Below are positions 1-64,000 of a stretch of 64,000 bases of DNA, in pieces. The translations under genes and the position numbers were made by a program. The notes beneath the pieces were generated by a model. It had not been told where the DNA came from. It made no database searches and saw nothing but the letters and a program-made list of their open reading frames with translations. Every line of letters begins with the position of its first letter. The first letter of the stretch is position 1. The stretch spans positions 168,268,001 through 168,332,000 of the forward strand of contig NC_042999.1 of the NCBI RefSeq assembly GCF_006345805.1, read 5' to 3'. The stretch comes from Octopus sinensis (lineage: Eukaryota).

Positions 1-18
1 TATACAATTATAAATATT

Positions 19-290
19 TAGGGATGAAAAAAGTATTCGTACAGAATAAATTTATGATTTTCTATGCCACAAAATACTGTTAAAATAATTCTTTTTACTA
101 GAACATTTTCGTTTGTTCCAATGATCTTATCAGTTGTCATTTGTAAGTGTCAAAACACTAGCTTCTTCATTCAGCACTGAGACAACATAAAGTAGTATTG
201 TAATAATGGCGAAAAGTAAAGAACTCACAAATTCAGTGAAAAACTTAATTATTGAACAGTGGAAAAGAGGTAAAAGTTACAGGAAAATAA
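19..290 (+). mobile_element. Tc1-like transposon 5' remnant (TIR-like start plus N-terminal HTH)
   Basis: ATG at 206 reads MAKSKELTNSVKNLIIEQWKRGKSYRKI, typical of a Tc1 paired-like HTH start; truncated. Confidence 0.6.
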
Positions 291-585
291 TAATATAAAA
301 ATCTCTCCCACAAAGAAAAAACCTAATAAACATAAATATAAGACTATAGTAAATAACGAATCTTGAAAGAATATGGATAACATTAATCTTTCCCACCCTT
401 ACTCAAATAAAAATTTCAAAAGAAAAAATGTATTAATAATGTAATATCCCCTTCAACTGTGCGATCTCTATGAATATATACGGCAGATTTATGTCTATAC
501 TAGAAAAAAAAACTTCCCTGCTTCCCATAAATATTATAAAATAATTTCTAATAAATCAGTAAGAATATCATACCCTACTCTTCCA
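291..585 (+). mobile_element. Penelope-like element linker remnant
   Basis: Degenerate reading (one frameshift) FNCAISMNIYGRFMSILEK.FPASHKYYKIISNKSVRISY parallels the linker of the PLE at 54300-54430. Confidence 0.5.
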
Positions 586-589
586 GCAG

Positions 590-2885
590 CCACGATCAGT
601 TGGTGCTTTTTACATGCCACCCACACAGATGCCAATCAAGGCGGCGTTGGCATCAGCCACATTCGGATGGTGCTTTTTATGTGCCACCAGCACAGGTATT
701 ACAACTACAATTTCCATTTGATATTTATTTTGATGTTGATGTACTTGACTCGATAGGTCTCCTAAAGCACAGCAGGTCACCCTAAAATCCAAGGTAAACA
801 CAGCAGGTCATTCTCCGATCCAAGGTGCTTTGGATGCAAAACTGGTACAAGAAACAGCCATGAACTCACATTATTTGTCAGGTCTTTGCAGTCACAGTAT
901 ATTTCCAGAGATCTTGGTCTTTCATCATTGCCTCTGTGAAGCGCAACATTCGAAGATCATGCTTGACCACCTCATCCCATGTCTTCCTGGGTCTCCCTCT
1001 TCCCCGGATACCTTCAACTGTTTGGGAGTGGCACTTCTTCACACATCTCTCCTCATCCATCCGCAGTACATGACCATACCATCGCAAGCGTCTCTCTTGC
1101 ACACCACATCCAATGCTTCTTATGTTCAGCATTTCTCTCAGGGCACTTACACTCTGTCGTGTGTGCACACTGACATTACACATCCAGCAGATCATGCTAG
1201 CTTCATTTCTTTCAAGCCTACACATGTCCTCTGCAGTCACAGCCGATGTTTCACTATTGTGAAGCATGGCAGTTCGCATACATGCATCGTACAATCTACC
1301 TTTCACTCTGAGCGAGAGACCCTTTGTCACCAGTAGGGGTAGAAGCTTTCTAAACTTTACCCAGGCTATTTGTATTCTAGTGGTGACACTCTCTGAGCAT
1401 CCACCTCCACTACTAACTTGGTCACCTAGGTAGAGGAAACTATCAACTACTTCTAGTTTCTCCCCCTGGAGTGTGATGGAATCTGTTTTCTGAGTATCCA
1501 TGGTGTCTATTGCCCCTGTGCATCTGCTGCATACGAAAGCTATCTTCTTGGTTAATTTTCCTTTGATGTTGCTGCACCTTTTATGCGTCCATAGCTTACA
1601 CTGGGTATATATTATGGAGTTTCTACCTACACCTTTTCTACAGATCGAGCAGGGCCACCTACCTGAGGGGGTGTGTGATGAGTTCGCCTTCCTGCTTACT
1701 ATAACTTTGGTCTTTGCTACATTTACTCTAAAGCCTTTTGATTCTAAACCTAGCTTCCACACCCAAAATTTCTTTTCTAGTTCCAGTAGTGATTCTGCTA
1801 TGAGGGCCAAGTCATCAGCATAGAGGAGCTCCCAGGGGCAATGTCTTGAATTTCTTTGTTATTGCCTGGAGGAATATGATGAATAGAAGGGGACTGAGGG
1901 CTGAACCTTGGTGGACCCCTACTTCTACCTGGAATTCTTCACTACATTCATTGCCAATCCTAACCTCTCTGCTTAGGGCCTGTACAGCCCTTATCAACAA
2001 TTCGTCAATCTCTAGTTTCCACATTGCCCACCAGATAAGGGATCGGGGGATTCTGTCAAAGGCTTTCTCCAAGTCCACAAAAGCTATGTAGAGGGGTTTA
2101 TCTTTAGCTAGGTATTTCTCCTGCAGTTGTCGGACCAGGAATATAGCATCAGTGGTGCTTCTACCCGAAACAAAACCGAACTACATCTCATCTAAGCAGA
2201 CCCTCTCCCTAATGAGATGGACTATGACCCTCTCTGTGACCTTCATTACCTGATCCAGCAGTTTAATACTCCTGTAGTTATTTCTATCTAGAGCATCACC
2301 TTTACCCTTGTAGCAGTTGACTATGGTGCTGCTACGCCAGTCATTGGGTATGACTCCATTATGAACTACCTGGTTTACAATGCGGGAGACTAAGCCATAG
2401 CCTACACCACCAGATGCTTTAAGCATCTCAGCAGTGATTCCTGATGGGCCAGGGGCTTTTCCTGGTTTCATACCCTTAATTGCTTTAACTACTAGGGAGC
2501 TGTCTATTGGGATAGCTGGTCCCTCTACTGGATCAACATTTGGAAGGCTCTCCTCCCATTCATTCTCCACATTCAGCAGCCTTTCATAATGGCTTCTCCA
2601 AGCCTCTTTCTTTTCAGAATCACTAAAAGCAAGTGCACTATCATCCATGCGGACGCATTTTTCTCCGGTGACATCACAATTTTCTCTCGCACACATTCTA
2701 GCAATCTGAAATCCCTCAGTTCTTTGGTCCTCACGTCTCTGTATACCTGCCAGCCAGCCTCCCTTTTGGCTACCTGATACAGTTCCCTGCTACCCCCATA
2801 CCTCCAGGCTTTCCAGGCTTGTTTCTTTGCTCTAATGGATTTGTCTACCGTATTATTACACCACCACGTAACTCCGGGTCTGGAA
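590..2885 (-). mobile_element. RTE-clade LINE, 5'-truncated and frameshifted, with partial 3' UTR
   Basis: ORFs 2181-2696, 1815-2078 and 878-1810 give KAPGPSG, DLEKAFD, GVHQGSALSPLLF, FLYLG, RLRWYGHV, RGRGRPRKTW. Confidence 0.92.
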
Positions 2886-2889
2886 ATTC

Positions 2890-3010
2890 GTATATATATA
2901 AATATGTATATATACGAATATATATATATATTCGTATATATACATATATATATATACATACATACATATACATACATACATACATATACATACATACATA
3001 CATACATACA

Positions 3011-3046
<36 letters not shown>

Positions 3047-3543
3047 TATATTCACATATATATACATATATATTTGTATGATCACACCTCGAATACTGCT
3101 GCCCCCTGTGGTCTCCCCATACAAAACAAAACATCTCAAACGAGTGTGTGTGTGTCTGTGTGTGTATATATATCCGTGTATATATACGTATATACATATG
3201 TATATATATATATATATAAAATAATAAATATTAGGGAATAAATCCAAATTTACAGGGAAAAAATCAGATTTAGGATTAAATCCAATTTTATAGTAAAATA
3301 TTATAAAATATTATTAGAGACAAAACCACTATTTTGCAAAACAAACAAGGAAAGACTTAATCATACATAAAATTTTAATAAATAGTCCTTGTTTGTTTTG
3401 CAAAATAGTGGTTTTGTCTCTAATAATATTTTATATATATATATATATATAATATATATATATATATACACACACATGTATACATACGTATATATATATA
3501 TATACATATTGGCTAAACTGGCAACATGACCATTCCTAAATAT

Positions 3544-3600
<57 letters not shown>

Positions 3601-3625
3601 CAAAAAGGGTGAAATATAATTAATT
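2890..3625. repeat. (TA)n/(TACA)n microsatellite cluster with internal inverted repeat
   Basis: Direct reading; 3305-3355 is the reverse complement of 3385-3432. Confidence 0.9.
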
Positions 3626-3963
3626 TAATAAAATTAATAAATTTCACCTAGTAGTTTTATCGGTATGGAAAAGACCATATTTGGTAAAGATTATACCAAT
3701 TATAATAAAGGGTTAATTGCAACAAGTTGCTCAAAACCACATACTGAAAATATTAGAAATGGCAGCCAAATAGGTCACCATTTCTCCTACTAGTAAAAAA
3801 GTCTCCACAAACAAACAGAATTTGCAACCCGTATATTTAACTGGATGAATGAATTATCCTTTGTTTACCGTTAACATGGAAAATTCAATAAACATATGTC
3901 TTCGAAACATATGTTGAAAGTAAAAGAATTTTAATAACATCTTCGTTCAACTCCCTTTATTTA

Positions 3964-4000
<37 letters not shown>

Positions 4001-4002
<2 letters not shown>

Positions 4003-4380
4003 CTCTGAGCACCTCTTCAAACTCCACCCATCTAACACCCGTGGACATATTTACAAAGTAAGAAAACAGCACAGCTCCCATGACTTCAGGAAACATTTTT
4101 TCACGCTGAGAGTTGCTGAAGCGTGGAACAAACTGCCGGCATCGGTTGTTAGTTGTCGGAGCACTGCATCCTTCAAAACTTCCATGCTTCCTGAGATTCG
4201 CCAACACTACACCTGATTTTCTCCCCTCCATACACACACAGGCATGTATCTGACTCGTGCATTGTTTGCTTTCCAGACATTTCTACATTGCTGCATGTAC
4301 TTTATATGCACTTTCTGACAAGTTGTGGTGCACCTGAGCACTGTATACAATAATTTCATTATTATTATTATTATTATTAT
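4001..4380 (+). mobile_element. CR1/L2-type LINE 3' end with (ATT)n tail
   Basis: Encodes HSSHDFRKHFFTLRVAEAWNKLPASVV; near-identical to 21505-22060 (-) and 47025-47398 (+). Confidence 0.8.
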
Positions 4381-5525
4381 ATATGTACACACATTGAGGA
4401 AATGAGGAAATGCCAAAGGATCTAAGTGATTGGCACTATGTCATGCTCAAGAAGACCTGTCTATTTCATAATGAAAATCCCAAAGATATATCATTAATAT
4501 CTATGCCTCACACCATTCTGCAATTGTTAAGCCTTCCTCATAACTCATCTTTTGCCTTTCTAACTGTGGCACTATTTCCTCAGCTGCTGTAATTACACGA
4601 GAGCAGAACTGCACATATCTCATCCCAGCCTTTATGTTACCAGTTATCCCTTTCCTTGGAACCACTTCCCTTGTCATCCATTCCTACACTCTCCACATCA
4701 CTACTTACCACTTTCTTTTCCATGGAATGCCCCTTTCCCCTAAACACCCTCTAATACCTGCTAACAGCCCCTTGTGTTACTCACATTATCCACTCTAACA
4801 TACCTCTGACCTCCATCTCTGTCACTGTGCCTCTTCTCTCTCCCTCACCTAATATCATCTCCCTATAGTTTTATCATACTGGTACTCTCCACCACCCCTT
4901 TTTATATATTGCCATCTATAACCTACTCTTCCCTGACCCCATCCCATTTTCCTTTACCTCCCCACTCCAAACTGAGATTAACCATTATCTACATCTCTCC
5001 ACTCATGTTCATTATTCACTGCATTCACCTCTATCCCCATCTCTAATCGTCTATCATCCTTCCTTCATACGCTAACAAACCTACCCACTAACTCATCCTC
5101 AATTTTCTATTTATCCACCTTTTTGTACTTTGAGGGTATATACTGACACCTCATCTCTACCATTCTTTTTCCTTTCCTACAGGAGTAGCCATATATCTCA
5201 CCTATAGCAAGTTATCTGTTAACAAAACTACCTTGCTCAAAACTACACCCCAATTCTGTCGAGGGGTCCTGTTTTATGAGTTACTCAGTGATCTCACTAC
5301 TACCGGCGAGACAAACACAAAAAAATCATCCAGTACACTTGTAAAGTGGTCGGCATTAAGAAGAGCAGCCAACTGAAGAAACCATGCCAAAGCAGACACT
5401 GGAATTCAACACAGGCCTCTGGATCACTGAATTCTGTTGAACCATCTGACCCATGCCAGCATGGAATATGGATGTGAAACAATGATGATGATATGCATAT
5501 GTGAGTGTGTGTGTGTAATGTAAAC

Positions 5526-5755
5526 GGCGGCGAGCTGGTAGAAACGTTAGCACGCCGGGCGAAATGCGTAGCCGTATTTTGTCTGTCGTTACGTTCCGAG
5601 TTCAAGTTCCGCCGAGGTCGACTTTGCCTTTCATCCTTTCGGGGTCGATAAATTAAGTACCAGTTACGCACTGGGGTCGATATAATAGACTTAATCCCTT
5701 TGTCTGTCCTTGTTAGTCCCCTCTGTGTTTAGCCCTTTGTGGGTAGTAAAGAAAT
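5526..5755 (+). mobile_element. tRNA-derived SINE, family 2 (Meta-like central domain)
   Basis: Pol III-like head then GCCTTTCATCCTTTCGGGGTCGATAAA; further copies near 15545-15950, 18090-18300, 18740-18955, 18990-19180, 21137-21320, 24165-24370, 28705-28920, 30280-30460, 45730-45965. Confidence 0.8.
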
Positions 5756-6141
5756 ATATGTAATGTACACACAGACAGACAGCTGACAGCCTACGGTGCA
5801 GTTTCCACCCATTAAACTGCCCATACAAACTATTAGTATTAATCTTACCAACACTAAATACGATACATTTTCGAAATAATTTATATAATTAGCTAAAAGT
5901 AACATATTTCTCAATATTTTTTGTGAATAAATTTAGCATTCAAGGAATTTTTTTTACAGTTTTATAGCATTAGATCATCAAAACAGAAAAATTATTGATA
6001 TGTATCAGTAATCATTTCTTATCCATATTCCTTAAGCTTGTAATTATCTATGACACTAGGAGTGTCTTATTCAACATCCAGTTCCCGTATCAGCATGAGT
6101 CATTTTAGGAGAGGGAAAATTGTTTTCAAAAGTTTTGCAAC

Positions 6142-6291
6142 CTACCAGCATAATATGAATGTTTGAATCTTCCAAGCCTTTCCTACATTTTCTGTTTCCA
6201 CTATGAAATTTTCTAGAAATATTTTATCATCATCTTCCAAAGATTTGTTACGGGCCACTTGATGCAGAATCTGACAGTTGAAATGGCAATA
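6142..6291 (-). CDS. Host gene exon (last identified here): YCHFNCQILHQVARNKSLEDDDKIFLENFIVETENVGKAWKIQTFILCW*
   Basis: Acceptor ttttatag|; phase 0 matches exon 9482-9577; only open frame; ends at TAG 6142-6144 or at an alternative donor TG|gtaggt (6146). Confidence 0.6.
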   Translation of the reverse strand, partial: YCHFNCQILHQVARNKSLEDDDKIFLENFIVETENVGKAWKIQTFILCW

Positions 6292-6359
6292 CTATAAAAG
6301 TATAAAATAATAAAAAAAACTGTGCTTTATTTCTCATTTGTAATAAGAAAATTAACTGC

Positions 6360-6391
<32 letters not shown>

Positions 6392-6716
6392 GGAAACTCC
6401 TCAATGTGTGCAGTATAGCATTAAATGTTCAATATAGCTAATTCTGAAAAAAGTGTAATCTTATATAGTCAAACTTCAGTTATCTGGGGATACAAGACCT
6501 CAAGCTTCTGTAAATATTACTTAATTATCCAAACTATGTGAAACCCAAATTGAAGATTAATATTGGCACTGCTTTTTCATATTTTATTCACTATAACTTA
6601 AAATAAGTTCAAATTATTGAGCAACACATAAAGATATTATAAGTGATGATCTTGTCTTTTGTTTACAGTTATCAAAAATATGTTAACAGTTTCATTAATT
6701 TGTTTTGACACTTTAA

Positions 6717-6893
6717 ACATCATCATCATCATCATCGTTTAACGTCCGTTCTCCATGCTAGCATGGGTGGGACGGTTCGACCGGGGATCTGGGAAGCCAG
6801 AAGGCTGCACCAGGCTCCAGTCTTATCTGGCAGTGTTTCTACAGCTGGATGCCCTTCCTAACGCCAACCACTCCGTGAGTGTAGTGGGTGCTT
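6717..6893 (-). mobile_element. RTE 3' tail fragment
   Basis: Reverse complement of ...GGACGTTAAACGATGATGAT, the tail of the RTE copy at 39226-40850. Confidence 0.85.
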
Positions 6894-6903
6894 ATATACA
6901 CAC

Positions 6904-6936
<33 letters not shown>

Positions 6937-6961
6937 CACATATATATACATATATATACAT

Positions 6962-8180
6962 ATGATTGATTGATTGATTGATTCTAGTTTCAGCTCATGA
7001 GCTGTGGCCATGCTGGGGCACCGCCATTTGGTGTTGCTACTTGGTTTTACTTCACGAACGCTTTCTAGCAACTGCCATTTGGTGCATGAGAGAGTTCGAT
7101 GCAGCTGCCCTCATCTGCACCTCCTGCCGTGAAGTTGGTTCATCTGGGACACCTGACAGGAAGAGATCCAGTTTCATTTTAAAGACATCTGCATCCACCC
7201 CATGCAGGTCTCTACATCTTGATGACAAATTTGGAGTCCTAGGCACCATGCAGTGGCGCCCAGTTCTAGCATTTGTGTAACTCTCGATGCCAAAGTTTGG
7301 GACACGTCCCTCCAGGATCTTCCAGATGTATATTATGGCATATCTTTCCCGCCTACGCTCCAAGGAATATAGTTTTAATCTCTTGAGTCTTTCCCAGTAG
7401 CTTACATTCTGCATAGAGGCTATCTTCTTCGTGTAGCTACGCTGGATCGCCTCGAGCTCTGTGATCAACTTGACACTGGATGGTGACCATAACTGAGAGC
7501 AATAGTCAAAGTGGCTTAGGACAAGTGTCCTCCAGAGGACCATCATGGTTTCTTGTTCTCTTGTTCTAAAGGTTCTGAGAATCCATCCGGCCAGTCGTCT
7601 ACATTTCATTGCCAATTTAGCAACATGAACACGAAAGGTTGCGTCATCACTCATGTAAATACCCAGGTCACGCACTGATTGTGCCTCTGGGATTGCTATT
7701 CCTCCGGGTCCAGTGTATTCATTGGGTACTGCATTTAGTTTTGCATGCTGATAGCATAAAGCTTGAAACTTTTCAGCATTGAACTGCATGCTATTCTTTT
7801 CAGCCCACTTGTATATTTTGTCCAGCTCACATTGCAGGCGTTTAGTGTCCTCAGGGTTCTGTATTGCCTGTGAAACTTTTGTATCATCTGCATAACTTGT
7901 GATCGTGGCTCTCTGCGTGGCTGAGGGCATGTCTGAGAGGGCCATTATGAACAGTAGTGGTCCCAAAACAGTGCCCTGCGGAACACCGCTCACTATTTGC
8001 GTGTTAATGGAAGTGGCCCCATTGGCCACTACCACCTGACCTCTATCTTTCAGAAAGTCATGAAGCCACTCTCCCAGTTCTCCAACTATGCTAAGATCAC
8101 GCAGTCTGTGACATATCATTCCATGATCGACCCTATCAAAGGCCTTTGCAAAGTCGAGATATATCACTTCCACACTTAAC
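6962..8180 (-). mobile_element. CR1/L2-clade LINE, 5'-truncated RT with (ATCA)n tail
   Basis: ORF 7052-8206: IYLDFAKAFDRVDH, SGVPQGTVLGPLLF, YADD, RDLG, DYCSQLWSP, LYSLERRRER. Confidence 0.92.
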
Positions 8181-8283
8181 TCATCAAAATGATAAGACAT
8201 GCTCAAGGATGTGCTTTCATCAACACTATCACTTTCTTTTGAGTCTATATCTGTTCCAAGTATTCAAGTTTGCAGTTGTTACT

Positions 8284-8390
8284 ATGTCTGAGAAGAGGAA
8301 GAAATGCCACTGATAGTCAAACAGAAAAATGAAATTTGACAGCATCTGAATCATGGTGAAAAAGTATTGAAAATTGCAGAGGAGTACATT
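8284..8390 (+). mobile_element. pogo/Tigger-like transposase N-terminal HTH remnant
   Basis: Degenerate MSEKRKK..LIVKQKNEI*QHLNHGEKVLKIAEEY resembles a CENP-B-type HTH. Confidence 0.45.
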
Positions 8391-8436
8391 TTATCAACTG
8401 AATGACAAAAATTCTGCAAACATGCTTTTTTTCATA

Positions 8437-8730
8437 TAGTGGTTAGAGCATTAGGCTCACAATCATGAGGTAGTGAGTTTGAGTCCCAGACCAGGTTGTG
8501 TGTCATGTTCTTGAGCAAGATACTTTATTTCACATTGCTCCAGTTCACTCGAATGTAGAAATGAGTTGTGACATTACTGGTGCCAAGCTGTATTGGCCTT
8601 TGCCTTTCCCTTGGGCAATATCAGTGGTGTGGAGAGGGGCAACTGCTGGTCTTCTATAAACAACCATGCTTGGACTTGTGCCTCAGCGGGGAACTTTGTA
8701 GGTGTAGTCTCATGGTCATTCATGGGGGGG
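8437..8730 (+). mobile_element. tRNA-derived SINE, family 4
   Basis: tRNA-like head then TTCTTGAGCAAGACACTTTATTTCACATTGCTCCAG; copies at 41563-41898, 45350-45684, 46038-46350. Confidence 0.75.
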
Positions 8731-8867
8731 TCTCCCTTTCTCACACTTTCAAGAAGACTTCCTTTGTTTACAATTAAATCAATCATCCAAACATAATTAT
8801 TCCTTGCCCATCTTGTCTGAATGACCAATGTCTTACTATACTTCTTTAGTTAATAATGTTGGTGCAG

Positions 8868-9312
8868 TCATCATCATCATCATCGTTTAACGTCCGCTTT
8901 CCATGCTAGCATGGGTTGGACGGTTCAACTGGGGTCTGGGGAGCCCGAAGGCTGCACCAGGCCAGTCAGATCTGACAGTGTTTCTACAGCTGGATGCCCT
9001 TCCTAACGCCAACCACTCCGAGAGTGTAGTGGGTGATTTTATGTGCCACCGACACAGGTGCCAGACGAGGCTGGCAAACGGCCACGCTCGGATGGTGTTT
9101 TTATGTGCCACCGACACAGGTGCCAGATGAGGCTGGCGAACGGCCACGATCGGATGGTGTTTGTTACGTGCCCACAGCACGGAGGCCAGTCGATGCGGTA
9201 CTGGCTACGGCCACGTTCGGATGGTTTTCTTGTGTGCCACCGGCACTGCTACCACAAGGATACAAATTCCATTGATGTTCATCTATTTTGATTTGTTTTG
9301 ATTTGATTTGAT
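8868..9312 (-). mobile_element. RTE 3' UTR/tail fragment
   Basis: (CAT)n plus tandem units of about 61 bp; same family at 15135-15437, 27965-28365, 44935-45310, 57962-58508. Confidence 0.85.
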
Positions 9313-9481
9313 ATTAAAAAAAATTCCTCTGAACTCTGCTAGCTAATAGAAATGAAAAATCAGAAGTTCCGTATTCAGCAGTCAAGAATCATTTTCATTT
9401 GTCACAAATATTCTGGGTAACTAATTTATTAATAAGAAATATTAACTCAACAAATCCTCAAAGTAAATAATTAAACCTCAC

Positions 9482-9577
9482 CATTTGTATGATAAAAAGA
9501 TCAAAGGAAGAAAACTCTCTCAGTTTTCTAAAGACCTGTTTCAGAAGCTCCATATTAGTTTGCACATTGTCAGACTT
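9482..9577 (-). CDS. Host gene internal exon: KSDNVQTNMELLKQVFRKLREFSSFDLFIIQM
   Basis: Acceptor atttatttttcag|, donor ATG|gtgagg, 96 nt, phase 0-0, open. Confidence 0.8.
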
Positions 9578-10141
9578 CTGAAAAATAAATTAATAAATGA
9601 AGTTAAAAGTGTGTTGAAAAGAGTGTTTCTTTTGATAAAGCACAAGTCTTTACATTTTAGAGGTGGGAAAAAATATGAATCAAATGCTAAGATTTTCATT
9701 GTCCTCATCATCATCAGCAGCAGAACCATCAACATCATCATCATTTACAGTTCACTTTTCCATAGGTCAGATAGAATTTGTTGAGGCAGAATTTCTATAG
9801 CTTGACACCCTACCTGTTGCCAATTTTCATGTGTCCAAGCTAGGTAATATTTTCCCCATAGATAAACATGTTTTCATGGAAGACTAAAAATGAACAATCT
9901 CACTTGCATGATAATGATGCTCATTTATAACCACCACCTGATGTCTGACAGCAGTACACACACACACACACACATATACATGCAGCCCATCATAGTAGTA
10001 TAAGACACTTGTCCAAAGTACCAAGCAGTGGACAACATGTGGTTGGAAAGCAAACTTCTTACTGCAGAGTCATAACCACACAAAATGATACAAAAATAAA
10101 TTATTACAGAATAAATTACTAGAAAATAAAGAGGAACTAAC

Positions 10142-10267
10142 TTCTGGTGGGAAAGCAGCAACAGATTCATCTTCAACGTCTTCTTTAGGCTCAGAGCTTT
10201 TAGTGGATTTCTCAACTGGTATATCAGTAACCCCTGCATCAACAAGGTGCTTATAAAGAGCAGAGTT
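10142..10267 (-). CDS. Host gene internal exon: NSALYKHLVDAGVTDIPVEKSTKSSEPKEDVEDESVAAFPPE
   Basis: Acceptor cttttgcag|, donor GAA|gttagt, 126 nt, phase 0-0, open. Confidence 0.8.
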
Positions 10268-10466
10268 CTGCAAAAGTATTTTTAAAATATTCATAATTAA
10301 ATCATGCATGAAACTTCTGTAAAGGCTAAAAGTAAAAATATTTTGAATAAGTTGCATGCATATTTCAGATGTTCATCAGTTCAGATCTAGCTGAAACTAA
10401 TGGGTTTTCTTAGAAAACAAGAACGCATTACTCTATTTGCTTTAAATATGCCTTTCCATGTTATAA

Positions 10467-10624
10467 CTGAAGACACCTCCGAAAGGGGGGGCCCCGCCAC
10501 GTCAAAACAGTAGAGGAGTAGAGGCTGAAACCGGACATGGTTCCTCCTGATGATGTCTTGAGCTAACTGGATCCTATAAAGGAGCTGTTGTGGTAGCAGA
10601 CCACGAAACACGGTTGAAATTCCT
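10467..10624 (+). repeat. 5' terminal direct repeat of the Hero element
   Basis: Aligns with 14395-14532, which lacks about 20 nt. Confidence 0.95.
10470..10559 (+). ncRNA. Putative rearranged (non-circularly permuted) hammerhead ribozyme
   Basis: GUA 10510-10512, GAAA 10527-10530, CUGAUGA 10547-10553, with stems I, II and III formed as pseudoknots. Confidence 0.7.
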
Positions 10625-13600
10625 CAGATACTGACTGCAGGGAAAGACTTGCTGACAATCCAGAAAGAGGGATGACAAAGCGGAGAGACGCTTGACAGTA
10701 CGACAGTGTAACGAAAGATCAAATGGGCTTGCAGCCCGATCCGGGGTAAAATTGCAACGAAAAATACATGGGAAATCATGCCCCCATGATCCTAGACCAC
10801 AGGGGGAGAATAAAGGATCAAATAGGAATGGAAAAAAACCAAATGGACTTGGACCGGAAATGAACAATGAGAAAGGAAGCAGTAAAGGAATGGTAGATGA
10901 GGAGTTCAGCTGCTGTGGAAAGGTGTTTGCTAGTTACATCGGGCTGAGAATCCACCAAGGAAAGGTGTGTCAGAAGAAAGTAATTCAACAATGCAGGTTG
11001 ATAAACCATAAGACGTGTGGCCAGAACCTCCTGGAAAATAACCATAGCAAGGTTCATTCTACAGTTGAATTGGAACAATCAAAATGAGTGATAGGCATGA
11101 AGAGGACAAAGATTAAGTGGCCGAAAGCAAATGACGCAGCGAGTTATAAAAAATTTGACAACGAGGTAGCAAGAATGATCACCAAATTCAAAGGCGATGA
11201 TGAACAAAAGCTCAAAAACCTGGCTAATACAATCTACCAGGAAGGAGAGAAAAGATTTGGACTGCATACAATAGGGAAGGTAGAATCAACGGCAAAGAGC
11301 GGACCATCGAGGAGAGAAAGACGGATCACAAAGATTCAAGAAGAGAAGAAAAAAGTCAGATCCAGATGGAGGGATGCAAAGGAGGAGGAAAGAGAAGGGC
11401 TAAAGCAGCTATATGAAGAGATAAAAAAGAGGCATCGTGACCTGCTAAGAAAACAAAGAAGGAGGAGCAGAAGAAAGGAGAGAGAAAAAAACTATCGTAG
11501 CTTTGTGAACAATCCCTACCAATATGCGAAACATCTATTTACTGAAAGTAAAAGCGGAAAATTGGATTGTACGAAAGAAGAGCTCGGACAACATCTGAAA
11601 GAGACATACAGCGACTCGGACAGAAATGAAGTACTCCCAGAAATGCACGGACTGAAGAAACCACCTGAACCAAGAGTACCATTTGATTTGAGCGACATCA
11701 AACGGAAAGAAATGGATGAGTTCATAAGGAAAGCAAGAGCAAAAAGTTCACCAGGGAACGATGGAGTGAGCTACAAGGTATATATACAAATATTGCCCGA
11801 AATTACGTTTGTAGCTGTTTGCACTGATAAGAGAAATGTGGAAGAAGAAAGATGTAGCAGAGCGATGGTGTATAGCCGAAGGTATCTATTTACCTAAAGA
11901 GAAATATGCAAAAACACTAGGACAATTTAGACCAATTTCATTATTAAATACTGACGGGAAAATCATGTTTGGAATTATTGCTAGACGAATCATGAGATTC
12001 GTACAGCATAATGAAGCAATCCAAAAAGCAGGAATCTCCAGAATCCCTGAGTGCATAGAATACGCATTTGCCATCTGGGAAGCCATCACCTGTGCAAAAC
12101 AACTGAAGAAAAACCTGTACGTTGTTTGGCTAGATCTTGCCAATGCTTATGGATCTGTTCCACATGCACTAATAAAAACAGCGATGGACTTCTTTTGGAT
12201 TCCAAAAGATGTTCAACGAATGCTCATGTCGTACTACGACAACCTGAGGATGAGATTTACAGCAGGAAAGTTCACAACAGAGTGGCAACGGCTTGAAATA
12301 GGGATTGCAGCCGGATGCACGATATCGGTCATCTTATTCGTGCTAGTCATGGGAATGCTACTCAGATCTACAAACTGTGAGAAAGCTGTTACAAAGACAC
12401 CGTTAAGGGCTTTTATGGATGACATAACTATATTATCGGAAAGTAGAGAAGCAGCAGAGGGAACGTTAGAGCGGTTGGACGAACTGATAGGATGGGTAAG
12501 AATGAAATTCAAAGCCAAAAAATCTCGAAGCGTGGCTCTCGTGAAAGGAAGGCAAGAAGAAGTGAAATTCAGGATAGGAAGTGAAGACATACCAACGTGA
12601 AAGAAAGGACAACCAGTAAAGAGTCTCGGCAGATGGTATAGAGATTTATTAAATGATAAGAAGCAAAGGAAAGAAACACACGAGTTAGCAGAACAAGGAT
12701 TAAAGGCAATTGACAGAACAACGCTGCCGGGAAAATTCAAATGTTGGATACTGCAATTTGGGCTGTACCCAAGAATAATGTGGCCATTGCAAATGTACGA
12801 AATAGCCTCGAGTAGAGTAGAAAGGGTGGAACAAAGATGCAGTGTGGTTATCAGAAAATGGCTTGGTCTGCCGAAACCACTGAATACAACTGCACTATAT
12901 GGAAAACTCGTGCTGCAACTACCAATAACATCAATCACCGAAGATATAATAGGCAGGAAAGGCAAGGACAGTAATGATGCTAAGGTATTCAAAAGATCAG
13001 GGCATCCGGGAAAACCCCTTAAAGGTACGAACAGGGAGGAAATGGAAGGCGGAAGAGGCAGTAAACAGGGCGATTGGAAAACTAAGGCACGTAGATTTAG
13101 TCAGAGTGATGCAAGAAGCAACAGCCAGCCTAGGGTCGTACAATTTCAGGCCAATTTGCAAGAGCAGTATAAAAGAGATGAAAGAGGCAGTGGTATACGA
13201 AGTGAGAAAGGAGGAAGAAGAAAGGCAAAATGTACATTTGGTGCAATGCAGTCAACAGGGACAGTGCCTGAGATGGGAGGAATATGTGATTAGCCGCAGA
13301 ATATCATGGAAGGAACTTTGGGCTTGGGAACAAGCAAGAACATCCTTCCTGATCAAGTCTACCTTCGACGTTCTACCCTCACCGGCGAACTGAGTCCGGT
13401 GGAACATAAAAACAACCGATGAGTGTAGATGCGGAGAGAAAGCGACGGTTAGACATGTTCTGTCAAACTGCAGATTAGCACTAGAAAGGTATACATGGCG
13501 TCATAATCAAGTCCTCGGCGTCATAAGTGCAGCACTCAAGGAGAAGATCGAGAGGTACAATAGGGGAGAGTACCCAAAAGTGGAAAAGCGCAGGAAAGTA

Positions 13601-14225
13601 TACTTCCACAAGGAGGGAAAAGGATATAAAACCAGGCCTACAAATAAAATATACGAGATAGACGAAAGATGGAAGGGATACTGGGAGGTGGCCACGGATT
13701 TGGAAAGACTAGTAATATTTCCATTAATAAGAATGACAAAAAAAACAGATTTAGTCCTATGAGACAGAGAACGGAGAATAGGAATTTTGCTAGAACTGAC
13801 AGTGCCATGGGAAGAGAACATCAGTAATGCAGAGAAACAAAAGGAGAAGAGGTACAAAAAACTAATCGAAGAGTGCAGAGAACAGGGATGGAATGTCAAA
13901 TATTACCACCTGGCAGTGGGGGCTAGGGGCTTTATTGAAAGAAAAACGACAACGCTATTCAAAAGAAGATTTTTTTTTCCTAGCTCGGAGCTGAGAAAAC
14001 TAATGAGAGTACAGGAGGTGTTCGAAAAAGCCAGCTTCTATATATGGCTGAAGCAGGAAGACCAAAAACGGCTTGAAAGTCATAACATGCCGGCGGAAAA
14101 TAACATCACTAGGTGAAACAAGCTGACACGGAATTAACTTTGCTGACTGACAGATGACGGTATTGTTTAGAGAATGTGTAGGCTGAGACTACGCGTCTTC
14201 ATTGGGTCAGTTAAAGTTGAGACAG

Positions 14226-14306
14226 TGTCACGTGACAACTTGCTGGGGCTGTCTGCTGGAGCAGAGCAGCAGGTATTTAAAGGGAAAAATTTGACAAGAC
14301 AGTTAG
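14226..14306 (+). promoter_or_regulatory. Putative Pol II promoter in the Hero 3' UTR
   Basis: Palindromic E-box TGTCACGTGACA 14226-14237, TATTTAAAG 14274-14282, Inr-like CAGTT/TTAGTC about 27-31 nt downstream. Confidence 0.45.
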
Positions 14307-14394
14307 TCGTCCATTGACACTCGTTCACGCTACATTGAAGAGGCCAGGGAACAGAAGAAAGAGGAAGAAAGAAGACATACACCCAACACCAGAG

Positions 14395-14532
14395 CTGAAG
14401 ACACCTCCAAAGGGAGGGTAGAAGAGTAGGGGCCGAAACAGGATGTGGTTCCTCCTGATGATGTCTTGAGCTAACTGGATCCTATAAAGGAGCTGTTGTG
14501 GTAGCAGACCACGAAACATGGTTGAAATTCCT
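14395..14532 (+). repeat. 3' terminal direct repeat of the Hero element (internally deleted ribozyme copy)
   Basis: Keeps GUA 14418-14420, GGGGCC-GAAA 14429-14438 and CUGAUGA 14455-14461, but lacks the GGCCCC/CCACGTC strands. Confidence 0.9.
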
Positions 14533-14544
14533 AGTAATGGGAAA

Positions 14545-14920
14545 TCCTTTTCATCAGCTGAAAAGAATGTAAAAACTTGGATAGCCAAAGCATGGCCAGC
14601 CCTAAACAAACTGGATGTTGTATGGAAATGAAACCAGTCAGACAACCCAAAGAGGAATTTTTTCTGTGCAACAGTACAGTCAGTCCTTTTATATGGAGCA
14701 AAAGCCTGGATGCTCAACAAAACCTAGCAAGTGACTTACTGATATGGATGCCAAAGCACGGCTGTACTCAAGCAGATCATCCAAACACTGTATGTTGATC
14801 AACTTGCCATAAACACTGGATGCCTCTTCAAAGACCTCCCTAAACTAATTGCAGGACCAAGATGGATGCCATACATGGGTTAAAAATGTTCAAGCAAGCT
14901 CAACCAGATGAGCAGTAATA
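14545..14920 (+). mobile_element. Old RTE-type LINE 3' remnant
   Basis: IAKAWPALNKLDVVWK...FFCATVQSVLLYGAKAW with stops. Confidence 0.6.
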
Positions 14921-15987
14921 ATCAAATACTTCATCAAAAAAGAATGGAAGAAAAAATAGGAATTGTAAAGTCCATCACACTTGAGAAGACAAATACAATA
15001 CAGTATAAACAGATAAATGATAAAAGGTGATTGAATGAATCCCAATTGCAGATTAGGGTTTATTCTAATAACCAGGGAGATGGGACGTACAACCAACTAA
15101 GGCAGTACTTGAGATCAGAATTTGTAGGAATTTGTAGGCATAAAAAGCACCATCCGAACGTTGCCAGCGCCGCCTTGGCTGGCTTCTGTGCCACTGGCAC
15201 GTTAAAAGCTCCAACCGATCGTGGCCGATGCCGGACCCCCCTTGGCACCTGTGCAGGTGGCATGTAAAAAGCACCCACTACACTCACAGAGTGGTTGGCG
15301 TTAGGAAGGGCATCCAGCCATAGAAACTCTGCCAGATCAGACTGGAGCCTGGAGCAGCCCCTGGCTTCCCAGACCCCGGTCGAACCATCCAACCTGTGCT
15401 AGCGCGGAAAACGGACATTAAACGATGATGATGATGAAAACTAATTGCTGTTAAATATTGAGTCTCTTGTACTACATTTTATGAAAATATGATTACTACT
15501 GCTGGATAATAATAATGATGATGATGATACTAATTATAATAATTCTTTCTGCTATAGGCACAAGATTTGAAATTTTGGGGAGGTGGATAGTTGATTACAT
15601 TGACCCAAGTGCTCAACTGGTACCTAATTTATCAACCCTGAAAGGATGAAAGGCAAAGTTAACCTTGGTGAAATTTATACTCAGAACATGAAGAAAGGTG
15701 AAAAGTCACTGAGCATTTTGTCCAGTATGCTAATGCTTCTGCCAGCTTTCTACAAAGGGCACAAGGCCTGAAATTTAGTGGGAGGGACTAGTCAATTACA
15801 TCAACCCCAGTGTTTCACTGGTACTTAATTTATCGACTCTGAAAGGATGAAAGTTAAAGTCAACCTTGGCGGAATTTGAATTTGGAATGTAGTGACAGGC
15901 GAAATACTGCTAAGCATTTCATCAACGATTCTGCCAGCTTGCCACCTTCTTAATGACAATAATAATAATAATAATAGTTTCAAATTG

Positions 15988-16375
15988 TGGAAGCACTCCG
16001 TCGGTTACGACGATGAGGGTTCCGGTTCATCCGAATCAATGGAACAGCCTGCTCGTGAAATTAACGTGTAAGTGGCTGAGCACTCCACAGACACGTGCAC
16101 CCTTAACGTAGTTCTCAGGGATATTCAGCGTGACACAAAGAGTGATAAGGCCGGCCCTTTGAAATACATGTACAACAGAAACAGGAAGTAAGAGTGAGAG
16201 AAAGTTGTGGTGAAAGAGTACAGCAGGGATCACCACCATCCCCTGCCGGAGCCTCGTGGAGCTTTTTTAGGTGTTTTTGCTCAATAAACACTCACAACGC
16301 CCGGTCTGGGAATCGAAACCGCGATCCTATGACCTCGAGTCCGCTGCCCTAACCACTGGGCCATTGCGCCTCCAC
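15988..16375 (-). mobile_element. tRNA-derived SINE, family 3
   Basis: Head GGAGGCGCAATGGCCCAGTGGTTAGGGCAGCGGACTCG with A/B boxes; related copy at 52024-52328 (+), and a fragment matching its 3' part at 38698-38815 (-). Confidence 0.8.
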
Positions 16376-16689
16376 TACTTTCAAATTGTATTACAAGGTC
16401 AGCAATTTTGAGAGGAAAGGTTTAGTTTTTTAACTGATAGAAATGTCAATTTCTCAATTTTTGATTCATATTTGAATGGTACAAAATCCATTGGCCCAGG
16501 ATTGGGCTCAACACTGGGGTCTAGCGAAACTAACAGGGTTGACAAGCCAACTGTGAGAAGGGTTAAAACACAAAAGCTGTAATTTACATTACGATTTTCC
16601 TTAGACACCCAGCTTCTTTGGTAACTTCCAGAATTCCTGTATGCTCCAATACTTTTTCTGTGTACCATGAAATCAATCATCTCAGTCTA

Positions 16690-18072
16690 CTTGACTTTGA
16701 TATTCTAAAAGGATTGACGTAACTCTTCAAAAAGGCAAACAGACAAGTCAAGGAGTGCGATGCGATTAGAACTTTTTCTAGTTTGCATCATCATCATCAT
16801 CATCATCATCATCGTTTAGCGTCCGTTTTCCATGCTAGCATGGGTTGGACGGTTCTACTGGGGTCTGTGAAGCCAGGAGGCTTCATCAGGCCCAGTCAAA
16901 TCTGGCAGTGTTTCTACGGCTGGATGCCCTTCCTAACGCCAACCACTGTAGTGGGTGCTTTTTACGTGCCACCCGCACAGGTGCCAGACAGACCTGGCAA
17001 ACGGCCACGAACGGATGGTGCTTTTTATGTGCCACCGGCACAGGGCCAGGCGAGGCTGGCAACGGACACGAAACGGGGCGGTGCTGGCAACGGTCGCGAA
17101 ACGGAAGGTTCTCTTACATGCCACCGGCACTGGTAACACACCTGCAATTTCCATTGATCGATTTCCATTCTGATCCTCACTTGCCTCAACAGGTCTTCAC
17201 AAGTAGAGTTTCGACATGCCACCGGCACTGGTAACACATCCGCAATTTCCATTGATCGATTTCGATTCTGATCCTCACTTGCCTCAACAGGTCTTCACAA
17301 GTAGAGTTTTGTGGCCCAAGAAGGAAAGGTATGCATACGTAGGCTGGCTCCATCCCATGTAGAAGGCCACGGGTTATGGACTCACTTGTCCTGCCGGGTC
17401 TTCTCGCGCACAGCACACTTCCAGAGGACTCGGTCTCTAGTCATTTCCTCAGTGAGACCTAAAGTTCGAAGGTCATGCTTCACCACCTCGTCCCAGGTTT
17501 TCCTGGGTCTGCCTCTTCCACAAGTTCCCTCAACCGCTAGGGTGTGGCACTTTTTCACACAACTATCTTCATCCATTCTCGCCACATGACCATACCAGCG
17601 CAAACGTCTCTCTTGCACACCACAACTGATGCTTCTTAGGTCCAGCTTTTCTCTCAAGGTATGAACACTGACATTACACATCCATCGGAGCATACTGGCT
17701 TCATTTCTTGCGAGCTTACGCATATCCTCAGCAGTCACGGCCCATGTTTCACTGCCATGTAGCATGGCATGTTTCACTGCCATGTAGCATGCATGTTTCT
17801 AAAAATGGCTTGTCAACCCTCATTTTGCTTGACCTCAGTGTGGAGCCCAATCCTGGGCCAATGGATTTTGTACGATTCAAAATATAAATCAGAAATTGAG
17901 AAATCAACATTTCTATCAGTTCAAAAAAATTTAATCATTTTCGTGCTGAAATCAAAAGCCATTTGTCATTTCTGGAAGCATGCAAACTAGAAAAAGTTAT
18001 AATTGCATCGAGTTCTTTGTCTTGTTTGTTTACCTTTGTGAAGAGTTACATCAGTCCTTTTAAAATATCAAA
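16690..18072. mobile_element. MITE-like element with about 100-bp inverted ends, interrupted by an RTE
   Basis: 16690-16788 is the reverse complement of 17978-18072; 17805-17930 is also inverted relative to 16420-16550. Confidence 0.5.
16787..17770 (-). mobile_element. RTE LINE 3' part with UTR and tail
   Basis: ORF 17382-17783 AMLHGSETWAVT...RGRPRKTW; (CAT)n at 16787. Confidence 0.9.
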
Positions 18073-18306
18073 ATAATAATAATAATAATCCTTTCTACTA
18101 AAGGCACAAAGCCTGAAATTTTGGGGGACAGGGCTAGTCAATTACATTGACCCTGGTGTTTCACTGGTACTTAATTCATCAACCCCGAAACGTTGAAAGA
18201 CTAAGTCGAATTCAGTGGAATTTGAACTCAGAATGTAAAGATGGGTGAAACACCACTAAGCATTTTCTCCAGCATGCTAACAATTCTGCCAGCTTGCCAT
18301 CTTAAA

Positions 18307-18436
18307 AGAAGAAGAAGAAGAAGAAGAAGAAGAAGAAGAAGAAGAAGAAGAAGAAGAAGAAGAAGAAGAAGAAGAAGAAGAAGAAGAAGAAGAAGAAGAA
18401 GAAGAAGAAGAAGAAGAAGAAGAAGAAGAAGAAGAA
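18307..18436. repeat. (GAA)n microsatellite, about 43 units
   Basis: Direct reading. Confidence 0.95.
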
Positions 18437-18439
18437 GGC

Positions 18440-18738
18440 GGGTGATATTGAAATTGAAAAAATATCAGGATATACCCAGGGAGTTGAGGGGACTGTGGAA
18501 TTGTTGTTCTTATGGTATTTGGTGCACTTGGCACAAAATCCAAAATTCTGCTTAAAAGACTGGAAGAAATTGGAACTGAAACTCACATTGTTGACCTGCA
18601 GAAAAGTACCATAGTATATTCAGCAAGAATCCTAAGAAAGATTCTTGAGATTTGAGGAGACCTGTTGTCACCACATATCAAAGTAAAATACCTGCAAACT
18701 AAATTAACATGCACTAGCAAAATGATAATAATAATAAT
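18440..18738 (+). mobile_element. R4/Dong-type non-LTR element 3' end (REL C-terminus)
   Basis: Degenerate KYQDIPRELRGLWN..VFGALGT..LEEIGTETHIVDLQKSTIVYSARILRKILE*, followed by (TAA)n. Confidence 0.65.
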
Positions 18739-18951
18739 CCTTTCTACTATAGGCACAAAGCCTGAAGTTTTCGGTGAAGGAGCTAGTCGATTACATTGAC
18801 CCCCAGTGTTCGACTGGTACCTAATTTATCAACCACAAAAGGATGAAAGGCAAAGTCGATTTTATTGGAATTTGAACTCAAAATGTAATGACAGGCAAAA
18901 TATTGCTAAGCATTTTTTCCATTGTGCTAATAATTCTGCCAGCTCACCACC

Positions 18952-18983
<32 letters not shown>

Positions 18984-19549
18984 TCCTATTATAGGCACAA
19001 GGCCTGAAATTTGGAGGGAAGGGGTTAGTCCTTATATATCACTGGTACTCAATTTATCGATCCTGAAAGGATGAAAGGCAAAGTCAACATCAGCAGAATT
19101 TGAACTCAGAATGTAGCAGCAGACGAAATACTGCTAAGCATTTCATCCAGCATGCTAACGATTCTGCCAGCTCGCCACCTTAATAATAATAATAATAATT
19201 ATAACAACAACAACAATAACAACAGAAAACTGATGCAATACAATACTAGGAAGAGTTTCCACTCCCCCAGCACTACCAAAAAAGAACACACAAAGCTGCA
19301 TATATCCCAGCAAACTGAAGGAGTAGCAAATGATGCAGTAAAAGTTTGCCTGAAACTATCAAATGTTCAATAATAATGACTTCTTTTTTGACCACAAAGG
19401 GTTTATACGTCAAGAAAAACATTATGGACAGTAGAGGACAAAACAAAGAATGTGTGTGTGTGTGTGTGTGTGTTGTTGTGAAGGTACACATATCTCCAGT
19501 TTACACAAACTATGTTTTTACCAGTCTTCCAGCAAAACCTCTTAGCTTA

Positions 19550-19990
19550 TACTCTTTTACTTGTTTCAGTCATTTGACTGCGGTCATGCTGGAGCACCGC
19601 CTTTAGTCGAGCAACTCGACCCTGGGACTTATTCTTTTTGTAAGCCCAGTACTTATTCTATCGGTCTCTTTTTGCCGAACCGCTAAGTGACAGGGACATA
19701 AACACACCAGCATCAGTTGTCAAGCAATGCTAGGGGAACAAACACAGACACACATTCATATATATATATATGCTAGCATGGAAAACGGACGCTAAATGAT
19801 GATGATGATGATATATATATATATATACGACAGGCTTCTTTCAGTTTCCGTCTACCAAATCCACTCACAAGGCATTGGTCGGCCCGGGGCTATAGCAGAA
19901 GACACTTGCCCAAGATGCCAGGCAGTAGGACTGAACCCGGAACCATGTGGTTGGTTAGCAAGCTACTTACCACACAGCCACTCCTGCGCC
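19550..19990 (-). mobile_element. tRNA-derived SINE, family 1 (internal microsatellite, LINE-like tail)
   Basis: Same family as 24568-24965, 29290-29662, 32960-33350, 43148-43535, 43905-44324 and partial copies at 37752, 42372, 47912, 50770, 62440, 63865. Confidence 0.85.
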
Positions 19991-20123
19991 TACTACTACT
20001 TACCACACAGCCACTCCTGCACCTACTACTACTACTACTACTACTACTGACAACAACACCAATACAAACAGCCCACCTTCTCCTCCTCTCCTCCCCCTCA
20101 AAGCTATTTCTCTATATGTTAGG

Positions 20124-20161
<38 letters not shown>

Positions 20162-20618
20162 TTTTAGCCAGAAGAGAAAGAGTAGTGCCCAAGACTTAAA
20201 AGTCCCATTCAGGGCTTCTGAGACTGATGTATGCTAGCCTGAGACCAGACACCCGGCCGAATACTGAAGTCAACCCAAGGAGTAATGTCAATGATAAAAT
20301 CAAAAACAGGATCAGAATGAAATGGAAAAAAAAAATCACTTTGAGAAACTACTTTAATCGTTTCCTTTAACAAGAAACTTAAAAAGAAACCAATATCAAA
20401 ACTTAATACAAAACATTATGAGCAATGTGCGTATGGAATAAAACTATGGCATATTTGAAAGTAACAGAGCTAATAAGTTTAACAGGGAAAAATAAGTATT
20501 CTTGTGACATTTTAGGTCTTCTTTTTTTTAAACAAGATTATTTCTTAAGAAATGACAAATGAAAAGATATCCTATATTTGAAAATAGTTCCTCATCCTTC
20601 TTTGCTATATGTTAAAGA

Positions 20619-20657
<39 letters not shown>

Positions 20658-21504
20658 AAGAGTGAGTGAGTGTGTGTATGTGTGTGTCACTCTCTCAAAC
20701 ATAAATAATTTAATGTACATAAAAAGATCTCTTTTCAGTACATTTCCTTGCTACATATTTGTAACTTAATTATTTTCTGACACAAGACTTTAACTATATA
20801 GGCAAGGAGAAATGATATGCAGTTATGCGCACCTGTAGTAATTGATTATACCGCTGCAATATCAATCATCTAAATGAACACTTTGCAGCATAATTTAAAT
20901 TACTGAGGGAGTAACGAATGCTATAAGCTTAATTAATATTAGAGCAAAGGATTTTATTAATGTTAAATATTTGATGAGAAATTAATAAAGGTATGGTTAA
21001 ATAATAGGTATATACTGACAGGAAGAATTAATTATATGAAAGGTGGACCAGTATATAAACAGGCTTCAAATCAAATCATTAACAGGGAAATTTGAAAAAT
21101 GGAAACAGAGTTTACACAATATTTAGGGAGAGCTAGGCAGCGAGCTGGCAGAAACATTAGAATGCCGAGTGAAATGCTGTCTTTATGTTCCGATTTCAAA
21201 TTCCACCGAAGTCGACTTTGCCTTTCATCCTTTCGAGATCGATAAATTTAATACCACTTGCATACTGAGGTCGATCTAATCGACTGGACCCCTCCCTCAA
21301 AATTTTGGGCCTTGTGAATATTTAGGGAGAGCTGAGAAGAGGGGAAGTAAAGTGAATTAATTTTCTCACAGGAATTAATAGCATTAGTAATATCATTATT
21401 CATACTATTGGACATGAAGGATACACCAAAATGACAGCAGGAACATGTGTTTGAAGAGATCGTAGCATTGCACAGAACAATTTCAGCTGTTGCTTCATAA
21501 TTAT

Positions 21505-22060
21505 AAATAATAATGAAATTATTGTATACAGTGCTCAGGTGCACCACAACTTGTCAGAAAGTGCATATAAAGTACATGCAGTAATGTAGAAATGTCTGGA
21601 AAGTGAACATGCTTGTGTGTGTATGGAGGGGAGGAAATCAAGTGTAGCGTTGGCGAATCTCAGGAAGCATGGAAGTTTTGAAGGATGCAGTGCTCCGACA
21701 ACTAACAACCGATGCCGGCAGTTTGTTCCATGCTTCAGCAACTCTCAGCGTGAAAAAATGTTTCCTGAAGTCATGGGAGCTGTGCTGTTTTCTTACTTTG
21801 TAAATATGTCCATGGGTGTTAGATGGGTGGAGTTTGAAGAGGTGCTCAGAGTTATTGTTTGTGCGATGGTTGATAATTTTATGGGTGTCTGCCAAGTCAG
21901 CTGCCAGACGTCGGAGTTTCAATGTGTCCATGCCCAGGGAAGTAAGGCGTTCAGGATATGGCAAATGCCTGATGGAGGGTATTCTTTTGGTTGCACGTCG
22001 CTGAACAGCTTCCAGACGATTGATGTCCTGGGCAAGATAGGGGTTCGAGACCGGTGATGC
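21505..22060 (-). mobile_element. CR1/L2-type LINE 3' fragment
   Basis: ORF 21638-21964 YPERLTSLGMDTLKLRRLAADL...FFTLRVAEAWNKLP. Confidence 0.85.
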
Positions 22061-22229
22061 AAATTTAGAAATTGTGATAAGAGCGAAAAATTATAAAGAG
22101 AAAGTTGAAAGTGCAGATATACCAAAACAGAATTTTGAAAAAATGGATTGGTTATGAGAAGACTTTCTAAGTAATGCTTATCAGCTCACTTTAAACAGGG
22201 GTACTCAAATTGCAAGAACTTCTATTTGA

Positions 22230-22610
22230 ACTTAAAACAACCTTAACATTAGCTTCAAGTTTCATCCAAGACTGGGACCACAGGCCATACGTCCCCTGCC
22301 CAATTCAAGATCACAACATACATGTACACTGCGACATAATTTCTTTTCCTCAACAGGCCCTGCCCTATTTAACATTGTCCCGAGGGAGATCAAAGAGGAA
22401 AAGGATCCCATCAACTTTAAACGGAGTCTGGATAGATTCCTTCAAAGAATACCAGATAAGCCACCCATAATTGGATACAACTCACCCAACAAGAACTCAC
22501 TACTTGAACAAAACTTGACTTAAACAGGATTCGAATAATCCTATCAGGTGGTGCTATTAAGTTAGACATGGCCTGGACCAATCTTTGGTCGAAACATCTA
22601 AGTTATATAG
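22230..22610 (+). mobile_element. Old CR1/L2-type LINE 3' remnant
   Basis: GPALFNIVP...LDRFLQRIPDKP...NSLLE, the typical C-terminus. Confidence 0.55.
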
Positions 22611-22898
22611 CCACTAAATCTACTTCAACAGTCTTTTAATCATTTTTTGTATGAGATTAACACAACAATTCTAAATTTATAGATAATATGCCTCACAAAA
22701 ACAAAACATAACAACAGGATTGTAGGTGTTATCCATTTTCAGTGTGAATAAAGATGCAGATGGTGGATTGGTTGACAATATCGATCCTTCTAGTCCCAGG
22801 GAGAGAAAAAATAGAGAAATAGCTTTGAGGGGGATGAGAGGAGGAGAAGGTGGGCTGTTTGTGTTGGTGTTGTTGTCAGTAGTAGGAGTAGTAAGAAA

Positions 22899-24150
22899 TT
22901 GGGTCATCCCATAAATAATGTTGGTTTTTTTCAATTGAATGAACTAAAAGTCAGAAGTGAACAGGAAAGACTATCTGCATCAACTTGCGATAAAAGCAGG
23001 TAGTACTTTTACTTTGTCCTTATTCTTAGTACAAATTTTGAAGAGTGCAGTTCGATTTTAACAGCTATTTTTTCAAAGCTATAATGGAAGTGACAAAGGG
23101 GCTTATTCAGCATACTTTGCTTTATGAGTTCAATAAAAGCAACAACACGATAGAAAGTGTGAGGAATATTAATGCAATAAATGAGGATTGGACAATAAAC
23201 ATAAGTCAGTGTCAATGGTGCTTCCAGAAATTCGGAGCCAGAGACTACAGCCTAGAAGACAGGCCTCATCCCAGAAGATCTGTAGAGCTCAACAGTGGAA
23301 CAAAATCCCATCATAACTGTTGAGGAACTAGCAGAGAAGCTTGGAATCGGTCATTCAACCATTCATCAACACCTGCATGCCATCAGAAAAGTCAGCAAAT
23401 CAGGTCAATGGGTTCCTCACAAACTTTCTGAATCTAATTGCATGCAGAGAGTGAATGTGTGCTCTTCTTTGCTGTCACATCTCATGAATGAACCTTTTTT
23501 GGACCGAATAGTGACTGGTGATGAGAAATGGGTTCTCTATAAAAATGTCAAGTGCCAAAGACAGTGGGTACAGAAAGGAGAAACACTGGCACCCCAGGCT
23601 AAAGAAGGTCTTCACCCACATAATGTGTTGTTATCTGTTTGGTGGGATATGAAAGGTTTAGTCCACTTTGAACTTTTAAAATCAAACCAAACGATAACAA
23701 AGGAGAACTATGAGCACCTTGAGTCAGCACTAGAAGAAAAACGACCATCTTTGGTTTCAAAACAAAAGGTGATCTTCCATCAGGATAAGGCTTGGCCACA
23801 TACAGCGAGGATGACATTCCAAAGGCCAGAGCAGTTTCAATGGGAAATGATGTCCTACTCACCATATTTGCCACACATTGCTCCATCTGATTACCATTTG
23901 TTCCGCAGTGTTCAAAATCATTTGGACAGAAAAACATGAATTCTGTAGACGAGGTCGGAACAGTACTGAAGGAGTATTTTTCATCACCGACAAGTGAATT
24001 TTGGAAGAGGGACTTTGCAAGTCTACCAGATAGATGGAAGAGTATTGTAGAAAATGAAGGAGAGTATATTTTAGATTAAAAAAGAACTTTGTTTATCTTA
24101 ATTTTGAAAAATAAAAGAAGTATAAAAAAAACTGCATTATTTATGGGATG
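22899..24150 (+). mobile_element. mariner (DD34D) transposon, decayed
   Basis: WVPHKL, IVTGDEKWVLY, HQDKAWPH, SPYLPHIAPSDYHLF; TIRs CATCCCATAAATAATG at 22905 and CATTATTTATGGGATG ending at 24150. Confidence 0.9.
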
Positions 24151-25145
24151 TAAGTTTGTTTAGTGAGCTGGTAGAATCATTAGCATGCCAAGCAAAATGC
24201 TTAGCAGCATTTTGTATGTCTATGTTCTGAGTTCAAATTCTGCCATGGTTGACTTTGCCTTTCATCCTTTCAGGCTCAATGAAATAAGTACCAGTTGTGC
24301 ATTGGGATCAATGTAAATGACTTAACTTCTCCCCTGAACTTGTTGGCCATCTGCCAAAATTTAAAATCATTATTTAATACCAGCATCATTCCACAGTACC
24401 TGAGTTAATTTTATCAACCTCGTCCCCATCTCTAACTACCTTTAAAAAAATGTAAACTTTAGCCTCAGTTAGAAATTCATATTCTATAACAACAAGTTAG
24501 GATGGTGGTGGAACATTGAGCAAATATAATACTTAAAACATACATTATTGTAATAAGTAATGATAACAGGCGCAGTAGTGGCTGTGTGGTTGGTAAGTAA
24601 CTTGTTTACCAACCGCATGGTTCCGGGTTCAGTCCCACTGCGTGGCACCTTGGGCAAGTGTCTTCTACTATAGCCTCGGGCCGACCAAAGCCTTGTGAGT
24701 GGATTTGGTAGACGGAAACTGAAAGAAGCCTGTCGTATATATGTATATATATATGTATATGTATGTTTGTGTGCCTGTGATTGTCCCTCTAGCATTGCTT
24801 GACAACCGATACTGGTGTGTTTATGTCCCCGTTACTTAGCGGTTCGGCAAAAGAGACCAATAGAATAAGTACTGGTCTTACAAAAGAATAAGTTCTGGGG
24901 TCGAGTTGCTCGATTAAAGGTGGTGCTCCAGCATGGCCGCAGTCAAATGACTGAAACAAGTAAAGAGAGATTCATACAGCAAAGAATTTATTCACAGAAT
25001 GATACTGTAACTCAACATCTGGATCGTTTATACGCCGGACATTATTGAATAGTAAAGTGGTGAATTTCAATAAGGGTTTTATTTTATTAGAAGAATGTGT
25101 CATTCATGATTGAAGGATTTTTAAGTTCTTGTTAAGTGGTCAATT

Positions 25146-25372
25146 TAACCCTTCCGCATTCACATTACTCTGTCAAAAGTAATAACTATTTATTCATATT
25201 GTTTTAAATTAATCATGCATTATCTTATAGCTTCAAGATTTTAATGATGTGATTGTTTATTTTTAGAATAAGATTGTAGGGTAGATGTGAGAAGCCAAAT
25301 CTGACCAGTTTGAACATAAAATGGACCAAATATTTTGGCTGGATATGGCCGGTTTAAATGCTAAAGGATTAA
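25146..25372. mobile_element. piggyBac-like MITE with TTAA ends
   Basis: TTAACCC..GCATT ... AATGCTAAAGGATTAA; copy at 29086-29688 (split by a SINE, ends GGGTTAA) and inverted partial copy at 47550-47745. Confidence 0.6.
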
Positions 25373-25456
25373 AGTATTTAAGAATAAGTAACCTAACGAG
25401 ATTAGATGTTGCTGGTATTTATTAATGAATCATCAAAAAACAATTGTTTGTTTTAC

Positions 25457-25566
25457 CAAAATGGCATTTTTTTCACTAGAAAGATGATCTTTCATGACAT
25501 AAACACCTAAAGATATCAGGGATGTATCAAATGATCTAAATGTGAGTATGTAGATACAAGATAATT
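25457..25566 (-). CDS. Candidate host gene exon: (E)LSCIYILTFRSFDTSLISLGVYVMKDHLSSEKNAIL
   Basis: Acceptor gtcttacag| (alternative at 25506), donor TTG|gtaaaa; phase 1-0 bridges exon 33569-33644 to the phase-0 exons downstream. Confidence 0.4.
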
Positions 25567-25699
25567 CTGTAAGACTATCACTCTTGCTAGAGCATTTGTA
25601 AGGCTAAATCACTCATAAGGGTGTAACAGGTGGAATCTTCAGGCAAGAAAAATTTGGCAATACTAGGTTATTAAATGAATGCTGATATGTAGACGCAGG

Positions 25700-27088
25700 T
25701 ATGCCAGGGAAAAGCACCACTGATGCCATATTCCTGGTGAGACAGCTGCAGGAGAAATATCTAGCCAAAGATAAGCCCCTGTACCTGGCTTTCGTTGACA
25801 TGGAGAAAGCCTTCGACAGGGTCCCCCGATCCCTTATCTGGTGGTCAATGAGGAAACTAGGGATAGATGAATGGTTAGTGAGAGCTGTGCAAGCCATGTA
25901 CAGGGATGCTGCTAGTAAGGTGAGGGTTGGCAATGAGTACAGTGAAGAATTCTGGGTAGAGGTAGGGGTCCACCAAGGTTCAGTCCTCAGCCCCCTCCTA
26001 TTTATCATAGTCCTCCAGTCAATAACGGAGGAATTCAAGACAGGATGCCCCTGGGAGTTCCTCTATGCTGATAACCTTGCTCTAATTGCTGAATCACTAT
26101 CAGAACTGGAGGAGAAGTTTCAGGTGTGGAAACAAGGATTAGAATCGAAGGGCCTTAGAGTCAACCTAGTTAAAACCAAAGTCCTAAGTAGGAAGGTAGA
26201 CAAATCACAAACGTCTTCAGGTAGATGGCCTTGCTCGATCTGTAGAAAAGGCGTAGGTAGAAACTCTATAAGATGCACCAAGTGTAAGCTATGGACACAT
26301 AAGAGGTGAAGCAATGTCAAAGGAAGGCTAACTAGGAAAATAGTTTTTGTATGTGGCAGATGCTCAGGAACAATAAACACTGAAAATGCGCAGAGAGCAA
26401 CTTCCGCCACATTCCAGGGAGAAAAACTAGAAATAGTTGATAGCTTCCATTACCTAGGTAACCAAGTCAGTAGCAGGGGCGGGTGTGTTGAAAGTGTAAC
26501 TGCTAGAGTAAGAATAGCTTGGGCAAAGTTCAGAGAGCTCTTACCTCTGCTAGGGACAAAAGGCCTCTCGCTCAGAGTAAAAGGCTGACTGCATGACGCA
26601 TGTGTATGAACAGCCATGCTACATGGCAGTGAAACATGGGCCGTGACTGCTGAGGATATGCGTAAGCTCGCAAGAAATGGAGCCAGTATGCTCCGATCGA
26701 TGTGTAATGTCAGTGTTCATACTCGACAGAGTGTAAGTACCTTGACAGAGAAGTTGGACCTAAGAAGCATCAGTTGTGGTGTGCAAGAGAGATGTTTGCG
26801 CTGGTATGGTCATGTGGTGAGAATGGATGAAGATAGTTGTGTGAAAAAGTGCCACACCCTAGCTGTTGAGGGAACCTGTGGAAGAGGTAGACCCAGGAAA
26901 ACCTGGGATGAGGTGGTGATGCACGACCTTCGAACTTTAGGTCTCACCGAAGAAATGACTAGAGACCGAGACCTTTGGAAGTATGCTGTGCGTGAGAAGA
27001 CCCGGCAGGACAAGTGAGACCATAACCCATGGCCTCAGTCCACTTATGCATACCTTTCCTTCTTGGGACACAAAACTCTACTTGTGGG
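25700..27088 (+). mobile_element. RTE LINE fragment
   Basis: ORFs 25701-26309 and 26616-27017 with RT and PHD-like motifs; in-frame stops. Confidence 0.92.
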
Positions 27089-29749
27089 ATTCCTTGACAC
27101 TTAAACAAACATATACAAATATGCATCCGCTTTAATCTATAAGATTATACTTGGCTATTAGGTGTTGATTATTTTAATAAGTTAGATTAAAAGATAATTA
27201 TAAATCTAATGTTTATTAATATTGGAGAAAAAAACCTATCATTTATTATGAGTAGGCATAATATTCAATAACTGTGGACAAAAGTCTTATTAATTAAGTG
27301 AATATATTAGGGGTCAATGATATATATACTCTGTATTTTCTATAACTATTTAGTATATGGTTAGTCACTGTGACCATTTAGCATTGATCTAGTTTTCTTG
27401 ATACAAAATCTAATTGCCAAATGGGAGTAAACAGCCCCTAAGACAATATAACCCCCTTTCCACTTTAATTTTCTTTAGGAATAACTTCTGACATTTATTT
27501 CACGCCTACCTACTTCTATAAATAGAAAATCTCTTTTGTCTCCATTCAACAGAAGATCCCTCCCCACTTTCTAGCAGTTCAAAATAACTTAAAGAATATT
27601 CTTCAGTCAGAAGATAAATTCTCATACCTAAATGTTCTTAACATTCAAATCAACATCCCTGTCTATATATCTACCCTCTTTATGATGTTATTAATTAATA
27701 TGAAAATAAGTATATGTATTGATGGAAAACCTCTATAAACAGCTGATGATTGCTCAACATTTTAAAATTGTTGTAATACTTACAATGTTTAATAAAATGA
27801 TGTGGCGTGAAACGATCGTACCAAATCACCGAAGATATTCTTGTTGCTTATTTTGATTATAATCACCCTATGGATTTATATGGATAACATCGTACAAAAT
27901 TCTGGTGCATCTAACTTAAGTACCATATTCATTTGCATCTAAATTTTGCTGAACGTATATATATCATCATTATCATCATCATCGTTTAGCGTCCGCTTTC
28001 CATGCTGGCATGGATTGGACAGTGCAACTAGGGTCTGTGAAGCCAGAAGGCTGCACCAGGCCCAGTCTGATCTGGCAATGTTTCTACGGCTGGATGCCCT
28101 TCCTAATGCCAACCACTCCATGAGTGTAGTGGGTGCTTTTTACGTGCCACCGGCACAGCTGCCAGACGAGGCTGGCAAATGGCCACGATCGGATGGTGCT
28201 TTTTACGTGCCACCGGCACGGAAGCCAGTTGGGGTGGTGCTGGCAACGGCCACGTTCGGATGGTTCTCTTATGTGCCACCGGCACTGGTATCACAGCTAC
28301 AAATTCCATTGATGTTGATTGATTTTGATTTCACTTGCCTCAACAGGTCTTCACAAGTAGAGTATTCTTGTTAACCAGTGTTGGTGTGTTTACATCCCTG
28401 TAACTTCGCAGTTCAGCAAAAGAGACCAATATAATAAGTACTTAGCTTTAAAAAATGAGTCCTGGGGTTGATTTGTTTGACTAAAACCCTTCAAGGTGGT
28501 GCTCCAGCATGGTCACAGACAAAAGAATGAAAGAATGTTTTAATTCAGTTAAAATATAAAATTCGGGTAGAGCTGTGTTAACTAACAAGTGACTGCTGTT
28601 AACCAACTTTTGGGGAGATAAAATTGTGTTGCTCTTATCACAACTCTGCAACTGAACGCTAGACTGACTAAACCATTCCATTTAGCATCATTAACTTTAA
28701 TAAGGTGATGAGCTGGCAGAATTGTAAGCACACCAGGTAAAATGTTTAGTGGTATTTCATCCATCTTTACATTCTGAGTTCAAATTCTGCTGAGGTCGAC
28801 TTCACCTTTCATCCTTTCGGGGTCGATAAAATAAGAACAAGTTGAGCACTGGGGTCAATGTAATTGATTTACCCCACCATCCCAAATTGCTTGGCCTTGT
28901 GCCAAGATTTGAAACCAATATTAGCTTTGATGAAGGCTATCACTGTTACATAAATTACAATATCAAACAATTACAATATTAAAGAATGTATAAGGCAAAA
29001 GATGCTACAATTTTTATTTTTTTATTTTATCTAGTTTCAGCTCACGAGCTGTGGCCATGCTGGGGCACCACCAAGTCAAAATACTTAACCTTATAGCATT
29101 CAGACTACTCTGCCAAATATAATGCTTAATTATTCACATCATTTTGAATTAATCATGGCTTATCTTGTAGCTTTGAGAGTTCAATTATGACTGTTTATTT
29201 TTAGAATGACACTGAAAGGTGGGTGTGAAAGGTCAGATCTGGGTAATTTGAACATAAAGCAGGTAGAATATCTTGAATTGGATATTCCCTTTTACTCTTT
29301 TACTTGTTTCAGTCATTTGACTGCGGCCATGCTGGAGCACCGCCTTTAGTCAAGCAAATCAACCCCGGGACTTATTCTTTGTAAGGCCAGTACTTATTCT
29401 ATCGGTCTATTTTGCCGAACCGCTAAGTGACGGGGACGTAAACACACCAGCATCGGTTGTCAAGCAATGCTAGGGGGACAAACACAAACATATATATATA
29501 TATATATATACGACAGGCTTCTTTCAGTTTCCGTCTACCAAATCCCCTCACAAGGCATTGGTCAGCCCGGGGCTATAGCAGAAGACACTTGCCCAAGATG
29601 CCACGCAGTGGGACTGAACCCAGTACCATGTGGTTGGTTAGCAAGCTACTTACCACACAGCCGGCCAGTTTAAATGCTAATGGGTTAAAGTTGAAGTCCA
29701 TACAATGGAATTGTTTTATAACGGTATCCTGTGGTGTTTATTATGTGAT

Positions 29750-30230
29750 TTGCACATTCAAGAATAATGGCCCTATTTTCTCACACTTGTAACATATGGC
29801 ATTTCTTGCTGCATATTTTCTGCAGTGGTGTCTATACTCCCCACGAAAAAAAAAAATGAACTTCTGAGTATTGTAAGTCCTGAAATAGCTTTCTTTCTGG
29901 TGTCCTTCTTTGTAACAGCAGGAGTATTTACAAGGAAGGATATCCATATTACAAACACTAACATACTTTAAAGCTAAGGCTAATGCTTTGGCTTTCCTCA
30001 ATAATATACTGGTTAAAATTAATCCAGAAATAAAAGCACCCATTATCAAATTTTTCATATACAGTCCAGATGATATTGCATTAAAGTTACTTTCTTCATC
30101 CAGGAGTTTTAAGGCTTGAACAACATAATCAATGGATTCATTTGGTTGTGGTTTGTGAGTCACACATCCAGGAGTTTTAAAGCTTGAATAACATAACGGA
30201 TTCATTTGGTTGTGGTGTGTGAGTCACAAG
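29750..30230 (-). mobile_element. Gypsy-type gag remnant
   Basis: QPNESIDYVVQALKLL, AFISGL, degenerate knuckle ARNAICYKCEKIG. Confidence 0.55.
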
Positions 30231-30829
30231 ATAATGTCTCACAAAATCCTTTTTCATACTTAAATAATGCAGGTAAGGCAACAGGGTGAATCATTACTGC
30301 ACTGGACAAAATGCTTATTAACATTTCTTCTAGCTCTTAATGTATTGAGTTCAAATTCAACAAAAGTCAACTCTGCATTCTGTCCAATCGAGATTGATAA
30401 AATAAGTGCTGGAGTCAACTAGCCTCCTCCAACAAAATTTCAGGCCTTGTACCTGTATTAGGATTCTAATAATGCAAGTACACTTTAGGCAATTTATCAT
30501 ATCATCATAATTGTCATAATCTGCTATAAATACGAATATTCTGTGAAATATGGAGCTTATGATGGAATGCTGTTTATCGAAGTCAAGAATATTATTAAGA
30601 AAATGTTTGCAACATATTTAACCAGAGTTCTACATCTAAAAGCCTCAATACAATTCCTTTTTAATCTATATCTGCCTCGATAAAGAGATCAACACTAACT
30701 GAGAAAGAGTTATATTGAGCCTTTCGGGACATAGTCCATATATAATTTCGTTGAAATAAATTGCCTCAAGAAGTAACCATAAGAAATTCATAAACCAACT
30801 ACTTTATTCAACGAATAACACAATGTAAC

Positions 30830-32946
30830 AATTTTCAAAAAATTTGTTTATTGTATTGTTTTTTTGTTTATCAATCCATATTTTCTGCCGATTCCAAAAA
30901 TGAAATTAATTTTTGTGTATCATCAACAGTTAAGAAAATATGTCGACTTTCAATATTGTTATGTATTCGGTATTGTTATAATGTTCCGCTACTAAATATA
31001 TGTCTAATTTTCTCTTTCAGACCAATTACTAAGTTCTGCTACTTTCAGGATGACTACTAGAGTATCTAAAAATTCTCCAGATACATTTTGCTATGTGTGT
31101 GGTTATTATATTGGAAAAAAGCAAGTATTACATAAGATTGTGAAAGGTGCCAAATTGTGGATAGCGTACAGACTATTTCAGAATGTTCATGGGTGACTAG
31201 GACAAACCATGGGCTCCACATGTGATATGTGGAAACTGTCGATCTACTCTAGAAGGATGGTTAAGAGATACAGGTAGGTCAATGCCTTTTGCCATTCCAA
31301 GGGTATGGAGAGAGCCAAAGAACCATCACGATGACTGTTACTTTTGTATGATCGATGTGACAAAGTACAGAAAAGTGAAAGGAAGAAAGCTCTTCAGTAT
31401 CCAGACATACCATCATCTAGAGCACCTGTCCCACATGATGACAGTTTACGGGTACCACTACCACCAGAAAATATTTCATCTGAAGAGTCAACAAGTAGCA
31501 GCAGCCAAGAAATGTAGGAAGCTTTCGTACCAAGAATGAGTTCAGAGCCTTATTTTCCAAATCAGAGTGAGTTGGATGATTTAATCAGGGATCTGGGTCT
31601 TACTAAGCCAGGAGCTGAACTTCTTTCTTCAAGATTGAAGGAATGGAATCTACTGGAGAAAGGCATATCTGTACTGGAAATGCCATGAAGAATCTGAAAT
31701 TTACTATGAAAATATTAATGTGTTATTGTAAAGATGTGATTGGTTTGTTTGCTGCTATTGGACTCAAGCATGATTCTGCAACTGTTCATAGATAGCTCAA
31801 CACGAAGTCTCAAAGCAGTGTTGCTCCACAATGGAAATAAATATCCCTCTTTGCCTCTTGCACACTCCAATATCAAAGAACTTCTCGACAAAATAAATTA
31901 CACTGAGTTCAAGTGGGATGTTTGTGGTGATTTCAAGATGCTTGCCTTCTTGCTTGGCTTGCAAGGGGGATACACAAAGTATTCATGTTTCCTTTGCTTA
32001 TGGAACAGCAGAGCTGATGATCATCATTACAAGAGAGTATATTGACCCCCACGAGTGGAACTGCAGCCAGGAATGTTAAATGTTCTCAAACAGCCACTAG
32101 TAGATTCCAACAAAATCATATTACCCACACTTCATATCAAACTCGGATTGGTAAAACAGTTTGTGAAGGCCTTAGATTTTAGAGGAGAAGCTTTTCAAGA
32201 AATTTCTCTTATGTTTCCAAAGCTATCTGAGGCTAAGATCAAGGGTGGCATATTTGTTGGGCCCCAAGTAAATGCAATGTTAAAGTTGAAGAAACTGGAA
32301 AGAGCGATGATAAAAGATGAAAAAGAAGCTTGGTGTGCATTTCGTGATGTAGTTCGTGTATTCCTAGGAAATCACAAGGATCCTAATTACAAACAGCTGG
32401 TAGCAAAGCTTATTGAAAACTTCAAGAAAATGGGTCGTTGTATGTCCTTAAAGGTTCATTTTTTGCCCTCTCACCTAGATTTTTCCCCGAAAACTTGGTT
32501 GATGTCAGTGAGGAGCATGGTGAAAGATTTCATCAGGACTATGGAAAGAAGATACCAAGGACGATGGGATACTGTTATGATGGGAGATTATATATGGTCT
32601 CTAGTCAGAAGAGATGAAGGTATACACTCCAGAAAATCTCGATTGCCAAAGCACTTCTCATCTTAAGAAAAGAGTTATCAAGGCATTTACAGTGCAGAGT
32701 TTTATTGTTTCTTTTTGTTCTAACTAATATTATAATTCCTAAATACCTTTTAATATATGAAAAAGTACTAAATGTTGTGTAATTATCCTTACAATACTAG
32801 AATAGATTGAACCAACAAAGTGCTGTAAAGAAAAGTTACAAATATAACGAGCAAATATGAAATTAGGAATAAATAAATAACTATCGATGTTACGTCAAAA
32901 TGAATGTGATTTCTTAATTTAGTGGCAAAAAATGCATATATGAGCA
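30830..32946 (+). mobile_element. Chapaev3-like (CMC) DNA transposon, decayed
   Basis: DKPWAPHVIC, WREPKNHHDDCYFC, LFIDSSTRSLKAVLLHNGN, CGDFK..GLQGGYTKYSCFLC, LHIKLGLVKQFVKAL, SEEHGERFHQ, MERRYQGRW. Confidence 0.85.
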
Positions 32947-33568
32947 TTAAAAAATACAAAGGCGCAGGAGTGGCTGTGTGGTAAGTAGCTTGCTAACCAA
33001 CCACATGGTTCCGGGTTCAGTCCCACTGCGTGGCATCTTGGGCAAGTGTCTTCTGCTATAGCCCCGGGCCGACCAATGCCTTGTGTGTGGATTTGGTAGA
33101 CGGAAACTGAAAGAAGCCTGTCGTATATATATATATATGTGTGTGTATTTGTGTGTCTGTGTTTGTCCCCCTAGCATTGCTTGACAACCGATGCTGGTGT
33201 GTTTACGTCCCCGTCACTTAACGGTTCGGCAAAAGAGACTGATAGAATAAGTACTGGGCTTACAAAGAATAAAGTCCCGGGGTCGATTTGCTCGACTAAA
33301 GGCGGTGCTGCAGCATGGCCGCAGTCAAAATGACTGAAACAAGTAAAAGATTGTGTAATGTTGAGTACAGGTGAAGAAGCAGCTTGGGTAAGGGAGAGCA
33401 CTCGCTCAGTAAGTGAGATCAATTAAAAAACAGAAAAGTACAAAAAAATGCACTTTCAGAAATAAAACAAAACATTTAAATAAAGTACCAAATAAATTAA
33501 ATTGTCAACATGTGTCATAGGACTGAATAAGAAACGATTTTTTTTTTATTTTATGAATATACTATTAC

Positions 33569-33644
33569 CTAATCTGAGAGCAATATTGAGTTTATATACA
33601 AATAACAATAAAGCATTTTGCCAGCAATATATTTCCTTTCCATT
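33569..33644 (-). CDS. Host gene exon 2: NGKEIYCWQNALLLFVYKLNIALRL
   Basis: Acceptor tttatttag|, donor AG|gtaata, 76 nt, phase 0-1, open and in frame with exon 1. Confidence 0.65.
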
Positions 33645-33710
33645 CTAAATAAACACTTATCTTCATTTTTTTCATAAAAGAAACTCATAGACTTCACACA
33701 CACACACACA

Positions 33711-33764
<54 letters not shown>

Positions 33765-33950
33765 TAATAATAATAATAATATAATAATAATAATAATAAC
33801 AATGATAATAATAAATAATGATAATAATAATAATAATAATAATAATAATATAACAATAATAATAATAATAATAACAATAATAATAAATAATAATAATACA
33901 ATAATAATAATAATGATAATAATAATAATATAATAATAATAATAATAATA

Positions 33951-33988
<38 letters not shown>

Positions 33989-34050
33989 TAATAATAAATA
34001 ATAATAATAATAACAATAATAAATAATAATAATAATAATAATAACAACAG
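33711..34050. repeat. Long imperfect (AAT)n microsatellite
   Basis: Direct reading. Confidence 0.95.
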
Positions 34051-34878
34051 CAACAACACCAATTTTGTATATTCCTATTCTCTAAGTGAAACCATAAATT
34101 ACATTTCTAAATTAAGACGAATAGTTTTCAAACTCAACACACCTAATTATGTGTTGAGTGAGGTCACACTGACTGTGCTCCAGCGAATTAAATATATATA
34201 TAGTAGAATTAAATATATTTTCATGTCTTTTAATGCATTTCTATCAATATTGTTTTTAATTATCACGATTTCTCTTCTGACAAACCTTTGCAGATAAAAC
34301 CTGTTAAGCTCTTCTATAATTCAATTACGCCAAGAATGTGCAAGTGTCAATTCTTTTGATTTTCATTATAAATTAAAGAAAATGTTAGGCCACCCACCTA
34401 AGAAACGAACTGGCAGTGAATATATTACTAGAAAATAAATAATAATGATGATTTTTCAATCATTTTTCAAAATAATTATTTCGTTTTTTCTCAAAGAATC
34501 TGGAAACAGAGAAGAAATAAACTGAAAAGAAGAGACATCGATTTAAGTGGAGGTAGGCATATGCTAAAAATTCAACAGTTGCAGGGCAGGAGTGGATTCT
34601 CACAGGTAAAACTAGCAAAAATAAATTCATTTATCTTTAACAAATTTACGAGAAAAATATTTGATATTAAATTACTACAAATAAACAACAAACAGATCTT
34701 ACAGGCTGTTTGTAAGCAATTGGTTGTAAACATGCAATTAAAATGGCTTTCATTTCAGTCGCATGTTTACGATTTAAACAAAATTTGAACAGATTGACCT
34801 TACTTTATAGAATACATTCCGATGCAAGCACACAAAAACGCATAACAAACGAGAACTAAAGCAACTTTTTATACAAAC

Positions 34879-34917
34879 CTCGAAAATAACATCTTCATCG
34901 CAATCGTCTGTCGCCAT
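34879..34917 (-). CDS. Host gene first coding exon: MATDDCDEDVIFE
   Basis: GCTATGG start context, donor GAG|gtttgt, CpG-retaining unique sequence. Confidence 0.65.
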
Positions 34918-35040
34918 AGCTGCTGTCCCACAATGCTCTCTGCTGCCTTGTGGGTGTTGTGGGTTGTGGGTTGTGGGAAAGCGTCGTCTGCAACTTTGAA
35001 TTGGGTAAAGACAATTTCGGATACCGTTTCACACTCGAAC
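34918..35040 (-). promoter_or_regulatory. Putative 5' UTR/promoter with ZNF143/Staf-like sites
   Basis: TCCCACAATGC at 34926-34936 and TTCCCACAACCC on the minus strand near 34968-34979; local CpG retention. Confidence 0.4.
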
Positions 35041-35214
35041 ATCTTAATTCTTATAATCGTCCCATTATTGTTTTATTACGTAATCCCTTGGCTTATTATT
35101 ACAAGAGTGTCGTAAACATCTTTCATTCAAATATCTTCCGATAAATTAATAACGACGGTAAATATACTTAATTTGGTTTGTTAACTTAGGACAAATCAGA
35201 AGCTTATGACTTCG

Positions 35215-35455
35215 TGAATCATCACCGTAGTCGTTGTGATCAAAATAGACATCGTGATCAAGATCATAATCGTCATGGTCGTCGCCGTCGCCACCTTCAT
35301 TGCCTTTATCATCGTCGTCGTGGTCGTAGTTGTCGTCATCGGCATCATCATCATCATCATCAACGTCACGGCTGCTGCTGCCGCCAGCATCACCGCCGCT
35401 GTCATCATCGTAGTCGTTGTCATCGTCATCATCAACAACAACAACACGACCATTG
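35215..35455. repeat. Degenerate (CAT/CGT)n trinucleotide tract
   Basis: Direct reading; produces spurious low-complexity ORFs. Confidence 0.8.
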
Positions 35456-35770
35456 CCATTCTTTCTCTTGCTAATATGGGTTTGACAAACACATGTGTCT
35501 CCATTCATAATGTATTTCATGAGTTTAAAACCAGGAATTTTACAGCAATATTAAACACATGCTTATATACACGCGCGCGCACACTGCTGAATAAAAATAT
35601 ACATACTCCTATGTATTTTATACATTTTCCAACAAGCACACTCACACAGTTACTCTGTTGATATTGAAATTCCAATGAAGGAGCCTTGAATCTAGGTTAG
35701 AAACCGGCCTTTTCTCTATTAGCAAGATATCGAGAAGTAAAATTGAATAATGACATACATACATGAATAC

Positions 35771-35808
<38 letters not shown>

Positions 35809-35945
35809 GTTCCAACGAATTTTTCCACCGTCTAGGCTTAAAAAAGGCCCTTATTGTTGATTTCCTTGTCCTGTTTTATTCTTTATGTGTACTGTTTTTT
35901 CTTCATTTGTATTGCTTTTACGTCCTGTTCTTGTCACTTTTTTTT

Positions 35946-36074
35946 TTCCCCCCACTCTGCAAAAGAATTTTATTTAATTCATTTTGCAGGAAGGACTGCT
36001 TCGGCCGGATCGTGTTCTGCTCTTACCTTCGAAACACGCAATGAGTCAAACCAGGGGCAACTGATGAAGGGGAA
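35946..36074 (+). ncRNA. Putative rearranged hammerhead ribozyme in an unclassified repeat
   Basis: CGTG-UU 36011-36016, CCTTC-GAAA-CACG 36026-36038, CUGAUGA 36061-36067; same helix map as 10470-10559. Confidence 0.65.
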
Positions 36075-36257
36075 TATTCCTTGTATTGTTTGTCTTGTAC
36101 TCTGTTTTTTCGTTGTTAAAAAAAGTCTGTTTTCTTGTTTGATTTTATGTTTTCGTTTCTCGTGTTCTACGTTTATTTGTGGTGTTCTGTACTCATATAT
36201 ATATATATGCATGTATGTATATATATAGATGTAGGTATGTACATATATGTATGTATG

Positions 36258-36806
36258 GTCACTTTCGAGTGCTACTGGTAACATGTAACCCAGTACAACC
36301 TGTTGCGTCGTCGGGTCGTCGGCGACTAAACCAGCAACCCCACCAAGCTTGCTTGGTGAGGAGGGTGTTTATTGGTCACCCTGCGGGATGAAAAACAAAA
36401 CCCGTCAAAGGGCGGAGGAACTCTTGAGAGTCAACGGCCAGCCAATAAATGTCTTAAGGCTGTATCATGCGCGGGGACATAGAAATAATCGGACTGAATA
36501 CCCGATGGCACAGTTAAACCATTGGGAGTGAAGGACTCCCAGCCTTTGTTAGGGCATCCTTCTAGGAGAAGGCAACTCAGGTAACTGGGATAACTCCGAC
36601 ATAAAACCTGCGGCTCAGTGGCTACCGATGATGTTGACTTGTTCTTCTTTTCGGATTATGGCTGCTGTTGCTTAGTGAGTGGGATTGACTCAGTGCACAG
36701 CCTTTCCTCACTTTAAAAAAAAATCTTCTTGCATAGGCATTGCACGATAACAACATTGATTAAGCTTTGTGCAATGGCCATACTCGATAACGAGGGGGCA
36801 GCCACC
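36258..36806 (+). mobile_element. Non-autonomous, RTE 5'-UTR-like insertion
   Basis: GC/CpG-rich; motifs AAAGGGCGGAGGAACTC and CTAGGAGAAGGCAACTC resemble RTE leaders; flanked by the direct repeat ATATGTATGTATG. Confidence 0.55.
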
Positions 36807-36934
36807 ATATGTATGTATGCATATGTTTTATTTATTAAATTGTTATTATATATATATGTATATATATTACAGAGATGTACTTGCATAGCAAGTGACCTGA
36901 TCTGAGATCATGTGCTGGAACGAAAGCAATTGAA

Positions 36935-37205
36935 GTGTGGAAGGTGTTTATAAGCCATTTAAGAAACACACAAAACCATTAGATTCACTTTAACATTTAA
37001 ATTTAATTTGTCATAATATTTTCATCACTTTGAGAACTGTAACCTGTTGCATCTCTGCATCTCGTGATGCAGCACAAAGTTTTGTCAGTGAACAGGTCGC
37101 GGTCTCAAAGCGACGAAAATATTTTGACAAATTAAATTTAAATGTTGAAGTGAATCTAACGGTTTTGTGTATTTCTTAAATGGCTTATAAACACCTTCCA
37201 CGCTG
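36935..37205. repeat. Fold-back element with minimal hammerhead-like motif
   Basis: 36935-37050 is the reverse complement of 37090-37205. Confidence 0.75.
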
Positions 37206-38182
37206 CAGTTGTTTCATATATATATATATATATTATCCGAATTTTATAGCATTAAGAAGTATCCATTACGGCTGGTCTTACCAATCAGTTTCATGCAAAA
37301 ATACAATGGAGTGTTAGGTAACAATCCAATTATATGTAGTGAATCTTGCATGCCAAATATAAATTAATGCTGCAACAGAACTTTTCCTATGATGGAACAA
37401 TGGTTTTTCTCTGACAGAGGTTTTACATTTTCCAGATGCCTTTAGCTAGACCGAAATAATGTCTTCACCACTTGACCCTTTCTAACCTCTCCTACTTCAC
37501 TAAAACCTAGAATAGAGATAACAAGACCACCAACTAAATCTATTGTTCTCAATGATATATCTATCCTTCTGGATCTTTGTATAAGCAAGCACACCCCAAG
37601 CAAAAATCAGTTAGTCACTTGTTGACAACTGAACGAGGCAGCTCGTGACGGCTCAATTAGTTAAAGAAAGGACTGCTAGAATATAATGGTCAGTGAGAGA
37701 AATGAAAATTTTATTTTCTACACACACAGTAATCTGAAAAATCAACAATACATGACGGGCTTCTTTCAGATTCCATCTACCAAATCCACTCACCAGGCTT
37801 TGGTCGGCTCGAGGTTATAGTAGAGGACACTTGCCCAAGGAGTCACACAGTGGGACTGAACCCAGAACGATGTGGCTGGGAAGCAGGCTTCTTACCACAC
37901 AGCCACATATGTAAGAGTGGGTGTGTGGGTGTGTGGGTATAAATATGAAAGAAATATGTAATCAATGTACTCAGATTTCTGCAAACATTTCTTTCCTTGA
38001 AAAAAGTTTTTGGGATTCCTACATTTTAGATGACGGAGATTATGAATAAATCGGGGCTAATGCAGTTTCACACCTCTCCTTGAAAAATGCATTTTTTTTT
38101 TAAAAAGTAGGAATCCGAAAAAATTGTTTCAAAAAAGTGCACTTTTCAGGGAGAGTTGCGAAATTGCATTAGACCCTAATTG

Positions 38183-38221
<39 letters not shown>

Positions 38222-38526
38222 TAATAATAATAATAATAGTAAAAATAATAATAATAATTCTTTCTACTAAAGACAGAAGACCTGAAATGGGGGGGGCTAG
38301 TCGATTATATCGACCCCAGTACTAAACTGATACTTAATTTATTGACCCCAGAATGATAATTCTACGCACTTGAAACAGCATTAGATTAACAATTTGTATG
38401 TAACGTTGTGGATATGTGTGTGACTATATATATATCATCATCATCATCATCATCACCGGAGTAAACACATAAATGTGAAACAAGGTGGAAAAAAGAGTAC
38501 TCAAATACCAATGGTAGAGTAATATG

Positions 38527-38684
38527 CTTTATTTAAAGCAGCGGAAAATTCAACAAAACCTGTTACTCTGAGTTTCCCATTGCCATTCATCGGACAGTTT
38601 TTGCTAGAACAAACTGTCCGATGAACGGCAACGGGAAACTCAGAGTAACAGGTTTTGTTGAATTTTCTGCTGCTTTAAATAAAG
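38527..38684. repeat. Fold-back element with a minimal type I hammerhead in each arm
   Basis: Arms 38527-38601 and 38610-38684; CTGT CCGATGA ACG-gcaa-CGG GAAA CTCAGAG TA ACAG. Confidence 0.75.
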
Positions 38685-39225
38685 TATATATATATATCAC
38701 GTGATCACGTGACCGACCATCCCATCAGATGTTGTTACACATCGCTGGTAACAATGCGTTCGCATTGTTTTAGCCTTTGAATGACGCAACCCTGCTGGCT
38801 AAGCGAGCAGGCCAATATATATATATATATTTCAAAATAGAAAATTACCCTTTAGCAGGTAATTTTGCATGCTAGAAATAGCAGCCAACACGGATAAAAA
38901 ACCACAATTTTATAGCAAATTTCAAAGTAAATGAAAAATAAAAACCTTTACCTTGTTATATAATGGTTATACCATGGCTTTAGCAGAATAATAACATTTG
39001 CTATCTTTTAATAGATAATTTAGCAAGACCATATTATCTCCAGGCGAATCCTCGTCAGTAACCAACCTAAACAACTAGCTTATAACTCAGAGACAAGACA
39101 ACACGTGTCCCATCATTATATGCTATAATTTTTCAAATTTACAGTCAGCAATAGATGCAATGCAGTGGCCTAGCATGTATAAAAAGTCAATAGACATATA
39201 CACACACATATATATATATATATAT

Positions 39226-40850
39226 ATGACCTTGCTCTAATTGCTGAGTCACTATCAGAACCGGAGGAGAAGTTTCAGGTGTGGAAACAAGGATTAGAAC
39301 CGAAAGGCCTTAGAGTCAACCTAGTTAAAACCAAGGTCCTAATATGTAGGAAGGCAGGCAAACCACAAATCCCTTCGGGTAGATGGCCCTGCTCGATCTG
39401 TAGTAGAGGCGTAGGTAGAAACTCTATAAGATGTACCCAGTGTAAGCTATGGACACATAAGAGATGGAGTAATATCAAAAGAAGGCTAATGGGGAAGATA
39501 GTTTTTGTATGTGGCAGATGCTCGAGAGTAATAAACACTGAAAATGCTCTGAGACCAACTTCTGCCACATTCCAGGGAGAAAAACTTGAAGTAGTTGATA
39601 GCTTCCGTTACCTAGGTGACCAAGTCAGTAGTGGAGGAGAGTGCGGTAAAAGCGTAACTGCTTGAATAAGAACAGCTTGGGCAAAGTTCAGAGAGCTCTT
39701 ACCTCTGCTAGTGACAAAGGGCCTCTCGCTCAGAGTAAAAGGTAAACTGTATGACGCACGTGTACGAACAGCCACGCTGCATGGCAGCGAAATGTGGGCT
39801 GTGACTGCTGAGGACAGGCGTAAGCTCGCAAGGAATGAAGCCAGTATGATCGGATGAATGTGTAATGTCAGTACTCATACTCGACAGAGTGTAAGTACCT
39901 TGAGAGAAAAGCTGGACCTAAGAAGCATCAGATGTGGTGTGCAAGAGAGACGACTGCGCTGGTTTGGTCATGTGGCGAGAATGGATGAGGACAGCTGTGT
40001 GAAAAAGTGCCACACCCTAGCGGTTGAGGGAAGCTATGAAGAGGTAAACCCAGGAAAACCTGGGACGAGGTGGTGAAGCACGACCTTCGAACTTTAGGTC
40101 TCACCGAGGAAATGACTAGTGACCGAGACTTTTGGAAATATGCTGTGCATGAGAAGACCCAGCAAGCCAAATGAGACCATAATCTCGTGGCCTATGCCAG
40201 GGGCGTTACCAGCCCACTTATGCATACCTTTCCCTTCTTTAGACACTAAAACTCTGCTTGCGAAGACCTGTTGAGGCAAGTGATATCAAATCAAAATCAA
40301 AATCGAATTCGATGAGTGGCGTCCGTGCTAGCGGAGTGCAATGAGCACCATACAAGTGTAATCATTGACAGAGTGGCTAACCGGCTTCCATGCCAGTGGC
40401 ACTTAAAAGGCACCATTCGAGCATGATCATTACCAGCATCGCCTTTCTGGCACCTTAGCCCTGTGTTAGTAGGGTATTAAGAGCATCATCCGAGCGTGAT
40501 CGTTGCCAGAGCGGCTATCTGGCCTCTGTGCTGGTGGCACGTAAAAGACACCATCCGAGCGTGATTGTTACCAGCATCGCCTTACTGGCACCTGTGCCGG
40601 TGGCATGTGTAAATGATTTGAGCGAGGTTGCCAGTACCGCCTGACTGGCCCCATGCCGGTGGCACATAAAAGCACCCACTACACTCTTGGAGTGGTTGAC
40701 GTTAGGAAGGGCATCCAGCTGTAGAAACTCTGGCAGATCAAGTTTGAAGCCTGGTGTAGCCATCTGGTTCGCCAGCCCTCAGTCATTCGTCCAACCCATG
40801 CTAGCATGGAAAGCGAACGTTTAACGGTGATTATGATGATGATGATGCTG
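39226..40850 (+). mobile_element. RTE LINE 3' half with full 3' UTR and (GAT)n tail
   Basis: ORFs 39279-39665 and 39858-40076; tail at about 40820-40850. Confidence 0.92.
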
Positions 40851-41027
40851 ATGATATATATATATATATTGATAGACAGATACATACATACCCTTCTCTC
40901 CCCCCTCTATTTGTATGTCTATACACACACACACGCACACACACACATGTAAATATATATATATATACACACATGAATACATGTAATCATACACATATAC
41001 AGATATATACATACATGGATACATACG

Positions 41028-41068
<41 letters not shown>

Positions 41069-41147
41069 ATAGGGTAATAAGAAATTATTATTACCAATGG
41101 CCTAGCACAAAAACGAATTAATTAGTCATTAGACTATATATTATTCA

Positions 41148-41409
41148 CATAGAAATACAATAAGAGGCTTCCAAATAGGAAAGCCTTGTGCTAGAAAGAG
41201 CAGTAGAAAACTCAAAACTACCAAATAAGGATAAATTTTCGCATCAGCCATTTTGCTGGAAATAGTTAGAAACCATGGTCTGGGAAATAATTGAGATGGT
41301 AAACGTTTTTAATTTTCATTCCTTTCAAAAATTTATCCTTATTTGGTGGTTTTGAATTTTCTACTGCTCTTTCTAGCACATGGCTTTCCTATTTGGAAGC
41401 CTCTTATTG

Positions 41410-41413
<4 letters not shown>
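41148..41413. repeat. Fold-back element between (TA)n tracts
   Basis: 41148-41240 is the reverse complement of 41331-41413; the spacer contains GAAA-CCATGG-TC. Confidence 0.7.
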
Positions 41414-41441
<28 letters not shown>

Positions 41442-41993
41442 CTTTATGCTTTATCTTTTACTTGTTTCATGATTGAAACAAATAAAAGATGGAAGATAAA
41501 AGATATATTTGTGTGTGTGTGTAAGAAATATATATATAGATAATAAATATATAAGAAATAGTGAAGGCGCATGGCTCAGTGGTTAGAGCGTCGATCTTAC
41601 GACCATGAGATTGTGAGTTCGAATCCCGTAGCGGGCTGCGTGTTGTTCTTGAGTAAGACACTTTATTTCACATTGCTCCAGTTCACTCAGCTGTGGAAAT
41701 GAGTTGTGTCATCACTGATGCCAAGTTGTATCAGCCTTTGCCTTTCCCTTGGATAACATCGGTGGCATGGAAAGGGAAGGCTTGTATATATGGGTGACTG
41801 CTAGTCTTCCATAAACAACCTTGCCCGGACTTGTGGGTAACTAGGAGGGTAACTTTCTAGGTGCAATCCCATGGTCATTCATGACTGAAGGGGGTCTCCG
41901 ACTCCGACTCCGATATAAGAAATAATTAAGATTCAGTTGAGGCACTGAGTCAGTCCAGTATTGTCCCCACAGTACGAAGTTAGGTGAATAAAA

Positions 41994-42287
41994 AGCAAAT
42001 AAGTAGCAAAGATGTCCAGGTATTAGTGCATTATGGCTGTTTCAAGTGGCTCCATTTAATTGATCAATGCAAGCATTACATCAGTGCATAAGACCATATA
42101 GGTTTTCATCATAAAGGATACTCCATTATAATTTTTTAGCAAATTTTTGCTAAAATGCATATAGTCTTATGCATCCGAGGAAAGTGGTTTATTTCAAATT
42201 GATGTAATGCTTGCACTGATCGATTAAATGGAGCTGCTTGAAATGGCTATAATGCACTAATACCTGGACATCCTTGTTACTTATTTG

Positions 42288-42372
<85 letters not shown>
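41994..42372. repeat. Fold-back element followed by perfect (TA)n
   Basis: 41994-42100 is inverted at about 42150-42288; (TA)n 42289-42372. Confidence 0.7.
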
Positions 42373-42373
<1 letters not shown>

Positions 42374-42618
42374 TTTGTTTTATCTTTTATTTGTTGCAGC
42401 CATGCTGGGGCACTGTCTTGAAGAACTTTTAGTCACATGAATCAAACCCAATACTTATTTTTTGTTAAGGCTGGTACTTATTCTATTGGTCTCTTTTGCC
42501 AAACTGCTAAGTCATGAGGTGTAAACATACACACACACACACACATATTATATACATCAGCTTTCTTTCAGTTTCCATTTACCAAATTCACTCACAAGGC
42601 TTTGGTTGACCCAAGGCT

Positions 42619-43803
42619 ATAGGATATGATATCAAAAAGTTCTTGGACTAGTTCTGTAGCACACCAACAGATGGCAGCATACACTTGTGTGCACAGCGAG
42701 AGCTAGCAGTGACCCTCCTGAAGCATTTGTGCAATTTGTGCTTCTGTGGTCATGTGTATGCTGTAGTCTGTGATTTTGTCATGAACAGGAACAAAAAGCC
42801 AACGTGAAATTTTGTGTAAAACTTGGGAAGTCTACTACAGAGACAAGCTTATAGGAAATGAGGCAATGAGGCAATGTTTCAAGTGGTAAGGGTGCTTCAA
42901 AAGTGGAAGAATGTCTCTGGAAGATGATGAATGATCTGGAAGACCTGCCATGAGTGTCACTCCAGAAATGTGGTATTGGGCATCGAAAATTTGTTCGCCA
43001 AGGCCAGACAATCGATCAAGAGTTCTACTGCAACGTTTTGAAGCATTCGAAGGGGGACATTCAGCAAAAGCAACTGGATCTGTGGAGCACAAAGGATTGG
43101 ATTCTTCACTGAACTCCCCTCACTCATGAGTTTCTCACCAAAAACGAGTGGCCATGTGGTAAGTAGCTTGCTTACCAACCACATGGTTCCGGGTTCAGTC
43201 CCACTGTGTGGCACCTTGGGCAAGTGTCTTCTACTGTAGCCTTGTGCCAACCCAAGCCTTGTGAGTGGATTTGGTAGACGGAAACTGAAAGAAGCCTGTC
43301 TTATATATGTGTATATATATATATGTATGTGAGTGTTTGTGTGTCTGTGTTTGTCCCCCCAACTTCGCTTGACAACCGATGCTGGTGTATTTACATCCCC
43401 ATAACTTAGTGGTTTGGCAAAAGAGACCGACAGAATAAGTACTAGGCTTCCAAAGAATAAGTCCTGCACGACTAAAGGCGGTGCTCCAGCATGGCCACTG
43501 TCAACTGACTGAAACAAGTAAAAGAGTAAAAGAGTATGCTATCACATCCGCATCCACCTTATTCTCCAGATTCCAGATTTAGCACCTATGGACTTCGATC
43601 TCTTCCTCAGGATGAAAATGAAGTTCAAAGGACACCGTGATTATCACTGTTGTCGAGAATCTGAGCAAATCACAGAAGATTCTCAATTCGCTTACGGAAA
43701 ACAACTTCCAGGCCAGATTCCAAAAGTGGCAGGAACACTGGGGCAAGCATATTGCTGCACAATGTTACATAACTAGTCCAGGAGCCTTTTGATACCACCT
43801 CAT
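42619..43803 (+). mobile_element. Decayed mariner-like element split by a SINE
   Basis: TIRs TATCAAAAAGTTCTTGGACTAGTT and AACTAGTCCAGGAGCCTTTTGATA; fragments QKANVKFCVKLGKS, LEDDE*SGRP, HPPYSPD..LAPMDFDLF. Confidence 0.75.
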
Positions 43804-46592
43804 GCTAAATGATGCATTCCCATGCAGTTGTTGGATTGCACCTGGAACTGTGCAGTTGGGAAGCAAGCATGATGAATGTGTTGTGAATGTTTGCATCCGC
43901 ATATTACTCTTTTACTCTTTTACTTGTTTCAGTCATTTGACTGCGGCCATGCTGGAGCACCGCCTTTAGTCGAGCAAATCGACCCCAGGACTTATTCTTT
44001 GTAAGCCCAGTACTTATTCTATTGGTCTCTTTTGCCAAACCGCTAAGTGACGGGGACATAAACACACACCAGCATCGGTTGTCAAGCAATGTTGTGGGGA
44101 CAAACACAGACACACAAACACACACACATACAGATATATATATATATATACACATATATACGACAGGCTTCTTTCAGTTTCCGTCTACCAAATCCACTCA
44201 CAAGGCATTGGTCGGCCCGGGGCTATAGCAGAAGACACTTGCCCAAGGTGCCACGCAGTGGGACTGAACCTGGAACCATGTGGTTGGTTAGCAAGCTACT
44301 TACCACACAGCCACTCCTGCGCCTATGTTCATACTATATGTATGAGCATGCTTATAAATACATACAATTCATATAACATCCATGCATTTGCATGCATACA
44401 CACTTTGTGCATATGACTTCTATTTAAAGCAAAATATATTAACATCAGCAATTTTTGACAGTTGATTTTGCATTGCAGAAGTTATTCAGCTCTTGCCATT
44501 ATGTAAAACACAGATGTCAAAATACTGATAATGTTGATGTTGGCAGCAGTGGGTTATCATGGTAGTGGCAGTGGATGTAGATATGAGGATAGAGGTTACA
44601 GTAATGGTAGTGGTAAATGATAGTGGGGGGGGGCGACAATGGTTGTGGTGGCGGTGGTAGCGGTGGCAGTGATCATGGTTGCATTGGTCATGGTTGCATT
44701 GGTGGCAATGGCAGTGATGGCAGTTAAAGTGGTGGCAGTGACAGCAGCAGTGGTGATGGTTATAATGGCAGCGGCGGTGAGGTGGTGGTGGTGGGGGGGG
44801 GGTGGAGGGTTGGTTCTGGAGATTTAATGCTATTATAAAAAATTTTGAATCTCAGAAGTCTGAGATCAGAAACAACAGAAAACTTGCTGGAATGAAAAAC
44901 CTTTCAAGCATTTAATTTCATCCTTCTAAATCGGAATCAAAATTGAACCAATCCTATGACTGGCACCCGGCAGATGCCAGGACCCCTGGACTGGAGATAC
45001 GTAAAAAGCACTGTCCGAATCGTGGCCGATGCCAGCGTCGCCTCGACTGGCTTCCATGTCGGTGGCATGTTAAAAGCACCAACCGATCGTGGCCGATGCC
45101 AGACCCCCCTGGCACCTGTGCAGGTGGCACGTAAAAAGCACCCACTACACTCGCGGAGTGGTTGGCGTTAGGAAGGGCATCCTGCTGTAGAAACACTGCC
45201 AGATCAGACTGGAGCCTGGTGCAGCCCTGGCTTCCCAGACCCCGGTCGAACCGTCCAACCCGTGCTAGCGCAGAAAACGGACGTTAAACGATGATGATGA
45301 TGATGATGATTATCATATTTTTGTTGAAAAACACTACTTTTGCGTCAAAGTGCATGGCGGCTCAGTAGTTAGAGCATTGAACTCACAGCCATGACGTAGT
45401 GAGTTTGATTCCCAGACTGGGCTGTGTGTTGTGTTTTTGAGCAAGACACTTCATTTCACATTGTTCCATTTCACTCAGCTGTAGAAATGAGTTGTGATGT
45501 CACTGGTGCCAAGCTGTATCAGCCCCTTTGCCTTTCCCTTGGATTACATTGGTGCCATGGAAAGGCGAGGTTGGTATGCATGGACGACTGCTGGTCTTCC
45601 ATAAACAACCTGACATGGACTTGTACCTTGGAGGGTAACTTTCTAGTTGCAAACCCATGGTCACCCATGACCGAAGGGGGTCTTTATGTATGTATGTATG
45701 TATGTATGTATGTATGTATGTATATATATTTCTTTATTGCCCACAAGGGGCTAAACTTAGAGGGGACAAACAAGGACAGACAAAGGGATTAAGTCGATTA
45801 CATCAACCCCCCCACCCAGTGCAAAACTGGTACTTTATTTATCGACCCCGAAAGGATGAAAGGTAAAGTCGACCTCGGCGGAATTTGAACTCAGAACGTA
45901 ATGACAGACGAAATACCGCTAAGCATTTCGCCCGGCGCTCTAATGAGTCTGCCAGCACACCGCCTTATGTATGTATGTATATATGTATGTACGTATGTAT
46001 GTACGTATGTATGTATGTATGTGTGCGTATATGTATGAGACTCAGTGGCTGGAGCATTGGGCTCACAATCAGGGGGTAGTGACTTCAATACCCAAACTGA
46101 GCTGTGTGTTGCGTTCTTGAGCAAGACACTTTATTTCATATTGCTCCAGTTCACTCAGGTATAGAAATGATTTGTGACATCACTGGTGCCAAGCTCTCAT
46201 TGTCCTTTGCCTTTCCCTTGGATAACATCGGTGGCATTGGAGATGGGAGGCTGGTATGTATGTCTTCCATAAACAACTTTTTCCAGACTTGTGCCTAGAA
46301 GGTAGACATTCTCGGTGCAAGCCCATGGTCAGTCATGACCAAACGGGGTTCTTCTCTTAATTTAGAAAATAATGAAGCATTTAGTAAAATAAGCTGAAGC
46401 TTTAACCATAAATTAACATGAGACTGTGATGGAAGGTTTTAATTTAAATCACTTTAACCTTTAACACAGTGATTCTCAACCATTTATTGCCTCTTGATCC
46501 CTTTGATTGCTATTTTACTCTGATAGACACCTTTAGCCATTCAGCGTTTATATTTTGCAGTTCACACATCAACTTCTGAAGCTTGACCAATG

Positions 46593-47025
46593 TAAAATTA
46601 TCAACCATAAAATTATCAACCATAAAATTATCAACCATAAAATTATCAACCCATAAAATTATCAACCCATAAAATTATCAACCCATAAAATTATCAACCA
46701 TAAAATTATCAACCCATAAAATTATCAACCCATAAAATTATCAACCATAAAATTATCAACCATAAAATTATCAACCCATAAAATTATCAACCCATAAAAT
46801 TATCAACCATAAAATTATCAACCATAAAATTATCAACCATAAAATTATCAACCCATAAAATTATCAACCATAAAATTATCAACCATAAAATTATCAACCC
46901 ATAAAATTATCAACCCATAAAATTATCAACCATAAAATTATCAACCATAAAATTATCAACCCATAAAATTATCAACCATAAAATTATCAACCATAAAATT
47001 ATCAACCCATAAAATTATCAACCAT
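46593..47025 (+). repeat. Minisatellite of 15/16-bp units (C)CATAAAATTATCAAC, about 28 copies
   Basis: Direct reading; runs straight into LINE sequence at 47025. Confidence 0.95.
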
Positions 47026-47398
47026 CGTACAAACAATAACTCTGAGCACCTTTTCAAACTCCACCCATCTAACACATATTTACATAGTAAGAAAACAGCA
47101 CAGCTCCCATGACTTCAGGAAACATTTTTTCACGCTGAGAGTTGCTGAAGCATGGAACAAACTGCCGGCATCAGTTGTTAGTTGTCCGAGCACTGCATCC
47201 TTCAAAACTTCCATGCTTCCTGAGATTCGCCAACACTACACCTGATTTTCTCCCCTCCATACACACAAAGGCATGTATCTGACTCATACATTGTTCACTT
47301 TCCAGACATTTCTACATTACTGCATGTACTTTATATGCACTTTCTGACAAGTTGTGGTGCACCTGAGCACTGTATACAATAATTTCATTATTATTATT
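47025..47398 (+). mobile_element. CR1/L2-type LINE 3' end
   Basis: Matches 4001-4380 and 21505-21885 (-). Confidence 0.85.
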
Positions 47399-48261
47399 AA
47401 AACATTGGAGATAGAAATCTTTTTGTTTCTTGTGATGGATACATCTAAAGGAAAATTTTTTCGTGAACTTTTAAAATACTACTGTGCATACTCAGTTTAC
47501 TATTTTGCTTGTATGGACCCCCAGAAGTCTTATATGGACCCCAGTTGGGAACCACTGCCTAAAAATTTGAACAGGCAATACCTGGGTCAAATATTCTACC
47601 TATTTTATGCTCAAACACTCAAGATTTGGCCTCTTACATTTACCCTAAAATGTTATTCTAAAACTATACAGTCACATCATCAACATCTCAAAGCTACTTT
47701 GATAATTGCATACATTTGATAGAATAATCTGAATGCTAAGAGGGTATAAAACAGGAAATTTGTATCACAGAACCAAGGGTAGTCTTGAACAGGTTAGTAT
47801 CTAAAAAGGCTGAACAGCAATCTCAGTAATAGACAGGGAATCAATTCAATCATTTGTACTCCTATACAAAGTTGAAGACTTGAGTCATAGTGATGAATCA
47901 TTTTTTAAAATCTTTTTACTTGTTTCAGTCATTAGACTGTGGCCATGCTGGGGCAACACCATGAAAGATTTTTAGGTGAATAAATCAACCCCAGTACATT
48001 TTTTAAAGCCTGGTACTATTGCTGAACTGCTAAGTTACAGGAATGTAAACATACCAACACTGGTTACTGGTTGTCAAGTGCTAGTGGGGAACAAACACAG
48101 ACACAAAGGCATATGCACACACACACACGCAGAGTCAATTCGAGGAAGTTATATCTTCACTAGGGATTATATAATCCAAGATGTTCCACAGGGTAATCTC
48201 TATCATATAATGCAAAAGTCACTGGTATATTTTGAGGATTATTGAAATTAAATATATTTTC

Positions 48262-48771
48262 AATATTGAAGGAAAAGAAAATGGAGAAAAATGGATGTAT
48301 GAATAATTTATTTGTATGTTATAGAATGTTGAAAATGTCTTTTAAAAAAACATAACAGCACAAATAAGTTGATTACAAGTTGTAAAACTCACAAAAAATA
48401 AAATGAAATAAAATAAAAACTATGTTTCAGTACTCTCCCTTAGTTGATCAGAAATTCTAAGCATTTGGTTAAATGCTAAGGAAAGTATCATATTCTAACT
48501 ATATAGGGTAGAATTTCTTCAGGGTTATTATGAGTTAATAGAATTTAGATTATCATTTTTCCTCTGAAGGATGAATAAGAATTTCTGATCAACTAGGGGA
48601 TAGTACTGAAACATATATGTAGGTTCCTTTATTTATTATTTTTTTTTAGCTTTACAACTTATAATCAATTTATTTGTATTATTATATTTTTTAAAAGAAG
48701 TTTTCAACATTTTATAACATACATATAAATTATTCATACATCCATATTTTTTCCATTTTCTTTCCTTCAAT
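48262..48771. repeat. Long fold-back element with degenerate minimal hammerhead
   Basis: 48262-48458 is inverted at 48578-48771; CTGATCA...GAAA CATATATG TA at 48585-48621. Confidence 0.7.
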
Positions 48772-48790
48772 ACACACACACATATATATA

Positions 48791-50712
48791 TCATCATCAT
48801 CATCATCATCATCATTTAGCGCCCGCTTTCCATGCTAGTATGGGTTGGACGGTTCAACTGGGGTCTGGGAAGCCAGAAGGCTGCACCAGACCCAATCTGA
48901 TTTGGCAATGTTTCTACGGCTGGATGCCCTTCCTAACGCCAACCACCCTGTGAGTGTAGTGGGTGCTTTTTACGTGCCACCAGCACAGGTGCCACACAAG
49001 GCTGGCAAACGGCTACGATCGGATGGTGCTTTTTTACATGCCACCGGCATGGAGGCCAGGCGAGGCTGGCAAGGGCCACAATCGGATGGTGCTTTTTATG
49101 TGCCACCGGCATGGTGGCCAGTTGGGGCGGCACTGGCAACAGCCACATTCGAATGGTTCACTTGCATGCCACTGGCACTGGTATCACAGCTACAATTTCC
49201 ATTCATGTTGATCAATTTTGATTTTGATTTTGATTCTGATTTCTCACCTGCCTCAACAGGTCTTTACAAGTAGAGTTTTGTGTCCCAAGAAGGAAAGGTA
49301 TGCATAAGTGGACTGGTTACATCCCAGGTAGAAGCCACGGGTTATGGTCTCACTTGTCCTGCCAGGTCTTCTCACGCACAGCATACTTCCAAAGGTCTCG
49401 GTCTCTAGTCATTTCCTCGGTGAGACCTAAAGTTCAAAGGTCGAGTGCTTCAACACCTTGTCCCAGGTTTTCCTGGGTCTACCTCTTCCACAGGTTCCCT
49501 CAACCGCTAGGGTGTGGAACTTTTTCACACAACTATCTTCATCCATCCTCACCACATGACCATACCAGCGCAGTCGTCTCTCTTGCACACCACAACTGAT
49601 GCTTCTTAGGTCCAAATTTTCTCTCAAGGTACTTACACTCTGTCGGGTATGACCACTGACATTACACATCCATCGGAGCATACTGGCTTCATTTCTTGCA
49701 AGCTTACGCATATCCTCAGCAGTCACGGCCCATGTTTCACTGCCATGTAGCATGGCTGTTCGTACACATGCATCATACAGTCTGCCTTTTACTCTGAGCG
49801 AGAGGCCTTTTGTCACCAGCAGGGGTAAGAGCTCTCTGAACTTTTCCCAGGCTATTCTTACTCTAGCAGTTACACTTTCAGCACACCCGCCCCTGTTACT
49901 GACTTGGTCACCTAGGTAACGGAAACTATCAATTATTTCTAGTTTTTCTCCCTGGAATGTGGCAGAAGTTGGTCTCTGCGCATTTTCTGTGTTTATTGCT
50001 CCTGCGCATCTGCCACATACAAAAACTATCTTCCTAGTTAGCCTTCCTTTGACATTGCTGCACCTCTTATGTGTCCATAGCTTACACTTGGTGCATCTTA
50101 TAGAGTTTCTACCTACACCTTTTCTACAGATCGAGCAGGGCCATCTACCTGAAGGCGTTTGTGATTTGTCTACCTTCCTACATATTAGGACTTTGGTTTT
50201 AACTAGGTTGACTCTAAGGCCCTTCGATTCTAATCCTTGCTTCCACACCTGAAACTTCTCCTCCAGTTCTGATAGTGACTCAGCAATTAGAGCAAGGTCA
50301 TCAGCATAGAGGAGCTCCCAGGGGCATCCTGCCTTGAATTCCTCCGTTATTGATTGGAGGACTATGATAAACAGGAGAGGGCTGAGGACTGAACCTTGGT
50401 GGACCCCTACCTCTACCCGGAATTCTTCACTGTACTCGTTGCCAACCCTCACCTTACTAGCAGCGTCCCTGTACATGGCTCGCACAGCTCTCACTAACCA
50501 TTCATCTATCCCTAGTTTCCTCATTGACCACCAGATAAGGGATCGGGGGACCTTGTCAAAGCCTTTTTCCATGTCAACAAAAGCCAGGTACTGGGGCTTA
50601 TCTTTGGCTAGGTATTTCTCCTGCAGCTGTCTCACCAGGAATATGGCATCAGTGGCGCTTTTCCCTGGCTTGAACCCAAACTGCATCTCATCTAAACTAA
50701 CTCTCTCTCTAA
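48791..50712 (-). mobile_element. RTE LINE, 5'-truncated, long open RT-PHD ORF
   Basis: ORF 49427-50809: QFGF, FVDMEKGFD, GVHQGSVLSPLLF, YADD, C4HC3 finger, FRYLG. Confidence 0.95.
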
Positions 50713-51799
50713 TATATATATATGATGATGATGATATATATATACACACACATACATACACAAGTATACAACAGGCTTCTTTCAGTTTCTGCCTACCAAA
50801 TCTACCCACAAGACTTTGATCAACTTGAGGCTATAGTAGAAGGTGCCACACAGTGGAACCATGTGGTTGGGAAGCAATCTTATCATCACACAGCCGCACC
50901 ATCTTGTTTACCAGATGTTTGAAATAGTTTATTTATACATAGTAGTAATCAAGTCACATTGTCACTGCTAATTAAATGACATCAGCCTTTACCACTCTCT
51001 CATGAAGATAACGGTAACATAAAATTATATAACAAAACAGGTAACAAGCAGCAAGACAAAAAGAGACAGCAGTTTATTCTCTGTTCATGAAAGTAATTTG
51101 AGAGACAGCGGCATACAGCCAATCTATACTGTGTTTGCTTTAGATGTTATACCATGCTGTTTGGTTGTTATTTCAGAAGTATGGCGAGATTATTTTATTT
51201 ATTAGCTGTCTATATCACATTTTCTGTATTATTTAGAAACATAACATTATTATGGATGACCAAGGCTGTCAACCATCCAAAAGGTATTTGGTGGCACGGA
51301 GGCGTCTACTTGTCACGCATGATGGCAATGCAAGTAGAACTCAGTAACCCAACTGTGCATGCACCAGCAAATAGAGCCTGACAAATAACTGTGTGGGGGG
51401 AAGAGAGAAATCATGTGTACATGTGTTCACACATGTGTGTGTGTGTGTGTGCATGTGTCTGTGTGTGTGTGTACACATGCACACGTAGTGCTTATGATAG
51501 CATTGTCAGCCTGAACATGCTGGGCAATTTTTAGTACCAGTGATGAAAACTGTAGCTCAAGTTCATCAAATCCAGTTCTGCCACCTTAAAAAAAAGGATA
51601 CAGTGCCTAATGTAGTACAATGTATGTCAGTGTATGTGTATACATTTGCATTCTTCCAACCAGCACAAAGAGTATTTTGCTCCTATTTCTAGCAAGCATG
51701 TGTCTTGGCACCCTTAGTGATGACTGAATTTTTCTTTCAAGGAAACAGCGCCTAGCTGTTTATATTCATTTTTTATACCCACACACATTTGTGTGTGTA

Positions 51800-52022
<223 letters not shown>

Positions 52023-52343
52023 TGGAGGCGCAATGGCCCAGTGGTTAGGACAGCGGACTCGCGGTCGTAGGATCGTGGTTTCGATTCCCAGACCGGGCGT
52101 TGTGAGTGTTTATTGAGCGAAAACACCTAAAAGCTCCACGAAGCTCCGGCAGGGGGTGGTGATCCCTGCTGTACTCTTTCACCACTCTTTCTCCCACTCT
52201 TTCTTCTATTGGCCTGCTCACTTAGCCAGCGGGGTGGCGTCATTCAAAGGCTAAAACAATGCAAACACATTCTGACCAGCGATGTGTAGCAACATCTGAT
52301 GGTCTGGTCGGTCACGTGATCACGTGATATATACACACACATA

Positions 52344-53398
52344 CAGGGTGTAACAGGTAAATTGGGTATATTTCTAATTGTATATTTCTATTGTTTAATA
52401 AAGAATTAAACAATAGAAATGTATTACCAAATTATCCCATGCCAGCAGCGAAAGTGCTCGAGAGATTGCTTGAGCCACAAAGTATACCAAATCTACTGTT
52501 TTTAGAGTTGTAGCCTATTTGAAGAAAAGTTAGGATGTTCAGGGAAAGCCTCATAGTCCTTGCAGTGACTGAAAACACACACACCTCAGTTCTTAGCAGG
52601 ACTTAAAAGATCGATTGAGTCGAACCCATCAAAATCAAAGGTGATGTTGGCCCAAGGTCGAAGAATCAGTAAAATGACTGTTTCTGGGGCTGTGAGACAC
52701 GACCTCCACATGAAATTGTACATGAGGAGGTACCATAACATCCTAACTACTGACTCCAAAGCCATTCAAGCTGTCGAGGATGAAAAGTAGTTGATGATAG
52801 ACGAAGTTGAAAACTGTCAAAAATCACGAGTGATAGCATACTACCTTTCCCGCTGTGCATAGCAAGAATCTGGTTTCCATTATGGTCTTTAGAGCTGTTG
52901 CAAGTGATGGGAAATTAACGTCTCCTTATTTTATTGAAGCGGGTCTTAAAATCAACGCAGCAGAGTATCTCAAAATCTTAGAAGTTTTGTTGCACGATGA
53001 TGCAAGTCAAGTCATGTTTGTACAGAACTCTGCACCTGCCCAATCTTCAAAAAGAGCGCAAGAAATTTTGAAGAAGGAATTGCCCATGTTTGTCCTTAAA
53101 GATATCTGGCCCTCTAGCTCACAAGGTTTGAATCTGTGTGATTTTTTGCTATGGGGTGCAGTTGAAGCAATATCCAAAGTAACTTTTCACAACTGTGTGT
53201 CTTGATGATTTCTATCAAGCAAGCATTTAGTACAATGAAGAAGAAAGAGATAGTTAAGGCATGCACATCATTTTGTAAACAGATTGAACTGGCAAAGAAT
53301 GCAAATGGCAGTGTCACATTGAACTGAAATAAGTGGTAAACACTCCACAATAAATTGGCATAAACATAAAACTTGCAATGTTGACCTATTACATCCTG
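52344..53398 (+). mobile_element. maT (DD37D)-like Tc1/mariner element, decayed
   Basis: TA-CAGGGTGTAACAGGT ... ACCTATTACATCCTG ends; MVFRAVASDGK..GLKINAAEY..FVQNSAPAQ..WPSSSQGLNLCDFLLWG. Confidence 0.75.
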
Positions 53399-53408
53399 TG
53401 TGATGATG

Positions 53409-53444
<36 letters not shown>

Positions 53445-53448
<4 letters not shown>

Positions 53449-55020
53449 ATAAAAATGGTAAGACAACAAAAGAATGAAAGAGACCTCGATATTATGTAAA
53501 TAAAGGAATTTATCTGTAAATGTAATATGTGACAATTATTCGGTAGCCAGCCATTAAGAATAAGAATAAAGAGAGATTTACACAATTCGATATTGTTGTT
53601 TTTTATGCCTCTATCTCTAGATAAAACCCTCACCTTCACAAGCGATTTCATAGAAATCAGTACACAGGATAAGGACATAATTTTCCATGCTAGAAAGACT
53701 TTACTTTTCAGCAAGAACGCAGAGTTGGTCAAGACTACCGATACAGAGGATGCTTTCAATGTGAGCATGGGGTTATATGATGCAGCAGGCATACACGATC
53801 TTATTGGATTATTTCTACTCGATACATTGGGCAAGACCTTTCCTGACATATACTTCGCCATCTACAAAGATGATGCCCTCACCTTAACCGCAAATACCAA
53901 TGGACCAGCACAAGATCGGTCATTATCCATTTGATGAAAACCCTTGGACTTAGTATAACTACAGACACCAACCTGGTGGTTGTCAATTTCCTAGACGTAT
54001 CCTTAGATCTAAATAAGAACATTTATAAGCCTTATAGGAAGCCCAATGATAGACTTAGTTATATTAATGTAGGTTCCTGCCATTCCCCTATAGTATTAAA
54101 AAATTTAATTAAAAACATTAGCAAGAGAATTTCTAGCCTCTCCTCCGATAAGGACATTTTTAATAGCGTTGCCCCACTATATAATAAGGCTCTAAAAGAT
54201 AGAGGTTTTAGCAAGGAAATAACCTATACACCTGCCACCAGCCCAACAATAAAGAAGAGGAGACATAGGAATACGAAAACCATTTGGTTCACACACCCCT
54301 ACTCATCTGAGGTGACTTTAAATATAGGCAAGTATTTCTTAGCACTGATAAACAGACATTTTATAGTCAACCATACTTACAGAAAGCTCTTCAATAGACA
54401 CAACTTAAAAATCAGTTTCAGCTTAACTACCAATTCTAAAAATATAATCACACACAACACACAGAAACCACAATACGAAACCAGCTGTTCGTGCAGGGAT
54501 AAAAGTTTGTGCCCACTAAATGGAGCTTGCATGTCTGAGACCATAATTTATGAAGCCACTGTGGACTCTATATCCACTAAAGACACGGTTTCGATGAAGA
54601 TATACGTGGGCCTTGCAGAGAGTAATTTCAAGGCCAGGTTTCAATAATCACACCTTGAGCTTTAGGCACTGGGATAAAAAGAAAACGATCAAATTATCCA
54701 GTTATATATGATCATTAAAAGATAAAGGTGTCAGTTACAACATCCATTGGAAGATCTTAGCTAAGTGTAAGCCCTACACCAATGGCAGTGGAAAGTGCAG
54801 TCTATGTGATATGGAAAGATGGCTCATCTGGAAAAGCAGCTTAGACACCGCTACATGTCTGAATTCAAGAACTGAATTTTCGGATCATGCACATATGTGG
54901 CCAAATATTTGATACATTTTTGGTCCCCCCGAGATTACAGATTGAACTTGCTTTCTATATTGTGTCCACATACAAGCTTTTTATCTCTTTATACCTTTTA
55001 CTTATATTTCTTATATATCT
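53445..55020 (+). mobile_element. Penelope-like element (RT plus GIY-YIG endonuclease), decayed
   Basis: SMGLYD, YKDD, NFLDVSLDL, YRKPND, CSCRDKSLCPLNGAC, IIYEATV..IYVGLAESNFKARF, CSLC. Confidence 0.85.
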
Positions 55021-57020
55021 TTATTTATACTTTTTATACAGAGGTTGCTAAGGGACAACCTGCTGAGAGCCACTGACCAGATCTGTGGTTGGTGCAAAGT
55101 CCCCTCAAGACCCAAAATAACGTGGTGGTGGAACAATATTGTTGACAGGGCTATTAGACAAAAGAAACAGGCTTGGAAGGACTGGAAGAACGGTGGTAGC
55201 AGGGAGGTATATCAGACTGCCAGAAGGGAAGCTAGGAGGCAGGTGTATTTAACCAGAGGGGAAGCAGATAAGAAAAAATTTGCCAATGTTCTGAGCCGTG
55301 AGGATGAAAGACTTCAGGTATTTCATGTTGCAAGACAGTGTGTGAGAAAGAGTCGTGATGTGGTAGGAGAGAAATGTGTTCGCATGAATGATGGTTCACT
55401 TGCGCTAAATGAGGATGCAAAGAGACAGGTTTGGAGACGCCACTATGAAAGGTTGCTAAATAAAGAAAATGAATGGGATAAAGAGAGTCTGCCGAATGTC
55501 GACCCAACAGAGGGACCAGCTATCCGAGTTGATAGTTCCTTGGTAGTTAAGGCAATTAGAAGCATGAAGACAGGGAAAGCCCCAGGCCCATCAGGAATTA
55601 CTGCAGAGATGCTCAAAATATCTGGTAGTGTCGGCTATAGCCTAGTCACCCATATAGTTAACCAGGTGATACAAGAAGGAGTCATTCACAATGACTGGTG
55701 TAGCAGCATACTAGTCAACTGCTACAAAGGTAAAAGTGACGCTTTAGATACAAATAATTACTGAGGTATCAAGCTGTTGGATCAGGTAATGACGGTTATG
55801 GAGAGGGTCATAGCCCAACTAATTAGAGAGAGAGTTAGCTTAGATGAGATGCAGTTTGGGTTCATGCCAGGGAAAAGCGCCACTGATGCCATATTCCTGG
55901 TGAGACAGCTGCAGGAGAAATACCTAGCCAAAGATAAGCCCCTGTACCTGGCTTTTGTTGACATGGAAAAAGGCTTTGACAAGGTCCCCCGATCCCTTAT
56001 CTGGTGGTCAATGAGGAAACTAGGGATAGATGAATGGTTAGTGAGAGCTGTGCGAGCCATGTACAGGGACGCTGCTAGTAAGGTGAGGGTTAGCAACGAG
56101 TACAGTGAAGAATTCCGGGTAGAGGTAGGGGTCCACCAAGGTTCAGTCCTCAGCCCCCTCCTGTTTATCATAGTCCTCCAATCAATAACGGAGGAATTCA
56201 AGGCAGGATGCCCCTGGGAGCTCCTCTATGCTGATGACCTTGCTCTAATTGCTGAGTCACTATCAGAACTGGAGGAGAAGTTTCAGGTGTGGAAGCAAGG
56301 ATTAGAATCGAAGGGCCTTAGAGTCAACCTAGTTAAAACCAAAGTCCTAATAAGTAGGAAGGTAGACAAATCACAAACGCCTTCAGGTAGATGGCCCTGC
56401 TCGATCTGTAAAAAATGCATAGGTAGAAACTCTATAAGGTGCACCAAGTGTAAGCTATGGACACATAAGAGGTACAGTAATGTCAAAAGAAAGCTAACTA
56501 GGAAGATAGCTTTTGTATGTGGCAGATGCTTAGGAGCGATAAACACTGAAAATGCTCAGAGACCAACTTCCACCACATTCCAGGGAGAAAAACTTGAAAT
56601 AGTTGATAGCTTCCATTACCTAGGTGACCAAGTCAGTAGCGGAGGCGGGTGTGCTGAAAGTGTAACTGCTAGAGTAAGAATAGCCTGGGCAAAGTTCAGA
56701 GAGCTCTTACCTCTGCTGGTGAGAAAAGGCCTCTCGCTCAGAGTAAAAGGCAGACTGTATGATGCATGTGTACGAACAGCTATGCTACATGGTAGTGAAA
56801 CATGGGCCATGACTGCTGAGGATATGCATAAGCTCGCAAGAAATGAAGCCAGTATGCTCCAATTGATGTGTAATGTCAGTGTTCATGCTCGACAGAGTGT
56901 AAGTACCTTGAGAGAAAAGCTGGACCAAAGAAGCATCAGTTGTGGTGTGCAAGAGAGACGTTTGCGCTGGTATGGTCATGTGATAAGAATGGATGAAGAT
57001 AGTTGTGTGAAAAAGTGCCT
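55020..57020 (+). mobile_element. RTE LINE, truncated at both ends
   Basis: ORFs 55045-55764 and 55777-57045, separated by one in-frame stop. Confidence 0.95.
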
Positions 57021-57270
57021 GACCTTCGAAACGTGGAGTAGATGAAATTAAGGTGACTGAAGAAGAGGAATTTTCCTTGTTTGTATGTCCTGTACACTAT
57101 TTATTCTTTGTTTAAAAAATGTCCATTTCCTCGGTTTTGTGTTTATGTTTTCGTTTCTCATTGTGTTCGACGTTTTTTGGTGTCCTGTACCCATATATGC
57201 ATGTATAGGTACGTACATATATGTATGTATATATGCATATGTTTTATTTATTTATTTATATATATATATA
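57021..57270 (+). repeat. Partial diverged copy of the ribozyme-bearing repeat at 35810-36850
   Basis: ACCTTCGAAAC...CTGAAGAAGAGGAA, followed by a T-rich tract aligning with 36080-36250. Confidence 0.7.
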
Positions 57271-57287
57271 TCCACTCACATATATAT

Positions 57288-57960
57288 TGTTACGGAGGTA
57301 AAATTAACAGGAGAACATTGTGCCCTAGTTCCGTTGGTTGGAGTTGAACCGGCGCTCCAGTTGTTCAGGATGACAGGAAAAAAAAAATCCTTTGTCCTGT
57401 CAATGGCAACGGTAAAAAATAATGAGGAGGTAATCTCTGATCCCAACGGTCAGGGAAAGTAGGAAAAAAAAAATTCCACCCTTTAAATGCGACGGGCACT
57501 GGTGGGTCAGACAGCGAGAGGCCGGAAAAGAGTTGAGTTGGCAAGAGGTGGCCAGTCGATGTGGACAGCCAGCCAGGAGATGATAGCGGCGAAGCGAGGA
57601 AGACAGGCAGTGAATGTGAGAATTGATGAGTCGGAGGAAGTAAAGAAGATGACAGTGAAGGGACAGAGAGAGACACGTGAAGAAGCTGGACTGATATAGT
57701 GGGGTTTTGTTTTGAGTGTTGTGGAGAGAAACATGCGGTAATGTTTATTTATGTTTTGATTTGTGTTTTGGACTTTGATGTTGAATGTAAAGAAAGGGGT
57801 CTCTGGGACGTAATCTGTTGGAAAGAAAAGGAATCTTTGAAAAAGAACATTGAGTTGGAAGGAGGAGAAAAGGAATGAGAAAGAGACTGTAAACTGCGAA
57901 AAGAAAGAGAAAGACTATTTGTTTCGATTGTTTTCTAAATTCTGTATTTGTTTTGATTGT
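57288..57960 (+). mobile_element. Possible LTR (solo or truncated)
   Basis: Begins TGTTAC with an abrupt GC rise; TTTAAA at about 57482 followed by TCAGAC; no 3' CA end identified. Confidence 0.35.
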
Positions 57961-58507
57961 TGTCATCATCATCATCGTTTAACGTCCGTTCTCCATGCTA
58001 CCATGGGTTGGACGGTTCGACCGGGGATCTGGGAAGCCAGAAGGCTGCACCAGGCTCCAGTCTGATCTGGCAGTGTTTCTACAGCTGGATGCCCTTCCTA
58101 ACGCCAACCACTCCGTGAGTGTAGTGGGTGCTTTTTACTTGCCAGGCGAGGCTGGCAACGGCCACGGTCAGATTGGTGTATTTTATGTGCCAACTACATG
58201 GAAGCCAGTCGATGCGACACTGGCATCGGCCACGATTCGGATAGCGCTTTTTACATACCACCAGTCCAGGGGTCCTGGCAACTGCCGGGTGCCAGTCATA
58301 GGATTGGTTTAATTTCGATTTCACCAACAGGTCTTCGCAAGCAGAGAAGTGGGGTTGGCATGGGTGCCTGTCGTTGGATGAGGTTCGATTTCGACTTCGC
58401 TTGCCTCAACAGGTCTTTGTGTGTCCAAGGGAGGAGAGACATGCATAAGTGGGCTGGACTCACTTGTCCTGCCTGGTCTTCTCACGCACAGCATATTTCC
58501 AAAGGTC

Positions 58508-60700
58508 AGTACATAAGCAGTGGTGAAGCTTTTTGGCGGATATTCGGGTTTCCACTTCACCAAAGGCACCCCACCATCATACAACTAGCAGTTCATTTGG
58601 AAAATGGCCAGCGAACTTACTTTACTGAACAGACTGCAGCTGAATTGGCGGCAAATCCAAAACAAACAAATTTGACCGGTTTCTTTAGGCTTTGCCAACT
58701 TGACACATTTGCTAAAACACTTTTATACCCTCAGGTCCCGTCCTACTACGTGTGGTCAAACAACAATTGGGTGCGTAGGAAGTCGGGTCAGGATGTTGAA
58801 GGACATCCTGGTGTCAAGTTTAACAGTTTTCTAGGAAGAGTCTACACTGTACCTCCAAACCAACATGAGTGTTTTCACCTGCACCTTCTCCTCCATGAGG
58901 TTTTAGGCCCACAAAGTTTTCAAGACATCAGAACTGTTGATGGTGTATTATGTGATACTTTCCGCGAAGCCTGTTTTCGGCGTCGACTTTTGGAGGATGA
59001 TTCACAATGGGGCGCCACTATGGCAGAGGGTGTTTCATTAAAATCTCCTAAAAAAATCAGATCGCTTTTCGCTATTCTACTACTATGGTGTGACTTGGCT
59101 GATCCCGCCTCTTTATGGCTTACCTACAAAGATTATATGTCTGAAGATTTCCTTCGTCACGCTCAATCGCTACATCCATCAATGGAGGTCGGGTACACTG
59201 ACCTCATTTACAACAGTCTATAAGTCTATCGATACAACTCCTTGACCCAGAGGACGTCATCAACTATCCAATAGAGGTACTCAATTCCTTTGAGCCCCCC
59301 GGACTACCACCACACATTCTCAAACTTAAAGTTGGTGCCCCTATAATGCTCATTAGAAATTTGGTTCCCCCAAAACAATGTAATGGCACACGTTTGATCG
59401 TTAAGTCCTTATCTCCCAATCTGATTGAGGCCACCATTATCACAGGGTGCGGTCGAGGCAACGTTGTGCTCATACCTAGGATGCATCTTTTCCCATCAGG
59501 AGCAGACCTACCTTTCATATTTCGGAGGTCCCAGTTCCCAGTAAGGCCATGTTTCGCAATGTCAATTAACAAAGCGCAGGGTCAAACACTGTCTGTGGCG
59601 GGAATACATTTGGGAGAGCCATGTTTCTCTCATGGTCAGCTTTATGTTGGCTGCACGTGTGTCGGCAGCAACACTGATGCTTTCGCATTTGTTCCACAAC
59701 GAAAAACAAAAAACATTGTGTACAAGGAGGTTTTATAGGATTACTACGTTTCATCATTTTCGAACACGTTAGTATTTCACTTACATACGACTTTCTTTTA
59801 TGATGGCATTTACATTTTTAGGCGTTTCATGACATTAATTCACACTTAACCAACACCTGTCCTTCGCTCACCTCTATTTCTATCCATTCATCATCAAACC
59901 ACCAGCCTCATCTTCTATATCCAATGTACATGACACATCTACCCCCTACATCTCCACTCTCACTGTTAAAGTTTACATAAGCGACAACACGATCGCAACA
60001 TACACTTTGGAAACTAAGCAACAGATCATTTTATACAACAACAAATTTAATCAAAACGCCCATCAATGAAAACATCACCACTGTGTTGGGATTCAGCTAT
60101 TCAGCACCACTACAGTCTTGCCGGTCTGACATATAGTGAGTAGATGCTATTGTTCTATATTTTATAAATTACCCATATTTACTTACCCATGCTTCATTCC
60201 CCTCTTGCCTACATAGGGCATCCATTCTCTTTTAACACAGCATGAAGTTTTGTAACAGCACATCCGCTGCCGTTCGTGGAAAACGAAGAGACCCTATTCA
60301 CTTGCGAACGTTTTACACCGCCTTCCACAACTATCAAATTCTTACAATTATTTTTGTGGGTGGGGTGTCGTCAATCGGGTGGCCGGGTGGGTCTGTAATT
60401 TTTGTAGTTTGCATAGATTTTGTGCATACAGTTTGGGGAGTGTTCCGAGATCTTGTTGAGGAGAGGGCCTTTGGCAAATAAGATCTCCAAGCTCTCAGAA
60501 ATGCAAAGGTCACAGCAAGTATGGCCTCCCGTGTAAGAACTCGCTCTCTGGAGTAGTCTCCACTTGATCTTGAAGGGGATGGAGTTATAAAATTTATAAA
60601 ATTTTGTGTATAGTAACATAGTAACATAGTTTTCTCCAAAAACTATGTTACTATACACAAAATTTTATAACATTTTTCTAACATAACGACTTAAATATAT
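58508..60700 (+). mobile_element. Helitron Rep/Hel fragment (internally deleted) and 3' region
   Basis: YISSGEAFWRIFGFPLH..QLAVHLENGQ, GRVYTVPP, GPQSFQDIRTVDG; PIF1 C-terminus MLIRNL..CNGTRL, QFPVRPCFAMSINKAQGQTL, FSHGQLYV. Confidence 0.9.
60371..60590 (-). mobile_element. Penelope-like endonuclease C-terminal fragment nested in the Helitron
   Basis: IKWRLLQRASSYTGGHTCCDLCISES..LLNKISEHSPNCMH. Confidence 0.65.
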
Positions 60701-60747
60701 TCTTCAACCTTATAAAACAAGCCTTCTGTAGTTTTTTCACTCTTTTC

Positions 60748-60785
<38 letters not shown>

Positions 60786-62413
60786 GAAGGATTTGGAAGC
60801 TAAAGAACCCTTCACATGGTCAGAGATTTAGGGACATCCTCATCAAGAAATTTGATGAGAGGGAGGAGGAGCTACAGACGTCGAACATAGAAGGTAGCTG
60901 GAAATTCCTTCGGGACAGCTTGCTGAGTGCCACAGACCAAGTCTGTGGATGGTGCAAAGTCCCTTCCAGACCTAGAGTTACGTGGTGGTAGAATAGTACA
61001 GTAGACAAAGCCATTAGAGCAAAGAAACAGGCCTGGAAATCCTGGAGGGATGGGGGTAGCAGGGAACTGTACCAGGTAGCCAAAAGGGAGGCTGGGCAGC
61101 AGGTATACATAGCCAAAGATGAAGCAGAAAAGAAGAAGTTTGCCAATGTCCAGCGATGTGAGGACCAAAGAGCTGAGGTATTTCGGATTGCCAGACAGTG
61201 TGTGAGAGAAAATAGTGATGTTACAGGAGAGAAATGTGTCCGCATGGATGATGGTGCACTTGCTTTTAGTTATTCTGAAAAGAAAAAGGCTTGGAGAAGC
61301 CATTATGAAAGACTGCTGAATGTGGAGAATGAATGGGAGGAGGAGAGCCTGCCAAATGTTGACCCAGTAGAGGGACCAGCTATCCGAATAGAGAGCTCCC
61401 TAGTAGTTAAGGCAATTAAGGGTATGAAACCAGGAAAAGCCCCCAGGAATCACAGGAATCACTGCTGAGATGCTTAAAACATCTGGTGGTGTGGGCTATG
61501 GCCTAGTCACCCACATTGTAAACCAGGTAGTTCATGATGGAGTCATACCCAATGACTGGCGTAGCAGCACCATAGTCAACTGCTACAAGGGTAGAGGTGA
61601 TGCTTTAGATAGAAATAACTACAGGGGTATTAAACTGTTGGATCAGGTGATGAAGGTCACAGAGAGGGTCATAGCCCATCTCATTAGGGAGAGATTTTGC
61701 TTAGATGAGATGCAGTTCGGTTTTGTGCTGGGTAGAAGCACCACTGTGCCATATTCCTGGTTCAACAACTGCAGGAGAAATACCTAGCTAAAGATAAACA
61801 ACCTCTACATAGCTTTTGTGGACTTGGAGAAAGCCTTTGACAGGGTCCCCCGATCCCTTATCTGGTGATCGATGCGGAAACTGGAGATTGACAAATGGCT
61901 AATAAGGGCTATACAGGCTCTATACAGAGAGGCTGTCAGCAAGGTTAGGATTGGCAATGAGTATAGTGAAGAATTCCGGGTAGAAGTAGGTGTCCACCAA
62001 GGTTCAGCCCTCAGTCCCCTTTTATTCATCATAGTCTTCCAGGCAATAACAGAGGAATTCCAAACAGGTTGCCCCTGGGAGCTCCTCTATGCTGATGACC
62101 TGGCCCTCATAGCAGAATCACTACCGGAACTAGAAAAGAAATTTTGGGTGTGGAAGCAAGGTTTAGAATCAAAGGGCCTTAGAGTAAATGTAGCAAAGGC
62201 CAAAGTTATAGTAAGCAGAAAGGCGAACTCATCACACACCCCCTAGGGTGTGTGATTGGCATTAGTGGTTGGCGTTAGGAAGGGCATCCAGCTGTAGAAA
62301 CACTGCCAGATCAGACTGGAGCCTGGTGCAGCCTCCATGGCTTCCAGACCCTGGTTGAACCGTCCAACCCGTGCTAGCATGGAAAATGGACGTTAAACGA
62401 TGATGATGATGAT
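60786..62413 (+). mobile_element. RTE LINE with an internal deletion joining RT to the 3' tail
   Basis: ORFs 61202-62246; jumps to tail sequence at about 62250-62265; (GAT)n end. Confidence 0.9.
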
Positions 62414-62565
62414 ATTATATATATCAAACACACAGATACAATAAGTACTAGGCTTACAAAAAATAAATCCCAGGGTCCATTTCTTTGACTAAAGGCGGTG
62501 CTCCAGCATGGCTACAGTCACATGACTGAAACAAGTAAAACAATAAATATCTATGCTATTTTAGT

Positions 62566-62592
62566 CCCAAGCAAGCCGGGTATGTCTGCTAA
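62566..62592 (+). mobile_element. Probable Helitron 3' terminus
   Basis: CCC-aagcaagcc-GGG hairpin followed by TATGTCTGCTAA-T (CTRR end). Confidence 0.5.
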
Positions 62593-62594
62593 TT

Positions 62595-63710
62595 TTGTAT
62601 GACATGGAGAGATAGCTTATCTGGAAAAGCAGCTTAGACCCTACTACATGTCTAAACTCAAGGACAGAACTTTTCGGATCATGCCCATATGTGACAAAAT
62701 TTTTGTTACGTTTTTGGTCCCCTCAAGACTACAGATAGAACTTGCTTTCTATATTATGTCCACACAAAAGTTTTTTATCTCATTATACCTTTTATTTTTT
62801 TCATATATTTTTATATTTTCACACATAATAATATTTTCTGTACTCTTCCATCCTGCATTTTTTCTTGTGCCTATATAGATGTGTATATAGATTCATTTGA
62901 ATGTGTGTGTGAATATGTATGAGTGGGCGGGTATGTATGTATATAGATGTGTGCATGCGTGCGGGCATAAGAATACATATATATATATATAGACGTTTTT
63001 ACTTAGTATTTTTACAATTTTTTCGGATTTTTGGGGCATATGTATAATCCCTTTTTTGTGTATGCGTGTGTGTGTATGCATATATAAACATGTGTGGGTA
63101 TGTACATATGGGCGTGTGTGTGTATGTGTGCATAAGGGCATGTCCGTATATGAACGTGGTTTTACGCTTTGTATACTTCCTTATGCTTTTTTCTGTATTG
63201 TTACCTTTAACCATGTTTTTTCTTGTGCTTGTGCGTATGTAGACGTATGCAGGAACTTTTACGGTGCACGTGTGTGTGTATGAGTTTGTATATATATATA
63301 TATGCATATACATTTGGCGAAAAATGCGAGTGAAGATGTGTACGTTTTCATAGTGACGTATAAGTACGCACGTGGGTGTGCGAGCGCAAATGTGAGCATA
63401 TGAGTAGGCATGCTTACGTGTTTACTATGAACTTTTAACCTTATTTTATATACGTAGCGGTCATTGAATTAGCGCTTTTATATAAGTAGCGGACTTATAA
63501 CACAGTAATTTCCCTTTGTATAACCGTCTTTTTTCATAGCGTTTTTCAGATGGTCAGATAACCGAAGAGATGGTGGTGTGGATTTCCACCTCGGCATCCG
63601 AAACTTGGCTACCGAATAATTGTCACATATTATTTTACAGATAAATTTCCTCTATTTACATAATATTGAGGTCTCTTTCTTTCTTTTGTTATCTTACCGT
63701 TTTTACCAAT
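62595..63710 (+). mobile_element. Penelope-like element 3' end and terminal repeat
   Basis: 62600-62800 aligns with 54805-55000; 63605-63710 is the reverse complement of 53445-53550. Confidence 0.75.
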
Positions 63711-64000
63711 ATATATATATATGATATATATATATTATATATATATATATATATCATATATATATATATATATGATATATATATATTATATATTATATAT
63801 ATATATATAATATATATATATATATTATATATATATATATCATATATATATATATATATATACGATAGCCTCAGGCCCACCAAAGCCTTGTGAGTGGATT
63901 TCATACACAGAAGCTGTAATAAAAAGACAGTCATATATGTGCATATTGGTATGTGTGTGTGTGTGTGTTTGTACCCCCATCATCGCTTGACAACTGATTT

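What the first reader, a model, noticed from the sequence alone, without database searches (positions are those of the whole stretch)
35946..36074. Second, sequence-unrelated RNA with the same rearranged hammerhead helix map
Seen: TTCCCC (35946-51) pairs with GGGGAA after CUGAUGA (36061-67); hairpin CTGCAAAA/TTTTGCAG (35957-89); GAAGG (35990-94) with CCTTC (36026-30) directly before GAAA; perfect stem III CGTG (36011-14) with CACG (36035-38), followed by UU; stem I TGCTCTT (36018-24) with AGGGGCA (36053-59), with the first pair mismatched; possible pseudoknot TTCGGC with GTCAAA. The order of helices matches the Hero motif although the stem sequences differ, which argues against chance. It lies in a different, unclassified repeat that ends in (TA)n. 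Inference: this fold is used by more than one retroelement lineage here.
Basis: partly seen in the sequence, partly recalled or inferred. Interest (0 to 1): 0.8.

Follow-up and report, generated by a model that had tools for sequence, protein, structure and literature searches.

The report
Rewired hammerhead ribozyme in animal retroelements
This repeat carries the catalytic letters of a hammerhead ribozyme in a scrambled, knotted order; the same helix pattern recurs with different stem sequences in several jumping-gene families of this animal genome, and it likely cuts the element's own RNA, which would supply the ribozyme thought to be missing from Naiad retrotransposons.

Summary
Observation confirmed and larger than reported. 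35951-36072 holds a full hammerhead core in the non-circular order cleavage site - GAAA - CUGAUGA (type-SGC order of PMC10085705, reported there only from metatranscriptomes). It differs from SGC: G10.1 of stem II comes from a 5' strand, and two helices sit between A9 and G10.1. In 9 family representatives stem I is 44/45 Watson-Crick, and stem II via the 5' strand 44/45 versus at most 16/45 for direct pairing. This copy is a damaged, 5'-truncated member of an ~800-nt ORF-less tandem repeat with Penelope-like traits; other copies restore its broken pairs. The motif also ends Naiad elements here and in a published cnidarian Naiad, a clade described as lacking canonical hammerheads (PMC8557442). 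A loose core pattern gives 12,803 hits versus 784 control. Copies' 5' ends pile up just 3' of the predicted cut (17/49; 8-12-fold), indirect evidence of cleavage in vivo. Cleavage is untested; the parent ORF was not found. Earlier unchecked scan notes report a rearranged self-cutting RNA in a Penelope-like element, and a twister in a Naiad, in other genomes.

The parts
35809..36257 (+). 5'-truncated copy of an ~800-nt ORF-less tandem repeat (family A), starting after (TA)n
35951..35956 (+). 5' strand of outer helix IIa (family ACCCCU; this copy CCCACU, one mismatch)
35957..35989 (+). hairpin flush between the IIa strand and the stem II strand; covaries between families A, B, D
35990..35994 (+). 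5' strand of stem II (GAAGG); G35990 is the predicted G10.1
35996..36005 (+). 5' strand of helix P4, equivalent of the stem I-II interaction helix of type-SGC ribozymes
   Evidence: PMC10085705
36011..36016 (+). stem III 3' strand, U16.1 and H17; predicted cut after U36016 (GUU triplet)
36017..36024 (+). stem I 3' strand
36026..36038 (+). stem II 3' strand (C11.1 = 36030), GAAA 36031-34, stem III 5' strand
36045..36054 (+). 3' strand of P4 (A36048 is G in 30 of 31 other copies)
36053..36060 (+). stem I 5' strand (A36060 is G in 31 of 31 other copies)
   Evidence: same majority letter in 4 public runs
36061..36067 (+). CUGAUGA catalytic core
   Evidence: core intact in 28 of 31 other copies
36068..36072 (+). 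3' strand of outer helix IIa (AGGGG), directly after A9
36258..36806 (.). unrelated repeat inserted into the copy, 13-nt target duplication (36245-57 / 36807-19)
36807..36849 (+). remaining 3' end of the family A unit, joined to (TA)n
57020..57260 (+). copy of related family D, 5'-truncated about 2 nt 3' of its predicted cut
10467..10566 (+). same architecture in the R2-superfamily ('Hero') element; second, partly deleted copy at 14395-14474

Best explanation
This is a hammerhead core in non-circular order, predicted to self-cleave after U36016, carried near the 3' end of an ORF-less tandem repeat that is likely a non-autonomous Penelope-like (Naiad-type) retroelement. Shown by sequence comparison: strand order IIa' - hairpin - II5' - P4 - III3'/UH - I3' - short linker - II3'/GAAA/III5' - P4' - I5'/CUGANGA - IIa; each helix keeps pairing across families with different sequences. 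Inferred structure: it is the type-SGC/CSG fold reopened between A9 and G10.1, where HRIMA-1 ribozymes tolerate one extra U. The outer helix and the hairpin would stack as one nicked helix whose two nick ends connect to A9 and G10.1, and P4 would hold stems I and II together. Inferred function: tandem or read-through transcripts are cut once per unit, giving ~800-nt monomers with a 5'-OH at C36017. A Penelope-like reverse transcriptase acting in trans would prime at (TA)n on the unit's fixed 3' end ~275 nt downstream of the cut. Cut templates would give copies starting just 3' of the cut; uncut or re-ligated circular templates would give longer and tandem copies. The copy in this window is probably impaired by private mutations in stem I, P4 and IIa.
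For: Core intact in 28 of 31 other copies. Compensatory changes in 9 representatives: stem I 44/45 WC, stem III 36/36 paired, stem II via 5' strand 44/45 WC with G-C at 10.1-11.1 in 9 of 9; direct pairing 19-27/45 paired, 10-16 WC. H17 is U, C or A in all families (the descriptor excludes G). Flush hairpin plus IIa in 25/28 A, 28/32 B, 10/14 D, 10/13 Hero-like and 10/13 Naiad instances. Pattern counts versus reversed controls: 159 vs 0, 133 vs 0, 12,803 vs 784. 5' boundaries: 23 of 88 within the 16 nt from GAAA to the cut versus 9 in the next 60 nt (ratio 7.4); with a downstream seed 17 of 49 in -1..+21, 6 in 73 nt downstream, 4 in 60 nt upstream (ratios 12.0 and 7.9). Fixed 3' end on (TA)n, ~60-nt tails, tandems and inverted truncated copies match Naiad/PLE traits (PMC8557442). 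The motif follows Naiad RT remnants on the same strand in 6 of 15, 5 of 10 and 6 of 20 loci. SGC and CSG ribozymes cleave in vitro (PMC10085705).
Against: No cleavage assay. No Rfam hammerhead match. I found no published hammerhead with helices between A9 and G10.1, so the geometry is an inference. In A, B, D and the Hero-like family direct stem II can still form ~4 of 5 pairs with G-U. Within family A, stems are no better conserved than flanks (0.97 versus 0.96 and 0.97). The 9 representatives are not independent: A, B, D share 64-72% identity and the H/G group is related, so about 4-5 lineages count. The 5' partner was picked as the best of ~28 positions; single-family shuffle p values were 0.01-0.19. 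IIa is weak in some families (two U-U next to A9 in H1; a mismatch in the young Naiad). Only 3 of 88 copies start exactly at the cut, one of them an internal deletion; the peaks lie on TA and ACAC microhomologies; 26 of 49 copies read through the site. No parent ORF was found in 169 loci.
Confidence: 0.75

Rival explanations
1. It is an active hammerhead of plain type-SGC: the active fold uses direct pairing AGGGG/CCUUC, and the 5' strands form an alternative fold that switches the ribozyme off.
For: Direct pairing reaches ~4 of 5 pairs with G-U in A, B, D and the Hero-like family. Both 5' strands would sequester the two stem II strands. Many copies read through the cut, so the ribozyme is often off.
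Against: Direct pairing fails in Naiad, G and H (1.6-2.8 of 5) and starts with A-C or U-C in 9 of 9; the 5' strand gives G10.1-C11.1 in 9 of 9. Duplex energy favours the 5' strand (-4.6 versus -3.1 kcal/mol). The motif fails the published SGC descriptors.
Confidence: 0.12
2. The RNA is a conserved structure derived from a hammerhead but no longer catalytic; it serves as a binding or stalling signal for the reverse transcriptase.
For: No assay; 5' ends could reflect polymerase stalling in the knot or microhomology to (CA)n/(TA)n; family A has the less favoured GUU triplet (recalled).
Against: All core letters, the A15.1-U16.1 pair and G10.1-C11.1 stay fixed while stems change. No 5' ends fall in IIa, stem I or P4, the helices a polymerase meets first (none between +18 and +55). 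TA and TG microhomologies exist in both flanking zones.
Confidence: 0.1
3. The ribozyme is real, but family A is mobilised by another machine (the R2-superfamily element or a C-terminal-endonuclease PLE) rather than by a Naiad.
For: No Naiad ORF next to any of 169 A/B/D/H loci; remnants of C-terminal-endonuclease PLEs lie near 7 of them; the Hero-like element has the same motif.
Against: Those remnants are mostly opposite-strand or downstream, and the one checked is separated by microsatellite. Stem I of family A equals that of the Naiad motif. (TA)n targeting, tails and inversions are PLE traits.
Confidence: 0.25
4. Chance complementarity in a G/C-run-rich decayed repeat.
For: MFE z-score -1.6; no Rfam hit.
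Against: 0 of 60 shuffles pass the strict descriptor; covariation across families; 16-fold pattern excess genome-wide.
Confidence: 0.01

Closest known systems
Type-SGC hammerhead ribozymes (HRIMA-1 and variants; Eckert et al. 2023, PMC10085705)
   Same: Block order S-G-C; short linker from stem I to stem II; a helix joining the far ends of stems I and II; same core letters; an insertion point after A9 (one U in SGC-1/2 and in the descriptor).
   Different: Here the stem II partner and the interaction helix lie 5' of the cleavage site, and two helices replace the single U. SGC examples came from metatranscriptomes, none from genomes of known organisms.
Type-CSG hammerhead ribozymes (same paper)
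   Same: Same cyclic order of blocks. Two published nematode Naiad consensus ends (Naiad_Parc, Naiad-2_Nbra) read by eye as clean CSG with the I-II helix.
   Different: In CSG A9 is joined directly to G10.1; the paper had two CSG sequences, from metagenomes.
Naiad Penelope-like elements (Craig et al. 2021, PMC8557442)
   Same: (TA)n targeting, partial tandems, inverted truncated copies, tail; published octopus and one cnidarian Naiad end carry this architecture.
   Different: Family A has no ORF and its parent was not found. The paper reports no canonical hammerhead in Naiads, only 'HHR_core' and 'HHR_half_core' labels.
Non-LTR retrozymes (PMC7229834; bioRxiv 10.64898/2026.07.22.740005)
   Same: ORF-less tandem units with one hammerhead each, thought to be mobilised by PLEs.
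   Different: They carry type I hammerheads and mostly 170-400-nt units (families up to 972 bp in the preprint); circles are shown for them, not here.

Membership tests
Hammerhead ribozyme (class) | CUGANGA, GAAA and UH core letters with A15.1-U16.1 | tested here: met
Hammerhead ribozyme (class) | Stems I, II, III supported by covariation | tested here: met
   about 4-5 independent lineages
Hammerhead ribozyme (class) | Site-specific self-cleavage after H17 | not testable with these tools
   indirect only: 5' ends of copies cluster 3' of the site
Hammerhead types I/II/III | Circular block order C-G-S, three-way junction without pseudoknot | tested here: not met
   order is S-G-C; no Rfam hit
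Type-SGC hammerhead | Block order S-G-C with a short stem I-stem II linker | tested here: met
   linker 3-6 nt after 5 bp of stem I
Type-SGC hammerhead | Uninterrupted block C: CUGAUGA(U)G pairs directly with the strand before CGAAA | tested here: not met
   descriptor; direct pairing 10-16 of 45 WC
Type-SGC hammerhead | Helix joining distal ends of stems I and II | tested here: met
   P4, mean 4.9-8.7 bp per family
Naiad PLE | ORF with N-terminal GIY-YIG and C-terminal RT | tested here: not met
   family A unit has no ORF; no Naiad RT in 169 flanking loci
Naiad PLE | (TA)n targeting, partial tandems, inverted truncated copies, tail | tested here: met
Non-LTR retrozyme | ORF-less tandem units, one hammerhead per unit | tested here: met
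   periods ~800 nt (A) and 840-880 nt (B)
Non-LTR retrozyme | Type I hammerhead | tested here: not met
   non-circular order
Non-LTR retrozyme | Expressed as circular monomers | not testable with these tools
   only assembled contigs were available

The most novel reading that the evidence does not exclude
A new hammerhead connectivity: a double-pseudoknotted core with a five-helix junction, in which G10.1 arrives on a separate strand and a nicked two-helix stack is inserted after A9. It would be the 3' ribozyme of many Naiad elements from cnidarians to cephalopods (with type-CSG in nematodes), present in over ten thousand copies in this genome, shared with an R2-superfamily retrotransposon, and cutting in vivo as recorded in the 5' ends of copies.
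Probability: 0.65. Interest if true: 0.9.

Novelty: new variant of a known kind. Interest (0 to 1): 0.82.

Why it matters
Non-circularly permuted hammerheads were described in 2023 from anonymous environmental RNA, with none in the genome of a known organism apart from one weak bacterial candidate. Here one appears at high copy in an animal genome with a defined host element. It breaks that paper's assumption that the CUGANGA block cannot be interrupted. It offers a direct answer to why Naiads seemed to lack the hammerhead of other Penelope-like elements, and removes one argument that these ribozymes are dispensable passengers. The pile-up of 5' ends is a genomic footprint linking cleavage to retrotransposition. 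A ~125-nt transcript and one gel can test it.

Tried and rejected
Rfam: no match at gathering score in the window; near the finding only sub-threshold matches, mostly to the TA-rich tail; nothing useful in the 549-nt insertion. Direct stem II, my first model: rejected. Conservation within family A: uninformative. Parent search: 5' flanks of long copies lead into another unit or microsatellite; the tandem cluster L149-150 is a mix of ORF-less units; Naiad RT searches led only to the Naiad's own motif; PLE remnants beside A/B/H copies are neighbours where checked. Sequencing runs: no RNA holder listed; all 23 runs are contigs, so no RNA ends or circles could be seen. No covariance model was built, because this genome cannot be searched with alignments and two stems are pseudoknots. 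Three of 12 planned representatives (H3, Hero-like, old Naiad) were not retrieved; Hero-like and Naiad averages come. The automatic IIa assignment was unreliable and was redone; H/G hairpins were read by eye. Of 12 published Naiad ends read by eye, 6 showed no clear motif (Chem-1, Dst-2, Dst-3, Omin, Adux, Skow-1; only ~600 nt visible for those). Two hammerhead papers were not held, so earlier descriptions of hammerhead variants with extra stems could not be checked.

Full report
Observation. The heptamer alone and the nested fold are unremarkable and Rfam has no hammerhead match. A descriptor for the whole arrangement hit 4 of 60 window shuffles at loose settings and 0 of 60 at strict settings, which the real site passes.

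The repeat. A search of the own genome (2.7 Gb) gave 3077 first-look candidates, 40 scored, at 90-93% identity. The window copy spans 35809-36257, is split by a 549-nt insertion with a 13-nt duplication, and ends near 36849. The unit is about 800 nt without an ORF. Among 30 loci, copies share a fixed 3' end joined to (TA)n, vary at the 5' end, often carry a ~60-nt tail, and occur as tandems (L005, L020, L023) or beside inverted pieces (L016, L019, L022, L027). In 31 other copies the letters that weaken this copy are restored: G at 36060 in 31, C at 36021 in 29, G at 36048 in 30; the core is intact in 28. Contigs of 4 public runs under 4 organism labels show the same majority letters. An exact S-G-C pattern of family A occurs 159 times, control 0.

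Other families. Family B and family D are homologous to A at 64% and 72% but have different stems I and III. Families F, G and H turned up in flanks and in a loose pattern search; that pattern gives 12,803 hits against 784 for the reversed control. The R2-superfamily element of this window carries the motif near its 3' end and in a partial tandem. BLASTN finds no similarity of family A to H, Naiad or the Hero-like sequences.

Structure. In 9 natural representatives (A, B, D, F, G, H1, H2, H4, Naiad; 3 planned ones were not retrieved) stem I is 44/45 Watson-Crick, stem III 36/36 paired, and stem II via the 5' strand 44/45 Watson-Crick with G-C next to GAAA in all 9. The three registers of direct pairing give 19, 27 and 21 of 45 paired and 10, 16 and 11 Watson-Crick. 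Averages over 120 instances agree, but direct pairing still reaches about 4 of 5 with G-U in A, B, D and the Hero-like family. A hairpin flush between the IIa strand and the stem II strand is present in most instances; for H and G I read it by eye. Caveats: the families collapse to about 4-5 independent lineages; the 5' partner was chosen as the best of ~28 positions (single-family shuffle p 0.01-0.19); IIa is weak in H1 and the young Naiad.

Relation to known ribozymes. [quoted passage not shown] This motif has SGC order and the I-II helix (P4) but fails the SGC descriptors. It is the same cyclic fold reopened between A9 and G10.1, where SGC-1 and SGC-2 have one extra U. That IIa stacks on the hairpin as a nicked helix is my inference.

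Naiad link. PMC8557442 (passages; supplement searches and parts 24, 25) reports no canonical hammerhead in Naiads and labels some 'HHR_core' or 'HHR_half_core'. Of 12 consensus ends read by eye, 3 have the full architecture (two octopus, one Clytia), 1 a degenerate version (Euprymna), 2 nematode ends are clean type-CSG, and 6 show nothing clear. The octopus Naiad motif occurs 133 times in this genome, control 0, and follows Naiad RT remnants on the same strand in 6 of 15, 5 of 10 and 6 of 20 loci; the host is therefore inferred to be an octopus-like cephalopod. No parent ORF for family A was found in 169 loci, so its Naiad origin is inferred from structure and targeting.

Footprint of cleavage. 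Copies were picked only by a 20-mer starting at G12 (90 regions from the first 91 of 480 hits; 88 distinct). 23 have their 5' boundary in the 16 nt up to the predicted cut and 9 in the next 60 nt (hazard ratio 7.4, p 6e-8). A second sample picked by a seed ~80 nt downstream of G12 (first 50 of 541; 49 distinct; about 10 shared with the first sample) gave 17 boundaries at -1..+21, 6 in 73 nt downstream and 4 in 60 nt upstream (ratios 12.0 and 7.9). The zone edges were set, so those p values are optimistic; one downstream and one upstream call are scoring errors that work against the result. In H families 11 of 61 boundaries fall 3' of the cut by eye, against about 9 in the next 60 nt. Against: only 3 of 88 start exactly at the cut (one is an internal deletion), the peaks sit on TA and ACAC microhomologies, and 26 of 49 copies read through the site. 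No boundary falls between +18 and +55, where a polymerase would first meet IIa, stem I and P4, which argues against simple stalling.

Mechanism. Most likely each unit cuts once, giving ~800-nt monomers that are copied in trans by a Penelope-like reverse transcriptase priming at (TA)n; cut templates give short copies, and uncut or circular templates give long and tandem copies. The circular step is borrowed from retrozymes (PMC7229834, passages; bioRxiv 10.64898/2026.07.22.740005, parts 1-2 and passages) and is untested here.

Novelty check. Searches found no report of a non-circular hammerhead in an animal genome or in Naiads, nor of helices between A9 and G10.1. I also read passages of PMC13725137, PMC12192606, PMC10162972, PMC6765202, PMC544870 and bioRxiv 10.64898/2026.09.16.752053 without finding it. 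The library lacks most subscription papers, two hammerhead papers were not held, and bioRxiv supplements were not seen. Two unchecked scan notes, seen after my reading was formed, mention a rearranged self-cutting RNA in a Penelope-like element and a twister in a Naiad in other genomes.

Verdict. A real, conserved, high-copy RNA structure; a new variant of the hammerhead class; self-cleavage by intact copies about 85% likely, the 5'-strand connectivity about 85%, Naiad-type mobilisation about 70%. Interest 0.82.

Noticed in passing
PMC8557442 supplement, ends of Naiad_Parc and Naiad-2_Nbra: Two nematode Naiad consensus ends read by eye as clean type-CSG hammerheads with the stem I-II helix; CSG was known from two metagenome sequences.
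   Followed up: partly
window 36258-36806: Unclassified 549-nt repeat inserted with a 13-nt target duplication; another copy lies in L005; no useful Rfam match.
   Followed up: partly
window 10467-14530: R2-superfamily element with broken RT and restriction-like endonuclease, arranged as a partial tandem with the motif near its 3' end, about 95 nt from the end.
   Followed up: partly
window 53874-54860: Broken Penelope-like ORF with a C-terminal GIY-YIG-like region; its 3' end is overwritten by another element.
   Followed up: no
L193 (G000:C15:611500-617500, minus): Near-intact Penelope-like ORF (782 aa open frame, RT then GIY-YIG); its 3' region lacks the S-G-C motif by my pattern.
   Followed up: no
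L003 and L009, 600-1000 nt upstream of the motif; L211 downstream: Minimal canonical-order hammerhead-like motifs of other repeats in the same microsatellite clusters.
   Followed up: no
L046 minus ~1425; family A unit start: Splice-donor-like AG|GTAA in the 5' part of the B unit and in the A tail, as in PLE pseudo-LTRs.
   Followed up: no
window 36071-36080: Palindrome GGAATATTCC right after helix IIa; not kept in families B, D.
   Followed up: no
L246, L142, L114, L200: Copies with internal deletions removing the stem II 5' strand and P4, often through short microhomologies.
   Followed up: no
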